Shown: positions 1 to 64,000 of the stretch, piece after piece
Layout of the letters: each line of letters opens with the position of its first letter
Position numbering within the stretch: position 1 is the first letter of the stretch
Assembly: GCA_965662845.1 (NCBI GenBank)
Contig: CBFIJD010000015.1
Location: 1 to 64,000, forward strand
Origin: an uncultured bacterium
Lineage (GTDB): Bacteria; SAR324; NAC60-12
Length of the DNA stretch: 64,000 nt
Direction of reading: 5' to 3'
Translations under genes and position numbers: made by a program
The notes under the pieces: generated by a model
The model's input: the letters and a program-made list of their open reading frames with translations, nothing else
What the model was told of the DNA's origin: nothing
The model's database searches: none

Positions 1-426
1 GTGATTGAAGAGTCCACCGCGATGGTCTGCGCGCAGGTCATCGGCTATGACGCGTCCATCAGCATTGGCGGCCTATCGGGCAACTTTGAACTCAACGTGA
101 TGCTGCCGATGGTCGCGCACAGTTTGTTGGAGTCCATTCGCTTGCTGGCGAACGCCGCGCGCAACTTGGCTGACCGCTCGGTGTCACGCCTCACGGTTCG
201 CGAGGCGCACATCAACGAGCTTGTGGGGAAGAACCCAATTCTGGTGACCGTGCTCAACCCGTTGATCGGCTACGACCTCGCCGCCAAGATCGCCAAGACC
301 GCCTTTGCCGAGAACCGCTCGCTGCGTGAAGTCGCGCTCGAGCTCGCTGGGGACAAAATCAGCGAAGCCGAACTTGACAAGGCGCTGGATCCCGTCCAGA
401 TGACGAAGATTGGTTTCGTCGAGTAA
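1..426 (+). CDS. fumC: Class II fumarate hydratase, C-terminal part (5' truncated by window edge)
   Basis: GNFELNVMLP and LVTVLNPLIGYD.AAKIAK.A motifs of the fumarase/aspartase family. Confidence 0.85.
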   Translation: MIEESTAMVCAQVIGYDASISIGGLSGNFELNVMLPMVAHSLLESIRLLANAARNLADRSVSRLTVREAHINELVGKNPILVTVLNPLIGYDLAAKIAKTAFAENRSLREVALELAGDKISEAELDKALDPVQMTKIGFVE

Positions 427-440
427 TTCCAGCTTTTGTG

Positions 441-465
441 GCCCGTCGTTTTCTGGGCGGCGGGC
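441..465. terminator. Possible stem-loop after fumC
   Basis: GCCCGTCGTT-ttctg-GGCGGCGGGC inverted repeat with G-U pairs; no clear U tract. Confidence 0.3.
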
Positions 466-574
466 TCTGCGGTGGTTCGCTTCAATTCTCCCGACGTGAT
501 TCTTGACTTGCCGATTCCTCTCAAACTTTCGAGAGTCCTGCCTTTTTCACAAAATCTGGTCAACAGAGGACGCC

Positions 575-1633
575 ATGCAATCAACCAACAATCTCAATGT
601 CACAGAGATTTCACCGCTGACCCCGCCGCACGAAATCAAGCAAGAGCTCCCGATGACGGAGAAGGCGAACGCGGTCGTCGTGAGCGCTCGCCAAACGATT
701 CGTCATATTTTAGATCGCGAAGATCATCGCTTATTCGCGGTTGTGGGGCCGTGCTCGATTCATGATCCCAAAGCGGCGATGGAATACGCTGAGCGCCTGA
801 AGCGGCTCCACGACGAGCTGAAAGATCGGATCTATATCATCATGCGGGTCTATTTTGAGAAGCCACGGACGACCATCGGCTGGAAGGGGTTGATCAACGA
901 TCCGGATTTGAACGGCACACACCAAGTGGAGAAAGGGCTGCGCCTAGCTCGTAAGATTTTGTTAGATATCAATGAGTTGGGGCTCCCTGCCGCAACAGAG
1001 ACACTCGACCCCATCACGCCACAATACATCGCAGAGCTGCTCTCATGGAGCGCGATTGGCGCCAGAACGACCGAATCGCAGACCCACCGAGAGATGACCA
1101 GCGGGCTCTCGATGCCCGTCGGGTTCAAGAATGGTACAGATGGTGGGCTAGAGATCGCGGTGAACGCCATTCAATCGGCTTCGGAGCCGCATCATTTCTT
1201 AGGCATCAATGGCGAAGGGTTGGCTTCTGTGGTGAAGACGACGGGGAATCGCTACTGCCACATCGTGTTGCGTGGTGGCAAACATGGCCCAAACTTCGAC
1301 GCGCTGTCGATTCAAGACACCGAAGAAATCCTCTCGAAGCACGGGGTGCGTCCGGCGATCATGGTGGACTGTAGTCATGGCAACTCTAACAAGCGGCCTG
1401 AAAAGCAAGAGATTGTGCTGCGAGACATCGTCCGGCAGATCGTGGATGGCAATCAATCCATCGTAGGAACCATGATTGAGAGCCACTTGCACGGAGGGAA
1501 TCAGAAGATTAGCCCAGAGATGCAATACGGGGTCTCGATCACAGACAAGTGCTTGGATTGGGAGAGTACAGAGCGAGCCCTGCGGGATGCCTATGAACAC
1601 CTTGGCAATTTGCAGTACCTCACCAATTGTTGA
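575..1633 (+). CDS. 3-deoxy-7-phosphoheptulonate (DAHP) synthase, class I-alpha (AroF/G/H family)
   Basis: GPCSIHD, RVYFEKPRT, IGARTTESQ, GFKNGT and DCSHGNS motifs; ATG 575 follows AGAGGA. Confidence 0.95.
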   Translation: MQSTNNLNVTEISPLTPPHEIKQELPMTEKANAVVVSARQTIRHILDREDHRLFAVVGPCSIHDPKAAMEYAERLKRLHDELKDRIYIIMRVYFEKPRTTIGWKGLINDPDLNGTHQVEKGLRLARKILLDINELGLPAATETLDPITPQYIAELLSWSAIGARTTESQTHREMTSGLSMPVGFKNGTDGGLEIAVNAIQSASEPHHFLGINGEGLASVVKTTGNRYCHIVLRGGKHGPNFDALSIQDTEEILSKHGVRPAIMVDCSHGNSNKRPEKQEIVLRDIVRQIVDGNQSIVGTMIESHLHGGNQKISPEMQYGVSITDKCLDWESTERALRDAYEHLGNLQYLTNC

Positions 1634-1648
1634 AAATTATGAAAAAAA

Positions 1649-1677
1649 TTGACTTTTCACCGCAAGTTCCAGATTCT
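1649..1677 (+). promoter_or_regulatory. Putative sigma70 promoter for rpmG-rpmB
   Basis: TTGACT, 17 bp spacer, GATTCT, preceded by an A-rich UP-like tract. Confidence 0.45.
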
Positions 1678-1730
1678 TTTTGATTTTCATTTTTCCGGCA
1701 AATCTTCTGCCGCAATGACTGGAGCAAGTT

Positions 1731-1892
1731 ATGGCCAAGAACGCCAACCGCGTTTTCGTGAAAATGAAGAGCCCGGAGAGCGGGTACATGTATTACACGT
1801 CTAAAAACCGTGTCACGACCCCAGGTCGTTTAGAGCTTCGCAAATACGATCCTGTCGTACGCAAGCACGTCATGTTCAAAGAAACCAAGTAA
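1731..1892 (+). CDS. rpmG: 50S ribosomal protein L33 (53 aa, Cys-free); absent from the ORF track
   Basis: Manual translation MAKNANRVFVKMKSPESGYMYYTSKNRVTTPGRLELRKYDPVVRKHVMFKETK; GGAG RBS upstream. Confidence 0.95.
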   Translation: MAKNANRVFVKMKSPESGYMYYTSKNRVTTPGRLELRKYDPVVRKHVMFKETK

Positions 1893-1937
1893 TTCATTTC
1901 CCTGTCGTGAGACAGCCGTCCTCAAAGGAGAATCCTC

Positions 1938-2177
1938 ATGGCCCGCCGCTGTGACATTACGGGCAAGCGCCCATTGACCGGAAACCGTGTCTCGCACGCA
2001 AACAACAAAACGAAGCACCGCCAGTTGCCCAACCTGCAAACGCGCCGGTACTTTGTGCCAGAACTAGGACGCACCGTCCGCCTGAAACTCTCGACTAGCG
2101 CCATCCGCACCATCGACAAGAAAGGCCTCGTACCCTTTCTGAAAGACAATGGAATGACCCTCCGCGACATCTCCTGA
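1938..2177 (+). CDS. rpmB: 50S ribosomal protein L28
   Basis: [39 protein letters not shown]. Confidence 0.97.
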
Positions 2178-2320
2178 TGTGCTCAAGGCGGGCCGTCTGG
2201 TTCGCCGCCACTCCCCATGTTTGGCTCACGGACAAAGGCAAAATTAGTTGAGTCTTGGGGCTGAATAGCCAACACTAACGGCTTTTGCGGTTTTTCATCT
2301 CTGGAACGCAGGAGAATCTC

Positions 2321-2579
2321 ATGCCGAGTTGGATGTATCACTCCACCACCAAGACCTTGGGCGTCGCTGCCGCGCTGATCGCGCTGCTGTTTTTGTTCAA
2401 ATATCAGCAGCGCCAGAGCAATCTGGAAACGATGCAGGAGGTGGAGCTATTGGATGTGCGCGTCGATATTGGAGAAAGTGAAAACCGTATCAGTACAGGA
2501 GTCTTCGGGACGGTGCTGAACCAGAGCCAAGACGACATCAAAGTGCTGGAAATTACGGTCGATTATCTGGGTGAAGAGG
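2321..2579 (+). CDS. Membrane-anchored hypothetical protein, interrupted by a gap; possibly FxLYD-like Ig domain
   Basis: AGGAG RBS, N-terminal TM, then GTVLNQSQDDIKVLEITVDYLG; runs into Ns. Confidence 0.55.
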
Positions 2580-2780
2580 NNNNNNNNNNNNNNNNNNNNN
2601 NNNNNNNNNNNNNNNNNNNNNNNNNNNNNNNNNNNNNNNNNNNNNNNNNNNNNNNNNNNNNNNNNNNNNNNNNNNNNNNNNNNNNNNNNNNNNNNNNNNN
2701 NNNNNNNNNNNNNNNNNNNNNNNNNNNNNNNNNNNNNNNNNNNNNNNNNNNNNNNNNNNNNNNNNNNNNNNCCCCTCTTC

Positions 2781-3467
2781 ATGTACATTCGGGTCAAAAA
2801 TCTCCACAAAAACTACCTCGATGGCGAAGGCCGCGAACTCCACATCTTGCGTGGTGTTGACCTGACGATCGAGCACTCTGGTGCGACGGCTGCGATCGTC
2901 GGCGCTTCGGGCACAGGCAAGAGCACCTTGCTGCATCTCTTGGGGTTGCTCGACCAGCCCGATCAAGGGCAGATTGAGATGGATGGCGTTCACTTCGGCG
3001 AACTCTCTCGTGATGCCCAAGCGCGCTTCCGAAATGAGCACGTCGGGTTCATTTTCCAGTTTCACCAGTTGCTACAAGATTTTAGTGCGTTAGAAAATGT
3101 GATGATGCCGGCCCTGGTGCGCGGAGAGAGCCGCCCGAAGGCCCAACATCGCGCGACCGAGCTGCTAGAGAAGGTGGGGTTACGGGAGCGCTTGTTGCAT
3201 AAGTCCTCCCAACTCTCAGGCGGAGAACAGCAGCGAGTGGCCATCGCGCGGGCGCTGGTCAATCGACCACAGCTTCTGCTAGCAGATGAGCCAACCGGCA
3301 ACTTGGATCGAGACACTGAAGCGCAAGTGTTGAAGACGCTGCTGCAGTGCAACGCCGATGAACAAACCACCATGTTGATGATTACCCACAACCCTCAGCT
3401 CGCCGCCGCGATGCAATACCAATATCGCTTACTCGACGGCTTGTTGCACTCGGAACCTGTTCCCTAA
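2781..3467 (+). CDS. lolD: Lipoprotein-releasing ABC ATPase LolD
   Basis: GASGTGKSTLL, GFIFQFHQLL (LolD motif), LSGGEQQRVAIARAL, ADEPTGNLD; lies upstream of bamA. Confidence 0.85.
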   Translation: MYIRVKNLHKNYLDGEGRELHILRGVDLTIEHSGATAAIVGASGTGKSTLLHLLGLLDQPDQGQIEMDGVHFGELSRDAQARFRNEHVGFIFQFHQLLQDFSALENVMMPALVRGESRPKAQHRATELLEKVGLRERLLHKSSQLSGGEQQRVAIARALVNRPQLLLADEPTGNLDRDTEAQVLKTLLQCNADEQTTMLMITHNPQLAAAMQYQYRLLDGLLHSEPVP

Positions 3468-3491
3468 CCGCATACACGCCGCACTCATTAA

Positions 3492-5921
3492 ATGCCCACA
3501 GCCTGTTGTCTCCGTTGGCTCCGCCGACAGGTCACTGTGATCCTGCTGACAGGATTGCTCTTTTGGCCTCTCAGCGTGTTGGGGCAGGACGCCCCGCGCA
3601 TTCTCGACATCGAAGTTCAAGGGACCTCGGAGCTGGAAGAGGCCCAGCTCCTGTTCTCGATTGAAAGCCAAGTCAACACGCCCCTTGACCGCTCCCGCAT
3701 CCGTGAAGACCTGCGCATCATCTATGACACCGGGCTCTTCACCGACGTCCGCGCCGAGGTCGAACCCCTCGCCGAAGGCTACCTCCTCCGTTACGTTGTC
3801 CAAGAACGCCCCCGCCTGCTCTCGGTGCGTCTCGAAGGCATCTACTTGCTCGACCGCGACGAAGTCCTCGACGAAATCTCCTTGCGCGCCCGCGACATTT
3901 ACGACCCCCTCAAAGTACAAGCGGACGAAGAATGGATCCGCAACAAATACCGCCTAGAAGGGTATGCGACTGTACGTGTGCTACATCGGGTCGAGAAGGT
4001 CTCTGAGACGGAATATCGCCTGACCTATGTCGCCCAAGAGCAGCCGCGCGTTTACCTCACAGATCTCACCATCAACGGGACCACCGTCTTCTCAGAGATC
4101 GACCTCAAGCGCTACATGATCAGCGCAGAGATCGACTGTTTCAACTGGATCAACGACTCCGGTATTTTTCAAGAAGAACGCGTCAACCAAGATTTGGCCG
4201 TCATCACGCAAAAATATCTGCAAGACGGCTACATCAGAGTCTTCATTGATAAGCCCGACGTCACGATATTTCACAATCCTGAATACAGCCGTGTGGAAGT
4301 CGTGATGGATATCGCAGAAGGCGACCAATACTTCACAGGTCAGGTAGAGGTGAGCGGTGACCTGATTGAAGAGCCGGAAAAGCTGCTGGAGCAGCTCGAA
4401 TTGCGCCAAGGGGACGTCTATAATCCATTTTTGCAAAACCGCGATCGGGCTCAATTGGATGAGATTTACCAAGAGCGGGGGTATGCGTTTGTGCGAGTCA
4501 TTCCACGCACCCAGATCCATGAAGACAACAAAACGGTTGACGTCAACTACCGCATCATCCGCGGTGAAAAAGCATACATTGGCCAAATCTCCGTCGCTGG
4601 CAACACCGAGACGCGCGATCATGTCATTCGTCGGGAGTTTGAGGTCAACGAAGCGGAACTGTTCAACGGGAAAAAGCTCCGGCTGAGCCAAGAAAACCTA
4701 AGTAAGCTGGGGTTTTTTGAGCCCGGGTTGCGCCTTGAGCGCTTGCGGAGGCCAGAAGAGGACAACGTGTTAGACTTGATGGCACGCCTAAAAGAGACCC
4801 AGACAGGTACGTTTCAGGCGCAGATCGGGTACAGCGACGTTTCGGGGTTTACGGGGGGGCTCTCCCTGACGAAAGGGAACCTGTTTGGTAACGGCCAAAC
4901 GCTGCGGTTGAGCGCTCAATTCAGTGAACAAGATGTCACAAATGAATACAGCGTCACCCTCATCGAGCCGCGTCTCTTCAGCACTCAGGTCTCTTCCTCG
5001 GTTCAGTTTTCCCATCGTCGCCTCTCGGATAACACAGACCTGGAGCGCGGTTCCCTACGCGAGAACTCCTATGGCACCAGCTTCGGGGCGCCGGTGTATT
5101 GGCGGGACTTGCGCCTCTCTGTGAGCTGGAACGCGGTCGATCGCCTGTATGACAACGGGGACTACGATATTTTCAAGCGCTCTGTGGCGCCGACGTTGAC
5201 CTACAACACCGTGAACCACCCGGTGTTTCCTTCCGAAGGCATCAAAACGAGTCTGACCTTAGTGCAGACAGGGACGCCGTTTGGTGGAAACGTGGAGCTG
5301 CGGGAGTACATTGCGGCATATCAGCAATTTTGGGCCTTAAACGAGCCCCAAACCCTGATTTTTATGGCGAAGGCGCGGCTGGGCTGGCTGGAAAAAATTG
5401 GGGACGCACGCATCCCTCCTGAAGACCGGTATCGCATCGGTGGTCTGAACACCGTCCGTGGACACAACTACTACGCGATTGCGGGCCCCTTCGGTGGTCG
5501 AGAGCGCATCCGCAACCAAGAGGTGACCTCATTCATCAACGAACTCGGTTTGACACAAACGCAAATTGTCGACGAGCGCATTCGGGATCTGAGCTTTGAT
5601 GAGTTGCAGCAGCTGCAAAGCGGCGGTGTCTCAGAGCGCGTCTTCAATGTGGAGTTGTTGTTCCCGCTGAGCCGAGACGAGCGCAGCTTTATCCGAGGGG
5701 TGGTGTTCTATGACGCGGGGAACGTAAACGCGGAGCCAGAGCAGTATGAACTGTTGGGCGAGAAGGAGCCTTCGTTTTTAGATCTGCGCCGCAGCACAGG
5801 CGGGGGCGTGCGGCTCATTACGCCGATGGGCGTGCTACGCTTTGAGTATGGGATCAAGCTGGACACACGCCCTGGAGAGAGCCCAGATCGCTTTGACTTT
5901 AGCATCAGCGGATTGTTCTGA
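3492..5921 (+). CDS. bamA: Outer membrane protein assembly factor BamA
   Basis: Signal peptide, five POTRA repeats (GNTETRDHVIRRE), NLFGNGQ, VRG motif, C-terminal FSISGLF. Confidence 0.95.
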   Translation: MPTACCLRWLRRQVTVILLTGLLFWPLSVLGQDAPRILDIEVQGTSELEEAQLLFSIESQVNTPLDRSRIREDLRIIYDTGLFTDVRAEVEPLAEGYLLRYVVQERPRLLSVRLEGIYLLDRDEVLDEISLRARDIYDPLKVQADEEWIRNKYRLEGYATVRVLHRVEKVSETEYRLTYVAQEQPRVYLTDLTINGTTVFSEIDLKRYMISAEIDCFNWINDSGIFQEERVNQDLAVITQKYLQDGYIRVFIDKPDVTIFHNPEYSRVEVVMDIAEGDQYFTGQVEVSGDLIEEPEKLLEQLELRQGDVYNPFLQNRDRAQLDEIYQERGYAFVRVIPRTQIHEDNKTVDVNYRIIRGEKAYIGQISVAGNTETRDHVIRREFEVNEAELFNGKKLRLSQENLSKLGFFEPGLRLERLRRPEEDNVLDLMARLKETQTGTFQAQIGYSDVSGFTGGLSLTKGNLFGNGQTLRLSAQFSEQDVTNEYSVTLIEPRLFSTQVSSSVQFSHRRLSDNTDLERGSLRENSYGTSFGAPVYWRDLRLSVSWNAVDRLYDNGDYDIFKRSVAPTLTYNTVNHPVFPSEGIKTSLTLVQTGTPFGGNVELREYIAAYQQFWALNEPQTLIFMAKARLGWLEKIGDARIPPEDRYRIGGLNTVRGHNYYAIAGPFGGRERIRNQEVTSFINELGLTQTQIVDERIRDLSFDELQQLQSGGVSERVFNVELLFPLSRDERSFIRGVVFYDAGNVNAEPEQYELLGEKEPSFLDLRRSTGGGVRLITPMGVLRFEYGIKLDTRPGESPDRFDFSISGLF

Positions 5922-5994
5922 GGAAATCGCGGGCGGACGGGCGAGGGAGGGACGACTGCGCTGGAAGGAGAGCCTCCGCGCAGCCAAAGAGAGA

Positions 5995-6768
5995 TTAGCC
6001 GACGGTGTTGTACCCGGCATCTACGTAGTGAATGCCACCGGTCATGTTCTGAGCACCTGGGCCAACGAGGAAAGCGGTCATTGCGCCGACATCACTTGGG
6101 CCACAGAGGCGCTTCAATGGAGAGCGCTCCTTGTTGATGTCAATCAGCTTGTCGAAGTTCTGAATCCCCGAAGCCGCGCGCGTCATCATGGTGCCTGGAG
6201 AGACCGCGTGCACGCGGATGTTCTGTGGCCCAAGCTCAGACGCCATGTATGTGGCGCAGGACTCCAGCGCGGCTTTCATCGGCCCCATGAATCCGTAATT
6301 TTCGACCGCACGGTGCGAGCCGAGATAGGTCATGGTCACGAGGGTTCCTCCGTTGTCTTNNNNNNNNNNNNNNNNNNNNNNNNNNNNNNNNNNNNNNNNN
6401 NNNNATGAAACGCGCATCGCAAAGTTGAAGTCGTCGGCTTTCACATCAACCAAGCGCGAGGAGACCATGTCTTTGGTGGCAGAAGCCATCGCGTGTACGA
6501 CAAAGTCGAGCGTTCCCCATTCTTTTTTCAAGTTTTCAAAAACCGCCTCGACTTGACCTTCTGCCATGATGTCAAACGGCATCATCAAGTTTGAGGGAAT
6601 GTTCAAATGGTCGGCCAGCGGTTGGACGTGCTTGAGGGCCTTCTCATTTAAGTAAGTTGCGGCCAGCTCAGCGCCTTGCTCTTTGCAAGCTTGGGCGCAG
6701 CCGTAGGCGATGCTGCTGTCGTTCGCGATGCCGATGATCAGTCCTTTTTTTCCAGCGAGAGATGACAT
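5995..6768 (-). CDS. fabI: Enoyl-ACP reductase (contains a short gap)
   Basis: GIANDSSIAYG, Y-x6-K (YGFMGPMK), TRAASGI, YVDAG. Confidence 0.9.
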   Translation of the reverse strand: MSSLAGKKGLIIGIANDSSIAYGCAQACKEQGAELAATYLNEKALKHVQPLADHLNIPSNLMMPFDIMAEGQVEAVFENLKKEWGTLDFVVHAMASATKDMVSSRLVDVKADDFNFAMRVSXXXXXXXXXXXXXXXXDNGGTLVTMTYLGSHRAVENYGFMGPMKAALESCATYMASELGPQNIRVHAVSPGTMMTRAASGIQNFDKLIDINKERSPLKRLCGPSDVGAMTAFLVGPGAQNMTGGIHYVDAGYNTVG

Positions 6769-6807
6769 AATGAGTCCTTGGGGGTGCAGGTTGAGAATCC
6801 GCCTAAC

Positions 6808-7515
6808 TCACAAACCGAGATAGGCTTTTTTGACGTCGTCATTGGAAAGCAGGTTGACCGCTGAATCGGTCAGCGTAATGTGCCCGTTTTCCATCACATA
6901 GCCCCGATGGGCTAATTTCAGCGCTAAGTTCGCGTTCTGTTCTACCAAGAAGATCGTGGTTTTTTGTTCTTTGTTAATCTGACGCAGAATTTCGAAGATT
7001 TGTTTTACGATCAAGGGCGCCAGCCCTAAAGAAGGTTCATCCAATAGCAGCAAGCGCGGTCTAGCCATGAGCGCTCGAGAGATGGCTAGCATCTGTTGTT
7101 CGCCGCCGCTCAGAGTCCCCCCTGCCTGCTTCTGGCGCTTGCGCAAGATCGGGAACAGCTCCATCATCCGCTCTAAGTCGCGTTTGATCTCGGCGCGGTC
7201 GCTGCGCAGATAGGCTCCCATCTCCAAATTTTCGCGAACGGTGAATTGCGGGAAAATGCGGCGTCCTTCCGGAACTTGACAGACTCCCAGTGAGACGATT
7301 TGGTCGGGAGACAGATTGTGCAGCGGCACGTTTTCAAAGAGGACGGCGCCGTGTCGAGGTTTGACTAAGCCTGAGACCGACATCAGCGTCGTGGTTTTGC
7401 CTGCGCCGTTTCCGCCAATCAGGGTGATGATTTCACCCTCGTTGATCGTGAGAGATACGCCCTTGAGCGCTTGGATGTTCCCATAGAAACTTTGAACGTC
7501 GCGTAGTTCTAGCAT
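6808..7515 (-). CDS. livF: Branched-chain amino acid ABC transporter ATPase LivF
   Basis: GGNGAGKTT, VPEGRRIF, LSGGEQQMLA, DEPSLGLAP, EQNA, AYLG. Confidence 0.93.
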   Translation of the reverse strand: MLELRDVQSFYGNIQALKGVSLTINEGEIITLIGGNGAGKTTTLMSVSGLVKPRHGAVLFENVPLHNLSPDQIVSLGVCQVPEGRRIFPQFTVRENLEMGAYLRSDRAEIKRDLERMMELFPILRKRQKQAGGTLSGGEQQMLAISRALMARPRLLLLDEPSLGLAPLIVKQIFEILRQINKEQKTTIFLVEQNANLALKLAHRGYVMENGHITLTDSAVNLLSNDDVKKAYLGL

Positions 7516-8318
7516 CAGATCTCCATATCTTCGCCAAGATAGGCCTTGATGACGTCCGGATGGTTACGGATTTCGGCAGGTCGGCCTTCAGCGATCTTTT
7601 GACCATGGTCGAGCACGACAATGCGGTCCGAGATCTTCATGACGAGCTTCATGTCGTGCTCAATCAGCAGAATCGAGATGCGAAATTCGTCGCGAAGTTG
7701 AGCAATCAACTCGTCCAACTCCTGTGTCTCTTGCGGGTTCATGCCCGCTGCGGGTTCGTCGAGCAGCAGGAGAAACGGTTCGGTTGCCAGAGCTCGGGCA
7801 ATCTCAAGGCGACGCTGCGCGGCATACGGTAGACTGTTCGCGGGTTGCTGCGCCAACTCTGCGAGTTGTAGTCGTTGTAGCAGGCGATAGGAAATCTCAA
7901 TCGTTGCGGCTTCTTCTTCGCGCGTCTTGCGGTCACGCAAGATGGCCCCCAAGAGGCTGGCTTGGGTGCGGCAATGGCGCCCAACCATCACATTTTCTAA
8001 GACGGTCATGCTGCCAAACAGGCGGATGTTTTGGAACGTACGCGCCATCCCGAGGGTGGTGATCACGTTGGGCTTAAGTCCGTTAACGCGCTGAGCCGCG
8101 GCCTCCGGTGGCCGTAAAATGACGTTTCCGCTGGTGGGCTTGTAGATGCCTGTTGTGCAGTTGAAGCAGGTCGTCTTGCCAGCTCCATTGGGCCCTATGA
8201 GCGCTAAGATCTCATTAGATTGAATCTGGAAGCTCACGCCATCAATCGCGCGCAGACCGCCAAATTCCATCGTCAACTGTTCCAGCTGTAGCACTGGAAT
8301 GGATTGTTTGTTCGACAT
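7515..8318 (-). CDS. livG: Branched-chain amino acid ABC transporter ATPase LivG
   Basis: FGGLRA, GPNGAGKTT, RTFQNIRLF, DEPAAGMN, IEHDM, AYLG. Confidence 0.93.
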   Translation of the reverse strand: MSNKQSIPVLQLEQLTMEFGGLRAIDGVSFQIQSNEILALIGPNGAGKTTCFNCTTGIYKPTSGNVILRPPEAAAQRVNGLKPNVITTLGMARTFQNIRLFGSMTVLENVMVGRHCRTQASLLGAILRDRKTREEEAATIEISYRLLQRLQLAELAQQPANSLPYAAQRRLEIARALATEPFLLLLDEPAAGMNPQETQELDELIAQLRDEFRISILLIEHDMKLVMKISDRIVVLDHGQKIAEGRPAEIRNHPDVIKAYLGEDMEI

Positions 8319-8552
8319 TACTCCCGCTTCTGGGCGATACGTTGCCACAAGTTTCTCATAAAAACAATCACGTCCGCCGCGAAAATTGTCAGAAAACTTG
8401 TGAAAAAACAAAGCTGTTTTAATTTGGGCTTAGAGACCTTCTCGCCGACCGTTCCCACCGCCTCCACTCCGCCGTTTGGCAAGGGGAGAATCGGTATGAA
8501 CGCTGCAAAAAAAGCCCAACATATCAACATCTTTTGAGAAAGAAGTCGAACC

Positions 8553-9872
8553 ATGAACAACCGAAATCCAATTTTTGTCGTGGATGACGAGCCGGGCATC
8601 CGGAGTACGTTGGAAGGCGTGCTCGAAGACGAGGGCTACACGGTCGTGACGTGCGCAGACGCCACAGAATTTGCCTCCGCCAGTGCCGCACAGAGCCCGT
8701 CCCTCGTTTTGCTCGATATCTGGCTGCCTGGCGAAGACGGAATGGCGATCTTGAAACGCCTCCGTGCTGAGCGGCCAGAGCTACCGGTCATTATGATGAG
8801 CGGCCACGCAGGGATTGAATCCGCCGTGAACGCGATCAAATTGGGAGCACGAGACTTCTTAGAGAAGCCGCTACATCTGGATGTCTTGCTCGACAAAGTC
8901 GCGGGAGCGCTCAAATCGGCAGAGAAAAGCTCCGAGTCAGAGCTGCCATCCGATACACGCATTGAAACCGCGAGGTATCAGCCGGTCGTCAACGCGCAAG
9001 CCGTGGAGTTGGTGACGACCTCTGAGCGTCAAAAGACCCTGCAAGGCAACGTCGTGCTCAATGGGACAGGGCTTCTCAGCGGACGAAACACAGGGATCAT
9101 CCTGAGTCCTGCGGAACCCAACACAGGGATCGTCTTTCATACTCTAGGCGGCACGAGCATCCCCGGGCGCATCAACTGCTTAGAGAACTATCAGCAATCC
9201 CAAAATCAACAGAGCTTTACGGCGAACTCGACCGTGCTCGCGCGCGACAGCCGCCGAGTCCGCACCGTTGAGCACCTCATGGCCGCGATTTCGATGGCTG
9301 GTTTGCACAATGTGCAGATCAAAGCAGACGAAGAGATTCCCAACATTGATGGCTCAGCGTTAGACTTTGCGAAGCTGATTGAAGAGGCCGGAGTCGTGGA
9401 GCAAGACGCGCCGTTGACAGTCGCAGTGGTGCGAGAAAAGCTGGGTGTGGGCACGGAAGATCCGGAGCAGAAATTTTTGTTTGTGGAGCCATTTGACGGC
9501 TTTGAAGTGCAAATGCGCGTCAACTACCCGCCGCCAATTTCGGAGCAGCAGCTCACCTTCAACCCAGAGCAGCATCCATTTATAGAAGAGATTGCGCCGG
9601 CGCGCTCGTTCAATACGTTTCAGAACATCGACATGGCTCAGAAGATGGGGAAGGTGGGCAGCGGCTACTTGAACTCTCACATCATCATGCACGAAGGGAA
9701 GGTCATCAATACAGAGCTGCGGTTTGAAGACGAATTTGTGCGTCACAAAATTTTGGATTTGATTGGCGACTTATACTTGCTGGGCTATCCATTGCGCGGG
9801 CGCGTGGTCGCGAACATGACGTCTCATGGATACAACCAAGCGCTGGTGCAAAAGATGTGGAGCTGTCTGTGA
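8553..9872 (+). CDS. lpxC: Fusion of a response regulator receiver (NtrX-like) and UDP-3-O-acyl-GlcNAc deacetylase LpxC
   Basis: aa 1-120 REC (D11-D12, D55 in LLDIWLPG, S83, K105); C-terminal LpxC with QKTL, TVEHLMAA, PNIDGSA, HKILDLIGDL, SH. Confidence 0.92.
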   Translation: MNNRNPIFVVDDEPGIRSTLEGVLEDEGYTVVTCADATEFASASAAQSPSLVLLDIWLPGEDGMAILKRLRAERPELPVIMMSGHAGIESAVNAIKLGARDFLEKPLHLDVLLDKVAGALKSAEKSSESELPSDTRIETARYQPVVNAQAVELVTTSERQKTLQGNVVLNGTGLLSGRNTGIILSPAEPNTGIVFHTLGGTSIPGRINCLENYQQSQNQQSFTANSTVLARDSRRVRTVEHLMAAISMAGLHNVQIKADEEIPNIDGSALDFAKLIEEAGVVEQDAPLTVAVVREKLGVGTEDPEQKFLFVEPFDGFEVQMRVNYPPPISEQQLTFNPEQHPFIEEIAPARSFNTFQNIDMAQKMGKVGSGYLNSHIIMHEGKVINTELRFEDEFVRHKILDLIGDLYLLGYPLRGRVVANMTSHGYNQALVQKMWSCL

Positions 9873-9887
9873 GCGGCCACCGGTCGA

Positions 9888-12059
9888 TCAATACTGTGCC
9901 TTCGCGTAGTAGGTTTGGCGGGAGGCTTCTTGGGCCTCTTGAATGGTGTGGATGCCTTTCTCGGCGAGCATCGGGATCAGGTGGAGCATGATCTGACCCG
10001 TGACGCGGGCGTCTCCCAGCGCGGTGTGACGTCCCTCAATGCGTAAGTTCAGACGCCGTGAGATGCTCTCCAGGTCGTGCATCTCTTGGTTCGGGTGTAC
10101 CACTGCCGACAGCAAGAGCGTATCGAGCACGGGATTGCGGAATTTGACGCCCGTTTTGCGCTCTTTGAGCTGCAGAAAGCGCATGTCAAACGCGGCGTTG
10201 TGCGCGAGCAGCACGCTGTTCTCTGTGAACTGATAGAATTGAGGCAAGACTTTGTCGATGGTTGGTTGCCCTGCAAGCATGGAAGGCTGAATGCCATGGA
10301 TCTCAATCGACGCCGGAGAAATTTCGCGACGCGGATCAATCAACTGTTCGAAGGTTTCGTTTTCTAACAATTTGCCGTTCACAATGTGCATTGCGCCAAT
10401 CGAGATGATTTCGTCTCCACCCGAAGGGTTGAGCCCTGTCGTTTCGGTGTCAAACACGGTGTAGCTCACGTCCGCTAGCCGCGCGTTGGCGATCTCAGGG
10501 TCGGCAAGCTCTTTGTCGAAGAGATCAAAGTCGTAGAAGATCGGGCGGCCTCCCAAATACACGTGTGAGGTCGTGGCTCCTGCTGTGGGACGCTCCACGG
10601 CAGGAAACAACAGGCGCAGATAATGCTGCTGTGTGTCAGAGCTGCCCTCCAACCAAATCTCCACGTCGTGCCGACGACAAACCTCGGACAGAGTGATTGT
10701 TGAGTCTGCCGCCTCGGCGCGAATGGGATACTCTAGCCAACTTCTGAGCTGATCAGCCGCCAACGGCTCTCCCTCCCACGTCAAATCCACGACCGCAAAG
10801 TCAGAGTCAGCCGCGGCTCCCCCAGAGGGCGCGAACGGGGCGCGTCGAATCTCAATGATGTCTAGGCCCAAGGTCTGCTGCAACTGTTCAAACAAGAAGT
10901 AGAGCCCTTTGTTGAGCAAGAAGCGGTTCAGATCAGCGAATTGGTCGGGTTGCTCTTCCGCTTGGTAGCGAATGTGATACTTGGCAGAGGGATCGCTGTG
11001 GCGATAGAGATCGGTGAGCCAGTCGTGAATAGAGGTCGAGGTGAGCGGACAGAGGTGTTTTAGTTCACGAGAAGTATGCAGGTGCCGTTCGGACAAGAGA
11101 TCGGTGAGTTGAACCGTTTGGGATTGAATCATCTCCAAGAAGGCGTGCTGTTGTTGGGCGGGCATGTCGGGATAGTCCAGCATGGTCTCAACTGAGGCAC
11201 GAATGTTCGCGATGGCCGCGCGGCGCTGTTCAATGGTTTCTTGCTGCAACATGTTGAGCGGATGATTGGCCTGCGGTCGGGGGGTTTGATCTTCGCAAAC
11301 GAGGATGAACCCGCTCAGGTCATGATCTTGTCCTAATAGCCCCAGCAACTGCACACGCAACAGATGGGCGCCCTGCCAAAGCATAAAGGGTTGCACCAAG
11401 CTGGAGTTGCCCATCTGCTGTCGCTCACGCAGATCGTGCAGCGTATAGTCTAAGAGAGGCGCCTGTAGCGTGTTCTGAATCTGTTTTCCTAAGCCGAGCA
11501 ACGCGGAGTTGTTTTCGCTGCCTGCGGCGGGATTGAGCATCGTCTTCGCCGCACGATTGTAGAGCAGCACGACTCCGTCGCGATTACAGACCACAATGCC
11601 CTCTTGCAATTCTTCAATGAGCATGGCGAGGACGTTCTTTTCCCGCTCGACCTCTGCCTTGGCGTGCGAGATTTGCTCTTGGACTTGCTCTTGTGCGGCT
11701 GCGGTTTGTTCGGCGAGCCGATTGATGTGTCGCGCCAAATTGCTCACGGTGTTAGCGCCGTGCGGTTCAACGCGGTGTCGTAAATTGCCAGAAGACAAGA
11801 TTTGCGCTTCTTCACGCAATTGGGCCAGAGGAATCCAAAAACGATCCAGCAACCACTTGGATCCAGAGATCAAGACGACCACGAGGAGAACCAGCGGCGC
11901 GACCATGAAGAATTGATAGGGAAAAATCAGCGCGGCGACCTGTTGCCGATCTGCAGGCTCTAGTTGGTTATAGATGAGCACTTCCCACAGGCCGACCGTA
12001 GCGACCAGCAAGACGCTGCAGCCATACCACAGCATCGTTAGACGCGCTTTGGCTTTCAT
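9888..12059 (-). CDS. Membrane protein with HAMP, PAS-like and degenerate kinase-like region plus a C-terminal DEDDh (DnaQ-like) exonuclease
   Basis: Two N-terminal TMs; HAMP (PLAQLREEA..LARHINRLA); PAS start (EGIVVCNRDGVVLLYN); DTETTG, AHNAAFD, DTL, HTALGDA. Confidence 0.85.
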   Translation of the reverse strand: MKAKARLTMLWYGCSVLLVATVGLWEVLIYNQLEPADRQQVAALIFPYQFFMVAPLVLLVVVLISGSKWLLDRFWIPLAQLREEAQILSSGNLRHRVEPHGANTVSNLARHINRLAEQTAAAQEQVQEQISHAKAEVEREKNVLAMLIEELQEGIVVCNRDGVVLLYNRAAKTMLNPAAGSENNSALLGLGKQIQNTLQAPLLDYTLHDLRERQQMGNSSLVQPFMLWQGAHLLRVQLLGLLGQDHDLSGFILVCEDQTPRPQANHPLNMLQQETIEQRRAAIANIRASVETMLDYPDMPAQQQHAFLEMIQSQTVQLTDLLSERHLHTSRELKHLCPLTSTSIHDWLTDLYRHSDPSAKYHIRYQAEEQPDQFADLNRFLLNKGLYFLFEQLQQTLGLDIIEIRRAPFAPSGGAAADSDFAVVDLTWEGEPLAADQLRSWLEYPIRAEAADSTITLSEVCRRHDVEIWLEGSSDTQQHYLRLLFPAVERPTAGATTSHVYLGGRPIFYDFDLFDKELADPEIANARLADVSYTVFDTETTGLNPSGGDEIISIGAMHIVNGKLLENETFEQLIDPRREISPASIEIHGIQPSMLAGQPTIDKVLPQFYQFTENSVLLAHNAAFDMRFLQLKERKTGVKFRNPVLDTLLLSAVVHPNQEMHDLESISRRLNLRIEGRHTALGDARVTGQIMLHLIPMLAEKGIHTIQEAQEASRQTYYAKAQY

Positions 12060-12152
12060 GGTTCCTCCCCCACAAATAGTTATGATTTTGGGTGCAAAGG
12101 CGCGAACCTACCAAATTTCACGCAGATAAGGAAATGTGATTTCGGGAGAAAT

Positions 12153-12734
12153 TTATCGCGTAGAACGCAGAGGAGGAATGCGGGTGCCCGACGCGCTCTC
12201 AATCCACCAGCGTTCGAGCAGAACTCGCGGGTCAGGCGCGGGATTCGTGAAGCGGAGTTCTCCCCATTGCTTGGGCAACAACGTGGCTTCGTCAGGAAAA
12301 ATATGGAGCTGCTGCTCGACGCGCGCGGCTGCTCGGGTCGGGTCCCAGAATTGGAGCCCTAAGGTCACGCGAGAGATGTTCCAGTCGGGGGTGCCATTGC
12401 GTAAGCGGAACTCTAGCTCGCCGCCAAACTCTTGTAGCAGCTCGCCGCCAATTTGGGCGATCGCGTGATTCGGGAGCGCTTGCGCTGGACGTGAGGTGGG
12501 GAAGGCGCTGCTCTCAGCGGAGTCGCTCTCTGCAAATTTTTTGCGGCAGGCGTCCAAAATGGCTTGGGCGGCGATGTCGCTTTGCACGCCTTTCATGTGG
12601 TTCAAAATACAGTCTTCATACGTGCCGTGAGCGGCGTTGCCGAGCACTCCCGCGAGGGGGAGCAGCTGGGCGGTCGCGGTGAGCGCGCCGAGCACCATTC
12701 CACAAAGCAACCCAAGTAAAAACCGAGCGAACAT
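12153..12734 (-). CDS. Secreted hypothetical protein with a two-Cys helical motif
   Basis: Signal peptide; YEDCILNHMKGVQSDIAAQAILDACRKKF motif (resembles the VF_A0006-type motif from memory). Confidence 0.6.
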   Translation of the reverse strand: MFARFLLGLLCGMVLGALTATAQLLPLAGVLGNAAHGTYEDCILNHMKGVQSDIAAQAILDACRKKFAESDSAESSAFPTSRPAQALPNHAIAQIGGELLQEFGGELEFRLRNGTPDWNISRVTLGLQFWDPTRAAARVEQQLHIFPDEATLLPKQWGELRFTNPAPDPRVLLERWWIESASGTRIPPLRSTR

Positions 12735-12817
12735 GCAGCGTACTTTGAAAGAAAAGACATTGAAGGAACAATTCCTGCGAGACTAGAGCCGCCTAGCAGG
12801 AATCACGCAAGGTGGGC

Positions 12818-13297
12818 TCAGAACGCAGCTTTGATCGCGCTGCGGACTTCTTCGGCATCAGGCGCGGTGCGTGGCGCAAAGCGCTGCAGAACCTGTCCGT
12901 CTTTGCTGATGAGAAACTTCTCAAAGTTCCACGTGATGGCGCCAGGGAAAGCCGCGTCAGGGCCTGTGAGGAAGGCATAGAGCGGGTGTTGGGTCGCGCC
13001 GTTGACGTCAACTTTGCTGAACATTGGGAAGGTGATGTCATACTTAGTCTGGCAAAACTGCTGAATCTCAGCCTCGGTCCCTGGTTCCTGGGCTCCAAAC
13101 TGATTGCATGGGAACCCAAGCACGGCGAATCCGTTAGCTTCTTGTTCGCGATGCAAGGCCTCCAGCGCTGTGTATTGGGGCGTGAGACCACAGCGGCTAG
13201 CGACATTGACGAGCAACAACACCTTGCCGGCATATTCCGCAAGTGAAATCGTTTCGCCTGTAATCCGACGGACTTGAAAATCGTGTGTGTTTGCCAT
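12818..13297 (-). CDS. Glutathione peroxidase family protein (Cys type)
   Basis: GKVLLLVNVASRCGLTPQY, LGFPCNQFG.QEP, WNFEKFL. Confidence 0.95.
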   Translation of the reverse strand: MANTHDFQVRRITGETISLAEYAGKVLLLVNVASRCGLTPQYTALEALHREQEANGFAVLGFPCNQFGAQEPGTEAEIQQFCQTKYDITFPMFSKVDVNGATQHPLYAFLTGPDAAFPGAITWNFEKFLISKDGQVLQRFAPRTAPDAEEVRSAIKAAF

Positions 13298-13546
13298 GAG
13301 AGCTCCATTTTTATGGGGGAAAGAAGGCGGAAGGCCTAGCGTTCACGCAGGAGGGCTTCAGTTTGATCTAATTGTGGCAGGCAAGCAACGCTTCATTGAA
13401 TTGGGAGAGAGCCTCCCGAATGTTGCGCCTGTTGTTGCTGCGGGCGCTTGTGCGTAAGTGTCTGTTTCTACGTGTTTCTTGACAAACTGAGCGGGCTCCC
13501 TTAACCGTTTAGAGCGCTTTTTTTCAATGACAAGTCAGCGCTGCCC

Positions 13547-13564
13547 CTGTCACTGTGTTGTCAC
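13547..13564 (+). promoter_or_regulatory. Pho-box-like / OmpR-family direct repeat
   Basis: CTGTCAC-tgtg-TTGTCAC, 11 bp period, in the intergenic region. Confidence 0.3.
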
Positions 13565-13677
13565 GCTGTGCGCCTGGCAACAGAGTTGTGCGCTTCACCA
13601 TGGCGTGCTTGCGTGTGTCGAACATTCTCACCAGCCTATCGGGCTTTTGTTTCTCAACTCTTGTAGAGCATTGTGAC

Positions 13678-13868
13678 ATGTATTACACCTTCGTTGCGAT
13701 TCATGTGACGTCCGTGTGTCTTGTAGTCGGAACCTTGTTTGTTCAGTCGTTAGCTGTGATCTTTCGGTTACGTATGAATGACGCCGCGCAGATCGCGGGA
13801 GCGCAGTGGATGCAAAACCGAATTTACAAATTTATTTACTACCCCATCTTAGGAATCGCGGTGGCCAC
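13678..13868 (+). CDS. Small integral membrane protein, 3' end lost in a gap
   Basis: MYYTFVAIHVTSVCLVVGTLF...; hydrophobic segments with a His in TM1. Confidence 0.55.
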
Positions 13869-14343
13869 NNNNNNNNNNNNNNNNNNNNNNNNNNNNNNNN
13901 NNNNNNNNNNNNNNNNNNNNNNNNNNNNNNNNNNNNNNNNNNNNNNNNNNNNNNNNNNNNNNNNNNNNNNNNNNNNNNNNNNNNNNNNNNNNNNNNNNNN
14001 NNNNNNNNNNNNNNNNNNNNNNNNNNNNNNNNNNNNNNNNNNNNNNNNNNNNNNNNNNNNNNNNNNNNNNNNNNNNNNNNNNNNNNNNNNNNNNNNNNNN
14101 NNNNNNNNNNNNNNNNNNNNNNNNNNNNNNNNNNNNNNNNNNNNNNNNNNNNNNNNNNNNNNNNNNNNNNNNNNNNNNNNNNNNNNNNNNNNNNNNNNNN
14201 NNNNNNNNNNNNNNNNNNNNNNNNNNNNNNNNNNNNNNNNNNNNNNNNNNNNNNNNNNNNNNNNNNNNNNNNNNNNNNNNNNNNNNNNNNNNNNNNNNNN
14301 NNNNNNNNNNNNNNNNNNNNNNNNNNNNNNNNNNNNNNNNNNN

Positions 14344-15719
14344 GGATTGGCGGAAATACTGGAAGGAGGCGGCAGAGCGCTATGAGCAAAATGGACAGCT
14401 GGCAGCGTCCAAAGAAGCCGCGAGCGCCGTCGAGTTCATTGAGCGCTATGTCAAATATCGCCTAGAAAAAGTGCTGCAGATGCCTGCGGCTGAACGGCAC
14501 GACGCGCTCAAGTTCTTTGTGCCATTCAGCATGGACGGAGGCATGGAGACCTTCCTTCAGCACTTTTTTCAGTTTGATGTGATCAACGACCAACTGGAGT
14601 TCGTGGAGCGCGATCCCTATTACAAGGAAAACCACATTCTCTACGACATCTACAAAATCAAGAAGACTGTCGAGGCGATTGACGTGATGCAGAGCACCGT
14701 CGGGGTGGCAGAGCGTCAGTTTCCCTCCCGGTTTGCTGAGAAAGAGAAGCAAGAGATTTTGCTCTCCTTGCGCAAAGTGCTGCAGATGTTGATCGTGAAT
14801 ACTATCAAACCAGAATTCCAAAAGACCGTTTATCAGCAGGTGAACCCCAAGTTTGTAGACAGCAAAAGTGTGCTCGAACGCCGCGAGAAAGGGATGCTGT
14901 ACTGCTATCCGCACGTCATTCAAAAGTACAATTACCGCAACCTCTTCTTCTTTCTGTTCTTTCGCGAGGGGATGATCAGCAAGGTCAAAGGGAAGCCGGT
15001 CAAAATGCACTACAACTACTTGCACTTTGAAATTCTGAAGCAGGAGTTCTTGGCATTTTGGCTCCAACAGAACCTGCAGAAAAATCCTGCCAAAGAGCAA
15101 ATCTATGAGCGCTACGAGGTCGAAGGCGACACCATCGCCAGTCATGTGCGCCGTGATCCAGCACAAGAGCTGCCCCTCCTCAAGAAAATCCCACCGAACG
15201 TNNNNNNNNNNNNNNNNNNNNNNNNNNNNNNNNNNNNNNNNNNNNNNNNNNNNNNNNNNNNNNNNNNNNNNNNNNNNNNNNNNNNNNNNNNNNNNNNNNN
15301 NNNNNNNNNNGTCTCCAAGAGCATCGAATACACACAAATGCCGCTGGAAGCGTTGCGAGACTTGGTCAAAACGACGAACGCCACCATGGAAGTGGTCGCT
15401 CCCGACGAAGAAGTGCTCGCAGGCGAACAAGAAGAAGACGCCGATCCGCACGATGCTGCCGCACAGGACTGGCCTCGCGCAGAGTTCTCCGAGGCGGTGC
15501 AAATTCATAAGCCCACGCACAGCGATCTCTCTTTCGGCTTCCTCACCCAAGCTTCGGCGAAATACAACGCGCGCCTCAACATCTTCAAAAACTACATGGA
15601 TGCAGAAGACTTTCAGCGCCTGCAAGAAGGCGTGAATTTCGTGATGCAGAAGTATCGTGACACCCCAGTCCTGCACATCCGCCGCATTCCTAAGCACGAT
15701 TGGACCGTCCCGTATTTCG
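14344..15719 (+). CDS. Large hypothetical protein (partial, bounded by gaps, one internal gap)
   Basis: Frame is open from the gap edge (DWRKYWKEAAERY...) to the next gap with coding-like codon usage; no recognised domain. Confidence 0.7.
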
Positions 15720-16035
15720 NNNNNNNNNNNNNNNNNNNNNNNNNNNNNNNNNNNNNNNNNNNNNNNNNNNNNNNNNNNNNNNNNNNNNNNNNNNNNNNNN
15801 NNNNNNNNNNNNNNNNNNNNNNNNNNNNNNNNNNNNNNNNNNNNNNNNNNNNNNNNNNNNNNNNNNNNNNNNNNNNNNNNNNNNNNNNNNNNNNNNNNNN
15901 NNNNNNNNNNNNNNNNNNNNNNNNNNNNNNNNNNNNNNNNNNNNNNNNNNNNNNNNNNNNNNNNNNNNNNNNNNNNNNNNNNNNNNNNNNNNNNNNNNNN
16001 NNNNNNNNNNNCATCCTCCCTCTGAAACCTGATCG

Positions 16036-17283
16036 TTGCTCACCAAAGACCTCCTCCGTCACCGCAACCGCAAGGGTCGCATCTATCCTCAGTTTCTGGA
16101 CCCTGCGGACGCCAGCTTACTTGAGTGCGCCTCCGCGCTGATTCACACCTTCCAAAGTGGCCTCCAACAGCAGCTCACGCGCCAGCAACTCAGCGATCAG
16201 ACCCAGCTGACGCTGCAAGCGCATCAATTCGACAATTTAGTGGGGAAAGGGCTGGAGAAGCTCTTGCTCGACCGCGCAGAGTTTGAGACGGGAGACGCGG
16301 AGTCACAGGCGCGGTTCCGAGACGAAATGTTTCGGACTGCCCGCGAGGCGCTGCAAGACGAAGCCACCGAGCTTCATCCTCAGCTCGCGGACTACTGGAA
16401 GCATGTGCAAGACCGCACAGGCCGAGACGTGCAAGAGATTCAAGCAGAACTATACGCAGACTTGCCGCCACAACAAAAGCTGCGAGGCTTTCGGTCTTAT
16501 AGCGCGGAGCAGCTGCTGCATCGCTACAACTGTGCGCAGGTGCAAGGTCTGTTGCTGCACTGTGAGTCGCTAGAGTTGACGTTGCAGCAGCCCGACTCTG
16601 GAGCGCTGAGGCAACTCTTCAAGTATGTGCGCTTTCACCAGCTGTTGTCGCAGATTCAAACGCACGATGCGCACACGTTTTGTTTGCGAGTCGATGGTCC
16701 ATTGAGCTTGTTCTACAAAACACAGAAATATGGCCTGCAGCTCGCGAACTTTTTTCCGGCCATTTTGCTGCAAGAACGCTGGGAGTTGCGCACTACGATT
16801 CAGTTTCGCCAGAAAGCTCCTCTGCAGCTGTGGCTGGATGCAAGCTGCAACATTCGTTCGCACTATCGCCAGTTTCACGATTACATCCCCGAAGAGTTTC
16901 AGCAGGTCGTGGAGCGCTTGCACGAGAAGCACCCCGATTGGTCGCTCACGACTGCGGGAAATTTTGTGTCGTTGGGCGGACAAAAGCACTGTTTCCCCGA
17001 CTTTGTGCTGCAACACTCGACCGGGGCGCAAGTGGCGCTAGAGCTGTTTCATGGTTGGCACGCGGCCCCGTTGCAAGAGCGACTGGAACAACTGGCGGTG
17101 CTAGAAGGGAGCGCCCCGTTGCTCTTGGGCGTGAGCCGTTCGCTCCTGAAAAACCAAGCGCTGCTGGGCCAGTTAGAGGAGTCTTCGTATTTTCAGAGTT
17201 ATGGCTTTCTCTTTCGAGAGTTGCCGACCACGGAGAAGCTCTGGAGCGCCCTGAAGGTGTGGTGGCAGCATCACAGCTCCTGA
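16036..17283 (+). CDS. DUF790 family protein (Bax1-like restriction-endonuclease-fold nuclease)
   Basis: MLTKDLL, LYADL, LLHRYN..QVQGLL, DGPLSLF....KYG.QLA.F.PA, PDF...ELF..W. Confidence 0.85.
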   Translation: MLTKDLLRHRNRKGRIYPQFLDPADASLLECASALIHTFQSGLQQQLTRQQLSDQTQLTLQAHQFDNLVGKGLEKLLLDRAEFETGDAESQARFRDEMFRTAREALQDEATELHPQLADYWKHVQDRTGRDVQEIQAELYADLPPQQKLRGFRSYSAEQLLHRYNCAQVQGLLLHCESLELTLQQPDSGALRQLFKYVRFHQLLSQIQTHDAHTFCLRVDGPLSLFYKTQKYGLQLANFFPAILLQERWELRTTIQFRQKAPLQLWLDASCNIRSHYRQFHDYIPEEFQQVVERLHEKHPDWSLTTAGNFVSLGGQKHCFPDFVLQHSTGAQVALELFHGWHAAPLQERLEQLAVLEGSAPLLLGVSRSLLKNQALLGQLEESSYFQSYGFLFRELPTTEKLWSALKVWWQHHSS

Positions 17284-17284
17284 G

Positions 17285-18754
17285 TCACTCCCAAGGCAAC
17301 AGAGGGCGAACTTCTTCTAACAGAACATGTTCATCGTCCACGAGGCGGCGCGCTGTTTGAGCCAAGGAGTGAAAGAACAAGCGCTCATCGGGCGCCAGCA
17401 CGTCGGCTCCAAATTTCCCCTGCCGAATCCTCTCCTGCACGACGTCGTTCACGCGCAGCAATTCATAAACAGGCGTGCGTCCTCCGCTGCGCCGACGTAC
17501 TAAGCGTTGCGAGAGAATCAACAGCAACGTGTCGGCGAGTAACGAGGGATCAACCTGCAAATTGTGGAGCCGTTGCAGCGTGCTGACGGCGTCGTTTGTG
17601 TGCAGCGTCGAGAGGACCAGATGCCCGGTTAACGCCGCTTTGATCGCAATTTGCGCCGTCTCATCATCTCGAATTTCCCCCACCAGAATCACGTCCGGGT
17701 CTTGACGCAATGCGGCGCGCAGCGTCTCGGCAAACCCCAGCCCTTGCGCAGGCTGTACGGACACTTGATTGATGTGGGGCAGGTGATACTCCACCGGATT
17801 TTCAATCGTGAGGATGTTCTGCTCCTGCGCGTTGAGCAAATTGAGGAGCGCATAAAGCGTAGTTGTTTTGCCACTCCCTGTCGGGCCTACAACCAAGATG
17901 AGTCCTTGCGGGCGCTGCACGGCTTGTTGCAACACATGGAGGTCATCGAGATAGAATCCGAGCTGCTCCAGCGGTTGTTGAACCGGCGCTTGGTCTAAGA
18001 GGCGCAGGACTAGTTTTTCGCCACGTTCTGTGGGCAAGCACGACAGGCGAATGTCAATCGCGCGTCCGTTGCTCGCTAGGTGTTGCAGTCGCCCATCTTG
18101 GGGACGTCGCTTCACAGCAATGTCGAGCCCTGCCAGCAGCTTGATGTGTGGAACGAGCAAAGCGGGCAATTCGGGAGGGAGCTTCTCAGGAGGGACGAGG
18201 GTGCCGTCGCACCGTAGCCGAACGACGAGCAAGGTCTCGCTAGGATCATGCGGTTCTAGGTGAATGTCGGAGGCACGGAGCCGCAGCGCTTCTTGGAGGA
18301 GTTCGTTCCACTGGTGCGCGACATTGGGGTCATTCTTGTTGGCGTCAGCAGAGTGTTCTTGCCAGAGTTTCTCAAGAGTAGCGTGTGTCGTCAAAGCGCA
18401 GTGCAGGCTCTCAAAATCAAAGCGCAGGCGATTGAGGTGTCGCCAATCGGAGCGCAGACTCAAGACGACCCAAGGCTGTTGTTGCGGGCCTGCCAGCAAG
18501 AGCATTTGGTGCTGATGAAACAAGTGTTCGCGCTCTTCTGTAGGCTGAGGCCAGAGCGGTCGCCATTCATCGGAGAGCAGCTCTATTTGATAGCGCTCTG
18601 CCAGCAACGGGAGCACCTGTGCTTCGTGGAGTGACTGCTTGGCGATCAAGTGTTGGACGTGATCCCAAGCGGAGAGGAGGTCGGAAGCCTCGGCTTCCAG
18701 AGCCGTGCTTGTAGAGACCAGCCCATGAGAGGCGAGTTGTCGCAGGAGGTGCAT
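17285..18754 (-). CDS. GspE/PilB family secretion or pilus assembly ATPase
   Basis: ASDIHLEP, PQDGR, GPTGSGKTTTLY, LRQDPDVILVGEIRD, TGHLVLSTLHTN. Confidence 0.92.
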   Translation of the reverse strand: MHLLRQLASHGLVSTSTALEAEASDLLSAWDHVQHLIAKQSLHEAQVLPLLAERYQIELLSDEWRPLWPQPTEEREHLFHQHQMLLLAGPQQQPWVVLSLRSDWRHLNRLRFDFESLHCALTTHATLEKLWQEHSADANKNDPNVAHQWNELLQEALRLRASDIHLEPHDPSETLLVVRLRCDGTLVPPEKLPPELPALLVPHIKLLAGLDIAVKRRPQDGRLQHLASNGRAIDIRLSCLPTERGEKLVLRLLDQAPVQQPLEQLGFYLDDLHVLQQAVQRPQGLILVVGPTGSGKTTTLYALLNLLNAQEQNILTIENPVEYHLPHINQVSVQPAQGLGFAETLRAALRQDPDVILVGEIRDDETAQIAIKAALTGHLVLSTLHTNDAVSTLQRLHNLQVDPSLLADTLLLILSQRLVRRRSGGRTPVYELLRVNDVVQERIRQGKFGADVLAPDERLFFHSLAQTARRLVDDEHVLLEEVRPLLPWE

Positions 18755-18885
18755 GCGTTCTCCACTTGGGGGTGTTCAAGAAAAGCATGGGCATTTGCAC
18801 CAGAACGGCTACCATATTGGGCTTTTCTTCACAATCAACCACAGAGTCGGCGGGATTCACTCTTCATTTTTCAGCAGGGAGCACC

Positions 18886-19509
18886 ATGGTTCGCATCACC
18901 AAAGTTTACACGCGCACAGGAGACGCTGGCGAGACGGGATTAGTCGGCGGGAAACGGCTGCCCAAAGATCACCAACGCATTGAGAGCTATGGGACTGTTG
19001 ACGAATTGAACGCCTGTGTCGGCGTTGTGCGTAGCCTCAACATGCAGAAGACGCCTTCGCAACGCCGCGAGAAACTGGAGATCATTCTACAAGCGGTGCA
19101 GCAGAAGCTCTTCGATATGGGCTCGGAGCTCGCAACCTTGCCCGGAGACGAGTATGAAGGACAAATCACGCTGCAAGAGCACGACGCCGAGTGGCTAGAA
19201 GAGGTGATCGACGCGATGAACACAGAGCTGCCCCCGTTGAAGAGTTTTATTCTGCCTGGGGGCACCCCGCTCAACGCCTCGTTGCACCAAGCCCGCACCG
19301 TGTGTCGTCGGGCTGAGCGAGAAGTGCTGCGCTTGCATCGGGACGACACCGTGAACGCTGCGATTTTGAAGTATCTGAATCGCTTGTCGGACGCCCTCTT
19401 TGTGATGGGACGCTGGGTTTCGGCGACCATGGGGGAGCAAGAAATTCTGTGGAAGCCCGGCAATCAGCTCCCCGACTGGCGTTGGGATACGGCAGCAAAC
19501 CTCGCTTAA
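18886..19509 (+). CDS. PduO-type ATP:cob(I)alamin adenosyltransferase
   Basis: KVYTRTGDAGETGL, YGTVDELN, FILPGG, ARTVCRRAER, YLNRLSD. Confidence 0.95.
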   Translation: MVRITKVYTRTGDAGETGLVGGKRLPKDHQRIESYGTVDELNACVGVVRSLNMQKTPSQRREKLEIILQAVQQKLFDMGSELATLPGDEYEGQITLQEHDAEWLEEVIDAMNTELPPLKSFILPGGTPLNASLHQARTVCRRAEREVLRLHRDDTVNAAILKYLNRLSDALFVMGRWVSATMGEQEILWKPGNQLPDWRWDTAANLA

Positions 19510-19527
19510 TCTTTCTTTGAGTTGGGC

Positions 19528-21048
19528 ATGTCTCCAGTTCGCGTATTGATTGTAGATCATGATCTTGAGACGGCACAGCAGCTTCAAATTGCGCTGCAGC
19601 GATTGGAGATGGAGAGCGACACCTGCACAGACACGCAAGGATTGGCAGCCAGTCTGCTCTCGCAGTCGTATCACTTGCTGTTGCTCAGCGCTCAGCTGCC
19701 AGAACACGCGGGGCTTGAAGCCCTGCGCCAGATTCGCGAGGAACCTCGGCTCCGGAGTCTGCCGGTGCTGATGCTGGTGACGGACGCGAGCATCCAACAG
19801 GTCAAGCAGTATCTGGACTATGGCGCCGCAGATTTTTTGTGCAAACCAGTAGACTCTCAGGCGCTCCGCGCTCGGACTCACGCGGCGCTGCGCTGTGCGC
19901 ATGCCGAGCAACAGCTCCAGTCCTATCGCCATGATTTTGATGACGTGATGCGCGATGCGCGGGCGCAGCTGATGGAGAAGAATGAGCTGCTTGATTTGGC
20001 GTTACACACCGGACGCATCGGTATTTGGAAGCACGAAGAAGGGGAGGAAGCGAGCTGGAACGAACAGCTCCGCGAACTCTTTGGGCGGGTCGATCCCATC
20101 CCGCGCATTGTGGATTTGTTGCAGCTGGTGCCCACAGAAGAGCAATCCTTGCTGCGCGAGCGCTTGCAGCGCTTGGAACAGCACGGGTCGAGTGGATATT
20201 TTCGCCATCGCCTGTTGCGCCCAGATGGCTCGACCGTGCTCGTGCGCGGTTGCTTTCGGCGCTTCCAATTGGGCGAACGCACCGTCTGGATTGGCGTGAT
20301 GCAAGACGCTTCAGGAGAAAAGCAGGAAGAGCGTCAAAACATCCACAAAGAGCGAGTGTATGCGCTGGGAGAACTCTCTGCCGGCATCACGCACGAGCTG
20401 AAGAACCCGCTGAATGTGATTCAACTGTGGCTGGAGAACTTGCGAGATGAACTCAATGACCCGCAAGAAGTGCAGCGTGGGTTGAAGACCATTGAGACGC
20501 AAGTGCAGACCTGTCTGCGCATCATCAACAGTTTGGGAGCTTTCAGTCGGCAGGCTCAAGACACGTCCTCCCGCAGCGAAATGCTCCCATACCGCGAGGT
20601 GCTCGAAGGCGCGGTCATCTTGCCGCGCTACGAATGTCGACGCCACCGCATTGCGTTGGTCGAGGAGTTTCCGCCTTCCATTCCTCTGGTTCAGGGGAAC
20701 GCGGTGCAAATTCAGCAGGTGTTGGTCAATCTGCTGAGCAACGCTCTGCAGGCGACCCGCGCCGCCCCCGAACGCTACATTACCCTCCGCGTCTACGCGC
20801 AAGACGGCTGGTGCTGGACGGAGGTTCAGGATACGGGCACAGGCATCCCACCTGAGCAGATCCCTCACATCTTTGACGCCTTCTACACAACCAAACCCTT
20901 GGGGGAAGGCACGGGGTTGGGGCTCTCGATCTGCCGACAAATCATCTCTGAACATGGCGGCGTTTTGACCGTGGAGAGTCTCCCTGACGTCGGCACTACC
21001 TTCCGCTTTAGCCTGCCTTTAGCCAACTCTACGAGCCCATCGCAATGA
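19528..21048 (+). CDS. Hybrid kinase with atypical REC, PAS, HisKA and HATPase domains
   Basis: REC-like N-terminus (VDHD, LLLSAQLP, FLCKP); HELKNPL, NLLSNA, DTGTGI, FYTTKPLGEGTGLGL. Confidence 0.9.
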   Translation: MSPVRVLIVDHDLETAQQLQIALQRLEMESDTCTDTQGLAASLLSQSYHLLLLSAQLPEHAGLEALRQIREEPRLRSLPVLMLVTDASIQQVKQYLDYGAADFLCKPVDSQALRARTHAALRCAHAEQQLQSYRHDFDDVMRDARAQLMEKNELLDLALHTGRIGIWKHEEGEEASWNEQLRELFGRVDPIPRIVDLLQLVPTEEQSLLRERLQRLEQHGSSGYFRHRLLRPDGSTVLVRGCFRRFQLGERTVWIGVMQDASGEKQEERQNIHKERVYALGELSAGITHELKNPLNVIQLWLENLRDELNDPQEVQRGLKTIETQVQTCLRIINSLGAFSRQAQDTSSRSEMLPYREVLEGAVILPRYECRRHRIALVEEFPPSIPLVQGNAVQIQQVLVNLLSNALQATRAAPERYITLRVYAQDGWCWTEVQDTGTGIPPEQIPHIFDAFYTTKPLGEGTGLGLSICRQIISEHGGVLTVESLPDVGTTFRFSLPLANSTSPSQ

Positions 21049-22442
21049 GCCTAGCCACCACGCCTCGGGAAGAATTGCTGCATGCGTGGTGGGCCTTCCC
21101 AATGTCCCTTACGCTGCGCACAACAGACGGAGAACCGCTAGAGGTGCTGGATTCGGGTGTGCACAACCGAGGCCCTGGACCGGACTTTCAGAATGTCCGC
21201 ATTCGCTGGCGCTCACAGGTCTGGTTTGGCGCCACAGAGCTGCACATCCACTCGCGAGATTGGTTTGCGCACCGTCACGACACCGACGCGGCCTATCAGC
21301 AGGTGATCCTGCATGTGGTGCTCTATCACGACGAGAACACTCCCCCCTTGCAGCGCATCGATGGACAGCGCATCCCCGTGATCGAGCTGTCTTCCCAACT
21401 GCCGGAGAACTGGCAGGAGCGCTACGAAAATAGTCAGGCTTTGCTGAAATCTTATGCGCAGCTGCCCGGGCGTTGTGGGGTGTTGGTCAAAGAGACCGGG
21501 CAAGAGCGGCTCCAGCACATTTTGAACGCAGCGACCGAGCATCGCATTCAGCAAAAGTCCGAGCCGTGGCTGGAAAAATTGTCGAACGAAGATGCGGAGG
21601 AGGTGCTGTTTCAAGCGTTGTTTTCTGCTTTGGGAGTGCCGACGTGGAGCCGGCTCTTTCAGGAGGTTGCGCAGCAAGCGCCGTGGTCTCAACTGCAGCC
21701 GTGGTTACTGCAATCGCCCCGCGAAGCGCGCTTGCAGGTGTTGGCGCGTTGGTTTGGGCTCTGCGCCCTGCTCCCTGAGACGCCTCCGGTTGAAGCCGAT
21801 TTGCGTNNNNNNNNNNNNNNNNNNNNNNNNNNNNNNNNNNNNNNNNNNNNNNNNNNNNNNNNNNNNNCGCCAACCCGCCGGCCCAGCCGACCGCAAAGCA
21901 GCCCAGAGCGCCTGCTAGTGGGCTGGTTTCATCACTTGCAGCGGGCCGCTCCCACAGGCTTGTTGCGATATTGGCTGCAGCGCCTGCGCAAACTGGAGCT
22001 GTGCGCGCAAGAGGTCCGTTTTAAGCGAGAGCTGACCGAGTGGACGCAGTTGGCGTTTGCGACCCCAGAGTGGGAGCCGTGGCGAGTGCAGTCTTCGTTT
22101 CGGCATACGGGGCAATTGAAAGACGCACAGCTGCTAGGGGCGGAACGTCAAAATCTGCTGTGGATCAACGGCGTGTTGCCCTTTTTTTTAGCGTTTGCTC
22201 GACAACGCCAAGAGGTGGCGCTGGAACAGTTACTGTATCGAATCTTGATGGTGCTGCCGCCGGAACCCGAAAACCGTCACACGCGCTTTCTGCGAAAACG
22301 GTTGTTCGGCCTCAGCGCGCCAGAATTCGCGTTGCACAGCTGCGGCGCGCGTCAAGGGTTGCTCCAGATCGCGCGGGACTACTGTCATAACTTTTATCAA
22401 GGGTGCCAGCAGTGTGAGCTGCTCGACCTGCTGCGCCCGTAA
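21045..22442 (+). CDS. DUF2851 family protein (contains a short gap)
   Basis: G.HN.G.GPDF, G.TELH....DW..H.HDTD.AY..VILHVV, IN...PF, QGLLQ....YC......C..C. Confidence 0.8.
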   Translation: MSLATTPREELLHAWWAFPMSLTLRTTDGEPLEVLDSGVHNRGPGPDFQNVRIRWRSQVWFGATELHIHSRDWFAHRHDTDAAYQQVILHVVLYHDENTPPLQRIDGQRIPVIELSSQLPENWQERYENSQALLKSYAQLPGRCGVLVKETGQERLQHILNAATEHRIQQKSEPWLEKLSNEDAEEVLFQALFSALGVPTWSRLFQEVAQQAPWSQLQPWLLQSPREARLQVLARWFGLCALLPETPPVEADLRXXXXXXXXXXXXXXXXXXXXXPTRRPSRPQSSPERLLVGWFHHLQRAAPTGLLRYWLQRLRKLELCAQEVRFKRELTEWTQLAFATPEWEPWRVQSSFRHTGQLKDAQLLGAERQNLLWINGVLPFFLAFARQRQEVALEQLLYRILMVLPPEPENRHTRFLRKRLFGLSAPEFALHSCGARQGLLQIARDYCHNFYQGCQQCELLDLLRP

Positions 22443-22461
22443 CTTTTTGTGTGGGAGGCTC

Positions 22462-23280
22462 ATGTCTGCATGGAAGGAAATCAGCGTTTTTGCGAATGAA
22501 TTGGCTCGAGAGACGGGCGCCTTGATTCGTCAGGAGCGCGAGCACGCCACGTTGGCGCTGAACTACAAAGATCACCGCGAGTTGGTGACGTCTGCCGATG
22601 TGAAGGCCGACGAATGGGTGCGCGCGAAAATCCAAGAGCGCTTCCCGGCGCACCACATCCTCTCAGAAGAACTCGCGCCAGATTATGCCGATGCCTCCCA
22701 GTTTCAGCGGGACCTGTGGATCGTGGACCCGATTGATGGCACGGTGAATTACTCTCGGCAGCATTATCAAGCGGCTGTCTCGTTGGCGTTTGCCGCCGGA
22801 GGACAGGTCCGTGTCGCAGCGGTGTACTGTCCGTTTTTGGATGAACTCTTTCACGCTGTGCAGGGACAAGGCGCCTTTTTGAACGACCAGCCGATTCGGG
22901 TCAACGCGGATGCCGACTTGCCAGCGGCGTTGATTGCGACGGGGTTCCCCTACCATCGCGAGAACGTAGACCAGCTCATGCGACGCCTGAAAGCGATGCT
23001 CATGCGTTGTGGCGATGTGCGACGTTTGGGCGCAGCGGCATTGGACATCTGCTGGGTGGCGATGGGGCGCATGGATGGTTTTTACGAGACGCTGAGCCCT
23101 TGGGATTTTGCTGCGGCACAGCTCATCGCGCGAGAAGCGGGCGCCGAGCTCGGGCACATCGGTGACGTCCCAGCTACTACACCCGCAGAACTTTATGGAG
23201 AAGACTTGATTGTGGCGAGCCCTGCGATCTTTGCAGAGATGCAAAACATCTTGCGGGCTGCGGATGGGGAATCAGCTTGA
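22462..23280 (+). CDS. suhB: Inositol monophosphatase family protein
   Basis: LVTSAD, SEE, WIVDPIDGTVNY, ATGFPY, GAAALD, PWDFAA. Confidence 0.88.
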   Translation: MSAWKEISVFANELARETGALIRQEREHATLALNYKDHRELVTSADVKADEWVRAKIQERFPAHHILSEELAPDYADASQFQRDLWIVDPIDGTVNYSRQHYQAAVSLAFAAGGQVRVAAVYCPFLDELFHAVQGQGAFLNDQPIRVNADADLPAALIATGFPYHRENVDQLMRRLKAMLMRCGDVRRLGAAALDICWVAMGRMDGFYETLSPWDFAAAQLIAREAGAELGHIGDVPATTPAELYGEDLIVASPAIFAEMQNILRAADGESA

Positions 23281-23436
23281 TCTTGAAAAGAAATTCCCTT
23301 CTTTACTGCAACTTTCCTTACGTTTTGAGGCCTGCGTCTGCGCTTGACGGCAAGTGAGTCGCACCGCACGCCCCCTTCATGTCATGACGGTCTAAGCGCA
23401 TGTTAGACCTGCACCCTGTCTGCTTTGAAAGGACGT

Positions 23437-25188
23437 ATGTTTGGCAAAATGACAATCTCGCAGCGCATGCTGCTGATGGTAGGATTCATGGGAATTTTNN
23501 NNNNNNNNNNNNNNNNNNNNNNNNNNNNNNNNNNNNNNNNNNNNNNNNNNNNNNNNNNNNNNNNNNNNNNNNNNNNNNNNNNNNNNNNNNNNNNNNNNNN
23601 NNNNNNNNNNNNNNNNNNNNNNNNNNNNNNNNNNNNNNNNNNNNNNNNNNNNNNNNNNNNNNNNNNNNNNNNNNNNNNCGAGGCTCTGCGACGCTTGCTC
23701 TATCCCGTGCGCTTTGAGCGCGACCGCTCTGGATATTTCTTTGTGCAACGGGGAACCGTCACGCTCGTTCAGCCTCCCGAACCGGCTCTGGAAGGGACAG
23801 ACGAGCGCGATTATCGTGATCCCAATGGAGTGGCCGTTGTACAAGAAATTGACGAAGCCGCGCGTCGTGGCGGGGACTTTGTGGAGTACGTTTACAAAAA
23901 GCCGGATGGCAGCACCGCTCCAAAGGTTGCTTACGCGACTCGGATTCCAGGCACGCAACTTACGTTGGGGACGGGTATCTACCTCGACAATGTCGAGCGC
24001 GATGCCTCGGAATTAGCGAAGCTCATCGACGCACAAGTGACTTCGAGCCTAACCCAAGCGATGATCATCGTGCTGTTTTTGATTGCAGGAATGGGGTGGT
24101 ATGCGTGGGCGAATGGACGGCAGATCGTCGCAGGGCTCGAAGCCGCCAATCGCATTGCGCGCCGCATTGCCGCAGGAGAAGTCGATGTGCAGATCTTCAC
24201 GCGCTACAACGACGAGATTGGGACGCTGCTGAAGGAAATGAAAACGATGGTTGAGAACCTGCGGAGTAAGTCAGAGAACGCCCGCGCGATCGCTCAAGGA
24301 GACTTGACGGTGAAAGTGCACGTGCATTCGCCGGAAGATATGCTGGGGAACGCGCTGCAGCAGATGATTCAGCGTCTAGGGCAGCTCATCCAATCGATTG
24401 ATCGCACGTCTAGCGGAGTGGCTGCCAACTCGATGGAACTCTCGCACAACAGCCAGCAGCTGTCCCAAAGCTCGGCAGAGCAAGCCAGCGCGCTAGAAGA
24501 GATCAGCGCGTCAATGGAGCGTATCAACAACCAGATTGAAACCAACGCGAAGAATGCGGGCGAAGCGAACGGCCTAGCGCAAACGTCGCGGCAACAAGCC
24601 GAGCAGGGGAATGAGCAAATGCGCCGCATGTTGGACTCCATGAAGGAGATCAGTCAGTCTTCGGAGCAAGTTTCGGCGATCATGCGCACCATTGAAGAGA
24701 TCGCGTTCCAGACCAATGTACTCGCGATCAACGCGGCGATTGAAGCCGCCCGCGCAGGGGAATATGGAAAGGGCTTCTCCGTCGTAGCAGAGGAAGTACG
24801 GAACCTTGCACAGCGTAGCGCTACAGCGGCCAAAGAGACCGCCGAAATGCTGCAAGATTCTTCGGACAAGGTCGCTGGTGGCGTCAAAACCGCCGATGAA
24901 ACCGCAGAGTCGCTGCACAAAATCGTAGAGCTTTCATCGCAGGTGACGCACCTGATTGACGGCATCTCCTCTGCCAGCAGCGAGCAGTCTCGTGGCGCCC
25001 GCGAGATCAATGAAGGGCTCGCTCAGCTGAACCAAACCACGCAGCATAGCGCACAAATTGCGCAACAGGCCGCAGGCGCGGGGCAACAGCTGGAGGCTCA
25101 GTCGCAACAGCTGCGAGGGTTGTTGGGCCAGTTCCGCTTGCAAGAACTAGAGGGTCCTGCCGCAGGCCCGCGAGCCCTTCCCCAGTAA
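23437..25188 (+). CDS. Methyl-accepting chemotaxis protein with a single Cache domain (contains a gap)
   Basis: GYFFV..DPNG..FVEY.Y.KP..PK.AY..GTGIY.D Cache; TM, HAMPs; [34 protein letters not shown]. Confidence 0.93.
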
Positions 25189-25238
25189 ACTTCCATTTTG
25201 TTGAGTCAGCTGAGTGGGCTGGCTCGTCCCGCTGAGTT

Positions 25239-26612
25239 TCAAGGTCCTGCCGCCGCTGCCCTCGGTTGTTCAGCACAGTCCGAGACAATCTTGATGTGAT
25301 AGCGCAACTCTCTTGCTTTGATGGCTCCACGCTGCAAGGCACGTTGGACTCGTCGCTGCGTGAGCGCGGTTTGCAGCTGCGCCAGCGTCAGCTCTGCAGC
25401 GCTAATGCGAAGTTCCTGCAAGAGAAAAATCAGGAATCGCCGGACGCCTGTCTGCCCCTGATTGTAGGCTCCCACGGCGAGCGCGCGTCGTACTTCGGGG
25501 CGCACTTGATACGTCTCTCCGCGATAGCGCCACTCGTAGTTTAGGTAGTGCCGAAACAAGAGCGCAGAGAGCAGAACATTGGTTTCGATATGAAAGACAT
25601 TCCCCGGTTTGCTGGCATATTTCTCTTCTAAAGCGTCGACATAGTGTTCGTGAATGGGGGCATAGCGTTGGGGCAAGAGCCCTCCGTAGTGCACGCGTCG
25701 CAACATTCGGCGCACGATGCGGGTTTGGGTTGCGTAAGGGAGGCGCGCTTCGAGGAGACGCGCTTGCACATCGCGCAGACGCAAGCTTGAGACTTGGGTC
25801 GGTACGAGGACTCGCTCGGGCAGCTGAAGTTGCTGCGGGAACTTCTCGGAGCGGTAGCCAAGAGCGTCGAGCATGGAACGCCAAGTGTCATCGGTATAGC
25901 GCTGACTCAGGTGTCGGACTGCGGCTCGTAGTCGCGCGGCGTTCTCAGGCTGACGACGTAGCCGCTCGATTTGTTTGAGGCCAATGGAGGTGAGCTGGCC
26001 CAGACCACGGGCTCCGGTCGGACTCACAATTTTGTAGTCAAGGCGGGACTCCTGAAAATACAGGCAGAATAGCGTAGGGTAAGGGATTTCAAAAAAATGG
26101 GCGCTAGTGTGGATCGCGCTCAAGGTGCGCACGAAGGTCTCTTCGGGGAAAGCGAACTCTTCGTGGCTCAGCACGTATTGCAAATACTCCTGAAACCAGC
26201 GGCTCTGGCGCAAAAAGCGTTGCAGCTGTCGCAGCGTGCGTTGCTCAGGATAAGCGAAGTTGCCCCAGCCATAATGCCAGCGGACCAAGGGCTCTTGTAA
26301 ATGAAGAAAACGCAGAAAGCGCTCGACGGCTGGGTGCGGATCTTCAGGCCACGGAAGCGGTGGTTCAGGAGCCGACTGTGCCGCGAGCGAGAGGAGTCGG
26401 GTGGCGCTGAGAGAGGAAGGGGCTGCGGGGTGCTGCAAATCTTTTGCAAAGAGCGGCCGTAGCGGGAGCGAAAGATCAAGGGGCACAGGGGAAGGTGTCG
26501 GAAAGTTGTGCGGAGGCCGAGGTTCTAGAAAGATCGGGCGCAGTGGGGTGTGCAGCGTTAGGGGCCAGAGCAAAACAGCGAGGCTGAGCAATCCGAGCGC
26601 GCGCCAAGACAT
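25239..26612 (-). CDS. Secreted SLT-like lytic transglycosylase domain protein
   Basis: Signal peptide or anchor, Pro-rich linker, QESRL..IVSPTGARGLGQLT and AYNQG motifs. Confidence 0.7.
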   Translation of the reverse strand: MSWRALGLLSLAVLLWPLTLHTPLRPIFLEPRPPHNFPTPSPVPLDLSLPLRPLFAKDLQHPAAPSSLSATRLLSLAAQSAPEPPLPWPEDPHPAVERFLRFLHLQEPLVRWHYGWGNFAYPEQRTLRQLQRFLRQSRWFQEYLQYVLSHEEFAFPEETFVRTLSAIHTSAHFFEIPYPTLFCLYFQESRLDYKIVSPTGARGLGQLTSIGLKQIERLRRQPENAARLRAAVRHLSQRYTDDTWRSMLDALGYRSEKFPQQLQLPERVLVPTQVSSLRLRDVQARLLEARLPYATQTRIVRRMLRRVHYGGLLPQRYAPIHEHYVDALEEKYASKPGNVFHIETNVLLSALLFRHYLNYEWRYRGETYQVRPEVRRALAVGAYNQGQTGVRRFLIFLLQELRISAAELTLAQLQTALTQRRVQRALQRGAIKARELRYHIKIVSDCAEQPRAAAAGP

Positions 26613-26621
26613 CGCCAACTT

Positions 26622-27230
26622 TCAGAACAGCGACATCTGCTGGACTTCGCGTTTGGGGGTCGGCTGCGTGCTCCAATTGACGGTAACTGTCTTGACTCCC
26701 GAGCGGGAATCATACAAAAGCTCTCCCTTTTGCATCGCATAGCGGTGGACATCGCGAGTGACTTCCACGTCGATTTTGCAGTACTCAATGATCTTGTCGA
26801 GCTTGCCCTCTTTGTACCACTGCAAGGCTTGCAGGCCGTCTGCGGATTTGCCTGCTCCGATGGTCGGGCGCGCCACCGATTCCAACTTCAGGCGGTGGCC
26901 GAGTTGTTTTTTCAGCTCGGTCAACATGTCGAGGTTGTTGAGCTCAGCTAGCTCGGTGCGGAGGCGAGCGCGTTGTTGTGGGTCGGCGTGGAAGGCTCCT
27001 GCGAGGACACGATAGTCAAATTCGATGTGGTTGAAGCCAACAACGAGGTCGCCGCGCCGGCAGTGTTGCACGAGATCACTGACTTGATGATCTAAATACA
27101 CATAATGTTGCTCTTCTGCGCTGTCCCAAATCACACCGACCGACATGCCCATGTCTTCAATGTTGCTCCAACCGCCGACCTCATCTGCGGAGTATTTGGT
27201 TTCGAGGTCAAAGTACAGAATCCGTTCCAT
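26622..27230 (-). CDS. Standalone RNase H-like DEDDy exonuclease (RNase_H_2 / YprB-like)
   Basis: FDLET, VVGFN...FD, DML, EYC..DV..T. Confidence 0.8.
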   Translation of the reverse strand: MERILYFDLETKYSADEVGGWSNIEDMGMSVGVIWDSAEEQHYVYLDHQVSDLVQHCRRGDLVVGFNHIEFDYRVLAGAFHADPQQRARLRTELAELNNLDMLTELKKQLGHRLKLESVARPTIGAGKSADGLQALQWYKEGKLDKIIEYCKIDVEVTRDVHRYAMQKGELLYDSRSGVKTVTVNWSTQPTPKREVQQMSLF

Positions 27231-27252
27231 CGTTTCCGTCCTGAGTTACTAG

Positions 27253-27939
27253 ATGATTGATTATTATGCCTTGTTGCAGGTGGAACCCAACGCCTCTACG
27301 GAAGAAATTCGAAAAGCCTTTCGACGCAAAGCGAAGCAATATCATCCCGATTTGCAGCAGCATAAATCCGAGGCCGAACAGCGAGAGGCACAGCGCCGTT
27401 TTGTGCAGCTGACCCAAGCTTACGAAACGTTGAGTCACCCAGACAGCCGGCGAACCTACGATCGTCAGTGGTCTCGCGCAAAAGGCCACCAAGAGAATCA
27501 AAAGCGCTCCGCAAATACAAGTTCTTCGCATACACAGCGTCCGCGACCAGAAACCAAAACCGAAGATTTCACAGATTTTGCTGAGGTGACGTTGGAAGAT
27601 CTCTTGCGAGATGTGGATGATTTGTTAGGGCAGTTCGGGATGCGTCGGGCGGATCCCTTGGAGCTGCTCTTGGAGTGGGCCCGTGAGATTTATCGAGAGG
27701 TGTTGGAGCTGCTGCAAGATCAAGACGACGACCCGCCGAGTCAGACGTCGCACGGCTCACGACAGCAGCGAACAACCTCATCTTCTCGCCAAGAGCGTCC
27801 CACAGACGACCCTCGGGCGGATATCGAAGAAGAGCTGGAACGGTTACGTCGTTACCAGCAAAAGCAAGGGCCCACTCCCTCTGACGGCGACGACATCCAA
27901 GACGAACTTGAGCGTCTGAAAAAAAAATACCGCCCTTAA
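27253..27939 (+). CDS. J-domain protein (type III)
   Basis: DYYALLQV...IRKAFRRKAKQYHPD...AYETLS...R..YD; C-terminal D.I.EELERL repeat present twice. Confidence 0.88.
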   Translation: MIDYYALLQVEPNASTEEIRKAFRRKAKQYHPDLQQHKSEAEQREAQRRFVQLTQAYETLSHPDSRRTYDRQWSRAKGHQENQKRSANTSSSHTQRPRPETKTEDFTDFAEVTLEDLLRDVDDLLGQFGMRRADPLELLLEWAREIYREVLELLQDQDDDPPSQTSHGSRQQRTTSSSRQERPTDDPRADIEEELERLRRYQQKQGPTPSDGDDIQDELERLKKKYRP

Positions 27940-27961
27940 ACCTCAGCTTAGGATTGGCACG

Positions 27962-28894
27962 ATGCCCAACGCCCCGACCACTGTTCCCACACCGCAGATT
28001 GCGGTGCTGATCCCTTGCCTCAACGAAGAAGTCACAATTGCAAAGGTCGTTCAAGACTTCCAGCGGGAGCTGCCAGCAGCAACGATTTACGTCTTTGACA
28101 ACAACAGCACCGACCGAACCGCTGAGATTGCCGCAGAGAACGGCGCGGTCGTGATCCCAGAGCGTAAGCGCGGCAAGGGGCATGTGATCGCTGCGATGTT
28201 TCGCAAAGTGGAAGCCGACTATTTCTTGATGGTAGATGGCGACGATACATACTCCGCAGAGCATGCCAAAGCGCTGCTCCAACCGCTCCTCGACGGTGAG
28301 GCGGATATGACGGTTGCGACTCGTCTTAACGAATACCAAGATGCGTCTTTCCGACCGCTGCATGTTTTTGGGAATAACCTCGTGCGTGCTTTGGTCAACT
28401 GGATCTTCAATAGCCAATTGGAAGACATCATGTCGGGCTATCGAGGGTTTACCAAGGAGCTGGTGCGCAATCTACCGGTGTTAGCCAGCGGGTTTGAAGT
28501 GGAAACGGAGATGACGATTCGCGTGTTGGATTATGGCTACACAATTCGCGAGATTACGGTCCCATATCGTGAGCGCCCAGAGGGGTCGTTCTCTAAGCTG
28601 AACACGTTCCGTGATGGATTCCGGGTGCTGCGTCAAATCGCGAGCATCGCTAAGTCATACAAGCCGCTGTTGTTTTTCGGCGTGCTGGCGTTGTTTTTTG
28701 GTGTGATTGGGTTGATCGCAGGCGGGGAGGTGATTGTTGACTACGCTGTCGATGGATATGTGGACAAAGTGCCAACCGCCATTTTTGCGGTCGGCTGTAT
28801 GCTGCTGTGTTTTGGAAGCGTTGGAATTGGAGCGATTTTAGACACGCTGAACAGCCGTTTTCGAGAAGTTTTGCGGCTGCAGCAGCGCAAATGA
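27962..28894 (+). CDS. GT2 polyprenol-phosphate glycosyltransferase (GtrB/DPM-like)
   Basis: LIPCLNEE, DNNSTD, GKG, MVDGDDTY, DIMSGYR, GFEVETE; two C-terminal TMs. Confidence 0.9.
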   Translation: MPNAPTTVPTPQIAVLIPCLNEEVTIAKVVQDFQRELPAATIYVFDNNSTDRTAEIAAENGAVVIPERKRGKGHVIAAMFRKVEADYFLMVDGDDTYSAEHAKALLQPLLDGEADMTVATRLNEYQDASFRPLHVFGNNLVRALVNWIFNSQLEDIMSGYRGFTKELVRNLPVLASGFEVETEMTIRVLDYGYTIREITVPYRERPEGSFSKLNTFRDGFRVLRQIASIAKSYKPLLFFGVLALFFGVIGLIAGGEVIVDYAVDGYVDKVPTAIFAVGCMLLCFGSVGIGAILDTLNSRFREVLRLQQRK

Positions 28895-28919
28895 AGGCCA
28901 GATCTGGCGCACGTGTTGC

Positions 28920-29558
28920 TTAGAAGCTCCACACATAAGAGAAGCGGAAGCCGTCTGGCAGCAAGAGAGCGACAGGCCCCGACTCGGTGGCCTCAAAAGC
29001 CTCCGCCCCTGCAGGGCGAGGAGCGCCTGGGTCCCAGACTGAGCGGGTGCCAATGAGGGCGCCGACGACGCCACCGAGCACCGTGCTTGAGCCGATGGTG
29101 CGGAATTGATCTCGGCTGGTGCCTGGCCGCAAGAAGGTGAACCACCCCCCAATCATAAGACCCGTGCCCGCGCCGTACGCGACGTTACCAATCAGATTTT
29201 GCTGATCCTGCTGAGCAATGTCGCGTTGAGCCAGCAAATCCAAGCGCAGGCTGCTCTCAGAGTCATCCGAGAATGTCCCTTCGTCGATGTATTGGTCGTC
29301 TTCGCTGATGGGTTCTTCAAAAGGATCTCCTTCAGCAGCTGGCATCTCGGGCAGCGGCTCGTCGGACATCTCCATCTCGGAGGAAAAGTCCCGTTGGAGC
29401 AATGGATCGTCTGCTGTGTCTTGATAAGGATCTTCGAAAAAAGCGTCTTGGTTACCCGATTGGAATTCATCAAAGAACGGATCGCTCTGCGCTAGAGCCG
29501 TAAAAGGAGTCGTCAGCAGCAGAAAAATGCAAAGCCAGACGGTGAGATGTGAACGCAT
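28920..29558 (-). CDS. Secreted glycine-zipper protein 1 (acidic N-terminal region)
   Basis: Signal peptide (ALA-Q), D/E/P-rich region, Gly-rich helical pair, ends FRFSYVWSF. Confidence 0.7.
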   Translation of the reverse strand: MRSHLTVWLCIFLLLTTPFTALAQSDPFFDEFQSGNQDAFFEDPYQDTADDPLLQRDFSSEMEMSDEPLPEMPAAEGDPFEEPISEDDQYIDEGTFSDDSESSLRLDLLAQRDIAQQDQQNLIGNVAYGAGTGLMIGGWFTFLRPGTSRDQFRTIGSSTVLGGVVGALIGTRSVWDPGAPRPAGAEAFEATESGPVALLLPDGFRFSYVWSF

Positions 29559-29701
29559 GGGAAATCCTAGTAGATCAAACAAAAAATGAAACGGGGATGG
29601 CAAGTGGGATGCAAAACCTATTCACGACCTGTGCAAGAGACAAGGGTTTCTCAAGGAAGAAACCTGCTTTTTTCAAAAATTTCAAATGTGTAGGAAGAGC
29701 C

Positions 29702-30100
29702 ATGCTCCATCGCCTAGTCGCACTGATTATTGGCCTTAGCCTATGGACACACACTGCGGTTGCACAAGAGGCTGGGCCGCTCCTGATGAAGCAAGAGTTG
29801 GGCTATACCTTGGGCGGAGGCGTCGCGGGTGTCGGACTGGGGGTGCTGGTTTGGTTTACAGACCCGCTGAATCCTGACATTACTCTGCGCGATACGGTCG
29901 TTGACGGCCTGATTGTTGGAACGCTGCTAGGCTCAATGTTCGGCTTTTATGTGCTGCAAGCTGCGGTGGTGGAACCTCAACAAAATGCCCTCCCACCAGG
30001 GCTAGAAGATTTGCTTGGGCAAGCCCGTCGAGACCAAGAACGTTGGTCGGAACCGGTCAGCCACTCTAAGATTACTGTGCCCTTGACGTGGAAGTTTTGA
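29702..30100 (+). CDS. Secreted glycine-zipper protein 2
   Basis: Signal peptide (AVA-Q), GGGVAGVGLG / GLIVGTLLGSMFG, ends ITVPLTWKF. Confidence 0.7.
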   Translation: MLHRLVALIIGLSLWTHTAVAQEAGPLLMKQELGYTLGGGVAGVGLGVLVWFTDPLNPDITLRDTVVDGLIVGTLLGSMFGFYVLQAAVVEPQQNALPPGLEDLLGQARRDQERWSEPVSHSKITVPLTWKF

Positions 30101-30111
30101 GAAGGACTCTT

Positions 30112-30597
30112 ATGCAGAATAAAACTCGATTGATCGCCTTGCTATTGTTGTTGTGCTTCGCCTTGCAGCCTGTCGCGCTTCATGCACAGCAAGCGGGTGA
30201 TGGCCAAGCACTGGGAGACTTCTTGGCCGGCGCGGAGACGGGCCGTGGCCCCGTCATGCGCTCGGTGTTCTGGAATACTCTCTACGGCTCTCTCTGGGGA
30301 GCGTCGCTCGGCGTTTCTTATCACTTCCTGTCCGGTGTCGCCGTGCGAGAGTCGATTGCCGGCAGTATGACCATCGGAGGCATGATGGGCTTTGGGCTTG
30401 GACTGTATCTTGTGGTGAATGGTTTGAGCTTCAACCAAAACATTCTGATTGATTTCCCAGAGCCTCAGTTTGGACCTCCGGCGGATATGGAGACCCCCGT
30501 CGCGCAGAGAGAGCAAGAATCGGCACCCATCGCGTTCTGGGCGGCTCCTTCTCCGGAAGGCGACGCTTGGGAGGCCGGCTTTCAGCTACGCTTCTGA
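30112..30597 (+). CDS. Secreted glycine-zipper protein 3
   Basis: Signal peptide (LHA-Q), YGSLWGASLG / GSMTIGGMMGFGLG, ends WEAGFQLRF; AAGGA RBS. Confidence 0.72.
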   Translation: MQNKTRLIALLLLLCFALQPVALHAQQAGDGQALGDFLAGAETGRGPVMRSVFWNTLYGSLWGASLGVSYHFLSGVAVRESIAGSMTIGGMMGFGLGLYLVVNGLSFNQNILIDFPEPQFGPPADMETPVAQREQESAPIAFWAAPSPEGDAWEAGFQLRF

Positions 30598-30615
30598 GTC
30601 CCTACCCCCTTTTGT

Positions 30616-31188
30616 ATGACCTCATCCTCCCGCGTTCGCGCGCTGCTCCGTGAACATCTCGTCGAAGCCGCGCTGCTCGCATGCTTAGGCCCCCTCGCTA
30701 TCTATTACTACCTCGCTGAAGACCCGCCCGAACCCATCAATCTCTCTCCGTTGGAAGAACGCACAGTGCTGCAAATGCAGACCGTTGTGGTGCGGGACTA
30801 CCAAGAAAACCTCCATCGTTGGACCCTGAATGGGGCGAAGGCTTCGGTGGCAGAAGATGCCTCCGTGATGGAAGTCACTCAGCCGGTCTTGCAGCTGCAC
30901 AATCGTCCCGACGCCCCTCCTGCGCCTGAGACTCGTATCCTCGCGGATACCGGATTGATCGACTGGCAACGACAACGGGTGGAAGTGCAAGGCAATGTGC
31001 GTGTGCTACGCGAAAACAAACTCCATCTCCAAGCAGAACGAGCGATTTATGACTTGCGCTCGGAGGTGCTGCGCATGCCTGGTGCTGTGCAAGGGGCCTG
31101 GCAAGGGAGCCAAGTTGAAGGCGCCGACTTGCGATATGAACTCGACACCGAACAACTGGAATTGCGCCAAGTCACCTATCAGCGATAA
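30616..31188 (+). CDS. lptC: LPS export periplasmic protein LptC-like
   Basis: 190 aa, single N-terminal TM, beta-jellyroll pattern (WTLNGAKA, I.ADTG.ID...V.VQGNV, L.AERA.YD). Confidence 0.7.
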   Translation: MTSSSRVRALLREHLVEAALLACLGPLAIYYYLAEDPPEPINLSPLEERTVLQMQTVVVRDYQENLHRWTLNGAKASVAEDASVMEVTQPVLQLHNRPDAPPAPETRILADTGLIDWQRQRVEVQGNVRVLRENKLHLQAERAIYDLRSEVLRMPGAVQGAWQGSQVEGADLRYELDTEQLELRQVTYQR

Positions 31189-31391
31189 ATCGCGCTGCGC
31201 CAGCGTTGCGCCGCCACACGAATTCTTTTCTTTTGAAATCGTTTTCAGTACTTTGGCCGCCTGTTCTCTCTAGTGTGTCTTCACCCCAAGCATGCTTGCT
31301 GCTATGTTGCATCGCACAACAGTCGTCTCAGGAGTGAATTCCGCCAAGCTTCACGTCCGCTCCCTCACAACGTTCCCAACTGAGCTCTCTT

Positions 31392-33530
31392 GTGACTAAC
31401 AAAACGGATCGTAAATGGTCGCGCTTTCTGTCGCTGTGGCGAGAGAACCGCAACCTGCGACGCGAGCACAACCAACTGCAACAAGAGCAGCTGCGTAAGC
31501 TTACAGAGGTGCAAGCGTTGATGGAGCGAGACGCGGCCCACCCTCCTTCTGTAGGCGAGGCAACAGAAGCGACTCCTCCCCCGCAAGACAAGCTCGCAGC
31601 GGAACAGCCCCCCTCAGACCCCTCCCCGATTGCCGAAGACCCCCTGCTGGGGAGCGCGCCTCCCTCCACAGCGACGGTCAGCCACGAGGCACCAGACGCC
31701 CGCGCTCAACGGATCGTGAAACTCGGCTATTGGACGTATGACGCCTCCACATCCATCTTTGAAGGGAACCCCCAGCACTTCCGTAATCATGGCCTCGATG
31801 AGCTGTTGAGCGCAGTGACGCTCCCTGCGTGGTTGCGGGTGATCAGCAGCGAGGATCGTTCACGAGTCGGAGAGAAGTTCAGCAAGGCGATCGAATACGC
31901 CTCACCCGCCACCCTAGAATACCAGACCGAGAATCAGCGCGCTGTGCGACTCGAGATGCAACCGGATGGCTTTAACGAAGAGGGACGCTGCCGGCTGTTT
32001 GGGACGTCGCAAGATGTGACAGAGCTGCGCATGGGCGAGCGCATGTATCGCCAGATCACACAGCGCTTTTATCTGGTCAAGCAAGCGATTCGCATCGGGA
32101 CGTGGGAGTGGACTCCACAAAATGACCATTTTTACCGAGACCGTGAAGCGGATGAGCTGCTGGGCGTCGAACAGGCGAGCCAAGGCGCCACCCTTGACGC
32201 GCTGCTCGAACGACTGGAAGCCTCCGAAGCCAAACAACTGCGAGCGCGTTGGGACGCGGCACTGCGCTCTAAAAGTCGCTTTGACGCAGAATTCAGCCTG
32301 CCCACTGGCGATCACCAACGTCGCTACTTGCGCCTAGAAGGCACCGTCGAGGTCGACAAAACGCAGCAGCTCAAGCGGGTGGTGGGCATCCTGCTAGATG
32401 TCACTCGTCAGAAACAGGCAGAAACTCAACTGCAACGGGATGAAGCCTTTCGCAAAGAGGCGCAGAGAATGGCGCGCATCGCCGGTTGGGGCTGGAACCT
32501 TCACACCAACGAGTTTTTCTGCACAGAAGAACTGTACGAAATTTTCAGCTTCTCCACAGAAAGCGCGCTGAGCCCTGAAATGCTGGAACAGCGGATCCAC
32601 GCGAATGATCGCTCCAAATTTACCGAAGCGCTGCGCCAAGCCACCGAAGATTGCAGTCGCTTTGAGGTGGGCTTTCGTGTGCCACATGAAGACGGCTCCG
32701 TCTCGCATTTGGTCGCGTTGGGGCGGGTGCTGGCCCACAATGGGGTCGCCCAAGAAGTGTGGGGCGCGATGCAAGACGTGACGGAGAGCAAGCGGCTGGA
32801 GTCGCAGCTCTTGCGCTCCGAGAAGCTACAGTCGCTAGGAACCCTCGCCGCGAACACAGGACACGAACTCAAAAACCCGCTCGCTGTGATTCGGACTCAG
32901 CTGGAGATGATGGAAATCTTCTTGGAGATGGAAAATTACGAGCGCATTCCAAAGTTGTTGCAAATTGCGAATGAACAAACTCTGCGCGCCGCGAGCATCA
33001 TCGACAGCATGCGGGTGCTCGCTTGGGATGAACTCAACAAAGAATACACGCCCGTGTTGCTGCGCCAAGTCCTTGACCGCAGCTTGCTGCGCCGCCAGCG
33101 AGAGTTTGAAGAGCAGCAAGTCCAGCTCACTCGGTGCCTGAACGGTGTGGAGGTCGAAGACTACCAAGCTCTCAACGAGATGGTGAAAGGCAACTTCACC
33201 CAGCTAGAGCAAGTGATGAGCAACCTGATGAGCAACGCTCTGGATGCGATGAAACACTCAAAAGTCCGTGAGCTGCACTTGCACGTCACCGTGAAGCCGA
33301 GCCGGATCGTCTTGTCGCTGCGAGATACGGGGTGCGGCGTCACCGAAGAACATCTAGGAAAGATCTTTGACCCGTTCTTCACAACGAAGCCTCCCAAAGA
33401 AGGCATCGGGCTCGGGCTCGCGGTTTGTCTCGCGGTCGTGACCCAACACGGCGGCGATCTGGAAGTCGAGAGCCAACCGCAGCAAGGCTGCACCTTCCAC
33501 CTCAACCTCCCCCTCTGGAAAGCTGGCTGA
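31392..33530 (+). CDS. Cytoplasmic multi-PAS sensor histidine kinase
   Basis: Three PAS/PAC repeats (LGYWTYD, IGTWEW, AGWGWN; QDVTE ends); HELKNPL, NLMSNA, DTGCG, FFTTKP..EGIGLGL; exact start uncertain. Confidence 0.9.
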   Translation: MTNKTDRKWSRFLSLWRENRNLRREHNQLQQEQLRKLTEVQALMERDAAHPPSVGEATEATPPPQDKLAAEQPPSDPSPIAEDPLLGSAPPSTATVSHEAPDARAQRIVKLGYWTYDASTSIFEGNPQHFRNHGLDELLSAVTLPAWLRVISSEDRSRVGEKFSKAIEYASPATLEYQTENQRAVRLEMQPDGFNEEGRCRLFGTSQDVTELRMGERMYRQITQRFYLVKQAIRIGTWEWTPQNDHFYRDREADELLGVEQASQGATLDALLERLEASEAKQLRARWDAALRSKSRFDAEFSLPTGDHQRRYLRLEGTVEVDKTQQLKRVVGILLDVTRQKQAETQLQRDEAFRKEAQRMARIAGWGWNLHTNEFFCTEELYEIFSFSTESALSPEMLEQRIHANDRSKFTEALRQATEDCSRFEVGFRVPHEDGSVSHLVALGRVLAHNGVAQEVWGAMQDVTESKRLESQLLRSEKLQSLGTLAANTGHELKNPLAVIRTQLEMMEIFLEMENYERIPKLLQIANEQTLRAASIIDSMRVLAWDELNKEYTPVLLRQVLDRSLLRRQREFEEQQVQLTRCLNGVEVEDYQALNEMVKGNFTQLEQVMSNLMSNALDAMKHSKVRELHLHVTVKPSRIVLSLRDTGCGVTEEHLGKIFDPFFTTKPPKEGIGLGLAVCLAVVTQHGGDLEVESQPQQGCTFHLNLPLWKAG

Positions 33531-33679
33531 CTCTGCGGCGCCCCTTCGTCTTCTTCTCCGACACGCCTCGCTCGCTGGCTAATCAAACACTAACAATCCT
33601 TCCTTATCTTCCTGCCCCTTCGTGGCTCTTTTCGTTGCCGTGTGCGTGACGGTGACAGACTCCTTCCTTCCCTAAAAGC

Positions 33680-34768
33680 GTGGACATGCTGCCTCCTCTC
33701 ACTGTGCTGTGTGTGGATGACGAGAAATCGATCCTTGACACCCTGCAAGATCAACTTCGCTATGCCTTTGCACAAGAGATTCAAATTGAGATTGCCGAGA
33801 GCGGAGAAGAAGCCTTGGAAGTCGCCGCCGAAGTGGAAGAGGAACAAGGACACTTGGGGCTGGTGATTTCGGATTACATCATGCCGGGCCTCAAGGGAGA
33901 CGAGCTGCTCATTCAGCTGCACGAACGCTTTCCCCAAACTCGCAAGATCATGCTCACCGGACAAAGTTCGCTGGAGGCCGTCGGAAACTCGGTCAATCGA
34001 GCCGCCCTATATCGCTATCTCACCAAGCCTTGGGAAGCCGAAGACCTGCTCCTCACAGTCCGCTCTGCGCTCTTAGGGTTTCGACGAGACAAAGAACTCG
34101 AGAGTAAGATCTTGGCGTTTGAGAAGTTCTTGCCCCGCTCTTTTCTGAACATGCTCGGCGTGCGCGACTACGAAGACATGGCCCGCAGCCAAGGTCGCGA
34201 GCGCACGATGACGATCTTGTTTTGCGACATCCGCTCGTTTACGTCGCTTTCGGAGGGCATGTCGGCGCAGCAGGCCTTTGACTTTGTGAACGCGTATCTC
34301 GCGGTGATGGGCCCCGCGATTCGCACGCAAGGCGGCGTTGTCGACAAATATATCGGAGACGGCATCATGGCGCTGTTTGAGAACGCCGATGACGGACTGA
34401 ACGCAGCGCTCGCGATGCAGGATGCTTTGAAAAACTTCAATTTGCAGCGCATCCAAGCGTTTGAACCCGCTATCAGCATTGGGATTGGCTTGAACACAGG
34501 GCCCGTCATTCTGGGGACCATTGGCGAGAGCGGGCGCTTGCAGACAACGGTTTTGGGAGACCATGTCAACTTAGCGAGCCGCGTGGAGAGCATGACGAAG
34601 AACTTTGAAGCTTCGATTCTCCTCACGGAAAGCACGTGGAACGAGGTGTCTCGTCCAGAGCTCTATCGCGTACAGCCGCTGGCGCGCGTGCATGTGACCG
34701 GGCGCAAAAGTGCGGTGATGCTGTTTGATCTGCAGGGGCGCATGGAGAGTCATGATTCGCGCGTTTGA
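33680..34768 (+). CDS. Receiver domain fused to a class III adenylate cyclase
   Basis: REC (VDDE, ISDYIMP, LTG, KPW); FCDIRSFT, DKYIGDGIMA, TVLGDHVNLASRVE. Confidence 0.93.
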   Translation: MDMLPPLTVLCVDDEKSILDTLQDQLRYAFAQEIQIEIAESGEEALEVAAEVEEEQGHLGLVISDYIMPGLKGDELLIQLHERFPQTRKIMLTGQSSLEAVGNSVNRAALYRYLTKPWEAEDLLLTVRSALLGFRRDKELESKILAFEKFLPRSFLNMLGVRDYEDMARSQGRERTMTILFCDIRSFTSLSEGMSAQQAFDFVNAYLAVMGPAIRTQGGVVDKYIGDGIMALFENADDGLNAALAMQDALKNFNLQRIQAFEPAISIGIGLNTGPVILGTIGESGRLQTTVLGDHVNLASRVESMTKNFEASILLTESTWNEVSRPELYRVQPLARVHVTGRKSAVMLFDLQGRMESHDSRV

Positions 34769-36950
34769 CGCTCGTTATTCGCTCGCAGCGTATCTGCTCC
34801 GAGTCATTTTTGGCCTATATTTCTTGGTCGCGCTCTTGGTGACGCTGCTGCAGCTGTATGTGGAATATGCCGATGTCAAAGCTACCGTCCAGCGGGAGGT
34901 GGTGGCCTTGGAACCCATCTTTCGTCGTGGCCTGAGCGAGGCGATGTGGTCGGTGAACACCCTCCAACTCCAATCCATCACAGCGGGGATTTACCGGTTG
35001 CCTGTGGTGGTGGGACTCGAAGTCCGCAGCGAGGACGAGATCACAGCGGAGGGAAGACTCTTGGTGCAGCGAGGGCTCATTCGCTTACCATCAGGGGAGA
35101 CGCAGTGGCAGGAGTCCTTCCCAGTGGCAGATGCCATTGCTGATAGCGCGCTGATTGTGCACGAATTTCCGCTGATTTACGAATACGAAGGCACGTCGTA
35201 CCCGCTAGGCCGAGCGGTTTTTTATTCCAGTGAAGGGATTGTGTTTGAGCGGGTGCGCTACGGTTTTTTGCTGATTTTGGTGAACTCCTTCATCAAAACA
35301 GGCGTGTTGTGGTGCATCTTTCTGCTGGTGATTCGCAAAGTGTTGGGGCGCCCGCTCACCGCGCTGACGTCACGCGTACAACAGCTGGATCTGGACACGC
35401 TGGATGACGCGGAAGTCCGCGAGTTCTCCCAACGAGAAGATGAACTCAATCAGCTCGCGCGGGCCTATAACCGGATGATTGGGAAGATGCGCGCTTCTCG
35501 AGATCGGCAGTATGAAGTCGAGCAGAGTTTACGAGAGAAAGAAGCTCTGTTGGCGGAGTATTCCCGAGAACTCGAACGGCGCGTGGAGGCGCGCACGCTA
35601 GAATTGCGCCTCTCTCAGCAGAAGTTTCTCGTCGCGTTTCAACGCAGTCCACACCCGATTGTGATCCTCGACAACCAAGGCGTGTTCCTTGAGGCCAATC
35701 AAACGTTTTTTGAGTCTTCCGGCCTGCGCCCCGAACACATCGTCGGGCAGCGGATTGACGACTTAGGGATCTGGCGTGACCAGCGCCAGCGTGTGCAGGT
35801 GCTCCGCAAGTTGCGCGCTGAGAAGGGCTTCCGCAACCAAGAGGTGGACATTGTCTTAGAGCCCAATCAACCCCGGACGCTTTTGGTGTCAGCCGAGTCG
35901 ATGAAACTTGGGTGGTCTGATAACTCCAGCGCTGAGGTCTCTTATCTCGTGACATGGAGCGACATCACCGAGCGCAAGCAGACCGAGCGAGAGATCCTCG
36001 TCAGCGAAAAGATGGCTGCGCTCGGACAGCTGATCGCGGGAGTGGCGCACGAAATCAACAACCCGCTGGCCACGATCCGAGCTGCAGCCGAGAACATGAA
36101 CACCAACCTCCAAGAAGTCATCGACCGCTTCCCCATAGTGACGCGCACGCTGGCAGAAGACCGCTACGAGGGGTTCTTGGCGCTCCTGCACGAGGCGAGT
36201 CAGTCGCAGCCCCCGCTCTCTTCTCGCGAAGAGCGAAAACGTAAAAAAGCCCTGCGCGCAGCGCTACAAGAAGCGGGCGTCGAGGAGGCCGCGCCGAAGG
36301 CTGAAGCTCTCTGCAACGCAGGACTCTACGCACCAACGCCAGCGCAGCTTCAGTTGCTCGACGACCCCTCGTGGCGCGACATCATCGGGCTGGCTTACAA
36401 CCTCTCGCGACAGCAGCAAAACAGCCACAACGTCCGCGAGGCGGTTGAGCGCGCTGCAGGCATTGTGATGGCGCTGAAGAAATACTCCCACCAAGGCGGC
36501 CTCGGTGAGCGCACGTCGACCTCTGTGCAAGACACACTAGAGACCGTGCTGACGCTGCATCACAACCAACTCAAACGCGGTGTTGAGGTGACCCGGCACT
36601 TTGCGGCAGACGTCCCCACGATTCAGGCCTTCCCGAACGAACTCATTCAAGTGTGGACGAACCTCATCCAAAACGCGCTCCATGCCATGGAAGGACGCGG
36701 CATCCTAGAGGTCGGCGTCCACCGCCAAGGCGACGAGCTAGTGGTGGAGATCACCGACAACGGACCAGGCGTCCCCGCAGCCCTTCAGGAGCGGATCTTT
36801 GAGCCGTTTTTTACCACCAAGCCCATGGGCGAAGGCTCCGGGCTGGGCCTCGATATCGTCCGCAAAATCATTGAGCGTCACCAAGGACGTCTCACTCTGG
36901 AGAGCGTGCCCGGGCGTACGCGATTTTCTGTGCACCTGCCTATTTCTTGA
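34752..36950 (+). CDS. Membrane sensor histidine kinase (TM, periplasmic domain, TM, HAMP, PAS, HisKA, HATPase)
   Basis: HEINNPL, VWTNLIQNA, DNGPG, FFTTKPMGEGSGLGL. Confidence 0.92.
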   Translation: MIRAFDARYSLAAYLLRVIFGLYFLVALLVTLLQLYVEYADVKATVQREVVALEPIFRRGLSEAMWSVNTLQLQSITAGIYRLPVVVGLEVRSEDEITAEGRLLVQRGLIRLPSGETQWQESFPVADAIADSALIVHEFPLIYEYEGTSYPLGRAVFYSSEGIVFERVRYGFLLILVNSFIKTGVLWCIFLLVIRKVLGRPLTALTSRVQQLDLDTLDDAEVREFSQREDELNQLARAYNRMIGKMRASRDRQYEVEQSLREKEALLAEYSRELERRVEARTLELRLSQQKFLVAFQRSPHPIVILDNQGVFLEANQTFFESSGLRPEHIVGQRIDDLGIWRDQRQRVQVLRKLRAEKGFRNQEVDIVLEPNQPRTLLVSAESMKLGWSDNSSAEVSYLVTWSDITERKQTEREILVSEKMAALGQLIAGVAHEINNPLATIRAAAENMNTNLQEVIDRFPIVTRTLAEDRYEGFLALLHEASQSQPPLSSREERKRKKALRAALQEAGVEEAAPKAEALCNAGLYAPTPAQLQLLDDPSWRDIIGLAYNLSRQQQNSHNVREAVERAAGIVMALKKYSHQGGLGERTSTSVQDTLETVLTLHHNQLKRGVEVTRHFAADVPTIQAFPNELIQVWTNLIQNALHAMEGRGILEVGVHRQGDELVVEITDNGPGVPAALQERIFEPFFTTKPMGEGSGLGLDIVRKIIERHQGRLTLESVPGRTRFSVHLPIS

Positions 36951-36959
36951 GGAACTCTC

Positions 36960-37349
36960 ATGGAACGGATCATTCTGTGTGTCGATGACGAGAAGATGAT
37001 TCTGGATACGCTGCGAGAACAACTGATGAGCGCCTTCGGAGGACGGTTTGGTTACGAGACCGCCGAGAGCGCGGAAGAAGCCTTAGAGCTTGTCGAAGAG
37101 CTGCTCGAAGAAGAAGAAGTCGCCCTTGTGCTGATCATCTCCGACTGGCTCATGGACGGCATGAAAGGTGACGAGCTGCTGGTGCGCGTGCACAAGCTCA
37201 CGCCGGCTTCTGTCAAAATCATGTTGACCGGACAGGCCGATGAATCTGCCGTCGAGATCGCCCGCGAGAAAGGCGGGATGAGCGCTTGCCTCGGCAAACC
37301 GTGGAACAAAGATGAACTCTTCAACCTGATTGAACGCAGCTTGAGCTGA
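36960..37349 (+). CDS. Single-domain response regulator
   Basis: LCVDDE, ISDWLM, MLTGQ, KPW; GAGG RBS. Confidence 0.92.
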   Translation: MERIILCVDDEKMILDTLREQLMSAFGGRFGYETAESAEEALELVEELLEEEEVALVLIISDWLMDGMKGDELLVRVHKLTPASVKIMLTGQADESAVEIAREKGGMSACLGKPWNKDELFNLIERSLS

Positions 37350-37409
37350 CTCCGGCGTTTCTCCTTGAACCGACTCGGGCCCATCCCGCGTCCTGATGCG
37401 ATGAGACTC

Positions 37410-38525
37410 ATGCAGCCCATCATTCTCTGTGTAGACGACGAACGAACGATTCTGGACAGCCTGCGCGACCAGATTGGTCACAGCCTCCAGCCGTATTTTC
37501 AGATTGAAATTGCCGAGAGCGGACAAGAAGCCCTTGAGGTGCTGGAAGAACTGAATCAAGAAGGGGAAGTGGTGCTGGCGATCTCGGATTACATCATGCC
37601 ACACATGCGCGGAGATGAGTTTTTGATTCGGCTCGCGGAGCAGTCTCCAAGGACGGTGCAGGTCATGCTGACCGGACAAGCCGACGCAGAAGCCGTGGGA
37701 CGAGCCGTCAATCAAGCGAGCTTATATCGCTATATGTCAAAACCGTGGAATCGTGGCGAGCTGGAGGCGACGGTGCTGGCGGCCGCCGCGATTTACTACC
37801 AGAACAAACGACTGGAAGAAGCAGAAGCGCAAGCGATTCACGCGGCGCGTTTGGCTGGGATCGGAGAGGTGGCGGCGAGTGTTGCCCACGATGTGAAAAA
37901 TCCATTGGGTGTCATTCAGCTGATCATTGAACACCAGTTGCGCATGCCGGAGGTCGATCGCAAGGAGTTAGAGAAGGTTCTCCAGCTAGTCGAGAAGTGC
38001 AACCGCATCTTGCAGCAAATTCTGAAAATGAGCCGCAAGTATGAAGACGAACCCTTCCAAGTGGAGCACTCGCTCAATCAAATTCTCAGTGACTCCTTCC
38101 TCTTGCTCGGCAAGAGCTTGCAGCTGGGAGGAATCACGATCACACGCGAACTCGCCTCAGAGTTGCCCCCGATTCGTTGTCGCGCCGCCCAGCTGGAGCA
38201 AGTGTTTGTGAACCTGCTGAGCAACGCGCGCGACGCAATGGAGCACAGCGCAAACCGAGAACTGACGGTGCGTACCTATCGCGAGAACAGCGCTCTTGTG
38301 GCAGAGGTCGCCGACACCGGCTGTGGTATTCCTGCAGACAAGCTAGACAAGATCTTTGAGTCGTTCTACACCACAAAGTCTTCCGGCAAAGGCACCGGTT
38401 TGGGCATGGCCATCAGCCGGCGCATTGTCGAAGAGCACGGCGGCCAACTCACCGTCGAGAGTCAAATCAACCAAGGAACCTGCTTCCGCGTTCGCCTCCC
38501 GATCTCTCGCATGACCCCCGCATGA
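37410..38525 (+). CDS. Hybrid REC-histidine kinase
   Basis: REC (VDDE, SDYIMP, KPW); HDVKNPL, NLLSNA, DTGCG, GTGLG. Confidence 0.92.
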   Translation: MQPIILCVDDERTILDSLRDQIGHSLQPYFQIEIAESGQEALEVLEELNQEGEVVLAISDYIMPHMRGDEFLIRLAEQSPRTVQVMLTGQADAEAVGRAVNQASLYRYMSKPWNRGELEATVLAAAAIYYQNKRLEEAEAQAIHAARLAGIGEVAASVAHDVKNPLGVIQLIIEHQLRMPEVDRKELEKVLQLVEKCNRILQQILKMSRKYEDEPFQVEHSLNQILSDSFLLLGKSLQLGGITITRELASELPPIRCRAAQLEQVFVNLLSNARDAMEHSANRELTVRTYRENSALVAEVADTGCGIPADKLDKIFESFYTTKSSGKGTGLGMAISRRIVEEHGGQLTVESQINQGTCFRVRLPISRMTPA

Positions 38526-41410
38526 AACTCTTGCGATTGCTCCGACATGCAACCTGTCACCACACCGCGAGCTCCCTCAACTTATGGGTGATCCCGCTGG
38601 TGCTGGCATATTTGATTGTTGTGCAATTGTGGGAAGAAGAACTCAATCGACAGCGCCGCACAGACACATTTCTCATCAAAAGCTACCGCGCCTTGAATCA
38701 ACTGACTGAGGTGCTGCCGACACAAACGGACTGGGACAATAAGAAGCGTGTCGCAGAAGTCATGAAGCTGGTCCTGCTAGACCCTGACTTTGAGTTGATC
38801 GTTGTGCAGCATGCCGATCGGCCCTTGGAATATCACGCGCGCGCGCTGCGAAACGAACGCAGTGTTCAGCGTATTCACGCCAGCCCCAAGCAGTTTGGGC
38901 TGGAGGCCAACACGCTGCGCTGGGCGCTGAATGCACAAGATGTCGTCGTGATTCACATCTATGGCTACACGCACTCGATGACCCAAGGGACCGCCCCTGA
39001 GATTCTCTACGCGCCGTTTTTGCTGCTTCTCATTGGAGTCATTAACTTTCGGGTGGTGCATCTGAGAGTGCGCAAAAGCATGGACTTGTTGCAGGAACAA
39101 CTCGGGCGGCCGATGGAACCCGGAGCAACCCTCCCGTCGATCCTGAGTCGCGACGCCGAGATCAAAGACTTCGCAGAAGATTTTCTGTATCGAAACATTC
39201 GGGTGCAGCGTCAGTTGCGTTACGCCGAAGTCCTCAATCGTGCGGCCTCAGAGCTCTCCAACACCGCCGAACAAACGGAGCTGAGTCAAACCCTCTTTGA
39301 GAGTCTCCGTCGGTTGTTGCCGGTTGAGCGTTGCGCCATCTTTTTGTGGGACGCAGAAACAGAGCGATTACACCTGCGCTCGGTGCATCCGCATCAGGGG
39401 GAGTCGCTGCAAGGGCTGCCCAGTTTTGAGGTTGGTCACTCTCTCATTGGTTTGGTCGCCAAGCAACGCCGCACGCTCTTTATTCCAGACTCTTCCAAAG
39501 ACATCCGCTTTTTGCAGGAGAATCCGCTGAGCAACCCGCCGCGCTCTGTGCTCTTTGTTCCGATGATGGACGAACAAGAGCTGTATGGCGTGATGAGCGT
39601 CGCCGGCCCAGTAGGCGAGCTAGAGTATGCGAAAGAAGACCGCAACTTTGTGCTGGCACTGGCTCGGTTCGCCGTCTCTCGTCTGCGTAATCTTCGGCAG
39701 TTAGAAACGATTGAGGACTACAGTCGCACCCTTGAGCAAAAGGTCATCAAGCGCACCGAGCAGTTGCAGCAGGAGAAGCTGCTCTCAGAAGCGCTGGCGA
39801 TGCGAGAACGAGAGGCGCGCCGTGTCGTTCAGGAGCTGTTGGACAACAGCGGAGAAGGCTTTCTCTCTTTTGATGCCCAGTTCAAAATTTGGCCCGAATA
39901 CTCGCGAGCATGTGAGACGTTCTTGGGGCCGGAATTGGCGGGCAAGGATGCGCTAGAGGCGCTGTTCGGCCACTTGCATGCTCCCGAAACTGACCTCACC
40001 GAAGATGTGCCGGATTTGATGACGTTGCGCCAGATGCTAGATTTGGTCTTTACGGGCGCCGGCAAGCTGAAGCAGTTTCGCGCATTTTTTCCGCGCGAGG
40101 TGCAATATGGCGAGCGCACCGCGACGCTGCATTACTATACGATTCGGCGGCGGCGGCGTACCGAGCGCATTTTGGTCGTGATCCATGACATCACGCGCGA
40201 GAAGCAGCTCCGCAAGCAGATGGATCAAGACGAAGAGCGCACCCAGCTCATTCTCAAGGCGTTCAGTGAACGAGAGCTGTTTTTTGAGTTTGTGAAGGAA
40301 CAAAACCGGCTCTTCACCTCCATCCAAAAACTCTTGCAGCCGCCCTTAGAACAAAAGCAAGTCCACAGCCTGATCATCCAATTTCATACGATCAAAGGAA
40401 ACTCGTCGTATTACGGCATGCGGCGGGTGAGCGAGCAAGCGCACCAAACGGAGACGTTCTTGGAAGAACAGATCGCGCAAGTCGATCGCTTGGGAGACGC
40501 TGCGGTTCATGAAGTGCGCAAACGCCTGAAGCAGATTCAGCAAGACTATCAGGCGTATTTAGACGAGCTGCAGAAGCTCATGCCAGAAGATTCTACGGAT
40601 GAATCGCAGCGCCAGATTCGGTTGCACGAGTCAGTGGTGGAGCGCTGGCACGAAGGACTCGCCTATGTGCTCATCGACAAGCCGTTTGAGATGATGCAAG
40701 CCGAAGTCGGCACTCAAGAAGAGATGTCGGAATGGCGGACCGCGTTGCGTCAAATGCAGCAATACCACCATGACTTGTTGCAGCAGGCAGTGGAGTTTTT
40801 GGTGCTGCAACCGATTGAGCCCTACTTCCGCAAGTTTGAAAACATCGCGCGGACAGTCGCCAAAAAATTGGGGAAAGAAGTCCAAGTCGAAGTTCGTGGC
40901 AGCGAGACTCGCATTCCCTACGCCCGTTGGTCCTCGGTTCTTGGAGCGCTGGTGCACGTGGTCAACAACTTGGTCGACCATGGCATCGAAGAAGCGACCG
41001 TCCGAGAACGCTATGGCAAGCGCCCAGAGGGGAGCTTACGTTTTGGTGCCGAACAAGTGTATGGCGCCGTCGCGCTCCAGTTTGCCGATGACGGACGCGG
41101 CATTGATCCCAACCGCATCGGACAACTCGCGCTAGAGCGTGGCATCATCGAAGAGCCGTTTCTCCGCAACGCGACCGAGCAAGAGATTGTGGAGTTGATC
41201 TTCCTGCCCGGTTTCTCTTCTCGCAAAGACGAGGTCTCGGAGACGTCTGGTCGAGGGGTTGGTTTGGAGGCTGTCCGCCAGGCCGTGTTGGCTCTCAACG
41301 GCACGATTCACATCCATAGCGAGGTTGGTAGCGGGACGCGCTTTGAGATGAAAATTCCGGTCGCAAATCAGTTTGCTCGCCGAATTGAAGAAGCACGACG
41401 ATCTCACTAG
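38522..41410 (+). CDS. Membrane CheA-like kinase (TM, GAF, PAS-like, Hpt, HATPase) with no CheW domain
   Basis: GAF (LIGLVAKQRRTL.IPD...D.RF, RSVLFVPM); Hpt FHTIKGNS; HVVNNLVDHGIE, DDGRGID, IFLPGFSS, SGRGVGL. Confidence 0.88.
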   Translation: MKLLRLLRHATCHHTASSLNLWVIPLVLAYLIVVQLWEEELNRQRRTDTFLIKSYRALNQLTEVLPTQTDWDNKKRVAEVMKLVLLDPDFELIVVQHADRPLEYHARALRNERSVQRIHASPKQFGLEANTLRWALNAQDVVVIHIYGYTHSMTQGTAPEILYAPFLLLLIGVINFRVVHLRVRKSMDLLQEQLGRPMEPGATLPSILSRDAEIKDFAEDFLYRNIRVQRQLRYAEVLNRAASELSNTAEQTELSQTLFESLRRLLPVERCAIFLWDAETERLHLRSVHPHQGESLQGLPSFEVGHSLIGLVAKQRRTLFIPDSSKDIRFLQENPLSNPPRSVLFVPMMDEQELYGVMSVAGPVGELEYAKEDRNFVLALARFAVSRLRNLRQLETIEDYSRTLEQKVIKRTEQLQQEKLLSEALAMREREARRVVQELLDNSGEGFLSFDAQFKIWPEYSRACETFLGPELAGKDALEALFGHLHAPETDLTEDVPDLMTLRQMLDLVFTGAGKLKQFRAFFPREVQYGERTATLHYYTIRRRRRTERILVVIHDITREKQLRKQMDQDEERTQLILKAFSERELFFEFVKEQNRLFTSIQKLLQPPLEQKQVHSLIIQFHTIKGNSSYYGMRRVSEQAHQTETFLEEQIAQVDRLGDAAVHEVRKRLKQIQQDYQAYLDELQKLMPEDSTDESQRQIRLHESVVERWHEGLAYVLIDKPFEMMQAEVGTQEEMSEWRTALRQMQQYHHDLLQQAVEFLVLQPIEPYFRKFENIARTVAKKLGKEVQVEVRGSETRIPYARWSSVLGALVHVVNNLVDHGIEEATVRERYGKRPEGSLRFGAEQVYGAVALQFADDGRGIDPNRIGQLALERGIIEEPFLRNATEQEIVELIFLPGFSSRKDEVSETSGRGVGLEAVRQAVLALNGTIHIHSEVGSGTRFEMKIPVANQFARRIEEARRSH

Positions 41411-41499
41411 CTTGGCTTCTCGTCGGCCCGCCTTGCATTGCCTAAGCGCTGCTCTTGCGATAGTTTGTCTTCTTTTTTCCCTTTCATTGTGGGTGATTC

Positions 41500-42780
41500 A
41501 TGAGCGCATTTTATGCAGTGTCAGAGCTGGCAGTCCTGAGCGAGCGCGGCATTCAAGTTTTGCAGCCGGAGTTGACGTCCATTCGTCGGGATGTCGACCT
41601 CAACCGCATCGCGAGTGGTGTCGTGATGCATCCCTTCACCCGGATCAGCGGGTCTGAAACCGCGATTGGCGCCAACGCTGAGCTGGGTTTGCATGGCCCT
41701 GTGACCCTTGAAAACAGCGTCGTTGGGCCTGACTCTGTGATTGGTGCGCAGGGCCCTGTGAGTTTGTGCGACACGTGGACGGGGCCGCGCACTGTGCTGG
41801 GGATGGGTACGGCAGAACAAGCGGTCTTTTTGGGACGAGAGCACGGCGCCGCGCCGCCGACTGCGGGGGTTGGGTTTCGGGTGCGCAAAGGGAGCCTTTA
41901 TGAAGAAGGCGCGTGCTCGGCGCAGCACACCGACACCAAGATGACGATCTTGTTGCCGTGGGCGACTCTGGGCAGCAATCTCAACTTCTGTGACGTGCTC
42001 CTGGCAGGAGGAATCGGCGATCAACCGGGACAGTTCAGTGAAGTGGGCAGCGGGACGATTCACTTCAACTTCACGATTCGTGGCGACAAAGCTACGGCGT
42101 CCTTGCTAGGGGACGTGGTGCAGGGGGTCTTTCTGCGGTCTGATCGACTCTTTATCGGAGGGAACAACAGTCTACTCGGGCCGTTGCAAGGTGAGTATGG
42201 TGCGTTTTCAGCAGCAGGCGCTCGGTTGGGAGGCAGCATGAGCCGGGGCTTGAATTTGGGGCAGCCGATGCCGTCGGGGCATGTCGCGTATGACGCGCGG
42301 TCGTTTCCTCAGCTGCGTCGAGTGGTGCATGCGCAGTTGCGTTTTTTGGGCGAACTCACCGCGTTGTTTCACTGGTATGGTCAAGTGCGCATCCCGCTGC
42401 TGGCATACGACGAGTCGCGTAGCGCTCTTTACAAGCAAGCCCAAGAGCTGGTGCGTCGGAATATCCAAGAGCGCATTGCGCAACTCGACGTGTTGACTCA
42501 GCTGGTGAGAGGAGGCGAGGTGCAAAGTCGCGAGGCGCTCTCGGAGGCATTGCTTGCATATCAGCGCAACTGGCTGGAACATTGGCCGGCGTTGCAAGCC
42601 CATCTGCAAAGCTTTGCGGACGAGGCACCCGAAGTCCCCGAAGTCTTAGCGCGCGAGCTGAGCACCGCGAGCGGCAACTACACCGCAGTGATTCAGTCTC
42701 TCTCTGATGCAGCCGTCCAAGCGGGAACCGACTGGCTGGAGCGCATTGCACAAGAAATTCGTGAAGGAGAACAAGCATGA
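41500..42780 (+). CDS. GlmU-related left-handed beta-helix (acetyltransferase-like) protein
   Basis: Hexapeptide-like repeats; TLGSNLNFCD.LLAGG, SEVGSG.IHFNFT..GDKAT; no GxGxR pyrophosphorylase motif. Confidence 0.65.
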   Translation: MSAFYAVSELAVLSERGIQVLQPELTSIRRDVDLNRIASGVVMHPFTRISGSETAIGANAELGLHGPVTLENSVVGPDSVIGAQGPVSLCDTWTGPRTVLGMGTAEQAVFLGREHGAAPPTAGVGFRVRKGSLYEEGACSAQHTDTKMTILLPWATLGSNLNFCDVLLAGGIGDQPGQFSEVGSGTIHFNFTIRGDKATASLLGDVVQGVFLRSDRLFIGGNNSLLGPLQGEYGAFSAAGARLGGSMSRGLNLGQPMPSGHVAYDARSFPQLRRVVHAQLRFLGELTALFHWYGQVRIPLLAYDESRSALYKQAQELVRRNIQERIAQLDVLTQLVRGGEVQSREALSEALLAYQRNWLEHWPALQAHLQSFADEAPEVPEVLARELSTASGNYTAVIQSLSDAAVQAGTDWLERIAQEIREGEQA

Positions 42781-43199
42781 CCCACGCAGTGAGCAAATGG
42801 ATGTTGATCGTTGGTGCCGTGTTTGGCGTCATCGGCGTCCTCTCGGGGTCGATGGGCGCGCACATGCTCAAAGCCCAACTAGAGGCCACGAAAGGAGCCG
42901 CGAACTTTGACTTGGCCTCTACGTACCTTTTTTATCACGCGGGCGCGTTGATCTTGACAGCGCTCTTGATGGAGCGCTTCAGCCGCAGAGGGTTTCAGAT
43001 CGCCGGCGGTTTGTTTGTGTTTGGCAGCCTGTTGTTTGGTGGGAGTCTCTTCATTTATAGCCTCACAGCAGACCGCTCGGTGACGATGTTTGCGCCGATT
43101 GGTGGCAGCAGTTTGATTTTAGGTTGGATTACTTTGGTCGTCACCTGTGTGCGCTTGCCGGTTGGAAAGCCCGCAAAGACTGCGGAGCCGAGTTCGTAA
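42777..43199 (+). CDS. DUF423 (YgdD/TMEM256) membrane protein
   Basis: GSMGAHML, YLFYHA, LFGGSLF, APIGG...ILGW. Confidence 0.88.
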   Translation: MTHAVSKWMLIVGAVFGVIGVLSGSMGAHMLKAQLEATKGAANFDLASTYLFYHAGALILTALLMERFSRRGFQIAGGLFVFGSLLFGGSLFIYSLTADRSVTMFAPIGGSSLILGWITLVVTCVRLPVGKPAKTAEPSS

Positions 43200-43262
43200 G
43201 CACGCCTTTTCGCTGAGCAGCCCGTGGCACACATTCTCTAGCACCCCACTTCTGATCGCAGA

Positions 43263-45605
43263 ATGTTGAGAATTTTTTGCAGCGTCTTCTTTGGATGGCT
43301 GTTCGTGGTTCCTGCTGCAGCAATCGAATTGCAGTGGAAGACGTCGGAGCCCGTGCGGCTCACCGTGAAAGACGGGGCCTCGTTGCCAGAAATCCTTCGC
43401 GGCCTCTTACAAGAGCACGCCGTCGCCGCTGAAAAAGTCCGCTTGGCTCCCAATCTCTCCCAAGACATCGCCGCTGTAGAGCGAGAGGCTTCTTCAGCAG
43501 AAGCGCTCTTTCAGTTCTTGCTTCGCGAGCATCAGCTGACGCTCTTAGCGGCGGAAGATCATTGGGAAGTGGTCGCGGATCGTGAGGTGTGGCGACGGCG
43601 CCCTTACCAACGCTGGGTGGAGAGTCCGTTGGCGTTGCAAGAGGTTCTGCAAGAGCTTTCCCAGTGGGGCAAGATCCCGTTGCAATGGGCTCCAGATGCG
43701 CCAATCCGCCTCCAACTAGTGGAGTCCTTGCAGTTTGATTCGGTGGAGCAGGCGTTCCAGAACTTAGCCGCGCAAGCTGGGGCCCGGGTGGTGTATGATG
43801 CCGAGCGCCATCAGTTGCGTTGGGAACGCGCGGTACCAGAGATCACACAGTCGCTGACATTTCAAAACGCGACCGCCGCTGCGATTGCGCAATTTCTCCC
43901 TGAGGTGCCGAACGAGGTTACGGCTGCGGTTACATTGAGTTTCCCAGCGCAACGCATTGCGGTGTTGCAGGGCCCCGTCGACGCGGTGGAGCAGCTGCAG
44001 ACGCTGTTGCGCCAGTTTGACGCGACGTGGGAACCGCCACAGGCACCGCCTGCCGAAGCGCTCCCGCAAGTGGAGACGCAGGTGGTTCGCTTGCAGCACT
44101 TGCCGCGAGAGCTGGCCGCGCAGCTTGTGGAGACCACCCAACGTGAGTTGCCTGAGACGCAAGCCGTCCAAGTTCGCTATGTGGGAGAGCAACTGGTGCT
44201 CCAGGGGCAAGCCGAAGCCGTCGCTTTGCTGGAAACGCTGCTGGTGCAAGCCGATGTGGCCCCCGTCCATCAGGAGGAAGAAGGGCCACAAGCTCTGATG
44301 CCGCCGCAATCAGAATCGAGTCTCAAGCCAGCGAGGGTCATTTCGGTGGTGTTGGATGCGTTGCCAGACACACAAATCGCTGCCCAGCTAGAGCAGCTGG
44401 AGAGAGGTGGCGTTCGTTTGGATAACGTGAGCGTCTCTTGGAACCGAGGGACGCGCCCAGCCGTTTTGTGGTTGCAAGGCCGCGCAGACGAGGTAGAGCT
44501 TGTGCGTGAGACGTTCACCCAGTTAGAGAGCCGCTGGTTGCAGCAGCAGCTCTCGCAACGCACGACACCAAGAACCACAATGATGGAGCGCTTTCGGTTG
44601 CGTCACCTGCAAGTGGGAGAGCAGCGTTTTGTGTCGGCGGGGCAAGACGTCACGCTACCAGGCGCCGAGCAGCAGCTGCGAGAGTACTTTCTACAGAACG
44701 CGGCTGGGGTTCCCGATGAAGACCTGCCACACATACTGCCAGATCCCCGCAATAATGCGCTGCTGGTGCAAGCGTCGGCAAAACAGCTGCGGCAGATTCA
44801 AGCGTTGTTGGATGTGTGGGATCAGCCCAGTCCACTGATTCGCATTGAGGCGCACATTTTTGAGACCACAGAAGAGTCTTCGCGGGAATTGGGCATGCGC
44901 TGGCGGGCCCGTAGTCTGTCGACAGCGGGTGTGGTGTCGGCAGAGGTCCCAGACTTTAGTGTCGGGCTTGTGGGGGGCCCCCAAGAGACGACCTATGCTT
45001 TGCGCATTGATGCGGTCTTGCGCTTATTGCAAGAGCGGGGGCAAGGGAGAGTGCTATCGCGCCCTGTGGTGGTCACTATGAACAACATGGAAGCCGAGAT
45101 GAACAGCGGCTCCATCCTGAATGTGCGTTTGATCAACGACACGACGACGCAGTTGCGCGAACTGCAAACAGGTGTCACGCTACGGGTCACCCCCCGTTGG
45201 ATTCCTTCCCAAACGAAGCAAGAGGCAGAAGGGTTGATTCGCCTAAGGATTTTCGCAGAGACGAGCACGCCCCTCAGCGAAGACGCGATTGATGGCATCC
45301 CGACTCTGAACACGCAACGCGCACAGAGCCATGTGGATGTGCCGAATGGCCAGCCGTTTTTGTTAGGGGGCATGATTCGGCAGCGAGACGGAGAGAGTCG
45401 GGCTGGGATTCCATGGTTGCAGGAGCTGCCGCTCTTGGGGTATCTCTTCTCATCATCTAATGTCGAACAGCGTTTTGACCATGTGCTTGTCTTTGTGACG
45501 CCAACGCGCATCACTCCAGATTTGGCCACTCAGCCGCCTGCGCTGCAAGATTTGTCATCTGAGAACGCCACGAATTTGTTGAACACACCTGCGGGTTCGC
45601 CATGA
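43263..45605 (+). CDS. Secretin (SctC/GspD/PilQ superfamily)
   Basis: Signal peptide, N domains, DPRNNALLV, IRIEAHI, LSRP.VVT.NN.EA, GVTLRVTP, LLGG, IPWL..LPLLGYLF, VFVTP. Confidence 0.9.
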   Translation: MLRIFCSVFFGWLFVVPAAAIELQWKTSEPVRLTVKDGASLPEILRGLLQEHAVAAEKVRLAPNLSQDIAAVEREASSAEALFQFLLREHQLTLLAAEDHWEVVADREVWRRRPYQRWVESPLALQEVLQELSQWGKIPLQWAPDAPIRLQLVESLQFDSVEQAFQNLAAQAGARVVYDAERHQLRWERAVPEITQSLTFQNATAAAIAQFLPEVPNEVTAAVTLSFPAQRIAVLQGPVDAVEQLQTLLRQFDATWEPPQAPPAEALPQVETQVVRLQHLPRELAAQLVETTQRELPETQAVQVRYVGEQLVLQGQAEAVALLETLLVQADVAPVHQEEEGPQALMPPQSESSLKPARVISVVLDALPDTQIAAQLEQLERGGVRLDNVSVSWNRGTRPAVLWLQGRADEVELVRETFTQLESRWLQQQLSQRTTPRTTMMERFRLRHLQVGEQRFVSAGQDVTLPGAEQQLREYFLQNAAGVPDEDLPHILPDPRNNALLVQASAKQLRQIQALLDVWDQPSPLIRIEAHIFETTEESSRELGMRWRARSLSTAGVVSAEVPDFSVGLVGGPQETTYALRIDAVLRLLQERGQGRVLSRPVVVTMNNMEAEMNSGSILNVRLINDTTTQLRELQTGVTLRVTPRWIPSQTKQEAEGLIRLRIFAETSTPLSEDAIDGIPTLNTQRAQSHVDVPNGQPFLLGGMIRQRDGESRAGIPWLQELPLLGYLFSSSNVEQRFDHVLVFVTPTRITPDLATQPPALQDLSSENATNLLNTPAGSP

Positions 45606-46003
45606 CCAAACATTTCAATCAAGCCAATTATCTCGAACGCAAACGCCGCGAACGCTTTTGGTCGTGGGCCGCAATGCTCTTCGGTGGATTCATCTTGCTC
45701 GATAGCGGAGCCCCGATTCCCATCCCTTTGGTGGGCTTGCCTTCCATGTTGTTGGGTGGCGCTTTGCTGGGGTTTGGTTATTACCAATATGGCAACTATC
45801 GCAAATTACCGCTGCATGAAGCCGTCGCGATCGCGCGTGATCAGAAGGGAGAACTCAGCCGAACAGACCTGTTCCTGCACCTGCGTTTGACGGCAGAACA
45901 AACCGATGAACTGATCCATTTGCTCATCCGCGCTGGCTTTCTGGAACCTGTTGACTCTGAACTCCCCGCCGAACAGGAAGCTCGCTATCGCCTCTTGAAG
46001 TAG
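45602..46003 (+). CDS. Hypothetical two-TM protein with a possible C-terminal winged helix
   Basis: ATGA overlap with the secretin stop; two hydrophobic segments; GELSRTDL..L.LT....ELI..L...GFL. Confidence 0.65.
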   Translation: MTKHFNQANYLERKRRERFWSWAAMLFGGFILLDSGAPIPIPLVGLPSMLLGGALLGFGYYQYGNYRKLPLHEAVAIARDQKGELSRTDLFLHLRLTAEQTDELIHLLIRAGFLEPVDSELPAEQEARYRLLK

Positions 46004-46006
46004 CCC

Positions 46007-47095
46007 GTGAATCTCTCGCATCTGACGCCCCCGTGGACGTGGAAATCTGCGCTGTGGCGCAGCCCGCTCTGGGCCCTCGCTTTCGTCTATGAAGCGCTGT
46101 TGCTGCTGCGCTTGTTCCTCTACCAACGCAAGATTTTGCCAACCCATCGTCCAGCAGCGCCTGTGATTGCCGTGGGGAACCTGACCGTCGGTGGAACCGG
46201 CAAGACGCCGGTCATCGAGCTGTTGGCGCGCACGCTTCAGGCAGAGCAACGCAAGGTTGTCATCTTGAGTCGTGGATATGGCCGGCGCTCTTTGGCGACC
46301 TTTCAGCGGTTTCAGGCGGCAACAGCGCCGTTTCCGCTTTCGCCCAAGTGTCTGGGAGACGAACCATTTTGGCTCGCGCAGCGTAATCCAGAAATCCCGA
46401 TCTATGTGGGCGGTTCGCGTACGAAGACCGCGCGTTGGGCTCAAGCGCGAGATCAGCCGGATGTGCTCTTGCTAGACGACGCGTTTCAACACGTCGCGGT
46501 TGCGCGAGACTTGAATCTGCTGCTGATTGACGCAGAGCGTGGCTTAGGAAACCGCCAGGTCTTGCCGTTGGGCGAGCTGCGAGAGCCCGAACATCATTGG
46601 AAGCGTGCTGACGCCATCTTGCTGACCAAGGCGAACTTAGGATTCGCCGAAGGCTGGACGCATCGTCTGCGCAAAGAACTCGACGTGAACATTCCAATCT
46701 TTCGTTGTGACTATTCGCCCGCGCGTTTGCGACGCTTAGATGGGCAAGCCACGATGGAATGCGCTGCGTTGCGATCAAAATCGGTGTTTGCTAGCTGCGG
46801 TATCGCACAGCCAGACGGGTTTGCGCGCGTCGTGGAGCCGCTGTGCGGCGCATGGAAGGAGCTCTCCGCGTGGCCAGACCATCAGGCTTACACCGCGGAG
46901 GATGTGCAGCGTCTGTTGTGGCTCTTTCGCAAAAGTCGTGCGCAGATCTGGCTGACGACCGAGAAAGATGCCGTCAAACTCGCCGCCTTTTCTGAATTAC
47001 AAGAGCAAGTCTGGGCCGTGGAAATGGAGGTGCGTCCGGAGCCCGCTTGGCAAGAATTCCTAATTGATTTTCTGAGAAAATATCCCGTACAGTAG
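46007..47095 (+). CDS. lpxK: Tetraacyldisaccharide 4'-kinase
   Basis: VGNLTVGGTGKTP, LSRGYG, GDEP, LDDAFQH, LPLGELRE, TTEKDAVK. Confidence 0.96.
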   Translation: MNLSHLTPPWTWKSALWRSPLWALAFVYEALLLLRLFLYQRKILPTHRPAAPVIAVGNLTVGGTGKTPVIELLARTLQAEQRKVVILSRGYGRRSLATFQRFQAATAPFPLSPKCLGDEPFWLAQRNPEIPIYVGGSRTKTARWAQARDQPDVLLLDDAFQHVAVARDLNLLLIDAERGLGNRQVLPLGELREPEHHWKRADAILLTKANLGFAEGWTHRLRKELDVNIPIFRCDYSPARLRRLDGQATMECAALRSKSVFASCGIAQPDGFARVVEPLCGAWKELSAWPDHQAYTAEDVQRLLWLFRKSRAQIWLTTEKDAVKLAAFSELQEQVWAVEMEVRPEPAWQEFLIDFLRKYPVQ

Positions 47096-47130
47096 AGAAT
47101 TTTTCACGAGTTTCTGACAAGGAGATGCGT

Positions 47131-47649
47131 ATGGCCTTAATGAGAGTTCACGAGTTCCCAGACCCCATTTTGCAGAAGCACGCGAAGCCCGTTGAGGTCT
47201 TTGACGAGAAGCTCAAACAACTCGCGGAGGACATGCTGGAGACGATGTATCATGAGAACGGCATTGGTCTCGCGGCGAATCAAGTAGCGGTGCTCAAGCG
47301 CATCGTGGTGATTGACGTGAATGCGGGCGAAGAAGACACCAGCTTGCGAGACCCCAAAGTCTTGGTAAACCCACAGATTGTGGCCGCCGAAGGCGAAACA
47401 GCGATCGAAGAAGGCTGCTTGAGCGTCCCTGAATTTCGGGCCGAGGTGAAGCGCGCAGAGCGCATCACAGTGAAGTATCAGAATGTGCAGGGCGAGCCAC
47501 AAGAGATGGAGGCCGATGGTTTGCTCGCCATCTGTATGCAGCACGAGTTCGACCATTTGGAAGGGCGCCTGTTTATTGACTATCTGCCGCCGCTGAAGCA
47601 GCGCATGGTCAAGAAACGCCTCGCAAAACTGGCGAAGCTCTCCGCATGA
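47131..47649 (+). CDS. def: Peptide deformylase
   Basis: GIGLAANQ, EGCLS, QHEFDHLEG; AAGGAG RBS. Confidence 0.97.
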   Translation: MALMRVHEFPDPILQKHAKPVEVFDEKLKQLAEDMLETMYHENGIGLAANQVAVLKRIVVIDVNAGEEDTSLRDPKVLVNPQIVAAEGETAIEEGCLSVPEFRAEVKRAERITVKYQNVQGEPQEMEADGLLAICMQHEFDHLEGRLFIDYLPPLKQRMVKKRLAKLAKLSA

Positions 47650-48089
47650 GAGCGCTCGTTGGCCTCCTGATTTGGGTCACTCTCGCGACCGGCTGGGTCC
47701 ACGCGCAAGGCTTCACATATCAGCAGGCAACCGTGGTCACGCCAAGCGGTGTTGAGATCCCTGTGGAAATCGCAGACACGCCCGCCAAACGTCACTTGGG
47801 CTTGGGCAACCGAGCCGAGTTGCGCCCGGGCTGGGGGATGCTGTTCTTGTTTGATAGCAGCAGTCGCCACGGGTTCTGGATGAAGAACATGTCTTTCCCC
47901 ATTGACATCATCTGGCTGCGCAATCGCCGCGTTGTGCATGTCGCCAAGCAGGTGCCTCCACCGCAGTCTGGTGAGCAGCCCATGACAATTACGCCCGCTC
48001 GAGCCGCAAACTTGGTGCTCGAGATTGAGGCCGGTCGCGCGCGCGCGCTGGGCTTAGAAGTTGGATCTACGTTAGAATATCGCTGGTAA
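47646..48089 (+). CDS. DUF192 family exported protein
   Basis: EIADTP..R..GL, GMLF, FWMKNM.FPIDII, VLEI.AG. Confidence 0.9.
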   Translation: MRALVGLLIWVTLATGWVHAQGFTYQQATVVTPSGVEIPVEIADTPAKRHLGLGNRAELRPGWGMLFLFDSSSRHGFWMKNMSFPIDIIWLRNRRVVHVAKQVPPPQSGEQPMTITPARAANLVLEIEAGRARALGLEVGSTLEYRW

Positions 48090-48107
48090 CTGCTACGAGA
48101 GGTCGCG

Positions 48108-49265
48108 ATGAGCAAAGACGGGTTGATGGTCATCAAATCAGATGGAACCCGTGAGCCATTTTTGCGAGGGATCATGACCCGCACGCTCACGCAACAAGGG
48201 GTGTCGTTCGACAAGGCCTATCGAATCGCGCAAGAACTCAAACAAAAGCTCGCGAAACGAGACGAAGTCCAGACGCACGAGTTGCAGCGCCTGTTAGAGG
48301 AGCACCTGCGCAAACGGCATCCAAATGTAGAGCTGTCACAAGCTCCGCCAGAGCCCATCGCGCTGCCGCAGATTTGGGTTCGGCGCGACGACATTCGATA
48401 TCCCTTCTCAAAAGGGCTCCTCACACAGTCGATTACCTCGGCGGGGGTCTCGCCCGGCCGGGCTTATCTCATCGCTCGGCAAATTCAATATGACTTAGTG
48501 CAAACCGAGCACACGGATCTCTCTTCCAGCGAATTGCTGCAGATCGTCATCGATCAACTGCAACAACGCTACGGAACCGAGGTGGCGCGTTCCTATGAAA
48601 TTGCCAGTCACATCAACGATCTGCAGCGCCCTGTCATCGTCTATCTGGCTGGGGCACCAGGGACAGGGAAGTCTACGCTGGCGACGGCTTTGGCGAGCCG
48701 GTTGGGCATTCTCAATGTGGTGGGCACAGATAGCATTCGCGAAGTGATGCGACTGGCTTTTACAGCCGAAGTTGTGCCCGCGCTGCACGTGTCTTCTTTT
48801 GAAGCGGGAGATTACTTGGTCTTCCACTCACCCGAACGGGCTGAGAACCGGATGATCGCTGGGTTCAACTTGCAGTCGCAGCAGGTGTGCGTCGGCGTGA
48901 AGGCGATGGTGCATCGCTCGATCCAGGAAGGCACCAGCCTCGTTGTGGAAGGCGTGCATCTCCTTCCCTTTCTGACAAGCATGCCGGAGTTCGCGGAGAA
49001 CGCCTTTCACATCCCGATTATTCTGCAGTTGCCCAACGAAGAGCAACACATCAACCGCTTCCGCATGCGTGGCAAAGACCACCAAAACCGCGCCGAGAGC
49101 CGCTATTTGCAACACTTTGAGGACATTCGCGCGATCCACAACTACTACGCTCAACAGTCACAAGAGCATGACCTTGACATCGTTGATAATGAAGAACTCG
49201 ACGGAGCAATCCAGCAATCCCTGCAGATTGTCATCAGCAACCTACAAGAGCAGATGGTTTCGTAG
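48108..49265 (+). CDS. 2-phosphoglycerate kinase-like protein with two ATP-cone-like repeats and a P-loop kinase
   Basis: PFLRGIMTRTL and PFSKGLLTQSI repeats; GAPGTGKST, TDSIREVMR, LHVSSF, VVEGVHL. Confidence 0.8.
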   Translation: MSKDGLMVIKSDGTREPFLRGIMTRTLTQQGVSFDKAYRIAQELKQKLAKRDEVQTHELQRLLEEHLRKRHPNVELSQAPPEPIALPQIWVRRDDIRYPFSKGLLTQSITSAGVSPGRAYLIARQIQYDLVQTEHTDLSSSELLQIVIDQLQQRYGTEVARSYEIASHINDLQRPVIVYLAGAPGTGKSTLATALASRLGILNVVGTDSIREVMRLAFTAEVVPALHVSSFEAGDYLVFHSPERAENRMIAGFNLQSQQVCVGVKAMVHRSIQEGTSLVVEGVHLLPFLTSMPEFAENAFHIPIILQLPNEEQHINRFRMRGKDHQNRAESRYLQHFEDIRAIHNYYAQQSQEHDLDIVDNEELDGAIQQSLQIVISNLQEQMVS

Positions 49266-49292
49266 TCACTCGCCTTTCTCTTCCTCCCAGTC

Positions 49293-50369
49293 TTGAGCAC
49301 TCCTTTGAATATTGTCTTTGCGAACGCCACCCAGTCGTGGGGTGGCATCAAAACGTGGATGGTCCAACTCTCGTCGTTTTTGCAGCGTCGCGGCCACCAC
49401 GTACGCTTCGTTTGTCGTGAGCACGACCGCCTGTTGGAGGTGCTCGCCGCAGAAAATGTGAGCTGTCAAGGTCTGCATTTTGGTGCGGACTACGCGCCGA
49501 GGTCGATTCAGTTTTTCCGACATTTGTTTCAAGCGCAGGAGACGCAGGTGCTCGTTACGAACATTTCCAAAGAGCTGCGGACGGCGGGCGTTGCCGCGCG
49601 GTGGCAAGGTGGTCTGCTCCACGTCAATCGGCTGGGGCTCCCCGGAGATCTCAAGCACAACTGGAAGAACCGCCTGGAGTACAGCCAGCTCGTAGATCAA
49701 GTTGTTGTGCCGTCGAAGCACCTTTTCGATCATTTCTCACAGCAGCCATATCTCGCCTCTAAGCTACACTTTTTCCACAACGCGGTGCGCGACACCGAGT
49801 TCATCGATAAGTCGGCGGATGCTGAAATCAAAATCGCGATGGTCGCCGTGCTGAGCAAACGCAAGCAAGTCGATCTCTTGCTGCAGGCGCTGCAAACACT
49901 CACCGATCTCAACTGGACATTGCATGTGGGAGGAGGAGGGCCGGAGCGGGAGAATTTGGAGGCGTTGGCGGCGGAGCTCGGACTTCGCAGCCGGGTTCAT
50001 TTTCATGGGATGGTGGAACCCTATGTGTTCCTGCGCGACAAACACATCGCGGTGCTGAATTCACAAGAGGAGTCGTTTAGCAATGCGCTGCTAGAATACA
50101 TGGCCGCGTCTTGTGCGGTGATTTCTACGGTCACTGGGGGAACGGGCGAGGTGCTACAGGATGGGGAGAATGGCCTTGCGGTCTCCGGCAAGCCGGATGG
50201 TTCGCTAGAAGCGGCGCTGCGCAGACTGCTCACCGATCGCGACTTGCGCAATTCGCTGGCACACGCCGGGCACGCGCGGGTGATGCGGTACTTCTCCCAG
50301 AGCACCATCTACGGACAGATTGAAGAGCACCTGCAGCGGAGCTATGCGCACAAGCAGGGCTCTCGTTAG
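49293..50369 (+). CDS. GT4 glycosyltransferase (LPS/EPS)
   Basis: WGG, KRKQ, EESFSNALLEYMA (EX7E), E...DGENG. Confidence 0.88.
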   Translation: MSTPLNIVFANATQSWGGIKTWMVQLSSFLQRRGHHVRFVCREHDRLLEVLAAENVSCQGLHFGADYAPRSIQFFRHLFQAQETQVLVTNISKELRTAGVAARWQGGLLHVNRLGLPGDLKHNWKNRLEYSQLVDQVVVPSKHLFDHFSQQPYLASKLHFFHNAVRDTEFIDKSADAEIKIAMVAVLSKRKQVDLLLQALQTLTDLNWTLHVGGGGPERENLEALAAELGLRSRVHFHGMVEPYVFLRDKHIAVLNSQEESFSNALLEYMAASCAVISTVTGGTGEVLQDGENGLAVSGKPDGSLEAALRRLLTDRDLRNSLAHAGHARVMRYFSQSTIYGQIEEHLQRSYAHKQGSR

Positions 50370-50370
50370 G

Positions 50371-52227
50371 TCACTGCGCGGGTTCATGCTGCAGCAGCCA
50401 CATCTCTCGGTAATACCCTTCGCGTTGGCGCAGCTCGTCGTGCGTTCCCTGATCGATGATGCGCCCTTCATCCAGCACTAAAATCCAGTCTGCGCGCTCC
50501 ATAGACGTCACGCGATGCGACACAATTAGTAGGCTCTGCGCCTGCTTGCGCGTGAAGATTTGCTCCAGCAAGTAGCGCTCGGTGTCGTAATCGACTGCAG
50601 AGAGGACGTTGTCCAAAATCAGCAGATCGCAGGGCTCCACCATCGCGCGCGCGAGGCTGATGCGTTGCTTCTGCCCGCCAGAGAGCAGGATGCCTTTCTC
50701 GCCAACGATGGTGTCTTTCTCTTGCGGAAATTTTGCGACTTCGTCGGTGAGCGCGCATTGGCTAAGCGTGTCTCGGAAGTGTCTGTCCCAGTTCGCAGGG
50801 AAGTCTTCCAGCGCGAAGCCCACGTTGTGCTCCACCGTGTCTGAGAACAAGAACGGCTCCTGCGTGACGGTGCGGATGCTGCGGCGCAGGTCAGAGTAAG
50901 TGAGGGATTGCAGATCTTTGCCGTTGAGCAGGACCTGCCCTTCGGCGACGAGGTAGCGGTTCAGGCAATTGACCAGCGTTGATTTTCCGGAGCCGATACG
51001 CCCAAGCACGCCGAGCGTCTGCCCCGGCTTGAGCGTGAAGTTGATGTCTTGCAGCATATACGGCAGGTCGTCGGCATAGCGGAAGCGCAGATTGCGCACC
51101 TCTAGCCCCTGGCGGAACAGCTCGCAGCGCTGAGCCTCTGGCAGCGGCTTGCGATCAGTGAACGGCTCCGGTTGCTCCAAAACGGATTGTACGCTGGCGA
51201 GCCCAACCATCCCTTGTTGAAACATCGTCGTCAACCAGCCGAGCCCCATCAGGGGCATCGTCAGGAGCGCAGTGTAGGCGATGAACGCGGTCAGCTCGCC
51301 GACGGTGAAGTCTTCTTGTAGCACCATCATCCCGCCAAAGAGCAGCGCGACGACCTTGAGGATGTCGCTCAAGTTCATCAGCACAGGCATGACGAAGGAG
51401 CGAATCCACGCGATGCTCAAGGAGCGCTCGGTGAGCTTGTGGTTGTCTTCGTCAAAGCGCCGACGGCTCCAATCGCCAAGGTCGTTGCTGCGAATGATGT
51501 CAATGCCAGACAGGGAGGAGACGGTGAAGCCGGACAGGTTCTGGAGGTCTTTTTGGCGCTGGTTGAGGTTGGTGACCAGCAGGCGCATCCCCACACGCAC
51601 AATCGCAAACACGATGACAATTGGCACCACGCAGTAGAGCGTCAGGCTAGGCGAGAGCTGGTACATCATGAACGGCGTCAGCGACAGGGCGCTGGTGATG
51701 TTGAACACCTGCATCATCCCAAAGCCACAGATCAAGCGGATGCCGTGAATGTCGTTGTTCACGCGCGAGATGATCGTGCCGCTGGGGTTTTTGTCATAGT
51801 AATTGCGCTGCAGCTGCATCAACTTGGCGAACATGTCGTTCTTGACTTGGCACTCAATCGCCCGCCCAGGGTTGAAAAAGAGCAGCCGCGACCCCGTCCG
51901 CACAAACACCATGCTGACCGCAAACAACAGCATCATCCACAGATACTCTGTCAGCAGGCTATACTGCCCTTCCAAGTCGCTCGAGAGCAGGTCAATGCTC
52001 TTTTGAATGTACTCTGGAATGCTGACGGCTAGCCAGTTCGTGAGGATCGTTCCGAGAATCCCCAGCGCATACGACGGCCAGTGCTGACGAAGATAGTGAG
52101 CGAGCAGCAGATATTTGTTGTGAACCCAGCCGCTCTGCAGCACAGAGACGGTCGCAGTGCCGCCGGTGTCTCCAGTTTGAGGGCTGGGAATCAGGGCGCG
52201 GAAGAAGCGTTCGAGGGCGATTTGCAT
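50371..52227 (-). CDS. Type IV ABC exporter half-transporter (MsbA/MdlA-like)
   Basis: TM domain then GRIGSGKST, LSGGQKQR, LILDN.LSAVD, SHR; Walker B followed by N instead of E (degenerate site). Confidence 0.9.
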   Translation of the reverse strand: MQIALERFFRALIPSPQTGDTGGTATVSVLQSGWVHNKYLLLAHYLRQHWPSYALGILGTILTNWLAVSIPEYIQKSIDLLSSDLEGQYSLLTEYLWMMLLFAVSMVFVRTGSRLLFFNPGRAIECQVKNDMFAKLMQLQRNYYDKNPSGTIISRVNNDIHGIRLICGFGMMQVFNITSALSLTPFMMYQLSPSLTLYCVVPIVIVFAIVRVGMRLLVTNLNQRQKDLQNLSGFTVSSLSGIDIIRSNDLGDWSRRRFDEDNHKLTERSLSIAWIRSFVMPVLMNLSDILKVVALLFGGMMVLQEDFTVGELTAFIAYTALLTMPLMGLGWLTTMFQQGMVGLASVQSVLEQPEPFTDRKPLPEAQRCELFRQGLEVRNLRFRYADDLPYMLQDINFTLKPGQTLGVLGRIGSGKSTLVNCLNRYLVAEGQVLLNGKDLQSLTYSDLRRSIRTVTQEPFLFSDTVEHNVGFALEDFPANWDRHFRDTLSQCALTDEVAKFPQEKDTIVGEKGILLSGGQKQRISLARAMVEPCDLLILDNVLSAVDYDTERYLLEQIFTRKQAQSLLIVSHRVTSMERADWILVLDEGRIIDQGTHDELRQREGYYREMWLLQHEPAQ

Positions 52228-52328
52228 GGAATCCTTACAACTCAAAAAAACAAGTTTGGCACGAATTTGTGTTTTCTGTGACGAATGGTAGCATCGAAGA
52301 CTTTGCAAAAACCAGTTGGAAACTGCGC

Positions 52329-53411
52329 ATGACTGACCCCCTGCTGCCGCATCTGCAACACCTCGCCGAGGCTTATGTCGGCACCACGCTTGCGCCCGCG
52401 GCCTCTCTGCGTGGCGATGGCTCAGACCGCAAAATTTATCGCTTCACGCATGAGGGACAGTCATGGGTCGGAGTGACGAACCCCGCGCCAGATGAAAACG
52501 TCGCGTTCCTTGAAATGTCACGTCATTTTCGTCGGAAGGGGCTGCCGGTTCCAGAAATCTATGCCGAAGACCGCCCACACGATTGCTATCTGTTGGAAGA
52601 TTTGGGAGACGTGACGCTCGCCGATCAGCTGCTGGCATGGGATCCAGCCGTAGCCGACGAAGCGCGACACATCCGAGCGGCATATCGCCCTGTGATCGAG
52701 ATCTTGCCCACACTCCAGTTTGCCGGCGTGCAAGGCTTTCAACGCGCTTGGTGCCACGCCGCGCCAGAGTCGACGACCGCTTTGTTCCGCGCCGATTTGC
52801 GTTACTTTGAAGAGAATTTTTGGCAGGTGTTTGCGGCAGAAAAAGAGCGCTCGCCAGCTGTGTTGCGAGAGCTAGACAACCTCGCCGAGGCCGTCGGGGA
52901 GATCCCGCGCAATGTCTTTGTGTCACGGGATTTTCAAGCTCGGAACCTGATGCCGCACCGAGGTACGGTGTACCTCATCGACTACCAATCTGGCGGTGTC
53001 GGCGCGTTGCATTATGATTTGGCGTCGCTGCTCTACGCTTCCAAAGCGCGGCTCAACGATCCGCTGCGTCAGCAGCTCATCGCCGATTATCTTGACGCCG
53101 CCCGCGGCTGGTTTCAGGCGGACGAAGAAGCCTTCACCAGCGAGCTGTTTCAGTTTGTGTTGTTGCGGCGGCTGCGATCCTTGGGAACCTATGGCTTCTT
53201 GCCGCGCGTCAAAGGCAAACTGCACTTCCTCGACGCGATTCCTGCGACGCTACGCGAAGTGCGCCAGCTGCTGCACACTCAGCCTGCGTTGCGACCTTGG
53301 CAGCACCTGCGCGGCCTCTTCGACCGCTGGCATGAGCGCGCGCATTTGCACGATGCTGGGTGGTTGCGGCAGCAGGTGACTCTGTCGCACACCCATCCTT
53401 CCAACTCATAG
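52329..53411 (+). CDS. AmgK-like anomeric MurNAc/GlcNAc kinase (APH family)
   Basis: GDGSDRKIYR, GLPVP, LLEDLGD, RDFQARNLM, IDYQ, YDLASLL, LGTYG. Confidence 0.78.
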   Translation: MTDPLLPHLQHLAEAYVGTTLAPAASLRGDGSDRKIYRFTHEGQSWVGVTNPAPDENVAFLEMSRHFRRKGLPVPEIYAEDRPHDCYLLEDLGDVTLADQLLAWDPAVADEARHIRAAYRPVIEILPTLQFAGVQGFQRAWCHAAPESTTALFRADLRYFEENFWQVFAAEKERSPAVLRELDNLAEAVGEIPRNVFVSRDFQARNLMPHRGTVYLIDYQSGGVGALHYDLASLLYASKARLNDPLRQQLIADYLDAARGWFQADEEAFTSELFQFVLLRRLRSLGTYGFLPRVKGKLHFLDAIPATLREVRQLLHTQPALRPWQHLRGLFDRWHERAHLHDAGWLRQQVTLSHTHPSNS

Positions 53412-53582
53412 CGGAGCGCTTGTCCATGCTTCAGTCCACCACAACCTCCGGAAGACCCTGCTGCGGCTTCCTGCTTTGGCAAGGCGCCTCCAAAGCGCGA
53501 AGTCACAGTCTCTATTGCAACCGAAGCAGCGCTGTCACGCCAAGCGGCGCTCTGTCGTCTCCATGTGTCTTGAGAAAACTTC

Positions 53583-54020
53583 ATGAAATTTGACCCCTCC
53601 GAAAAGAAGCCGATCTCAGTTGTGGAAGACCGCAACACGAAAGAGTACGGCACCGAGACCAACGCACCAGCGCTCACGGAAAACCCGCTCGCCGTGCAGC
53701 GTCAAGACTCTCTCTCGGCGATGAAACATCACGCTCAGCAGCAGATCGCCAAGCTTCAAGAGCAGGCCAACCTGTTGATGCGCCAAGCGCGTGAAATTGA
53801 AGAGCGAGTCCAACTGGCGGAGCTGGTCGCGCAGTCGCACTACCAGTTCACGCCGGTGTTGCTCAAGCCATACTATCTCTATGAGTACGCGCACCCGCGG
53901 CATTCCCACATCCTCACGATGATTGGCCCCGACGAGTGGAACGGCGCGTGTCCGTATGGGCGTTTTGTCGCCCGTGTGAGGCAGCTTGGTGACAGTACGT
54001 GGGAGGAGTTTCCAGCCTGA
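53583..54020 (+). CDS. DUF2452-like protein
   Basis: Coiled coil QQ...L..Q, F.P....YYLY, L.MI.P.EW, V....D.TW. Confidence 0.65.
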   Translation: MKFDPSEKKPISVVEDRNTKEYGTETNAPALTENPLAVQRQDSLSAMKHHAQQQIAKLQEQANLLMRQAREIEERVQLAELVAQSHYQFTPVLLKPYYLYEYAHPRHSHILTMIGPDEWNGACPYGRFVARVRQLGDSTWEEFPA

Positions 54021-54114
54021 AGCGCTGTCCGTGTTTTCTCAATGTTTCGCGGCCTTGCCTATCCCTTGCATTGCGATTTGTTCATCTGTTGAACGAAACT
54101 TTGCGATTGGGGCT

Positions 54115-54672
54115 ATGAACTCTGAAGAACAACGCACGCTCACGCTTTTTGAAGCCGTCGCCGAGAACGAGCGCATCAGTCAACGACAACTGGCCCAAGA
54201 GATGGGGCTCTCGCTCGGTTTGACGAATGCTTTTTTGCAAACCGTCCTCAAAAAGGGCTGGGTGCGAGCCAAGCAAGTCAGCGCGCGCCGCTGGGCTTAC
54301 TTCCTGACGCCGGAGGGGTTCTCTGAGAAGAGCCGCCTGACCGTCAACTACTTGCAGCGCACCTTGTCTTCCTTCCGTGAGCTGAAAGATCTGACGAATG
54401 CACAGCTTGAAGTTCTCGCGCAACGAGGAGTTCGGCGCGTATGGTTGTGCAGCGAAGGCGACTGGGCCGAGATTATCACGTTGTGCTTGCCCGTCTGGAA
54501 CCTGTCTCTGCAAGGCGCGTTCGATCCAGCAACGCTGCTTGCAGAAGCGCTCCCCACCTTGGGGGACGGCGAGGTGCTCATCTTGGGCCTCTTGCATCAG
54601 CAAGAGACGATCGCCTGCCACCTGATGGAGAAGGGTTGGGAACCTGACCACCACTTTGTGCGTCTTTACTGA
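54115..54672 (+). CDS. MarR-type winged-helix regulator (EPS-associated type)
   Basis: ISQRQLAQEMGLSLGLTN..L....KKGW, Y.LTPEGFSEKSRLT..YL. Confidence 0.85.
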   Translation: MNSEEQRTLTLFEAVAENERISQRQLAQEMGLSLGLTNAFLQTVLKKGWVRAKQVSARRWAYFLTPEGFSEKSRLTVNYLQRTLSSFRELKDLTNAQLEVLAQRGVRRVWLCSEGDWAEIITLCLPVWNLSLQGAFDPATLLAEALPTLGDGEVLILGLLHQQETIACHLMEKGWEPDHHFVRLY

Positions 54673-54723
54673 CCTCCGCTCAACGTCGGACGCGGAGGAA
54701 TCTCTCACACTGAGATTCGTAGT

Positions 54724-55326
54724 ATGGATTTGTTCTCCGCCGTCTTGACGCTCTTCCTGATTCTGGATCCCCTCGGAAATATCCCTGCATTTTTAGCGGT
54801 CTTAGAGAACGTCNNNNNNNNNNNNNNNNNNNNNNNNNNNNNNNNNNNNNNNNNNNNGGCGCTGGTGGTGATGTTGAGCTTTTTGTTTGGCGGAGAGTAT
54901 CTGCTGCGGCTGCTCAGCTTAGAGACGGAATCGCTACAGATTGCGGGCGGAATTGTGCTCTTCTTGATCGCGTTGCGGATGATCTTTCCGACGCCAGGAG
55001 GAGTGATGGGGGAATTTGACGAAGGCGAGCCGTTTTTGGTGCCATTGGCGATTCCGTTGTTAGCGGGGCCATCGATTATGGCGACACTGATTCTGCTGGT
55101 GAACTCCGAGCCTCAGCGGATGGCCAAGTGGGTTGCCGCCGTCTTGATTGCGTGGGGCATCAGCGCTGTCGTGATGCTCAGCTCGACGATGTTGTATCGC
55201 GTGTTGGGCAAGAAAGGCTTGGTCGCGCTGGAGCGTTTGATGGGGATGTTGCTGGTTGCGCTGGCGGTGCAGATGTGTCTCGCAGGAATTGCCGAGTATT
55301 GGGAGCTGCTGCACCGTCCAACATGA
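54724..55326 (+). CDS. MarC/YhgN family membrane protein (contains a short gap)
   Basis: DPLGNIP, IAGGIVLFLIA, PLAIPLLAGPS, ERLMGMLL. Confidence 0.92.
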   Translation: MDLFSAVLTLFLILDPLGNIPAFLAVLENVXXXXXXXXXXXXXXXALVVMLSFLFGGEYLLRLLSLETESLQIAGGIVLFLIALRMIFPTPGGVMGEFDEGEPFLVPLAIPLLAGPSIMATLILLVNSEPQRMAKWVAAVLIAWGISAVVMLSSTMLYRVLGKKGLVALERLMGMLLVALAVQMCLAGIAEYWELLHRPT

Positions 55327-55333
55327 AGGGGCT

Positions 55334-57070
55334 TCAGAACTCAGAAAAGTCATCGCGCATTGGGATGCGCTGCGCTGGAGACGCTTTCTTCGGAGCAGAG
55401 CCGGTTGTGGAGGTGAACGTTGGCGCTGGCAGAGAGGCGGGCCGAGGGCTGAAGGGCTTTGAGTGAGTGGCCTCTGGTAGGCGCAAGGGAGAATTCACAC
55501 GGCTCGCGGTCTCCTGCCCCAAGGACACGGCAGAGAGCTCAAGCCCCAACAGATCAGAGAGCGCACGAATTTGGGTCTCCAGACGGTTGGCTTCTTCCCC
55601 AAGTTTTTGTGCGGAGCTAGCGGTCTCGTGCGCATGGGATGTGCTCTCTTGCGTGAGGCGCTCCATCTTCACGACAGACCGCGTGACCTGATCGACGCTC
55701 TCTGCCTGCTGTTGCGAGGATTGCTCAATGGACTCCATCAAGCTTTCAACGTCCACCATGCGCTGATTTTGTTCGTCGGCAGAGGCCAACATGGTTTGAA
55801 TCGTCTCTGCCACCTTGCCGAACTGTTCCAGAATTTGCTGCAGGTCTTTGCTCCCTTTTTCCGCTTTTTCCACGCCTGCCCGCGCTCGCAAATCTCCCTC
55901 CCGCACCACATCGGCGATCTCTTTAGCCGCGTTTTTGGAGTTCTCTGCCAGTTTAGACACTTCGTCAGCGACAACGGCGAAGCCCTTCCCGTGCTCACCG
56001 GCGCGTGCCGCTTCAATCGCCGCGTTGGTCGCGAGCATTTTGGTTTGATGCGTGATTTCGTTGATGACGTCCACGATGTTGGCAATGCGTTCGCTGGCGG
56101 TGCGGAACTCACTCATGGCTTGCGCAATTTGATTCATCGTCTGAGCACCAGATTCCACGGAAGTTTGGGCTTCTCCTGAAAGTTCAGCGGTGAGGCGGGC
56201 GTTAGAGGCGGTTTGACGAACGGATTCAGCGACTGTTTGCACGGATTGAAAGGCTTTTCGCGCGCTCTCCGCGTTGATTTTGGTGCCCTGATCAATTTCG
56301 TGCATGGAGCTGCTGATCTCTTCTAAGTTGGCGGTTTGGGCGTTCGTCCCACTCGCGAGATTGCTGCTTCCGTTACAGACCGTACTCACAGAGGACTGCG
56401 TGATGCTGGCCATCTCGGTGAGACGATAGATGAGCGCCGTGATGGGTTCAAGCAACCGGTAGTTCACAAAGGCCCAGATCGCGAGCAAAGAGAGAAACGC
56501 GTATGCGACCGACAAGAGGATCAGGATTTCGACGTTGCCGAGGTCGCTCGCGAAGTGTTCGGAGAGCGCGGAGATGTTAGCGTTGTTTTGTCGATGCAGT
56601 TGATCGAGCGCTTGCAGCGCTGGTGTGTCGTTGATTTGCACGGCTTGGTCGATGTCGGCAATGGGCTGGCCTTCGTTGTGGAGCCGGCGCACAGTGGGCA
56701 TAGCGTCGCGGTATTGATCGAGCACGCGTTGGATCGCTTGCAATTGCTGGCGTTCGGTCGGTGTGACGTCCAGGCGCTGATAGGTTTGAATTGCGTCGCT
56801 GGCGAGCTGGTGGCTGGCTTCTGCTCGCGCGCGCGTGTTGTCGTCTCCACGCAGCAAATATGCTTTGAAGTTGTGAATGAGCCCGCCGTAGCCGATGGCG
56901 TTGCTGATTGCGACTAGCTGCTCTTGCTTGGGCAAGGTGTTCGTCTCATATTTGCGCCACTCGCCGGTCAGATGAAAGGTTTGGGAGATCATCCAGGCAA
57001 CGGCGATCGCATAAATGATGAAAATCACAGAAACGCCAGCCCCAATCTGGTGGCTCATTTTGCGCAGCAT
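55334..57070 (-). CDS. Methyl-accepting chemotaxis protein with a helical periplasmic domain
   Basis: [53 protein letters not shown]-terminal pentapeptide-like DFSEF. Confidence 0.9.
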
Positions 57071-57198
57071 AGTAGGCTCCGATGGGATGCAGAGAAGAGG
57101 GCGCTGATTGCGCGCGGGAGATAGATACGTTGCGGAATATGTTCCAACATTCAAGCGTTGCGTGAATCGTAGATCGTAAGTGGGAGACATCTTCACTG

Positions 57199-57235
57199 AT
57201 AGGTAAGAACAATTGAACTCATCCAAATAATCAAT
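57199..57235. promoter_or_regulatory. OxyR-like binding site upstream of the rubrerythrin operon
   Basis: ATAG-gtaagaa-CAAT-tgaactc-ATCC-aaataat-CAAT matches the ATAG-N7-CTAT-N7-ATAG-N7-CTAT spacing. Confidence 0.55.
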
Positions 57236-57361
57236 TTGCCCAAAGACAAAAAGTCCTCTAGCGTATTTGTGTGGCTGCGCAACCGCGTGAGCCATCAGGG
57301 AAGAGAAAACGTCGACGTTTCTCATCAGATTTCTAACCACCCATCTTACACATGAGGACCT

Positions 57362-57781
57362 ATGCCAGAGTTGAAGGGCACCAAGACCCACCAGAACCTG
57401 AAGGACGCTTTCGCCGGTGAATCACAAGCAAATCGCCGCTACCTCTACTTCGCAAAAGTTGCTGACGTCGAAGGTTACCCAGAAGTAGCTTCCAACTTCC
57501 GCGAGACCGCCGAAGGTGAGACCGGTCACGCACACGGACATATGGATTACCTCAAGCCTGCTGGCGATCCAGCGACCGACCTGCCCATGGGCGATTCTGT
57601 GACAAACTTGAAGTCTGCCATCGCTGGCGAGACCCACGAGTACACCGACATGTACCCAGGTATGGCGAAGACCGCTCGCGAAGAAGGCTTCGCTGAAGTC
57701 GCCGACTGGTTCGAAACCCTCGCCAAAGCGGAGAAGTCCCACGCTGGCCGCTTCCAGCAGATGCTCGACAGCATCTCCTAA
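57362..57781 (+). CDS. Short rubrerythrin (no rubredoxin domain)
   Basis: [36 protein letters not shown] diiron ligands; GAGG RBS. Confidence 0.95.
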
Positions 57782-57788
57782 TTGATTT

Positions 57789-57838
57789 GCAGTAGGCCAA
57801 CCTTGGTCTACTGTCTCCTCCGAGCGCACGGCTCGGAG
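57789..57838 (+). other. Two tandem intercistronic stem-loops
   Basis: GCAGTAGGCCAA-cc-TTGGTCTACTGT (57789-57814) and CTCCGAGC-gcacg-GCTCGGAG (57818-57838). Confidence 0.65.
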
Positions 57839-57894
57839 CGCCCAACGCGGAGCCCCCCTGAAAGACGTAACCCCAAAAGCTATTGGAGATCCCC

Positions 57895-59292
57895 ATGAGT
57901 CACGACGCATCTGCCACGCCTCCGCACACTGGATCAAGGATTTCCTACGCGGCCACCGATGGTCTGAGCTATGACCCCAACGAACCCAAATATTGGGACA
58001 AACAAGCCCTTGATAAAGAAATCGAGCGCGTCTTTGAGGTGTGCCACGGCTGTCGCATGTGCTTCAAATATTGCGACTCCTTCCCCAACCTCTTCCGCTT
58101 CATTGATGACAAGTACGACGGCGACCTGAAAAAGCTCACCGCACAAGACACCCAAGAGGTTATGGACGCCTGCTTCCAGTGCAAACTCTGCGAAGTTCAG
58201 TGCCCCTACACACCTCGCGAAGGACATGAGTTTCAGCTGGATTTCCCCAAGCTGGTGCACCGCTACAACGCGATCAAAGCCAAAGAGCGCGACGTCGCTC
58301 CTCCGCTACGAGATAAGATCTTGGCCGACCCTGATTTGAGCGGAAAAGCAGCCCGCGCCAGCTTCGGCATGGCTAACAAGCTCAGCCGCGTGAAGCTACA
58401 CCGGATTTTCATGGAAAAGACGCTCGGCATCCACCGAGACAAGCTGCTGCCCGACTTCAGCAATCAAACCTTTGAAAAGATGGCCGAAGAGAAGGGGAAA
58501 CTCACCCAACAGACCAACTCCGAGGCGGTCTTATTCCAAACCTGCTACGTGCAAAACAACGAGCCCGACATTGGCTTTGACACCCTCGAAGTCCTTGAGC
58601 ACAACGGAGTGCAGTGCGGTTGTGTGAAGGGCTTAGGCTGCTGCGGAATGCCCGCTTGGGAACGAGGAGATCTGCCTCGAGTGCAACAGCTCGCAAAGCA
58701 CAACCTTGATCGCTTGATGCCCTATGTAGAAGCCGGGGCAAAAGTGTTGGCGATCAACCCGACTTGCTCCATGATGATGAAGCAAGAGTACGCAGAGCTG
58801 GTCGGACCAGAAGACCAAGAGCGGGCCAAGAAATTGGCGGAAGCCGTGCAGAATCCAACCGATTTTCTCTGGAACATTCGCAAGGAAGAACGCTTCCAAC
58901 GCGACTTCCAGAGTACCCCAGGCGAGAAAGTCGCCTATCACGCGCCTTGTCACTTGCGTGCGCAGGCGGTGGGCTTCAAAGGACGAGACTTGATTCGAAT
59001 GATTCCAGGTGTGACGCCTTCCATGACACTGGAGTGCTGTGGGCACGACGGCACCTATGCGATGAAGGTAGAAGGCTTTGAGCCTTCTGCACGCATCGGA
59101 AAAAAGTCCTTTGACGAAATGCAGAGCGCCAAGGCCGAAATCTGGGCGACGGACTGTCCCTTGGCCGCCATCCAGTTTGAACAACACGCGGGCGTCAAGC
59201 CCATGCATCCCATGAGCATCCTTGCCCGAGCCTATCGCAAGGATGGCTTCCCGCAATCTCTCGAAACCCCTGAAAAGGAGACGGACTCATGA
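57895..59292 (+). CDS. Rubrerythrin-associated Fe-S oxidoreductase (GlpC-like, CCG domains)
   Basis: CHGCRMCFKYC, CFQCKLC...CPY, CCGMP, HAPCH, CCGHDG, TDCP. Confidence 0.9.
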   Translation: MSHDASATPPHTGSRISYAATDGLSYDPNEPKYWDKQALDKEIERVFEVCHGCRMCFKYCDSFPNLFRFIDDKYDGDLKKLTAQDTQEVMDACFQCKLCEVQCPYTPREGHEFQLDFPKLVHRYNAIKAKERDVAPPLRDKILADPDLSGKAARASFGMANKLSRVKLHRIFMEKTLGIHRDKLLPDFSNQTFEKMAEEKGKLTQQTNSEAVLFQTCYVQNNEPDIGFDTLEVLEHNGVQCGCVKGLGCCGMPAWERGDLPRVQQLAKHNLDRLMPYVEAGAKVLAINPTCSMMMKQEYAELVGPEDQERAKKLAEAVQNPTDFLWNIRKEERFQRDFQSTPGEKVAYHAPCHLRAQAVGFKGRDLIRMIPGVTPSMTLECCGHDGTYAMKVEGFEPSARIGKKSFDEMQSAKAEIWATDCPLAAIQFEQHAGVKPMHPMSILARAYRKDGFPQSLETPEKETDS

Positions 59293-59849
59293 ACAAAGTT
59301 CAGCGCAGTGAAATCATCGACTATGTAACCTACGAAGAAAACCGTGAAGCCGAGCGACAGCGCGTGATGCAGATCAAAGCGCCACGTCGTGTGCACATCG
59401 GGGAATATCTGACCTTCTTGTTTGAGAACACAGAGACCATCCGCTACCAAATCCAAGAGATCTTGCGCGCAGAGCGCATCGTGCGCGAGAAGGATATTCA
59501 GCACGAGATTGATGTGTATAACGAGCTGCTGGGCGACGACGGCGAGCTGGCGTGCTGCCTGCTGATCGAAGTGGATGACAAGGCCGAGCGAGACTCCAAG
59601 CTGCGCCAGTGGCTCGGATTGCAGGCAAACGTGTATGCGAAGTTGCCGAACGGCAAGAAGGTGATGGCGACCTATGATCAACGACAGGTGGACACAGAAA
59701 AACTATCTTCTGTGCAATATTTGAAGTTGAATGTTGAGGGGAAGGTTCCTTTGTCTATCGGTGTGGAGCATCCGCAAATGACAATGGAGCTAGACCTGAA
59801 CGACGAACAGCGTCGCGCCTTCGCTGAAGATTTGGGAACGACGCCCTAA
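59289..59849 (+). CDS. DUF3501 family protein
   Basis: RRVHIG...TFLFEN.ETIRYQIQE..R.E, E..VYNEL, K.SSVQYL; follows rubrerythrin and the Fe-S gene. Confidence 0.88.
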   Translation: MNKVQRSEIIDYVTYEENREAERQRVMQIKAPRRVHIGEYLTFLFENTETIRYQIQEILRAERIVREKDIQHEIDVYNELLGDDGELACCLLIEVDDKAERDSKLRQWLGLQANVYAKLPNGKKVMATYDQRQVDTEKLSSVQYLKLNVEGKVPLSIGVEHPQMTMELDLNDEQRRAFAEDLGTTP

Positions 59850-59875
59850 ATTCAATCGCTCTCCACGGAGTTCCT

Positions 59876-60382
59876 ATGGCAACGATCACCTTTCAAGAAA
59901 ACCCTGTTCAAACCGCTGGCGACTTGCCCAGCGTTGGCTCGCAAGCCCCAGACTTCACGCTCATTGGCCCAGACCTGAGCGAAATGAAGTTGGCAGACTT
60001 CCACGGCAAGCGCTTGGTTCTGAACATTTTCCCGAGCATCGACACGCCTGTGTGCGCGAACTCCGTGCGCCGCTTTGACCAAGACATTGCGAAACTTCCG
60101 AATACCGAAGTGCTGTGTGTCTCGGCTGACTTGCCGTTCGCGCAGAGCCGCTTCATTGGAGCGGAGAAGCTGGAGAACGTGAAGGGAGCGTCCACGTTTC
60201 GTGACGCCGCCTTTGGGGAAGCCTCTGGATATGGCGTGATGATGCAAGACAGCGTGCTGAAAGGCCTGATGTCCCGCGCGGTCGTGGTAATTGGTGAAGA
60301 TGGGAAAGTGCTCTACACAGAGCAAGTCCCAGATATTGCGCAAGAGCCCAGCTATCAACCTGTGATCGACGCGCTCGCCTAA
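59876..60382 (+). CDS. tpx: Thiol peroxidase (atypical 2-Cys peroxiredoxin)
   Basis: APDFTL, LNIFPSIDTPVCA.SVRRF, SADLPFAQSRF, SRAVVV. Confidence 0.93.
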   Translation: MATITFQENPVQTAGDLPSVGSQAPDFTLIGPDLSEMKLADFHGKRLVLNIFPSIDTPVCANSVRRFDQDIAKLPNTEVLCVSADLPFAQSRFIGAEKLENVKGASTFRDAAFGEASGYGVMMQDSVLKGLMSRAVVVIGEDGKVLYTEQVPDIAQEPSYQPVIDALA

Positions 60383-60486
60383 TTCTGTCTTCTGCCTTCT
60401 CTCTTATCGAGAGGAGGTCTCTCTCGCCTCTCCGCCTCAGCCCTATCTTTCCAGCAAAAAAAAGACTTCGCCTCTCCGCCGCAACT

Positions 60487-61533
60487 CTATCTTTCCGCCA
60501 ACGAAAACGCGTGAAAGTTGTCAAAGCGCACGACAAAGTCCGCTCGCTCTCGCACTTGGTTGGCCTCCATGTATTGCTGATAAATGTATCCCTCGCCCTT
60601 GAGGTATGTCTCTACGAATTCGGGGTTGAAGTCTTCGCGATCATCGAGTTGAAAGAGCCGCGCGGTCGCCGCTTTTGCGGTCAAGTCGAGTAAAATTCGG
60701 GAATCTAACAACTCATTGAGTTCGGGAGTGAACAAGGTGGTTCCCCAGACCAGTACGATCATCTCTGGGGCCCAAAACAGGGGAAAGGGGGCGGTCTCGT
60801 AGCCTCGCAGCTGCGGGGGCTCCTGTTCAATGGTGACGACCTCTCCGCGAGAATAGGGGCGCAACAAGTGTTCGAGTGTCCAACTCCGCAGATCATCCGA
60901 ACGCCACAGGTGAGATTTCGCGGGCGTGTGGAACTCGGTGCCGAGCAATTCTTGCAGGTCAAATCCTCCCACCAAAATCTCTCGCTCCTCCAGCGCTTCA
61001 AGAAGCTCTCCCACAAAAAATGCATGGCCGCACTCGTCGGGGCCGCCCACGCCAACGAGCATAGGCTGGGTGGGGGCGCGGCGTTTGCGTTCCAACAGGC
61101 TTTCCGCTATCTGTAGGGCGGTGTTGCGGCTAGGGTGAAAGATGTGGAGCAAGTCCTCGAGCCTTTGCAACAAGAAGCCTTGCGCAACGTCGAGCTTGGA
61201 GGAGTTGATCGCAAAACAGGCGTCTTGTCCTTCAAGCCAGGCATGCAGCTCTGTTTGATTCGTGACCCAAAAATGATCTTTGTGTCCAAGGCGCGGGTTG
61301 CGCGGTCCAACCTTCGCAGGTGGGCCTGCAACGACGGAGGCGAGTGAGAGGTGCTGCCAATCTTCAGGCGCGATGTCTTCGGCAAGCAGCACCAAACGAA
61401 AATCCCGCTCATTGAGGATGCGCAGCGTCTCGTTGAAGTTCTGCCACTGTTCGTTTCCCAGAGCGCCGGTGAGGCTGTCTAGGTCAAACACGAGCGTATG
61501 GACCGCGTTCGGGTGAAATGTCTCTGTTTTCAT
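60487..61533 (-). CDS. Hypothetical protein with a HAD-like N-terminus and a degenerate uridine-kinase-like C-terminus
   Basis: TLVFDLDSL; LVGVGGPDECGHAFF (P-loop-like, lacks GKT); LFTPEL..LLD.RILLD, Y......P/V.ERAD.VV. Confidence 0.6.
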   Translation of the reverse strand: MKTETFHPNAVHTLVFDLDSLTGALGNEQWQNFNETLRILNERDFRLVLLAEDIAPEDWQHLSLASVVAGPPAKVGPRNPRLGHKDHFWVTNQTELHAWLEGQDACFAINSSKLDVAQGFLLQRLEDLLHIFHPSRNTALQIAESLLERKRRAPTQPMLVGVGGPDECGHAFFVGELLEALEEREILVGGFDLQELLGTEFHTPAKSHLWRSDDLRSWTLEHLLRPYSRGEVVTIEQEPPQLRGYETAPFPLFWAPEMIVLVWGTTLFTPELNELLDSRILLDLTAKAATARLFQLDDREDFNPEFVETYLKGEGYIYQQYMEANQVRERADFVVRFDNFHAFSLAER

Positions 61534-61562
61534 GACTAACCTTTGATTCCCAAGTAAGTGAC

Positions 61563-62960
61563 GTGCTGAAAACCCACAATCAGGTTCTGTTGGGTGCCTT
61601 ACGCAGCGTGGATGTGCTGTTGGCATTTCTTATGTGGGAAGTCGCCTATCGGGCGCGCTTCTTTTGGCTGAACTGGCCTGCCGCTGAGATGATCCCTGAC
61701 CATACCGAGTATTTGAAAGCTGCGTTTGTCGCGGCGATGCTCACGGCGATCATGTTTGCGCTGGGCAATGTCTATCGGCCACAATCTTTTGTGCGGCCGA
61801 AGAGCGACTTCCTGCATTTGTTGCGGGGCTGCTTCAACCTGCTGCTGGCGTTGTTGGTGCTGGCGTTTTATTACCGCGAGTTTTCTTATTCTCGTGTGCA
61901 CACCGTTTATTTTTTGGTGTTGCTGTTGATCTCGCTCGTGATCTCGCGCTACATCGCTCGCAAAATTATGAAAGCGCTGCATCGACGCGGCATTCACATT
62001 GAGAACGTCGTCGTGGTGGGGTCAGGCGAGACGGCGCTCAATTTTGCGCAGCGATTAGGGCGCTATCAACGCACAGGCATTGTGCTCAAGGGCGTGCTGC
62101 CGTTGGATGCTGCCGCGACGCTGCCGAGAGCGCTCACAAGACTCGAGAGTCTGGATGAGGTCGCGCAACGTATTCAGCAGCAGGAGATTGATCAAGTCTT
62201 TCTGGCGCTCGCTCCCACAGAACAGCACTGGCTCCCTGAGCTGAAAGAACGATTTTCAGAGCTGTGGGTTGATGTTCACATTGTGCCGCACTTGGGGAGT
62301 TTTCGGACGCTGCATACAGAAACGGAGACGTTTGAAGGTGTGCCGATTGTGACCGTTGTGCGCAGCCCATTGGTCGGCTGGAACCGCATCCTTAAGCGGG
62401 GCATGGACATGCTAGGCGCGCTCGCCGCGTTGCTGATTTTTGGCCCTGTGATGCTGGTCATCGCCGCGTTGGTTCGGTTTACCTCGCCGGGCCCCATTTT
62501 GTATCGCCAAGAGCGGATGGGGCTGGATGGGCGGACTTTCTGGGCCCTCAAGTTTCGTTCCATGCGCATTGACGCTGAGCAGCGCACGGGGGCGGTGTGG
62601 GCAAGCAAAGATGACGACCGCTGCACTCCAATTGGAGGCTTCATTCGGCGAGTGAGCTTAGACGAGTTGCCGCAGCTCTTTAATGTGCTGCGGGGAGAGA
62701 TGAGCCTAGTGGGGCCACGACCGGAGCGTCCTGTGTTCATTGAGCAGTTCAAAAAACAAATCCCTGACTACATGCTGCGCCACAAAGTCAAAGCGGGGAT
62801 TACAGGCTGGGCTCAGATCAACGGCTGGCGCGGAAACACCTCCTTAGAAAAGCGCATTGAGTGTGATTTGTATTACATTGAACGTTGGTCTCTGTGGTTT
62901 GATGTCAAAATCTTGTTTCTCACGATCTTCAAAGGCTTCGTCGACCCGAACGCGTACTAG
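61563..62960 (+). CDS. Undecaprenyl-phosphate glucose phosphotransferase (WcaJ/CpsE type)
   Basis: TMs, KR..D, GPILYRQER.G, KFRSM, SLDELPQLFNVLRGEMSLVGPRPE, GITGWAQING.RG, DLYYIE.WS. Confidence 0.95.
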   Translation: MLKTHNQVLLGALRSVDVLLAFLMWEVAYRARFFWLNWPAAEMIPDHTEYLKAAFVAAMLTAIMFALGNVYRPQSFVRPKSDFLHLLRGCFNLLLALLVLAFYYREFSYSRVHTVYFLVLLLISLVISRYIARKIMKALHRRGIHIENVVVVGSGETALNFAQRLGRYQRTGIVLKGVLPLDAAATLPRALTRLESLDEVAQRIQQQEIDQVFLALAPTEQHWLPELKERFSELWVDVHIVPHLGSFRTLHTETETFEGVPIVTVVRSPLVGWNRILKRGMDMLGALAALLIFGPVMLVIAALVRFTSPGPILYRQERMGLDGRTFWALKFRSMRIDAEQRTGAVWASKDDDRCTPIGGFIRRVSLDELPQLFNVLRGEMSLVGPRPERPVFIEQFKKQIPDYMLRHKVKAGITGWAQINGWRGNTSLEKRIECDLYYIERWSLWFDVKILFLTIFKGFVDPNAY

Positions 62961-63372
62961 CGGGTTCACCCTGCTCGAGTCGCTAATGGTGCTCGCTGTG
63001 CTAGGCGTCCTGTGGGGGCTGAGCTCCGTGGCGAACACCGCATGGCTGGGGCCAACCCGCCTGAACAACGCGACGGATCACCTCGCATCTGCGCTGGAGC
63101 ACTCTCAGTTGCTGGCAATGCGAGACCTGCGCTCGTATCGTGTGCGGCTGGAGGCGCAAAATCTGAATCTGGAGTCGAAGGTGGGTTCCACATGGAGAAG
63201 AGAGATGACTTGGGATCAGTTGCCTAGCGGCGTGACGGTAACGGCCACGCGGTGGCCCTCTTTTAGCGCACATGGATTTGCCGTAGGAGGAACCTTGACC
63301 CTGCGAGATGCAGAATCACAGACCCAAGAAATCCGTGTTAGCCCGAGTGGTCGCATTGCTGTGCTGCGCTGA
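62902..63372 (+). CDS. GspH/FimT-like minor (pseudo)pilin
   Basis: Class III signal G|FTLLESLMVLAVL with E at +5; C-terminal F...G...GGT.TL...I.VS.SGRI. Confidence 0.8.
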   Translation: MSKSCFSRSSKASSTRTRTSGFTLLESLMVLAVLGVLWGLSSVANTAWLGPTRLNNATDHLASALEHSQLLAMRDLRSYRVRLEAQNLNLESKVGSTWRREMTWDQLPSGVTVTATRWPSFSAHGFAVGGTLTLRDAESQTQEIRVSPSGRIAVLR

Positions 63373-63440
63373 CGGCGAACTAAGTGTATGCTTTGTGCAC
63401 AGATGTCTGGTCCGTCTACAATGAACTTGGAGTTTCCGAA

Positions 63441-64000
63441 ATGAATGAGTCTAAATCCCAACAGATTGACGCTAATCTCCCGCAAGCTTCCTACGGCCAC
63501 GCTGCGGCAGAACCTGCGCCGGAAGAGCCTCAGCGTCGGCTCGTGCCAGTTACCCTGCACAATCTGGATTTTACGTCGATCCAGCAGCGCGCGATTTTGG
63601 TCAGCGATGGTGTGAAACGAGAGGCCCAAGCTTCGATGAAGAACCGCGCGAAGACCTCGCCGAGCAAGCCACCGTCGGAAGGGGGGAGCCATCTGGACGG
63701 CACTGTGCTCACAGATTTATATCCGGTTGAGGCGATGCAAAAGATCTCTGCTGAGCTTCGGAAAAAACCAGACGCAACGGCGCTGCGTGTGCGCTTGATC
63801 AAGACGTTTTGGCAGTCACGAGATTTGTATGAGATCGGGACGTATCGCGACATGCTCACTCAGGCGATTCTGCCAATTTATGTGGGCGCCATCACACCGC
63901 TGGGGCTGCAAGCTTCGTTGGAAGCTTACAACTTCTATCTGCAGAAACTTTGTGAGACCCACAAACGAGATCTGTTGCAGCTGCGCTCTGGCGAACCAAG
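63441..64000 (+). CDS. Hypothetical protein (3' truncated by window edge); absent from the ORF track
   Basis: GGAG upstream; MNESKSQQIDANLPQ... stays open to the window end. Confidence 0.6.
   Translation, partial: MNESKSQQIDANLPQASYGHAAAEPAPEEPQRRLVPVTLHNLDFTSIQQRAILVSDGVKREAQASMKNRAKTSPSKPPSEGGSHLDGTVLTDLYPVEAMQKISAELRKKPDATALRVRLIKTFWQSRDLYEIGTYRDMLTQAILPIYVGAITPLGLQASLEAYNFYLQKLCETHKRDLLQLRSGEP

Follow-up and report, generated by a model that had tools for sequence, protein, structure and literature searches.

In an uncultured SAR324-like bacterium, LpxC, the enzyme that commits the cell to lipid A synthesis for the outer membrane, is joined within one gene to a receiver domain of NtrX type. 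This REC-LpxC fusion is real and conserved and, judged by sequence, it is the housekeeping LpxC of the cell. With a probability a little above one half, we think that a transcriptional NtrY-NtrX-lpxC circuit has collapsed here into direct phospho-control of the enzyme, in which NtrY would set the state of residue D55.

Results

A conserved fusion gene

The gene lies in a window (the whole stretch of DNA analysed) of 64,000 nucleotides. Translation bears out the single gap-free ORF of 439 aa described in the original prediction: positions 8553-9872 of the forward strand hold one intact gene, with no gap and no internal stop. Its parts, and the evidence for each, are listed below.

8553..9872, + strand: whole gene, receiver, linker and LpxC, protein P0001 (ORF translation, Pfam, NCBIfam)
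8553..8924, + strand: NtrX-type receiver, residues 1-124 (PF00072, NtrX model best in NCBIfam, tree, signature)
8715..8717, + strand: D55, predicted phosphoacceptor (kept in 188/188 full-length relatives)
8925..9023, + strand: linker, residues 125-157 (starts past helix 5, which ends at residue 124, and runs to about 157)
9024..9869, + strand: LpxC deacetylase domain, residues 158-439 (Pfam, TIGR00325, alignment, structure match)
9270..9275, + strand: E240-H241, equivalent to E. coli E78 and H79, catalytic base and zinc ligand (188/188; alignment to E. coli LpxC)
9603..9686, + strand: insertion II region, residues 351-378, remodelled (alignment, 188-row conservation, clade comparison)
9744..9758, + strand: H398-K399-x-x-D402, equivalent to E. 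coli H238, K239 and D242, with the zinc ligands (188/188)
9825..9827, + strand: H425, equivalent to E. coli H265, catalytic histidine (188/188)

A purine-rich stretch lies 7 nt upstream of the ATG, and GC3 is 0.67 in both halves of the gene. The gene stands alone, with ABC-transporter ATPase genes and an enoyl-ACP reductase gene divergent from it and a HAMP-exonuclease gene convergent; between 8250 and 10100, neither a sigma-70 promoter match nor a terminator above chance was found.

Both Pfam domains occur in 119 of the 120 best homologues (query counted), at a coverage of 98-100%, the remaining row being a 359-aa piece with LpxC only. The gene is spanned, at a depth of 24, by two contigs from one sample, possibly the source sample itself. 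A contig from a further sample of that study runs across receiver, linker and LpxC (8800-9139), and one from another study across linker and LpxC (8960-9365); all of these are contigs, not raw reads. A chimeric join, against which the original prediction had warned, is refuted by these independent bridges over the joints, by the top homologues and by 42 related genomes that share the architecture, and we leave it practically no probability.

The receiver derives from NtrX

The receiver matches Pfam Response_reg (PF00072) at residues 7-116 (E = 1e-29, 103 bits, cut-off 30.2) and has every element of a phosphorylatable receiver, namely the acidic pair, the phospho-Asp, the Ser/Thr, the aromatic switch residue and the Lys. 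Among 188 full-length close relatives, D11 is kept in 187, D12 in 186, and D55, S83, F102, K105, W57, G84 and H85 in all 188. The residues named in the original prediction, both in the receiver (D11, D12, D55, S83, K105) and in LpxC (the EH pair, HKILD and the catalytic His), were found as placed. Column conservation is 0.78 in the receiver vs 0.83 in LpxC, and the kinase-contact residues are conserved as strongly as the phosphorylation pocket.

A likeness to NtrX had been noticed from the sequence at the outset, and it held when examined through signature residues, a tree and family models. The best NCBIfam receiver match of the gene is the NtrX model. Seven residues (E13, I16, W57, G84, H85, A91 and E104) are present in 79/79 NtrY-adjacent NtrX receivers; all but E13 recur in 18/18 close fused receivers, and E13 in 15/18. 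W57 occurs in 0/25 of the other receivers of the host genome, where the fused domain is the top NtrX-type receiver (123.6 bits vs 95.7 for the next). By FastTree, the fused receivers all fall among NtrX receivers and apart from other receivers of the host genome, with a support of 0.82 for this short domain; one row that grouped with the latter had been mis-tagged as NtrX. The receiver model superposes on the Brucella NtrX receiver (4d6x) with Z 22.1, an rmsd of 1.0 Å and 47% identity, a match that other receivers tie within 1 Z. Other sigma-54 regulators of the host genome (C2, C33) were considered as NtrX and rejected by receiver score and tree. The whole-protein NtrX model (NF051870) reaches 114 bits vs a cut-off of 600, and no AAA+ or HTH match was found in the gene; on this sequence evidence, the protein is NtrX-derived and not an NtrX.

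Among 76 further loci listed in a genome scan, a gene for an NtrY-like kinase directly precedes the matched receiver gene in 61, and lpxC also lies within seven. The order lpxC, DUF4390, ntrY, ntrX is found in Desulfotignum and Acidobacteriota.

A true LpxC with a remodelled passage

Pfam LpxC (PF03331) covers residues 160-436 (profile positions 1-267 of 268, E = 1e-71, 242 bits vs a cut-off of 27), TIGR00325 (lpxC) gives 199 bits vs a cut-off of 187, and the LpxC part of the model superposes on P. aeruginosa LpxC (5u39) with Z 38.2 and an rmsd of 1.4 Å over 268 residues. E240, H241, H398, K399, D402, D406 (E. coli D246) and H425 are invariant in 188/188 relatives; the legend to Fig. 2 of a 2026 review lists H79, H238 and D242 as zinc ligands, E78 and H265 as catalytic and T191 as critical (PMC13333357). 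By sequence and modelled fold, the enzyme is a true LpxC.

Insertion II, which is described as forming the acyl passage, T191 being catalytic (PMC13333357), is present and folded in the model, yet polar or bulky replacements within it are near-invariant: S352, N354, T355, A362, Y372 and H376 replace E. coli T191, G193, F194, L201, S211 and A215. Eleven replacements (in E. coli numbering H19L, L62N, I103N, T191S, G193N, F194T, L201A, S211Y, A215H, K262M and G264S) are each found in 37-40 of 40 close-clade rows, unlike the 58 canonical rows. The positions other than T191 probably belong, at least in part, to the acyl passage. The T191 position itself holds Ser in 183/188 relatives and Thr in 5/188, vs Thr in 58/58 canonical rows, a conservative change. 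Other fused forms are remodelled in part (S211 to R or K, A215 to F or V, K262 often to M). There is also a 10-residue insertion near insertion I, the domain ends about 25 residues before E. coli LpxC and so is without its C-terminal tail, and the Pfam LpxC score of the fused type is 237-257 bits vs mostly 265-365 for canonical proteins. Given the strong alteration of the passage and the substitution of T191 and K262, the protein need not act on the usual LpxC substrate; from the sequences, the remodelling may reflect a different acyl chain, a regulatory gate or another substrate. Neither the remodelled passage nor the origin from a long NtrX(REC-AAA)-LpxC, described below, had been noticed in the original prediction.

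The linker, at about 33 aa close to the 35 or so first estimated, carries a short conserved motif at residues 131-138 (L131 in 180/188, D134 in 182/188 and E138 in 179/188 relatives). The AlphaFold2 model, built from 76 aligned relatives, has a mean pLDDT of 86.7, with values below 50 at residues 124-137; a deeper alignment raised pTM from 0.65 to 0.76, which is no proof of a fixed domain arrangement. A complex prediction of the receiver (1-124) with linker-LpxC (127-439) scored 0.00, and we draw no conclusion about docking from it.

The fusion is the only LpxC of most family members

A family search found one LpxC in the host genome (95% complete), namely the fusion, which answers in the negative the question of a second, unfused lpxC. 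The genome also carries lpxA, lpxD, lpxB, lpxK, waaA and fabZ. LpxI was not found in it, nor was DUF4390/PlrP, in a search whose control was silent too, nor the LapB zinc ribbon, for which the model is short and weak.

The spread of the fusion was surveyed in 88 genomes of the phylum, assigned to families f1 to f7, f1 being the SAR324-like family of the host genome. In agreement with the taxonomic conservation sought from the beginning, 42/44 other f1 genomes carry the fusion without any other LpxC, and the two that miss it are 51% and 57% complete; in one genome (G052) the fusion is present twice. Families f2-f7 have one LpxC per genome in 43/43 cases, in frames of 283-406 aa, and the receiver is absent from all 20 of these 43 that were fetched. 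In most f1 genomes inspected the fusion precedes nusB, which fits a long-resident gene.

An NtrY-type kinase without ntrX

The host genome, G000, encodes one NtrY-type kinase, P0272 (G000:C2:69021-71270), located after gatB-ccmC-ccmE and before a convergent cheB. It is a membrane kinase of HAMP-PAS-HisKA-HATPase architecture with an NtrY-type phosphotransfer helix, in which the phospho-His and the Asn at H+4 are intact. As NtrY, it matches over 678 aa (32%, E = 7e-104) and its orthologues sit before ntrX. Scored against a profile built from 134 NtrY phosphotransfer regions, it reaches 117 bits, and the next kinase of the genome 27. P0272 gives no match to Pfam NtrY_N (PF19312) at E 0.001; deltaproteobacterial ntrX-adjacent NtrY proteins match that family weakly, at 30-40 bits. 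Of the two sources of a partner kinase first proposed, an NtrY-like kinase elsewhere in the genome is thus represented by P0272 on contig C2, whereas the four kinases in the window reach 8-27 bits on the phosphotransfer-helix profile and were discarded as partners.

No separate NtrX was found in the host genome. Across f1, ntrY is present in 45/45 genomes, small ones with 5-7 receiver candidates included, and ntrX follows it in 0/44 loci, two of which end within about 200 bases of ntrY. In f2 and f5-f7, ntrX follows ntrY in 36/38 loci, the exceptions being one contig end and one locus without it. The absence of ntrX after ntrY in f1 is one evolutionary event, not 44. When a sister-family NtrX receiver was used as query, the fused receiver was the best match in 42 of the 43 f1 genomes with a match; the exception and one strong second match are without the NtrX signature (second matches in G045 and G048). 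The fusion gene does not follow ntrY in the host genome, and in the closest case the two lie 4.2 kb apart (G062).

Long forms and the evolutionary route

A profile search covered 1.84 billion representatives, and 63 of the 150 matches listed were scanned. Those 63 included 26 REC-LpxC, complete or partial, 15 REC-AAA-LpxC proteins (650-736 aa), 5 truncated AAA-LpxC pieces and a single REC-HTH-LpxC. In one Thermodesulfobacteriota locus (L078), a 734-aa REC-AAA-LpxC is encoded directly after ntrY and is the sole LpxC of that genome. None of the 16 long forms has retained the GAFTGA-type loop, the Walker B acidic pair or the arginine finger, but they keep the receiver; 5/6 control NtrX have both the acidic pair and the arginine finger.

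In an IQ-TREE phylogeny of 58 LpxC domains (LG+G4, rooted on E. coli), all 41 receiver-bearing rows, NtrX(REC-AAA)-LpxC included, lie on one branch (100/100), apart from the canonical LpxC of f2-f7 (100/92), as they do in a larger FastTree run. Pairings of short with long forms in two places, both at 100/100, indicate that the AAA+ part was lost more than once. Copies from f1, Desulfocapsaceae and Nitrospirota group together on a single branch (100/99). Since the fused LpxC of f1 stands apart from the canonical LpxC of f2-f7, we infer that f1 swapped its native lpxC for an incoming fused gene. The probable order of steps would start from an lpxC beside an ntrY-ntrX operon, to which ntrX was then fused; the AAA+/DNA-binding part would have decayed and been deleted repeatedly, and the short form would have spread, displacing both native lpxC and native ntrX in f1.

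Carriers in two other phyla

Counts for the Desulfocapsaceae and Nitrospirota families come from incomplete assemblies. In the Desulfocapsaceae family, 19/61 genomes have the fused type (10 checked by sequence, the others assigned from score and frame length); no canonical LpxC was found in 6 of these 19, and 13/61 genomes hold both. Three fusion carriers (G089, G155, G194) have ntrX cleanly deleted between ntrY and hemB, in G157 it is a 92-aa stub, in G202 it is degenerate, and in G211 the locus ends at the contig. Such deletion, stub or degeneration is confined to fusion carriers, and an NtrX receiver is found in 40/42 non-carriers, the two misses being fragmentary. However, most carriers retain ntrX, among them G209, which has an intact ntrX although no LpxC other than the fusion was found in it. 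A Fisher test on ntrX loss (4/18 vs 0/40) gives p 0.007, a value that ignores kinship and on which we do not rely.

Among 61 genomes of the Nitrospirota family, 38 have a canonical LpxC, 38 a fused receiver and 20 both, so that the fusion could serve another role in this family. Coupling of ntrX loss to fusion gain is unsupported in this family: ntrY is unlinked from ntrX in 30/30 loci whatever the LpxC type, so that the family is silent on the matter, and an NtrX-like gene without W57 occurs elsewhere in 7/7 genomes fetched.

Discussion

Receivers with an enzymatic output are well known from CheB, PleD-type REC-GGDEF and REC-HD-GYP proteins, all of which combine a receiver, a short linker and a catalytic domain, and by its architecture the present protein is a response regulator of this known kind. 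The output of those regulators is a signalling enzyme (for REC-HD-GYP, see PMC4114195), whereas here it is a biosynthetic and probably essential envelope enzyme. Bifunctional LpxC-FabZ (PRK13188; P0269) is an LpxC fusion too, with a C-terminal metabolic partner and no signalling domain; PRK13188 matched partially, with a score of 167 vs a cut-off of 465. No REC-LpxC was returned by a PDB sequence search, and no published description of such a fusion was found in the literature searched, subscription literature and bioRxiv supplements lying outside it; the words fusion and fused are absent from the searched text of two LpxC reviews, of 2025 (PMC12444477) and 2026 (PMC13333357). As far as these searches reach, an envelope-committing biosynthetic enzyme as output is new, and so would be a transcriptional circuit, documented elsewhere, that has collapsed into a single protein.

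That circuit is documented in Desulfovibrio. In D. vulgaris, lpxC is the one target of DVU2934, a REC-AAA-DBD protein listed as ntrX, whose cognate kinase is DVU2931; the orthologous operon of Syntrophobacter has lpxC immediately upstream (PMC3333781). In D. alaskensis, lpxC was the only strongly raised gene in a mutant of Dde_3000, a putative NtrY (PMC4045070), indicating that the kinase lowers NtrX activity during growth. Supplement tables name Dde_3003 (PMC4045070) and DVU2934 (PMC3333781) as ntrX, and DVU2934 is listed with an intact GAFTGA (PMC4641369). By description, then, these sigma-54 systems (DVU2931/DVU2934, Dde_3000/Dde_3003) have the same players and the same target. However, the Desulfovibrio NtrX acts on the lpxC promoter as a REC-AAA-DBD protein, whereas the present protein has lost the AAA+ and DNA-binding parts and carries the receiver within the enzyme itself.

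The alpha- and betaproteobacterial NtrYX/PlrSR systems (Brucella, Rhodobacter, Caulobacter, Bordetella) are alike in the receiver (47% identical in Brucella), the kinase architecture, the phosphotransfer helix and the link to the envelope; their NtrX proteins are broad-regulon transcription factors without an enzyme domain, unlike REC-LpxC. In an R. sphaeroides NtrYX mutant, the lpxC transcript rose 8.8-fold and LPS doubled, by an indirect effect (PMC7240162), so the sign cannot be generalised. NtrY of C. crescentus is mainly a phosphatase (bioRxiv 2021.04.17.440287), and DUF4390/PlrP restrains the phosphatase, for which the Asn at H+4 is needed (PMC13001219). Compared with LpxC of E. coli, P. 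aeruginosa and A. aeolicus, the fusion shares the fold, the zinc ligands, the E78/H265 pair, K239 and D246, but canonical LpxC has no receiver or linker, and the fusion differs further in its missing C-terminal tail, 10-residue insertion, insertion II, T191S and K262M.

In the reading that we favour, the orphan membrane kinase/phosphatase P0272 would determine how far D55 is phosphorylated and would thereby tune the deacetylase in cis, by relief of auto-inhibition or by receiver-driven dimerisation. As phosphorylated NtrX leads to more LpxC in Desulfovibrio and NtrY holds it down, phosphorylation should activate, and by this analogy we lean modestly towards the phosphorylated form being the more active one. 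Phosphotransfer, any effect on catalysis and its sign are all points that we infer. The host genome offers a one-to-one match, with the fused domain as its top NtrX-type receiver and P0272 as its only NtrY-type kinase; on the other side of the ledger, ntrY is not adjacent, most Desulfocapsaceae carriers keep ntrX, the passage is altered and the kinase has no NtrY_N match at E 0.001. Taken together, the data suggest that a membrane kinase controls LpxC directly, not via gene expression. The broader proposition, that a circuit once acting by transcription became an allosteric switch within an essential enzyme, which reached fixation throughout a marine family and was passed to two other phyla, is one that we hold tentatively, at somewhat less than an even chance.

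Response-regulator receivers also serve as proteolysis adaptors, as in RssB and CpdR, and NtrY might set D55 while the receiver governed the abundance of LpxC, through protease recognition or folding, and not its catalysis. LpxC is classically under proteolytic control (PMC13333357), the linker is predicted to be disordered at residues 124-137, and with neither the E. coli tail nor, by its short and weak model, the LapB zinc ribbon found, another degradation signal could be needed. Clade-wide remodelling near the active site and a conserved linker motif fit a catalytic change better than a degradation tag, however, and we regard control of abundance as rather unlikely. The equally strong conservation of kinase-contact residues and phosphorylation pocket would also suit a receiver that is a tether or a reporter, docking LpxC on NtrY at the membrane, as Neisseria Ght has been suggested to place LpxC there (PMC12444477), or feeding substrate occupancy back, with catalysis unswitched. 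But the switch residues S83, F102 and K105 are all invariant, and with ntrX gone in f1, NtrY would have no other known output to report to; such a role seems improbable to us.

The enzyme might, alternatively, use another substrate, either one whose acyl chain is short or linked in a different way or a sugar nucleotide that bears no acyl group, and the regulated step would then not be the textbook lipid A reaction. The eleven clade-specific replacements, the lower Pfam scores and the canonical LpxC alongside the fusion in 20/61 Nitrospirota and 13/61 Desulfocapsaceae genomes would all agree with this. However, the fusion is the sole LpxC in 43 f1 genomes, the host genome retains lpxA, lpxD, lpxB, lpxK and waaA, and the zinc ligands, E78, H265, K239 and D246 are invariant in a fold that superposes at 1.4 Å, so that we accord a new substrate only a low probability. 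That the receiver is a passenger from an operon fusion, with no regulatory role, appears highly improbable. Read-through fusion should be easy where lpxC lies beside ntrYX, as in several lineages (7/76 listed loci), and the copies in G164, G123 and G129 are split between receiver and LpxC, by real fission or sequencing error; yet the AAA+ part decays and is repeatedly deleted while the receiver pocket stays invariant, receiver conservation is close to that of LpxC, and ntrY is kept even in the small f1 genomes.

Direct phospho-control of LpxC by NtrY, the reading that we prefer, would bear on a subject that is largely open outside enterobacteria, namely how LpxC output is controlled. Known control of LpxC activity is exerted by separate proteins, LapB and MurA, and direct control has been called an emerging idea (PMC13333357); a receiver on LpxC would be a third, covalent and reversible mode beside these two. 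It would also link NtrYX, whose signal and core role are debated, to lipid A in more than one phylum: NtrX drives lpxC transcription in Desulfovibrio, is encoded next to lpxC in Acidobacteriota and Desulfobacterales and is fused to LpxC here. The 439-aa protein and the cytoplasmic part of NtrY would constitute a two-protein system for LpxC allostery, and an enzymatic read-out for the NtrY signal. Finally, from the altered passage one would expect this marine group, abundant and uncultured, to have an unusual lipid A or an LpxC with unusual kinetics.

Genomic context of the receiver-LpxC gene

Several further genes and ORFs were noted in the window besides the fused gene (8553-9872, + strand).

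Other features of the window
9888-12059, - strand: 723-aa HAMP-domain protein, membrane segments at its N-terminus and a DEDDh exonuclease domain (Pfam RNase_T) at its C-terminus
12153-12734, - strand: ORF, 193 aa
31392-41410, + strand: sensor kinase cluster, including a receiver-nucleotide cyclase protein
41500-42780, + strand: ORF, 426 aa
46007-47095, + strand: lpxK, a later lipid A gene (Pfam E 7e-84)

The fused gene and the HAMP-exonuclease gene are convergent and separated by 15 bases. The Pfam search returned no match for the 193-aa and 426-aa ORFs. The cyclase protein of the kinase cluster (33680-34768) is a further response regulator with an enzyme output.

In the source genome (locus L113:6321-11271, on contig G000:C2) and in most genomes of its SAR324-like family, ntrY follows gatB, ccmC and ccmE on the same strand. 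The products of ccmC and ccmE act in cytochrome c maturation, and the NtrY/X pair of Brucella was reportedly termed a redox sensor in the title of one study. The only near-linkage of ntrY and the fused gene seen in this family is in G062:C7 (L184), where the fused gene lies 4.2 kb downstream of ntrY; the two share a strand and three other genes separate them.

Duplicated, broken and divergent copies

One genome, G052, carries two full-length fused copies (L244 on G052:C71 and L006 on G052:C10), the second of which is weaker on the LpxC profile (192 versus 240 bits). A frame change separates the receiver from LpxC in L385 (G164), L394 (G123) and L343 (G129), and the copy of G104:C14 contains a stop. 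These split copies may reflect a real fission of receiver and LpxC. However, ntrY is also broken in G104, which suggests that the broken copies are assembly errors.

The tryptophan after the phosphoacceptor aspartate is invariant in 79 NtrY-adjacent NtrX proteins. In a Nitrospirota family (L387-L393), the gene for an NtrX-like regulator is unlinked from ntrY, and its product has lost this tryptophan, whereas the fused receiver of the same family retains it.
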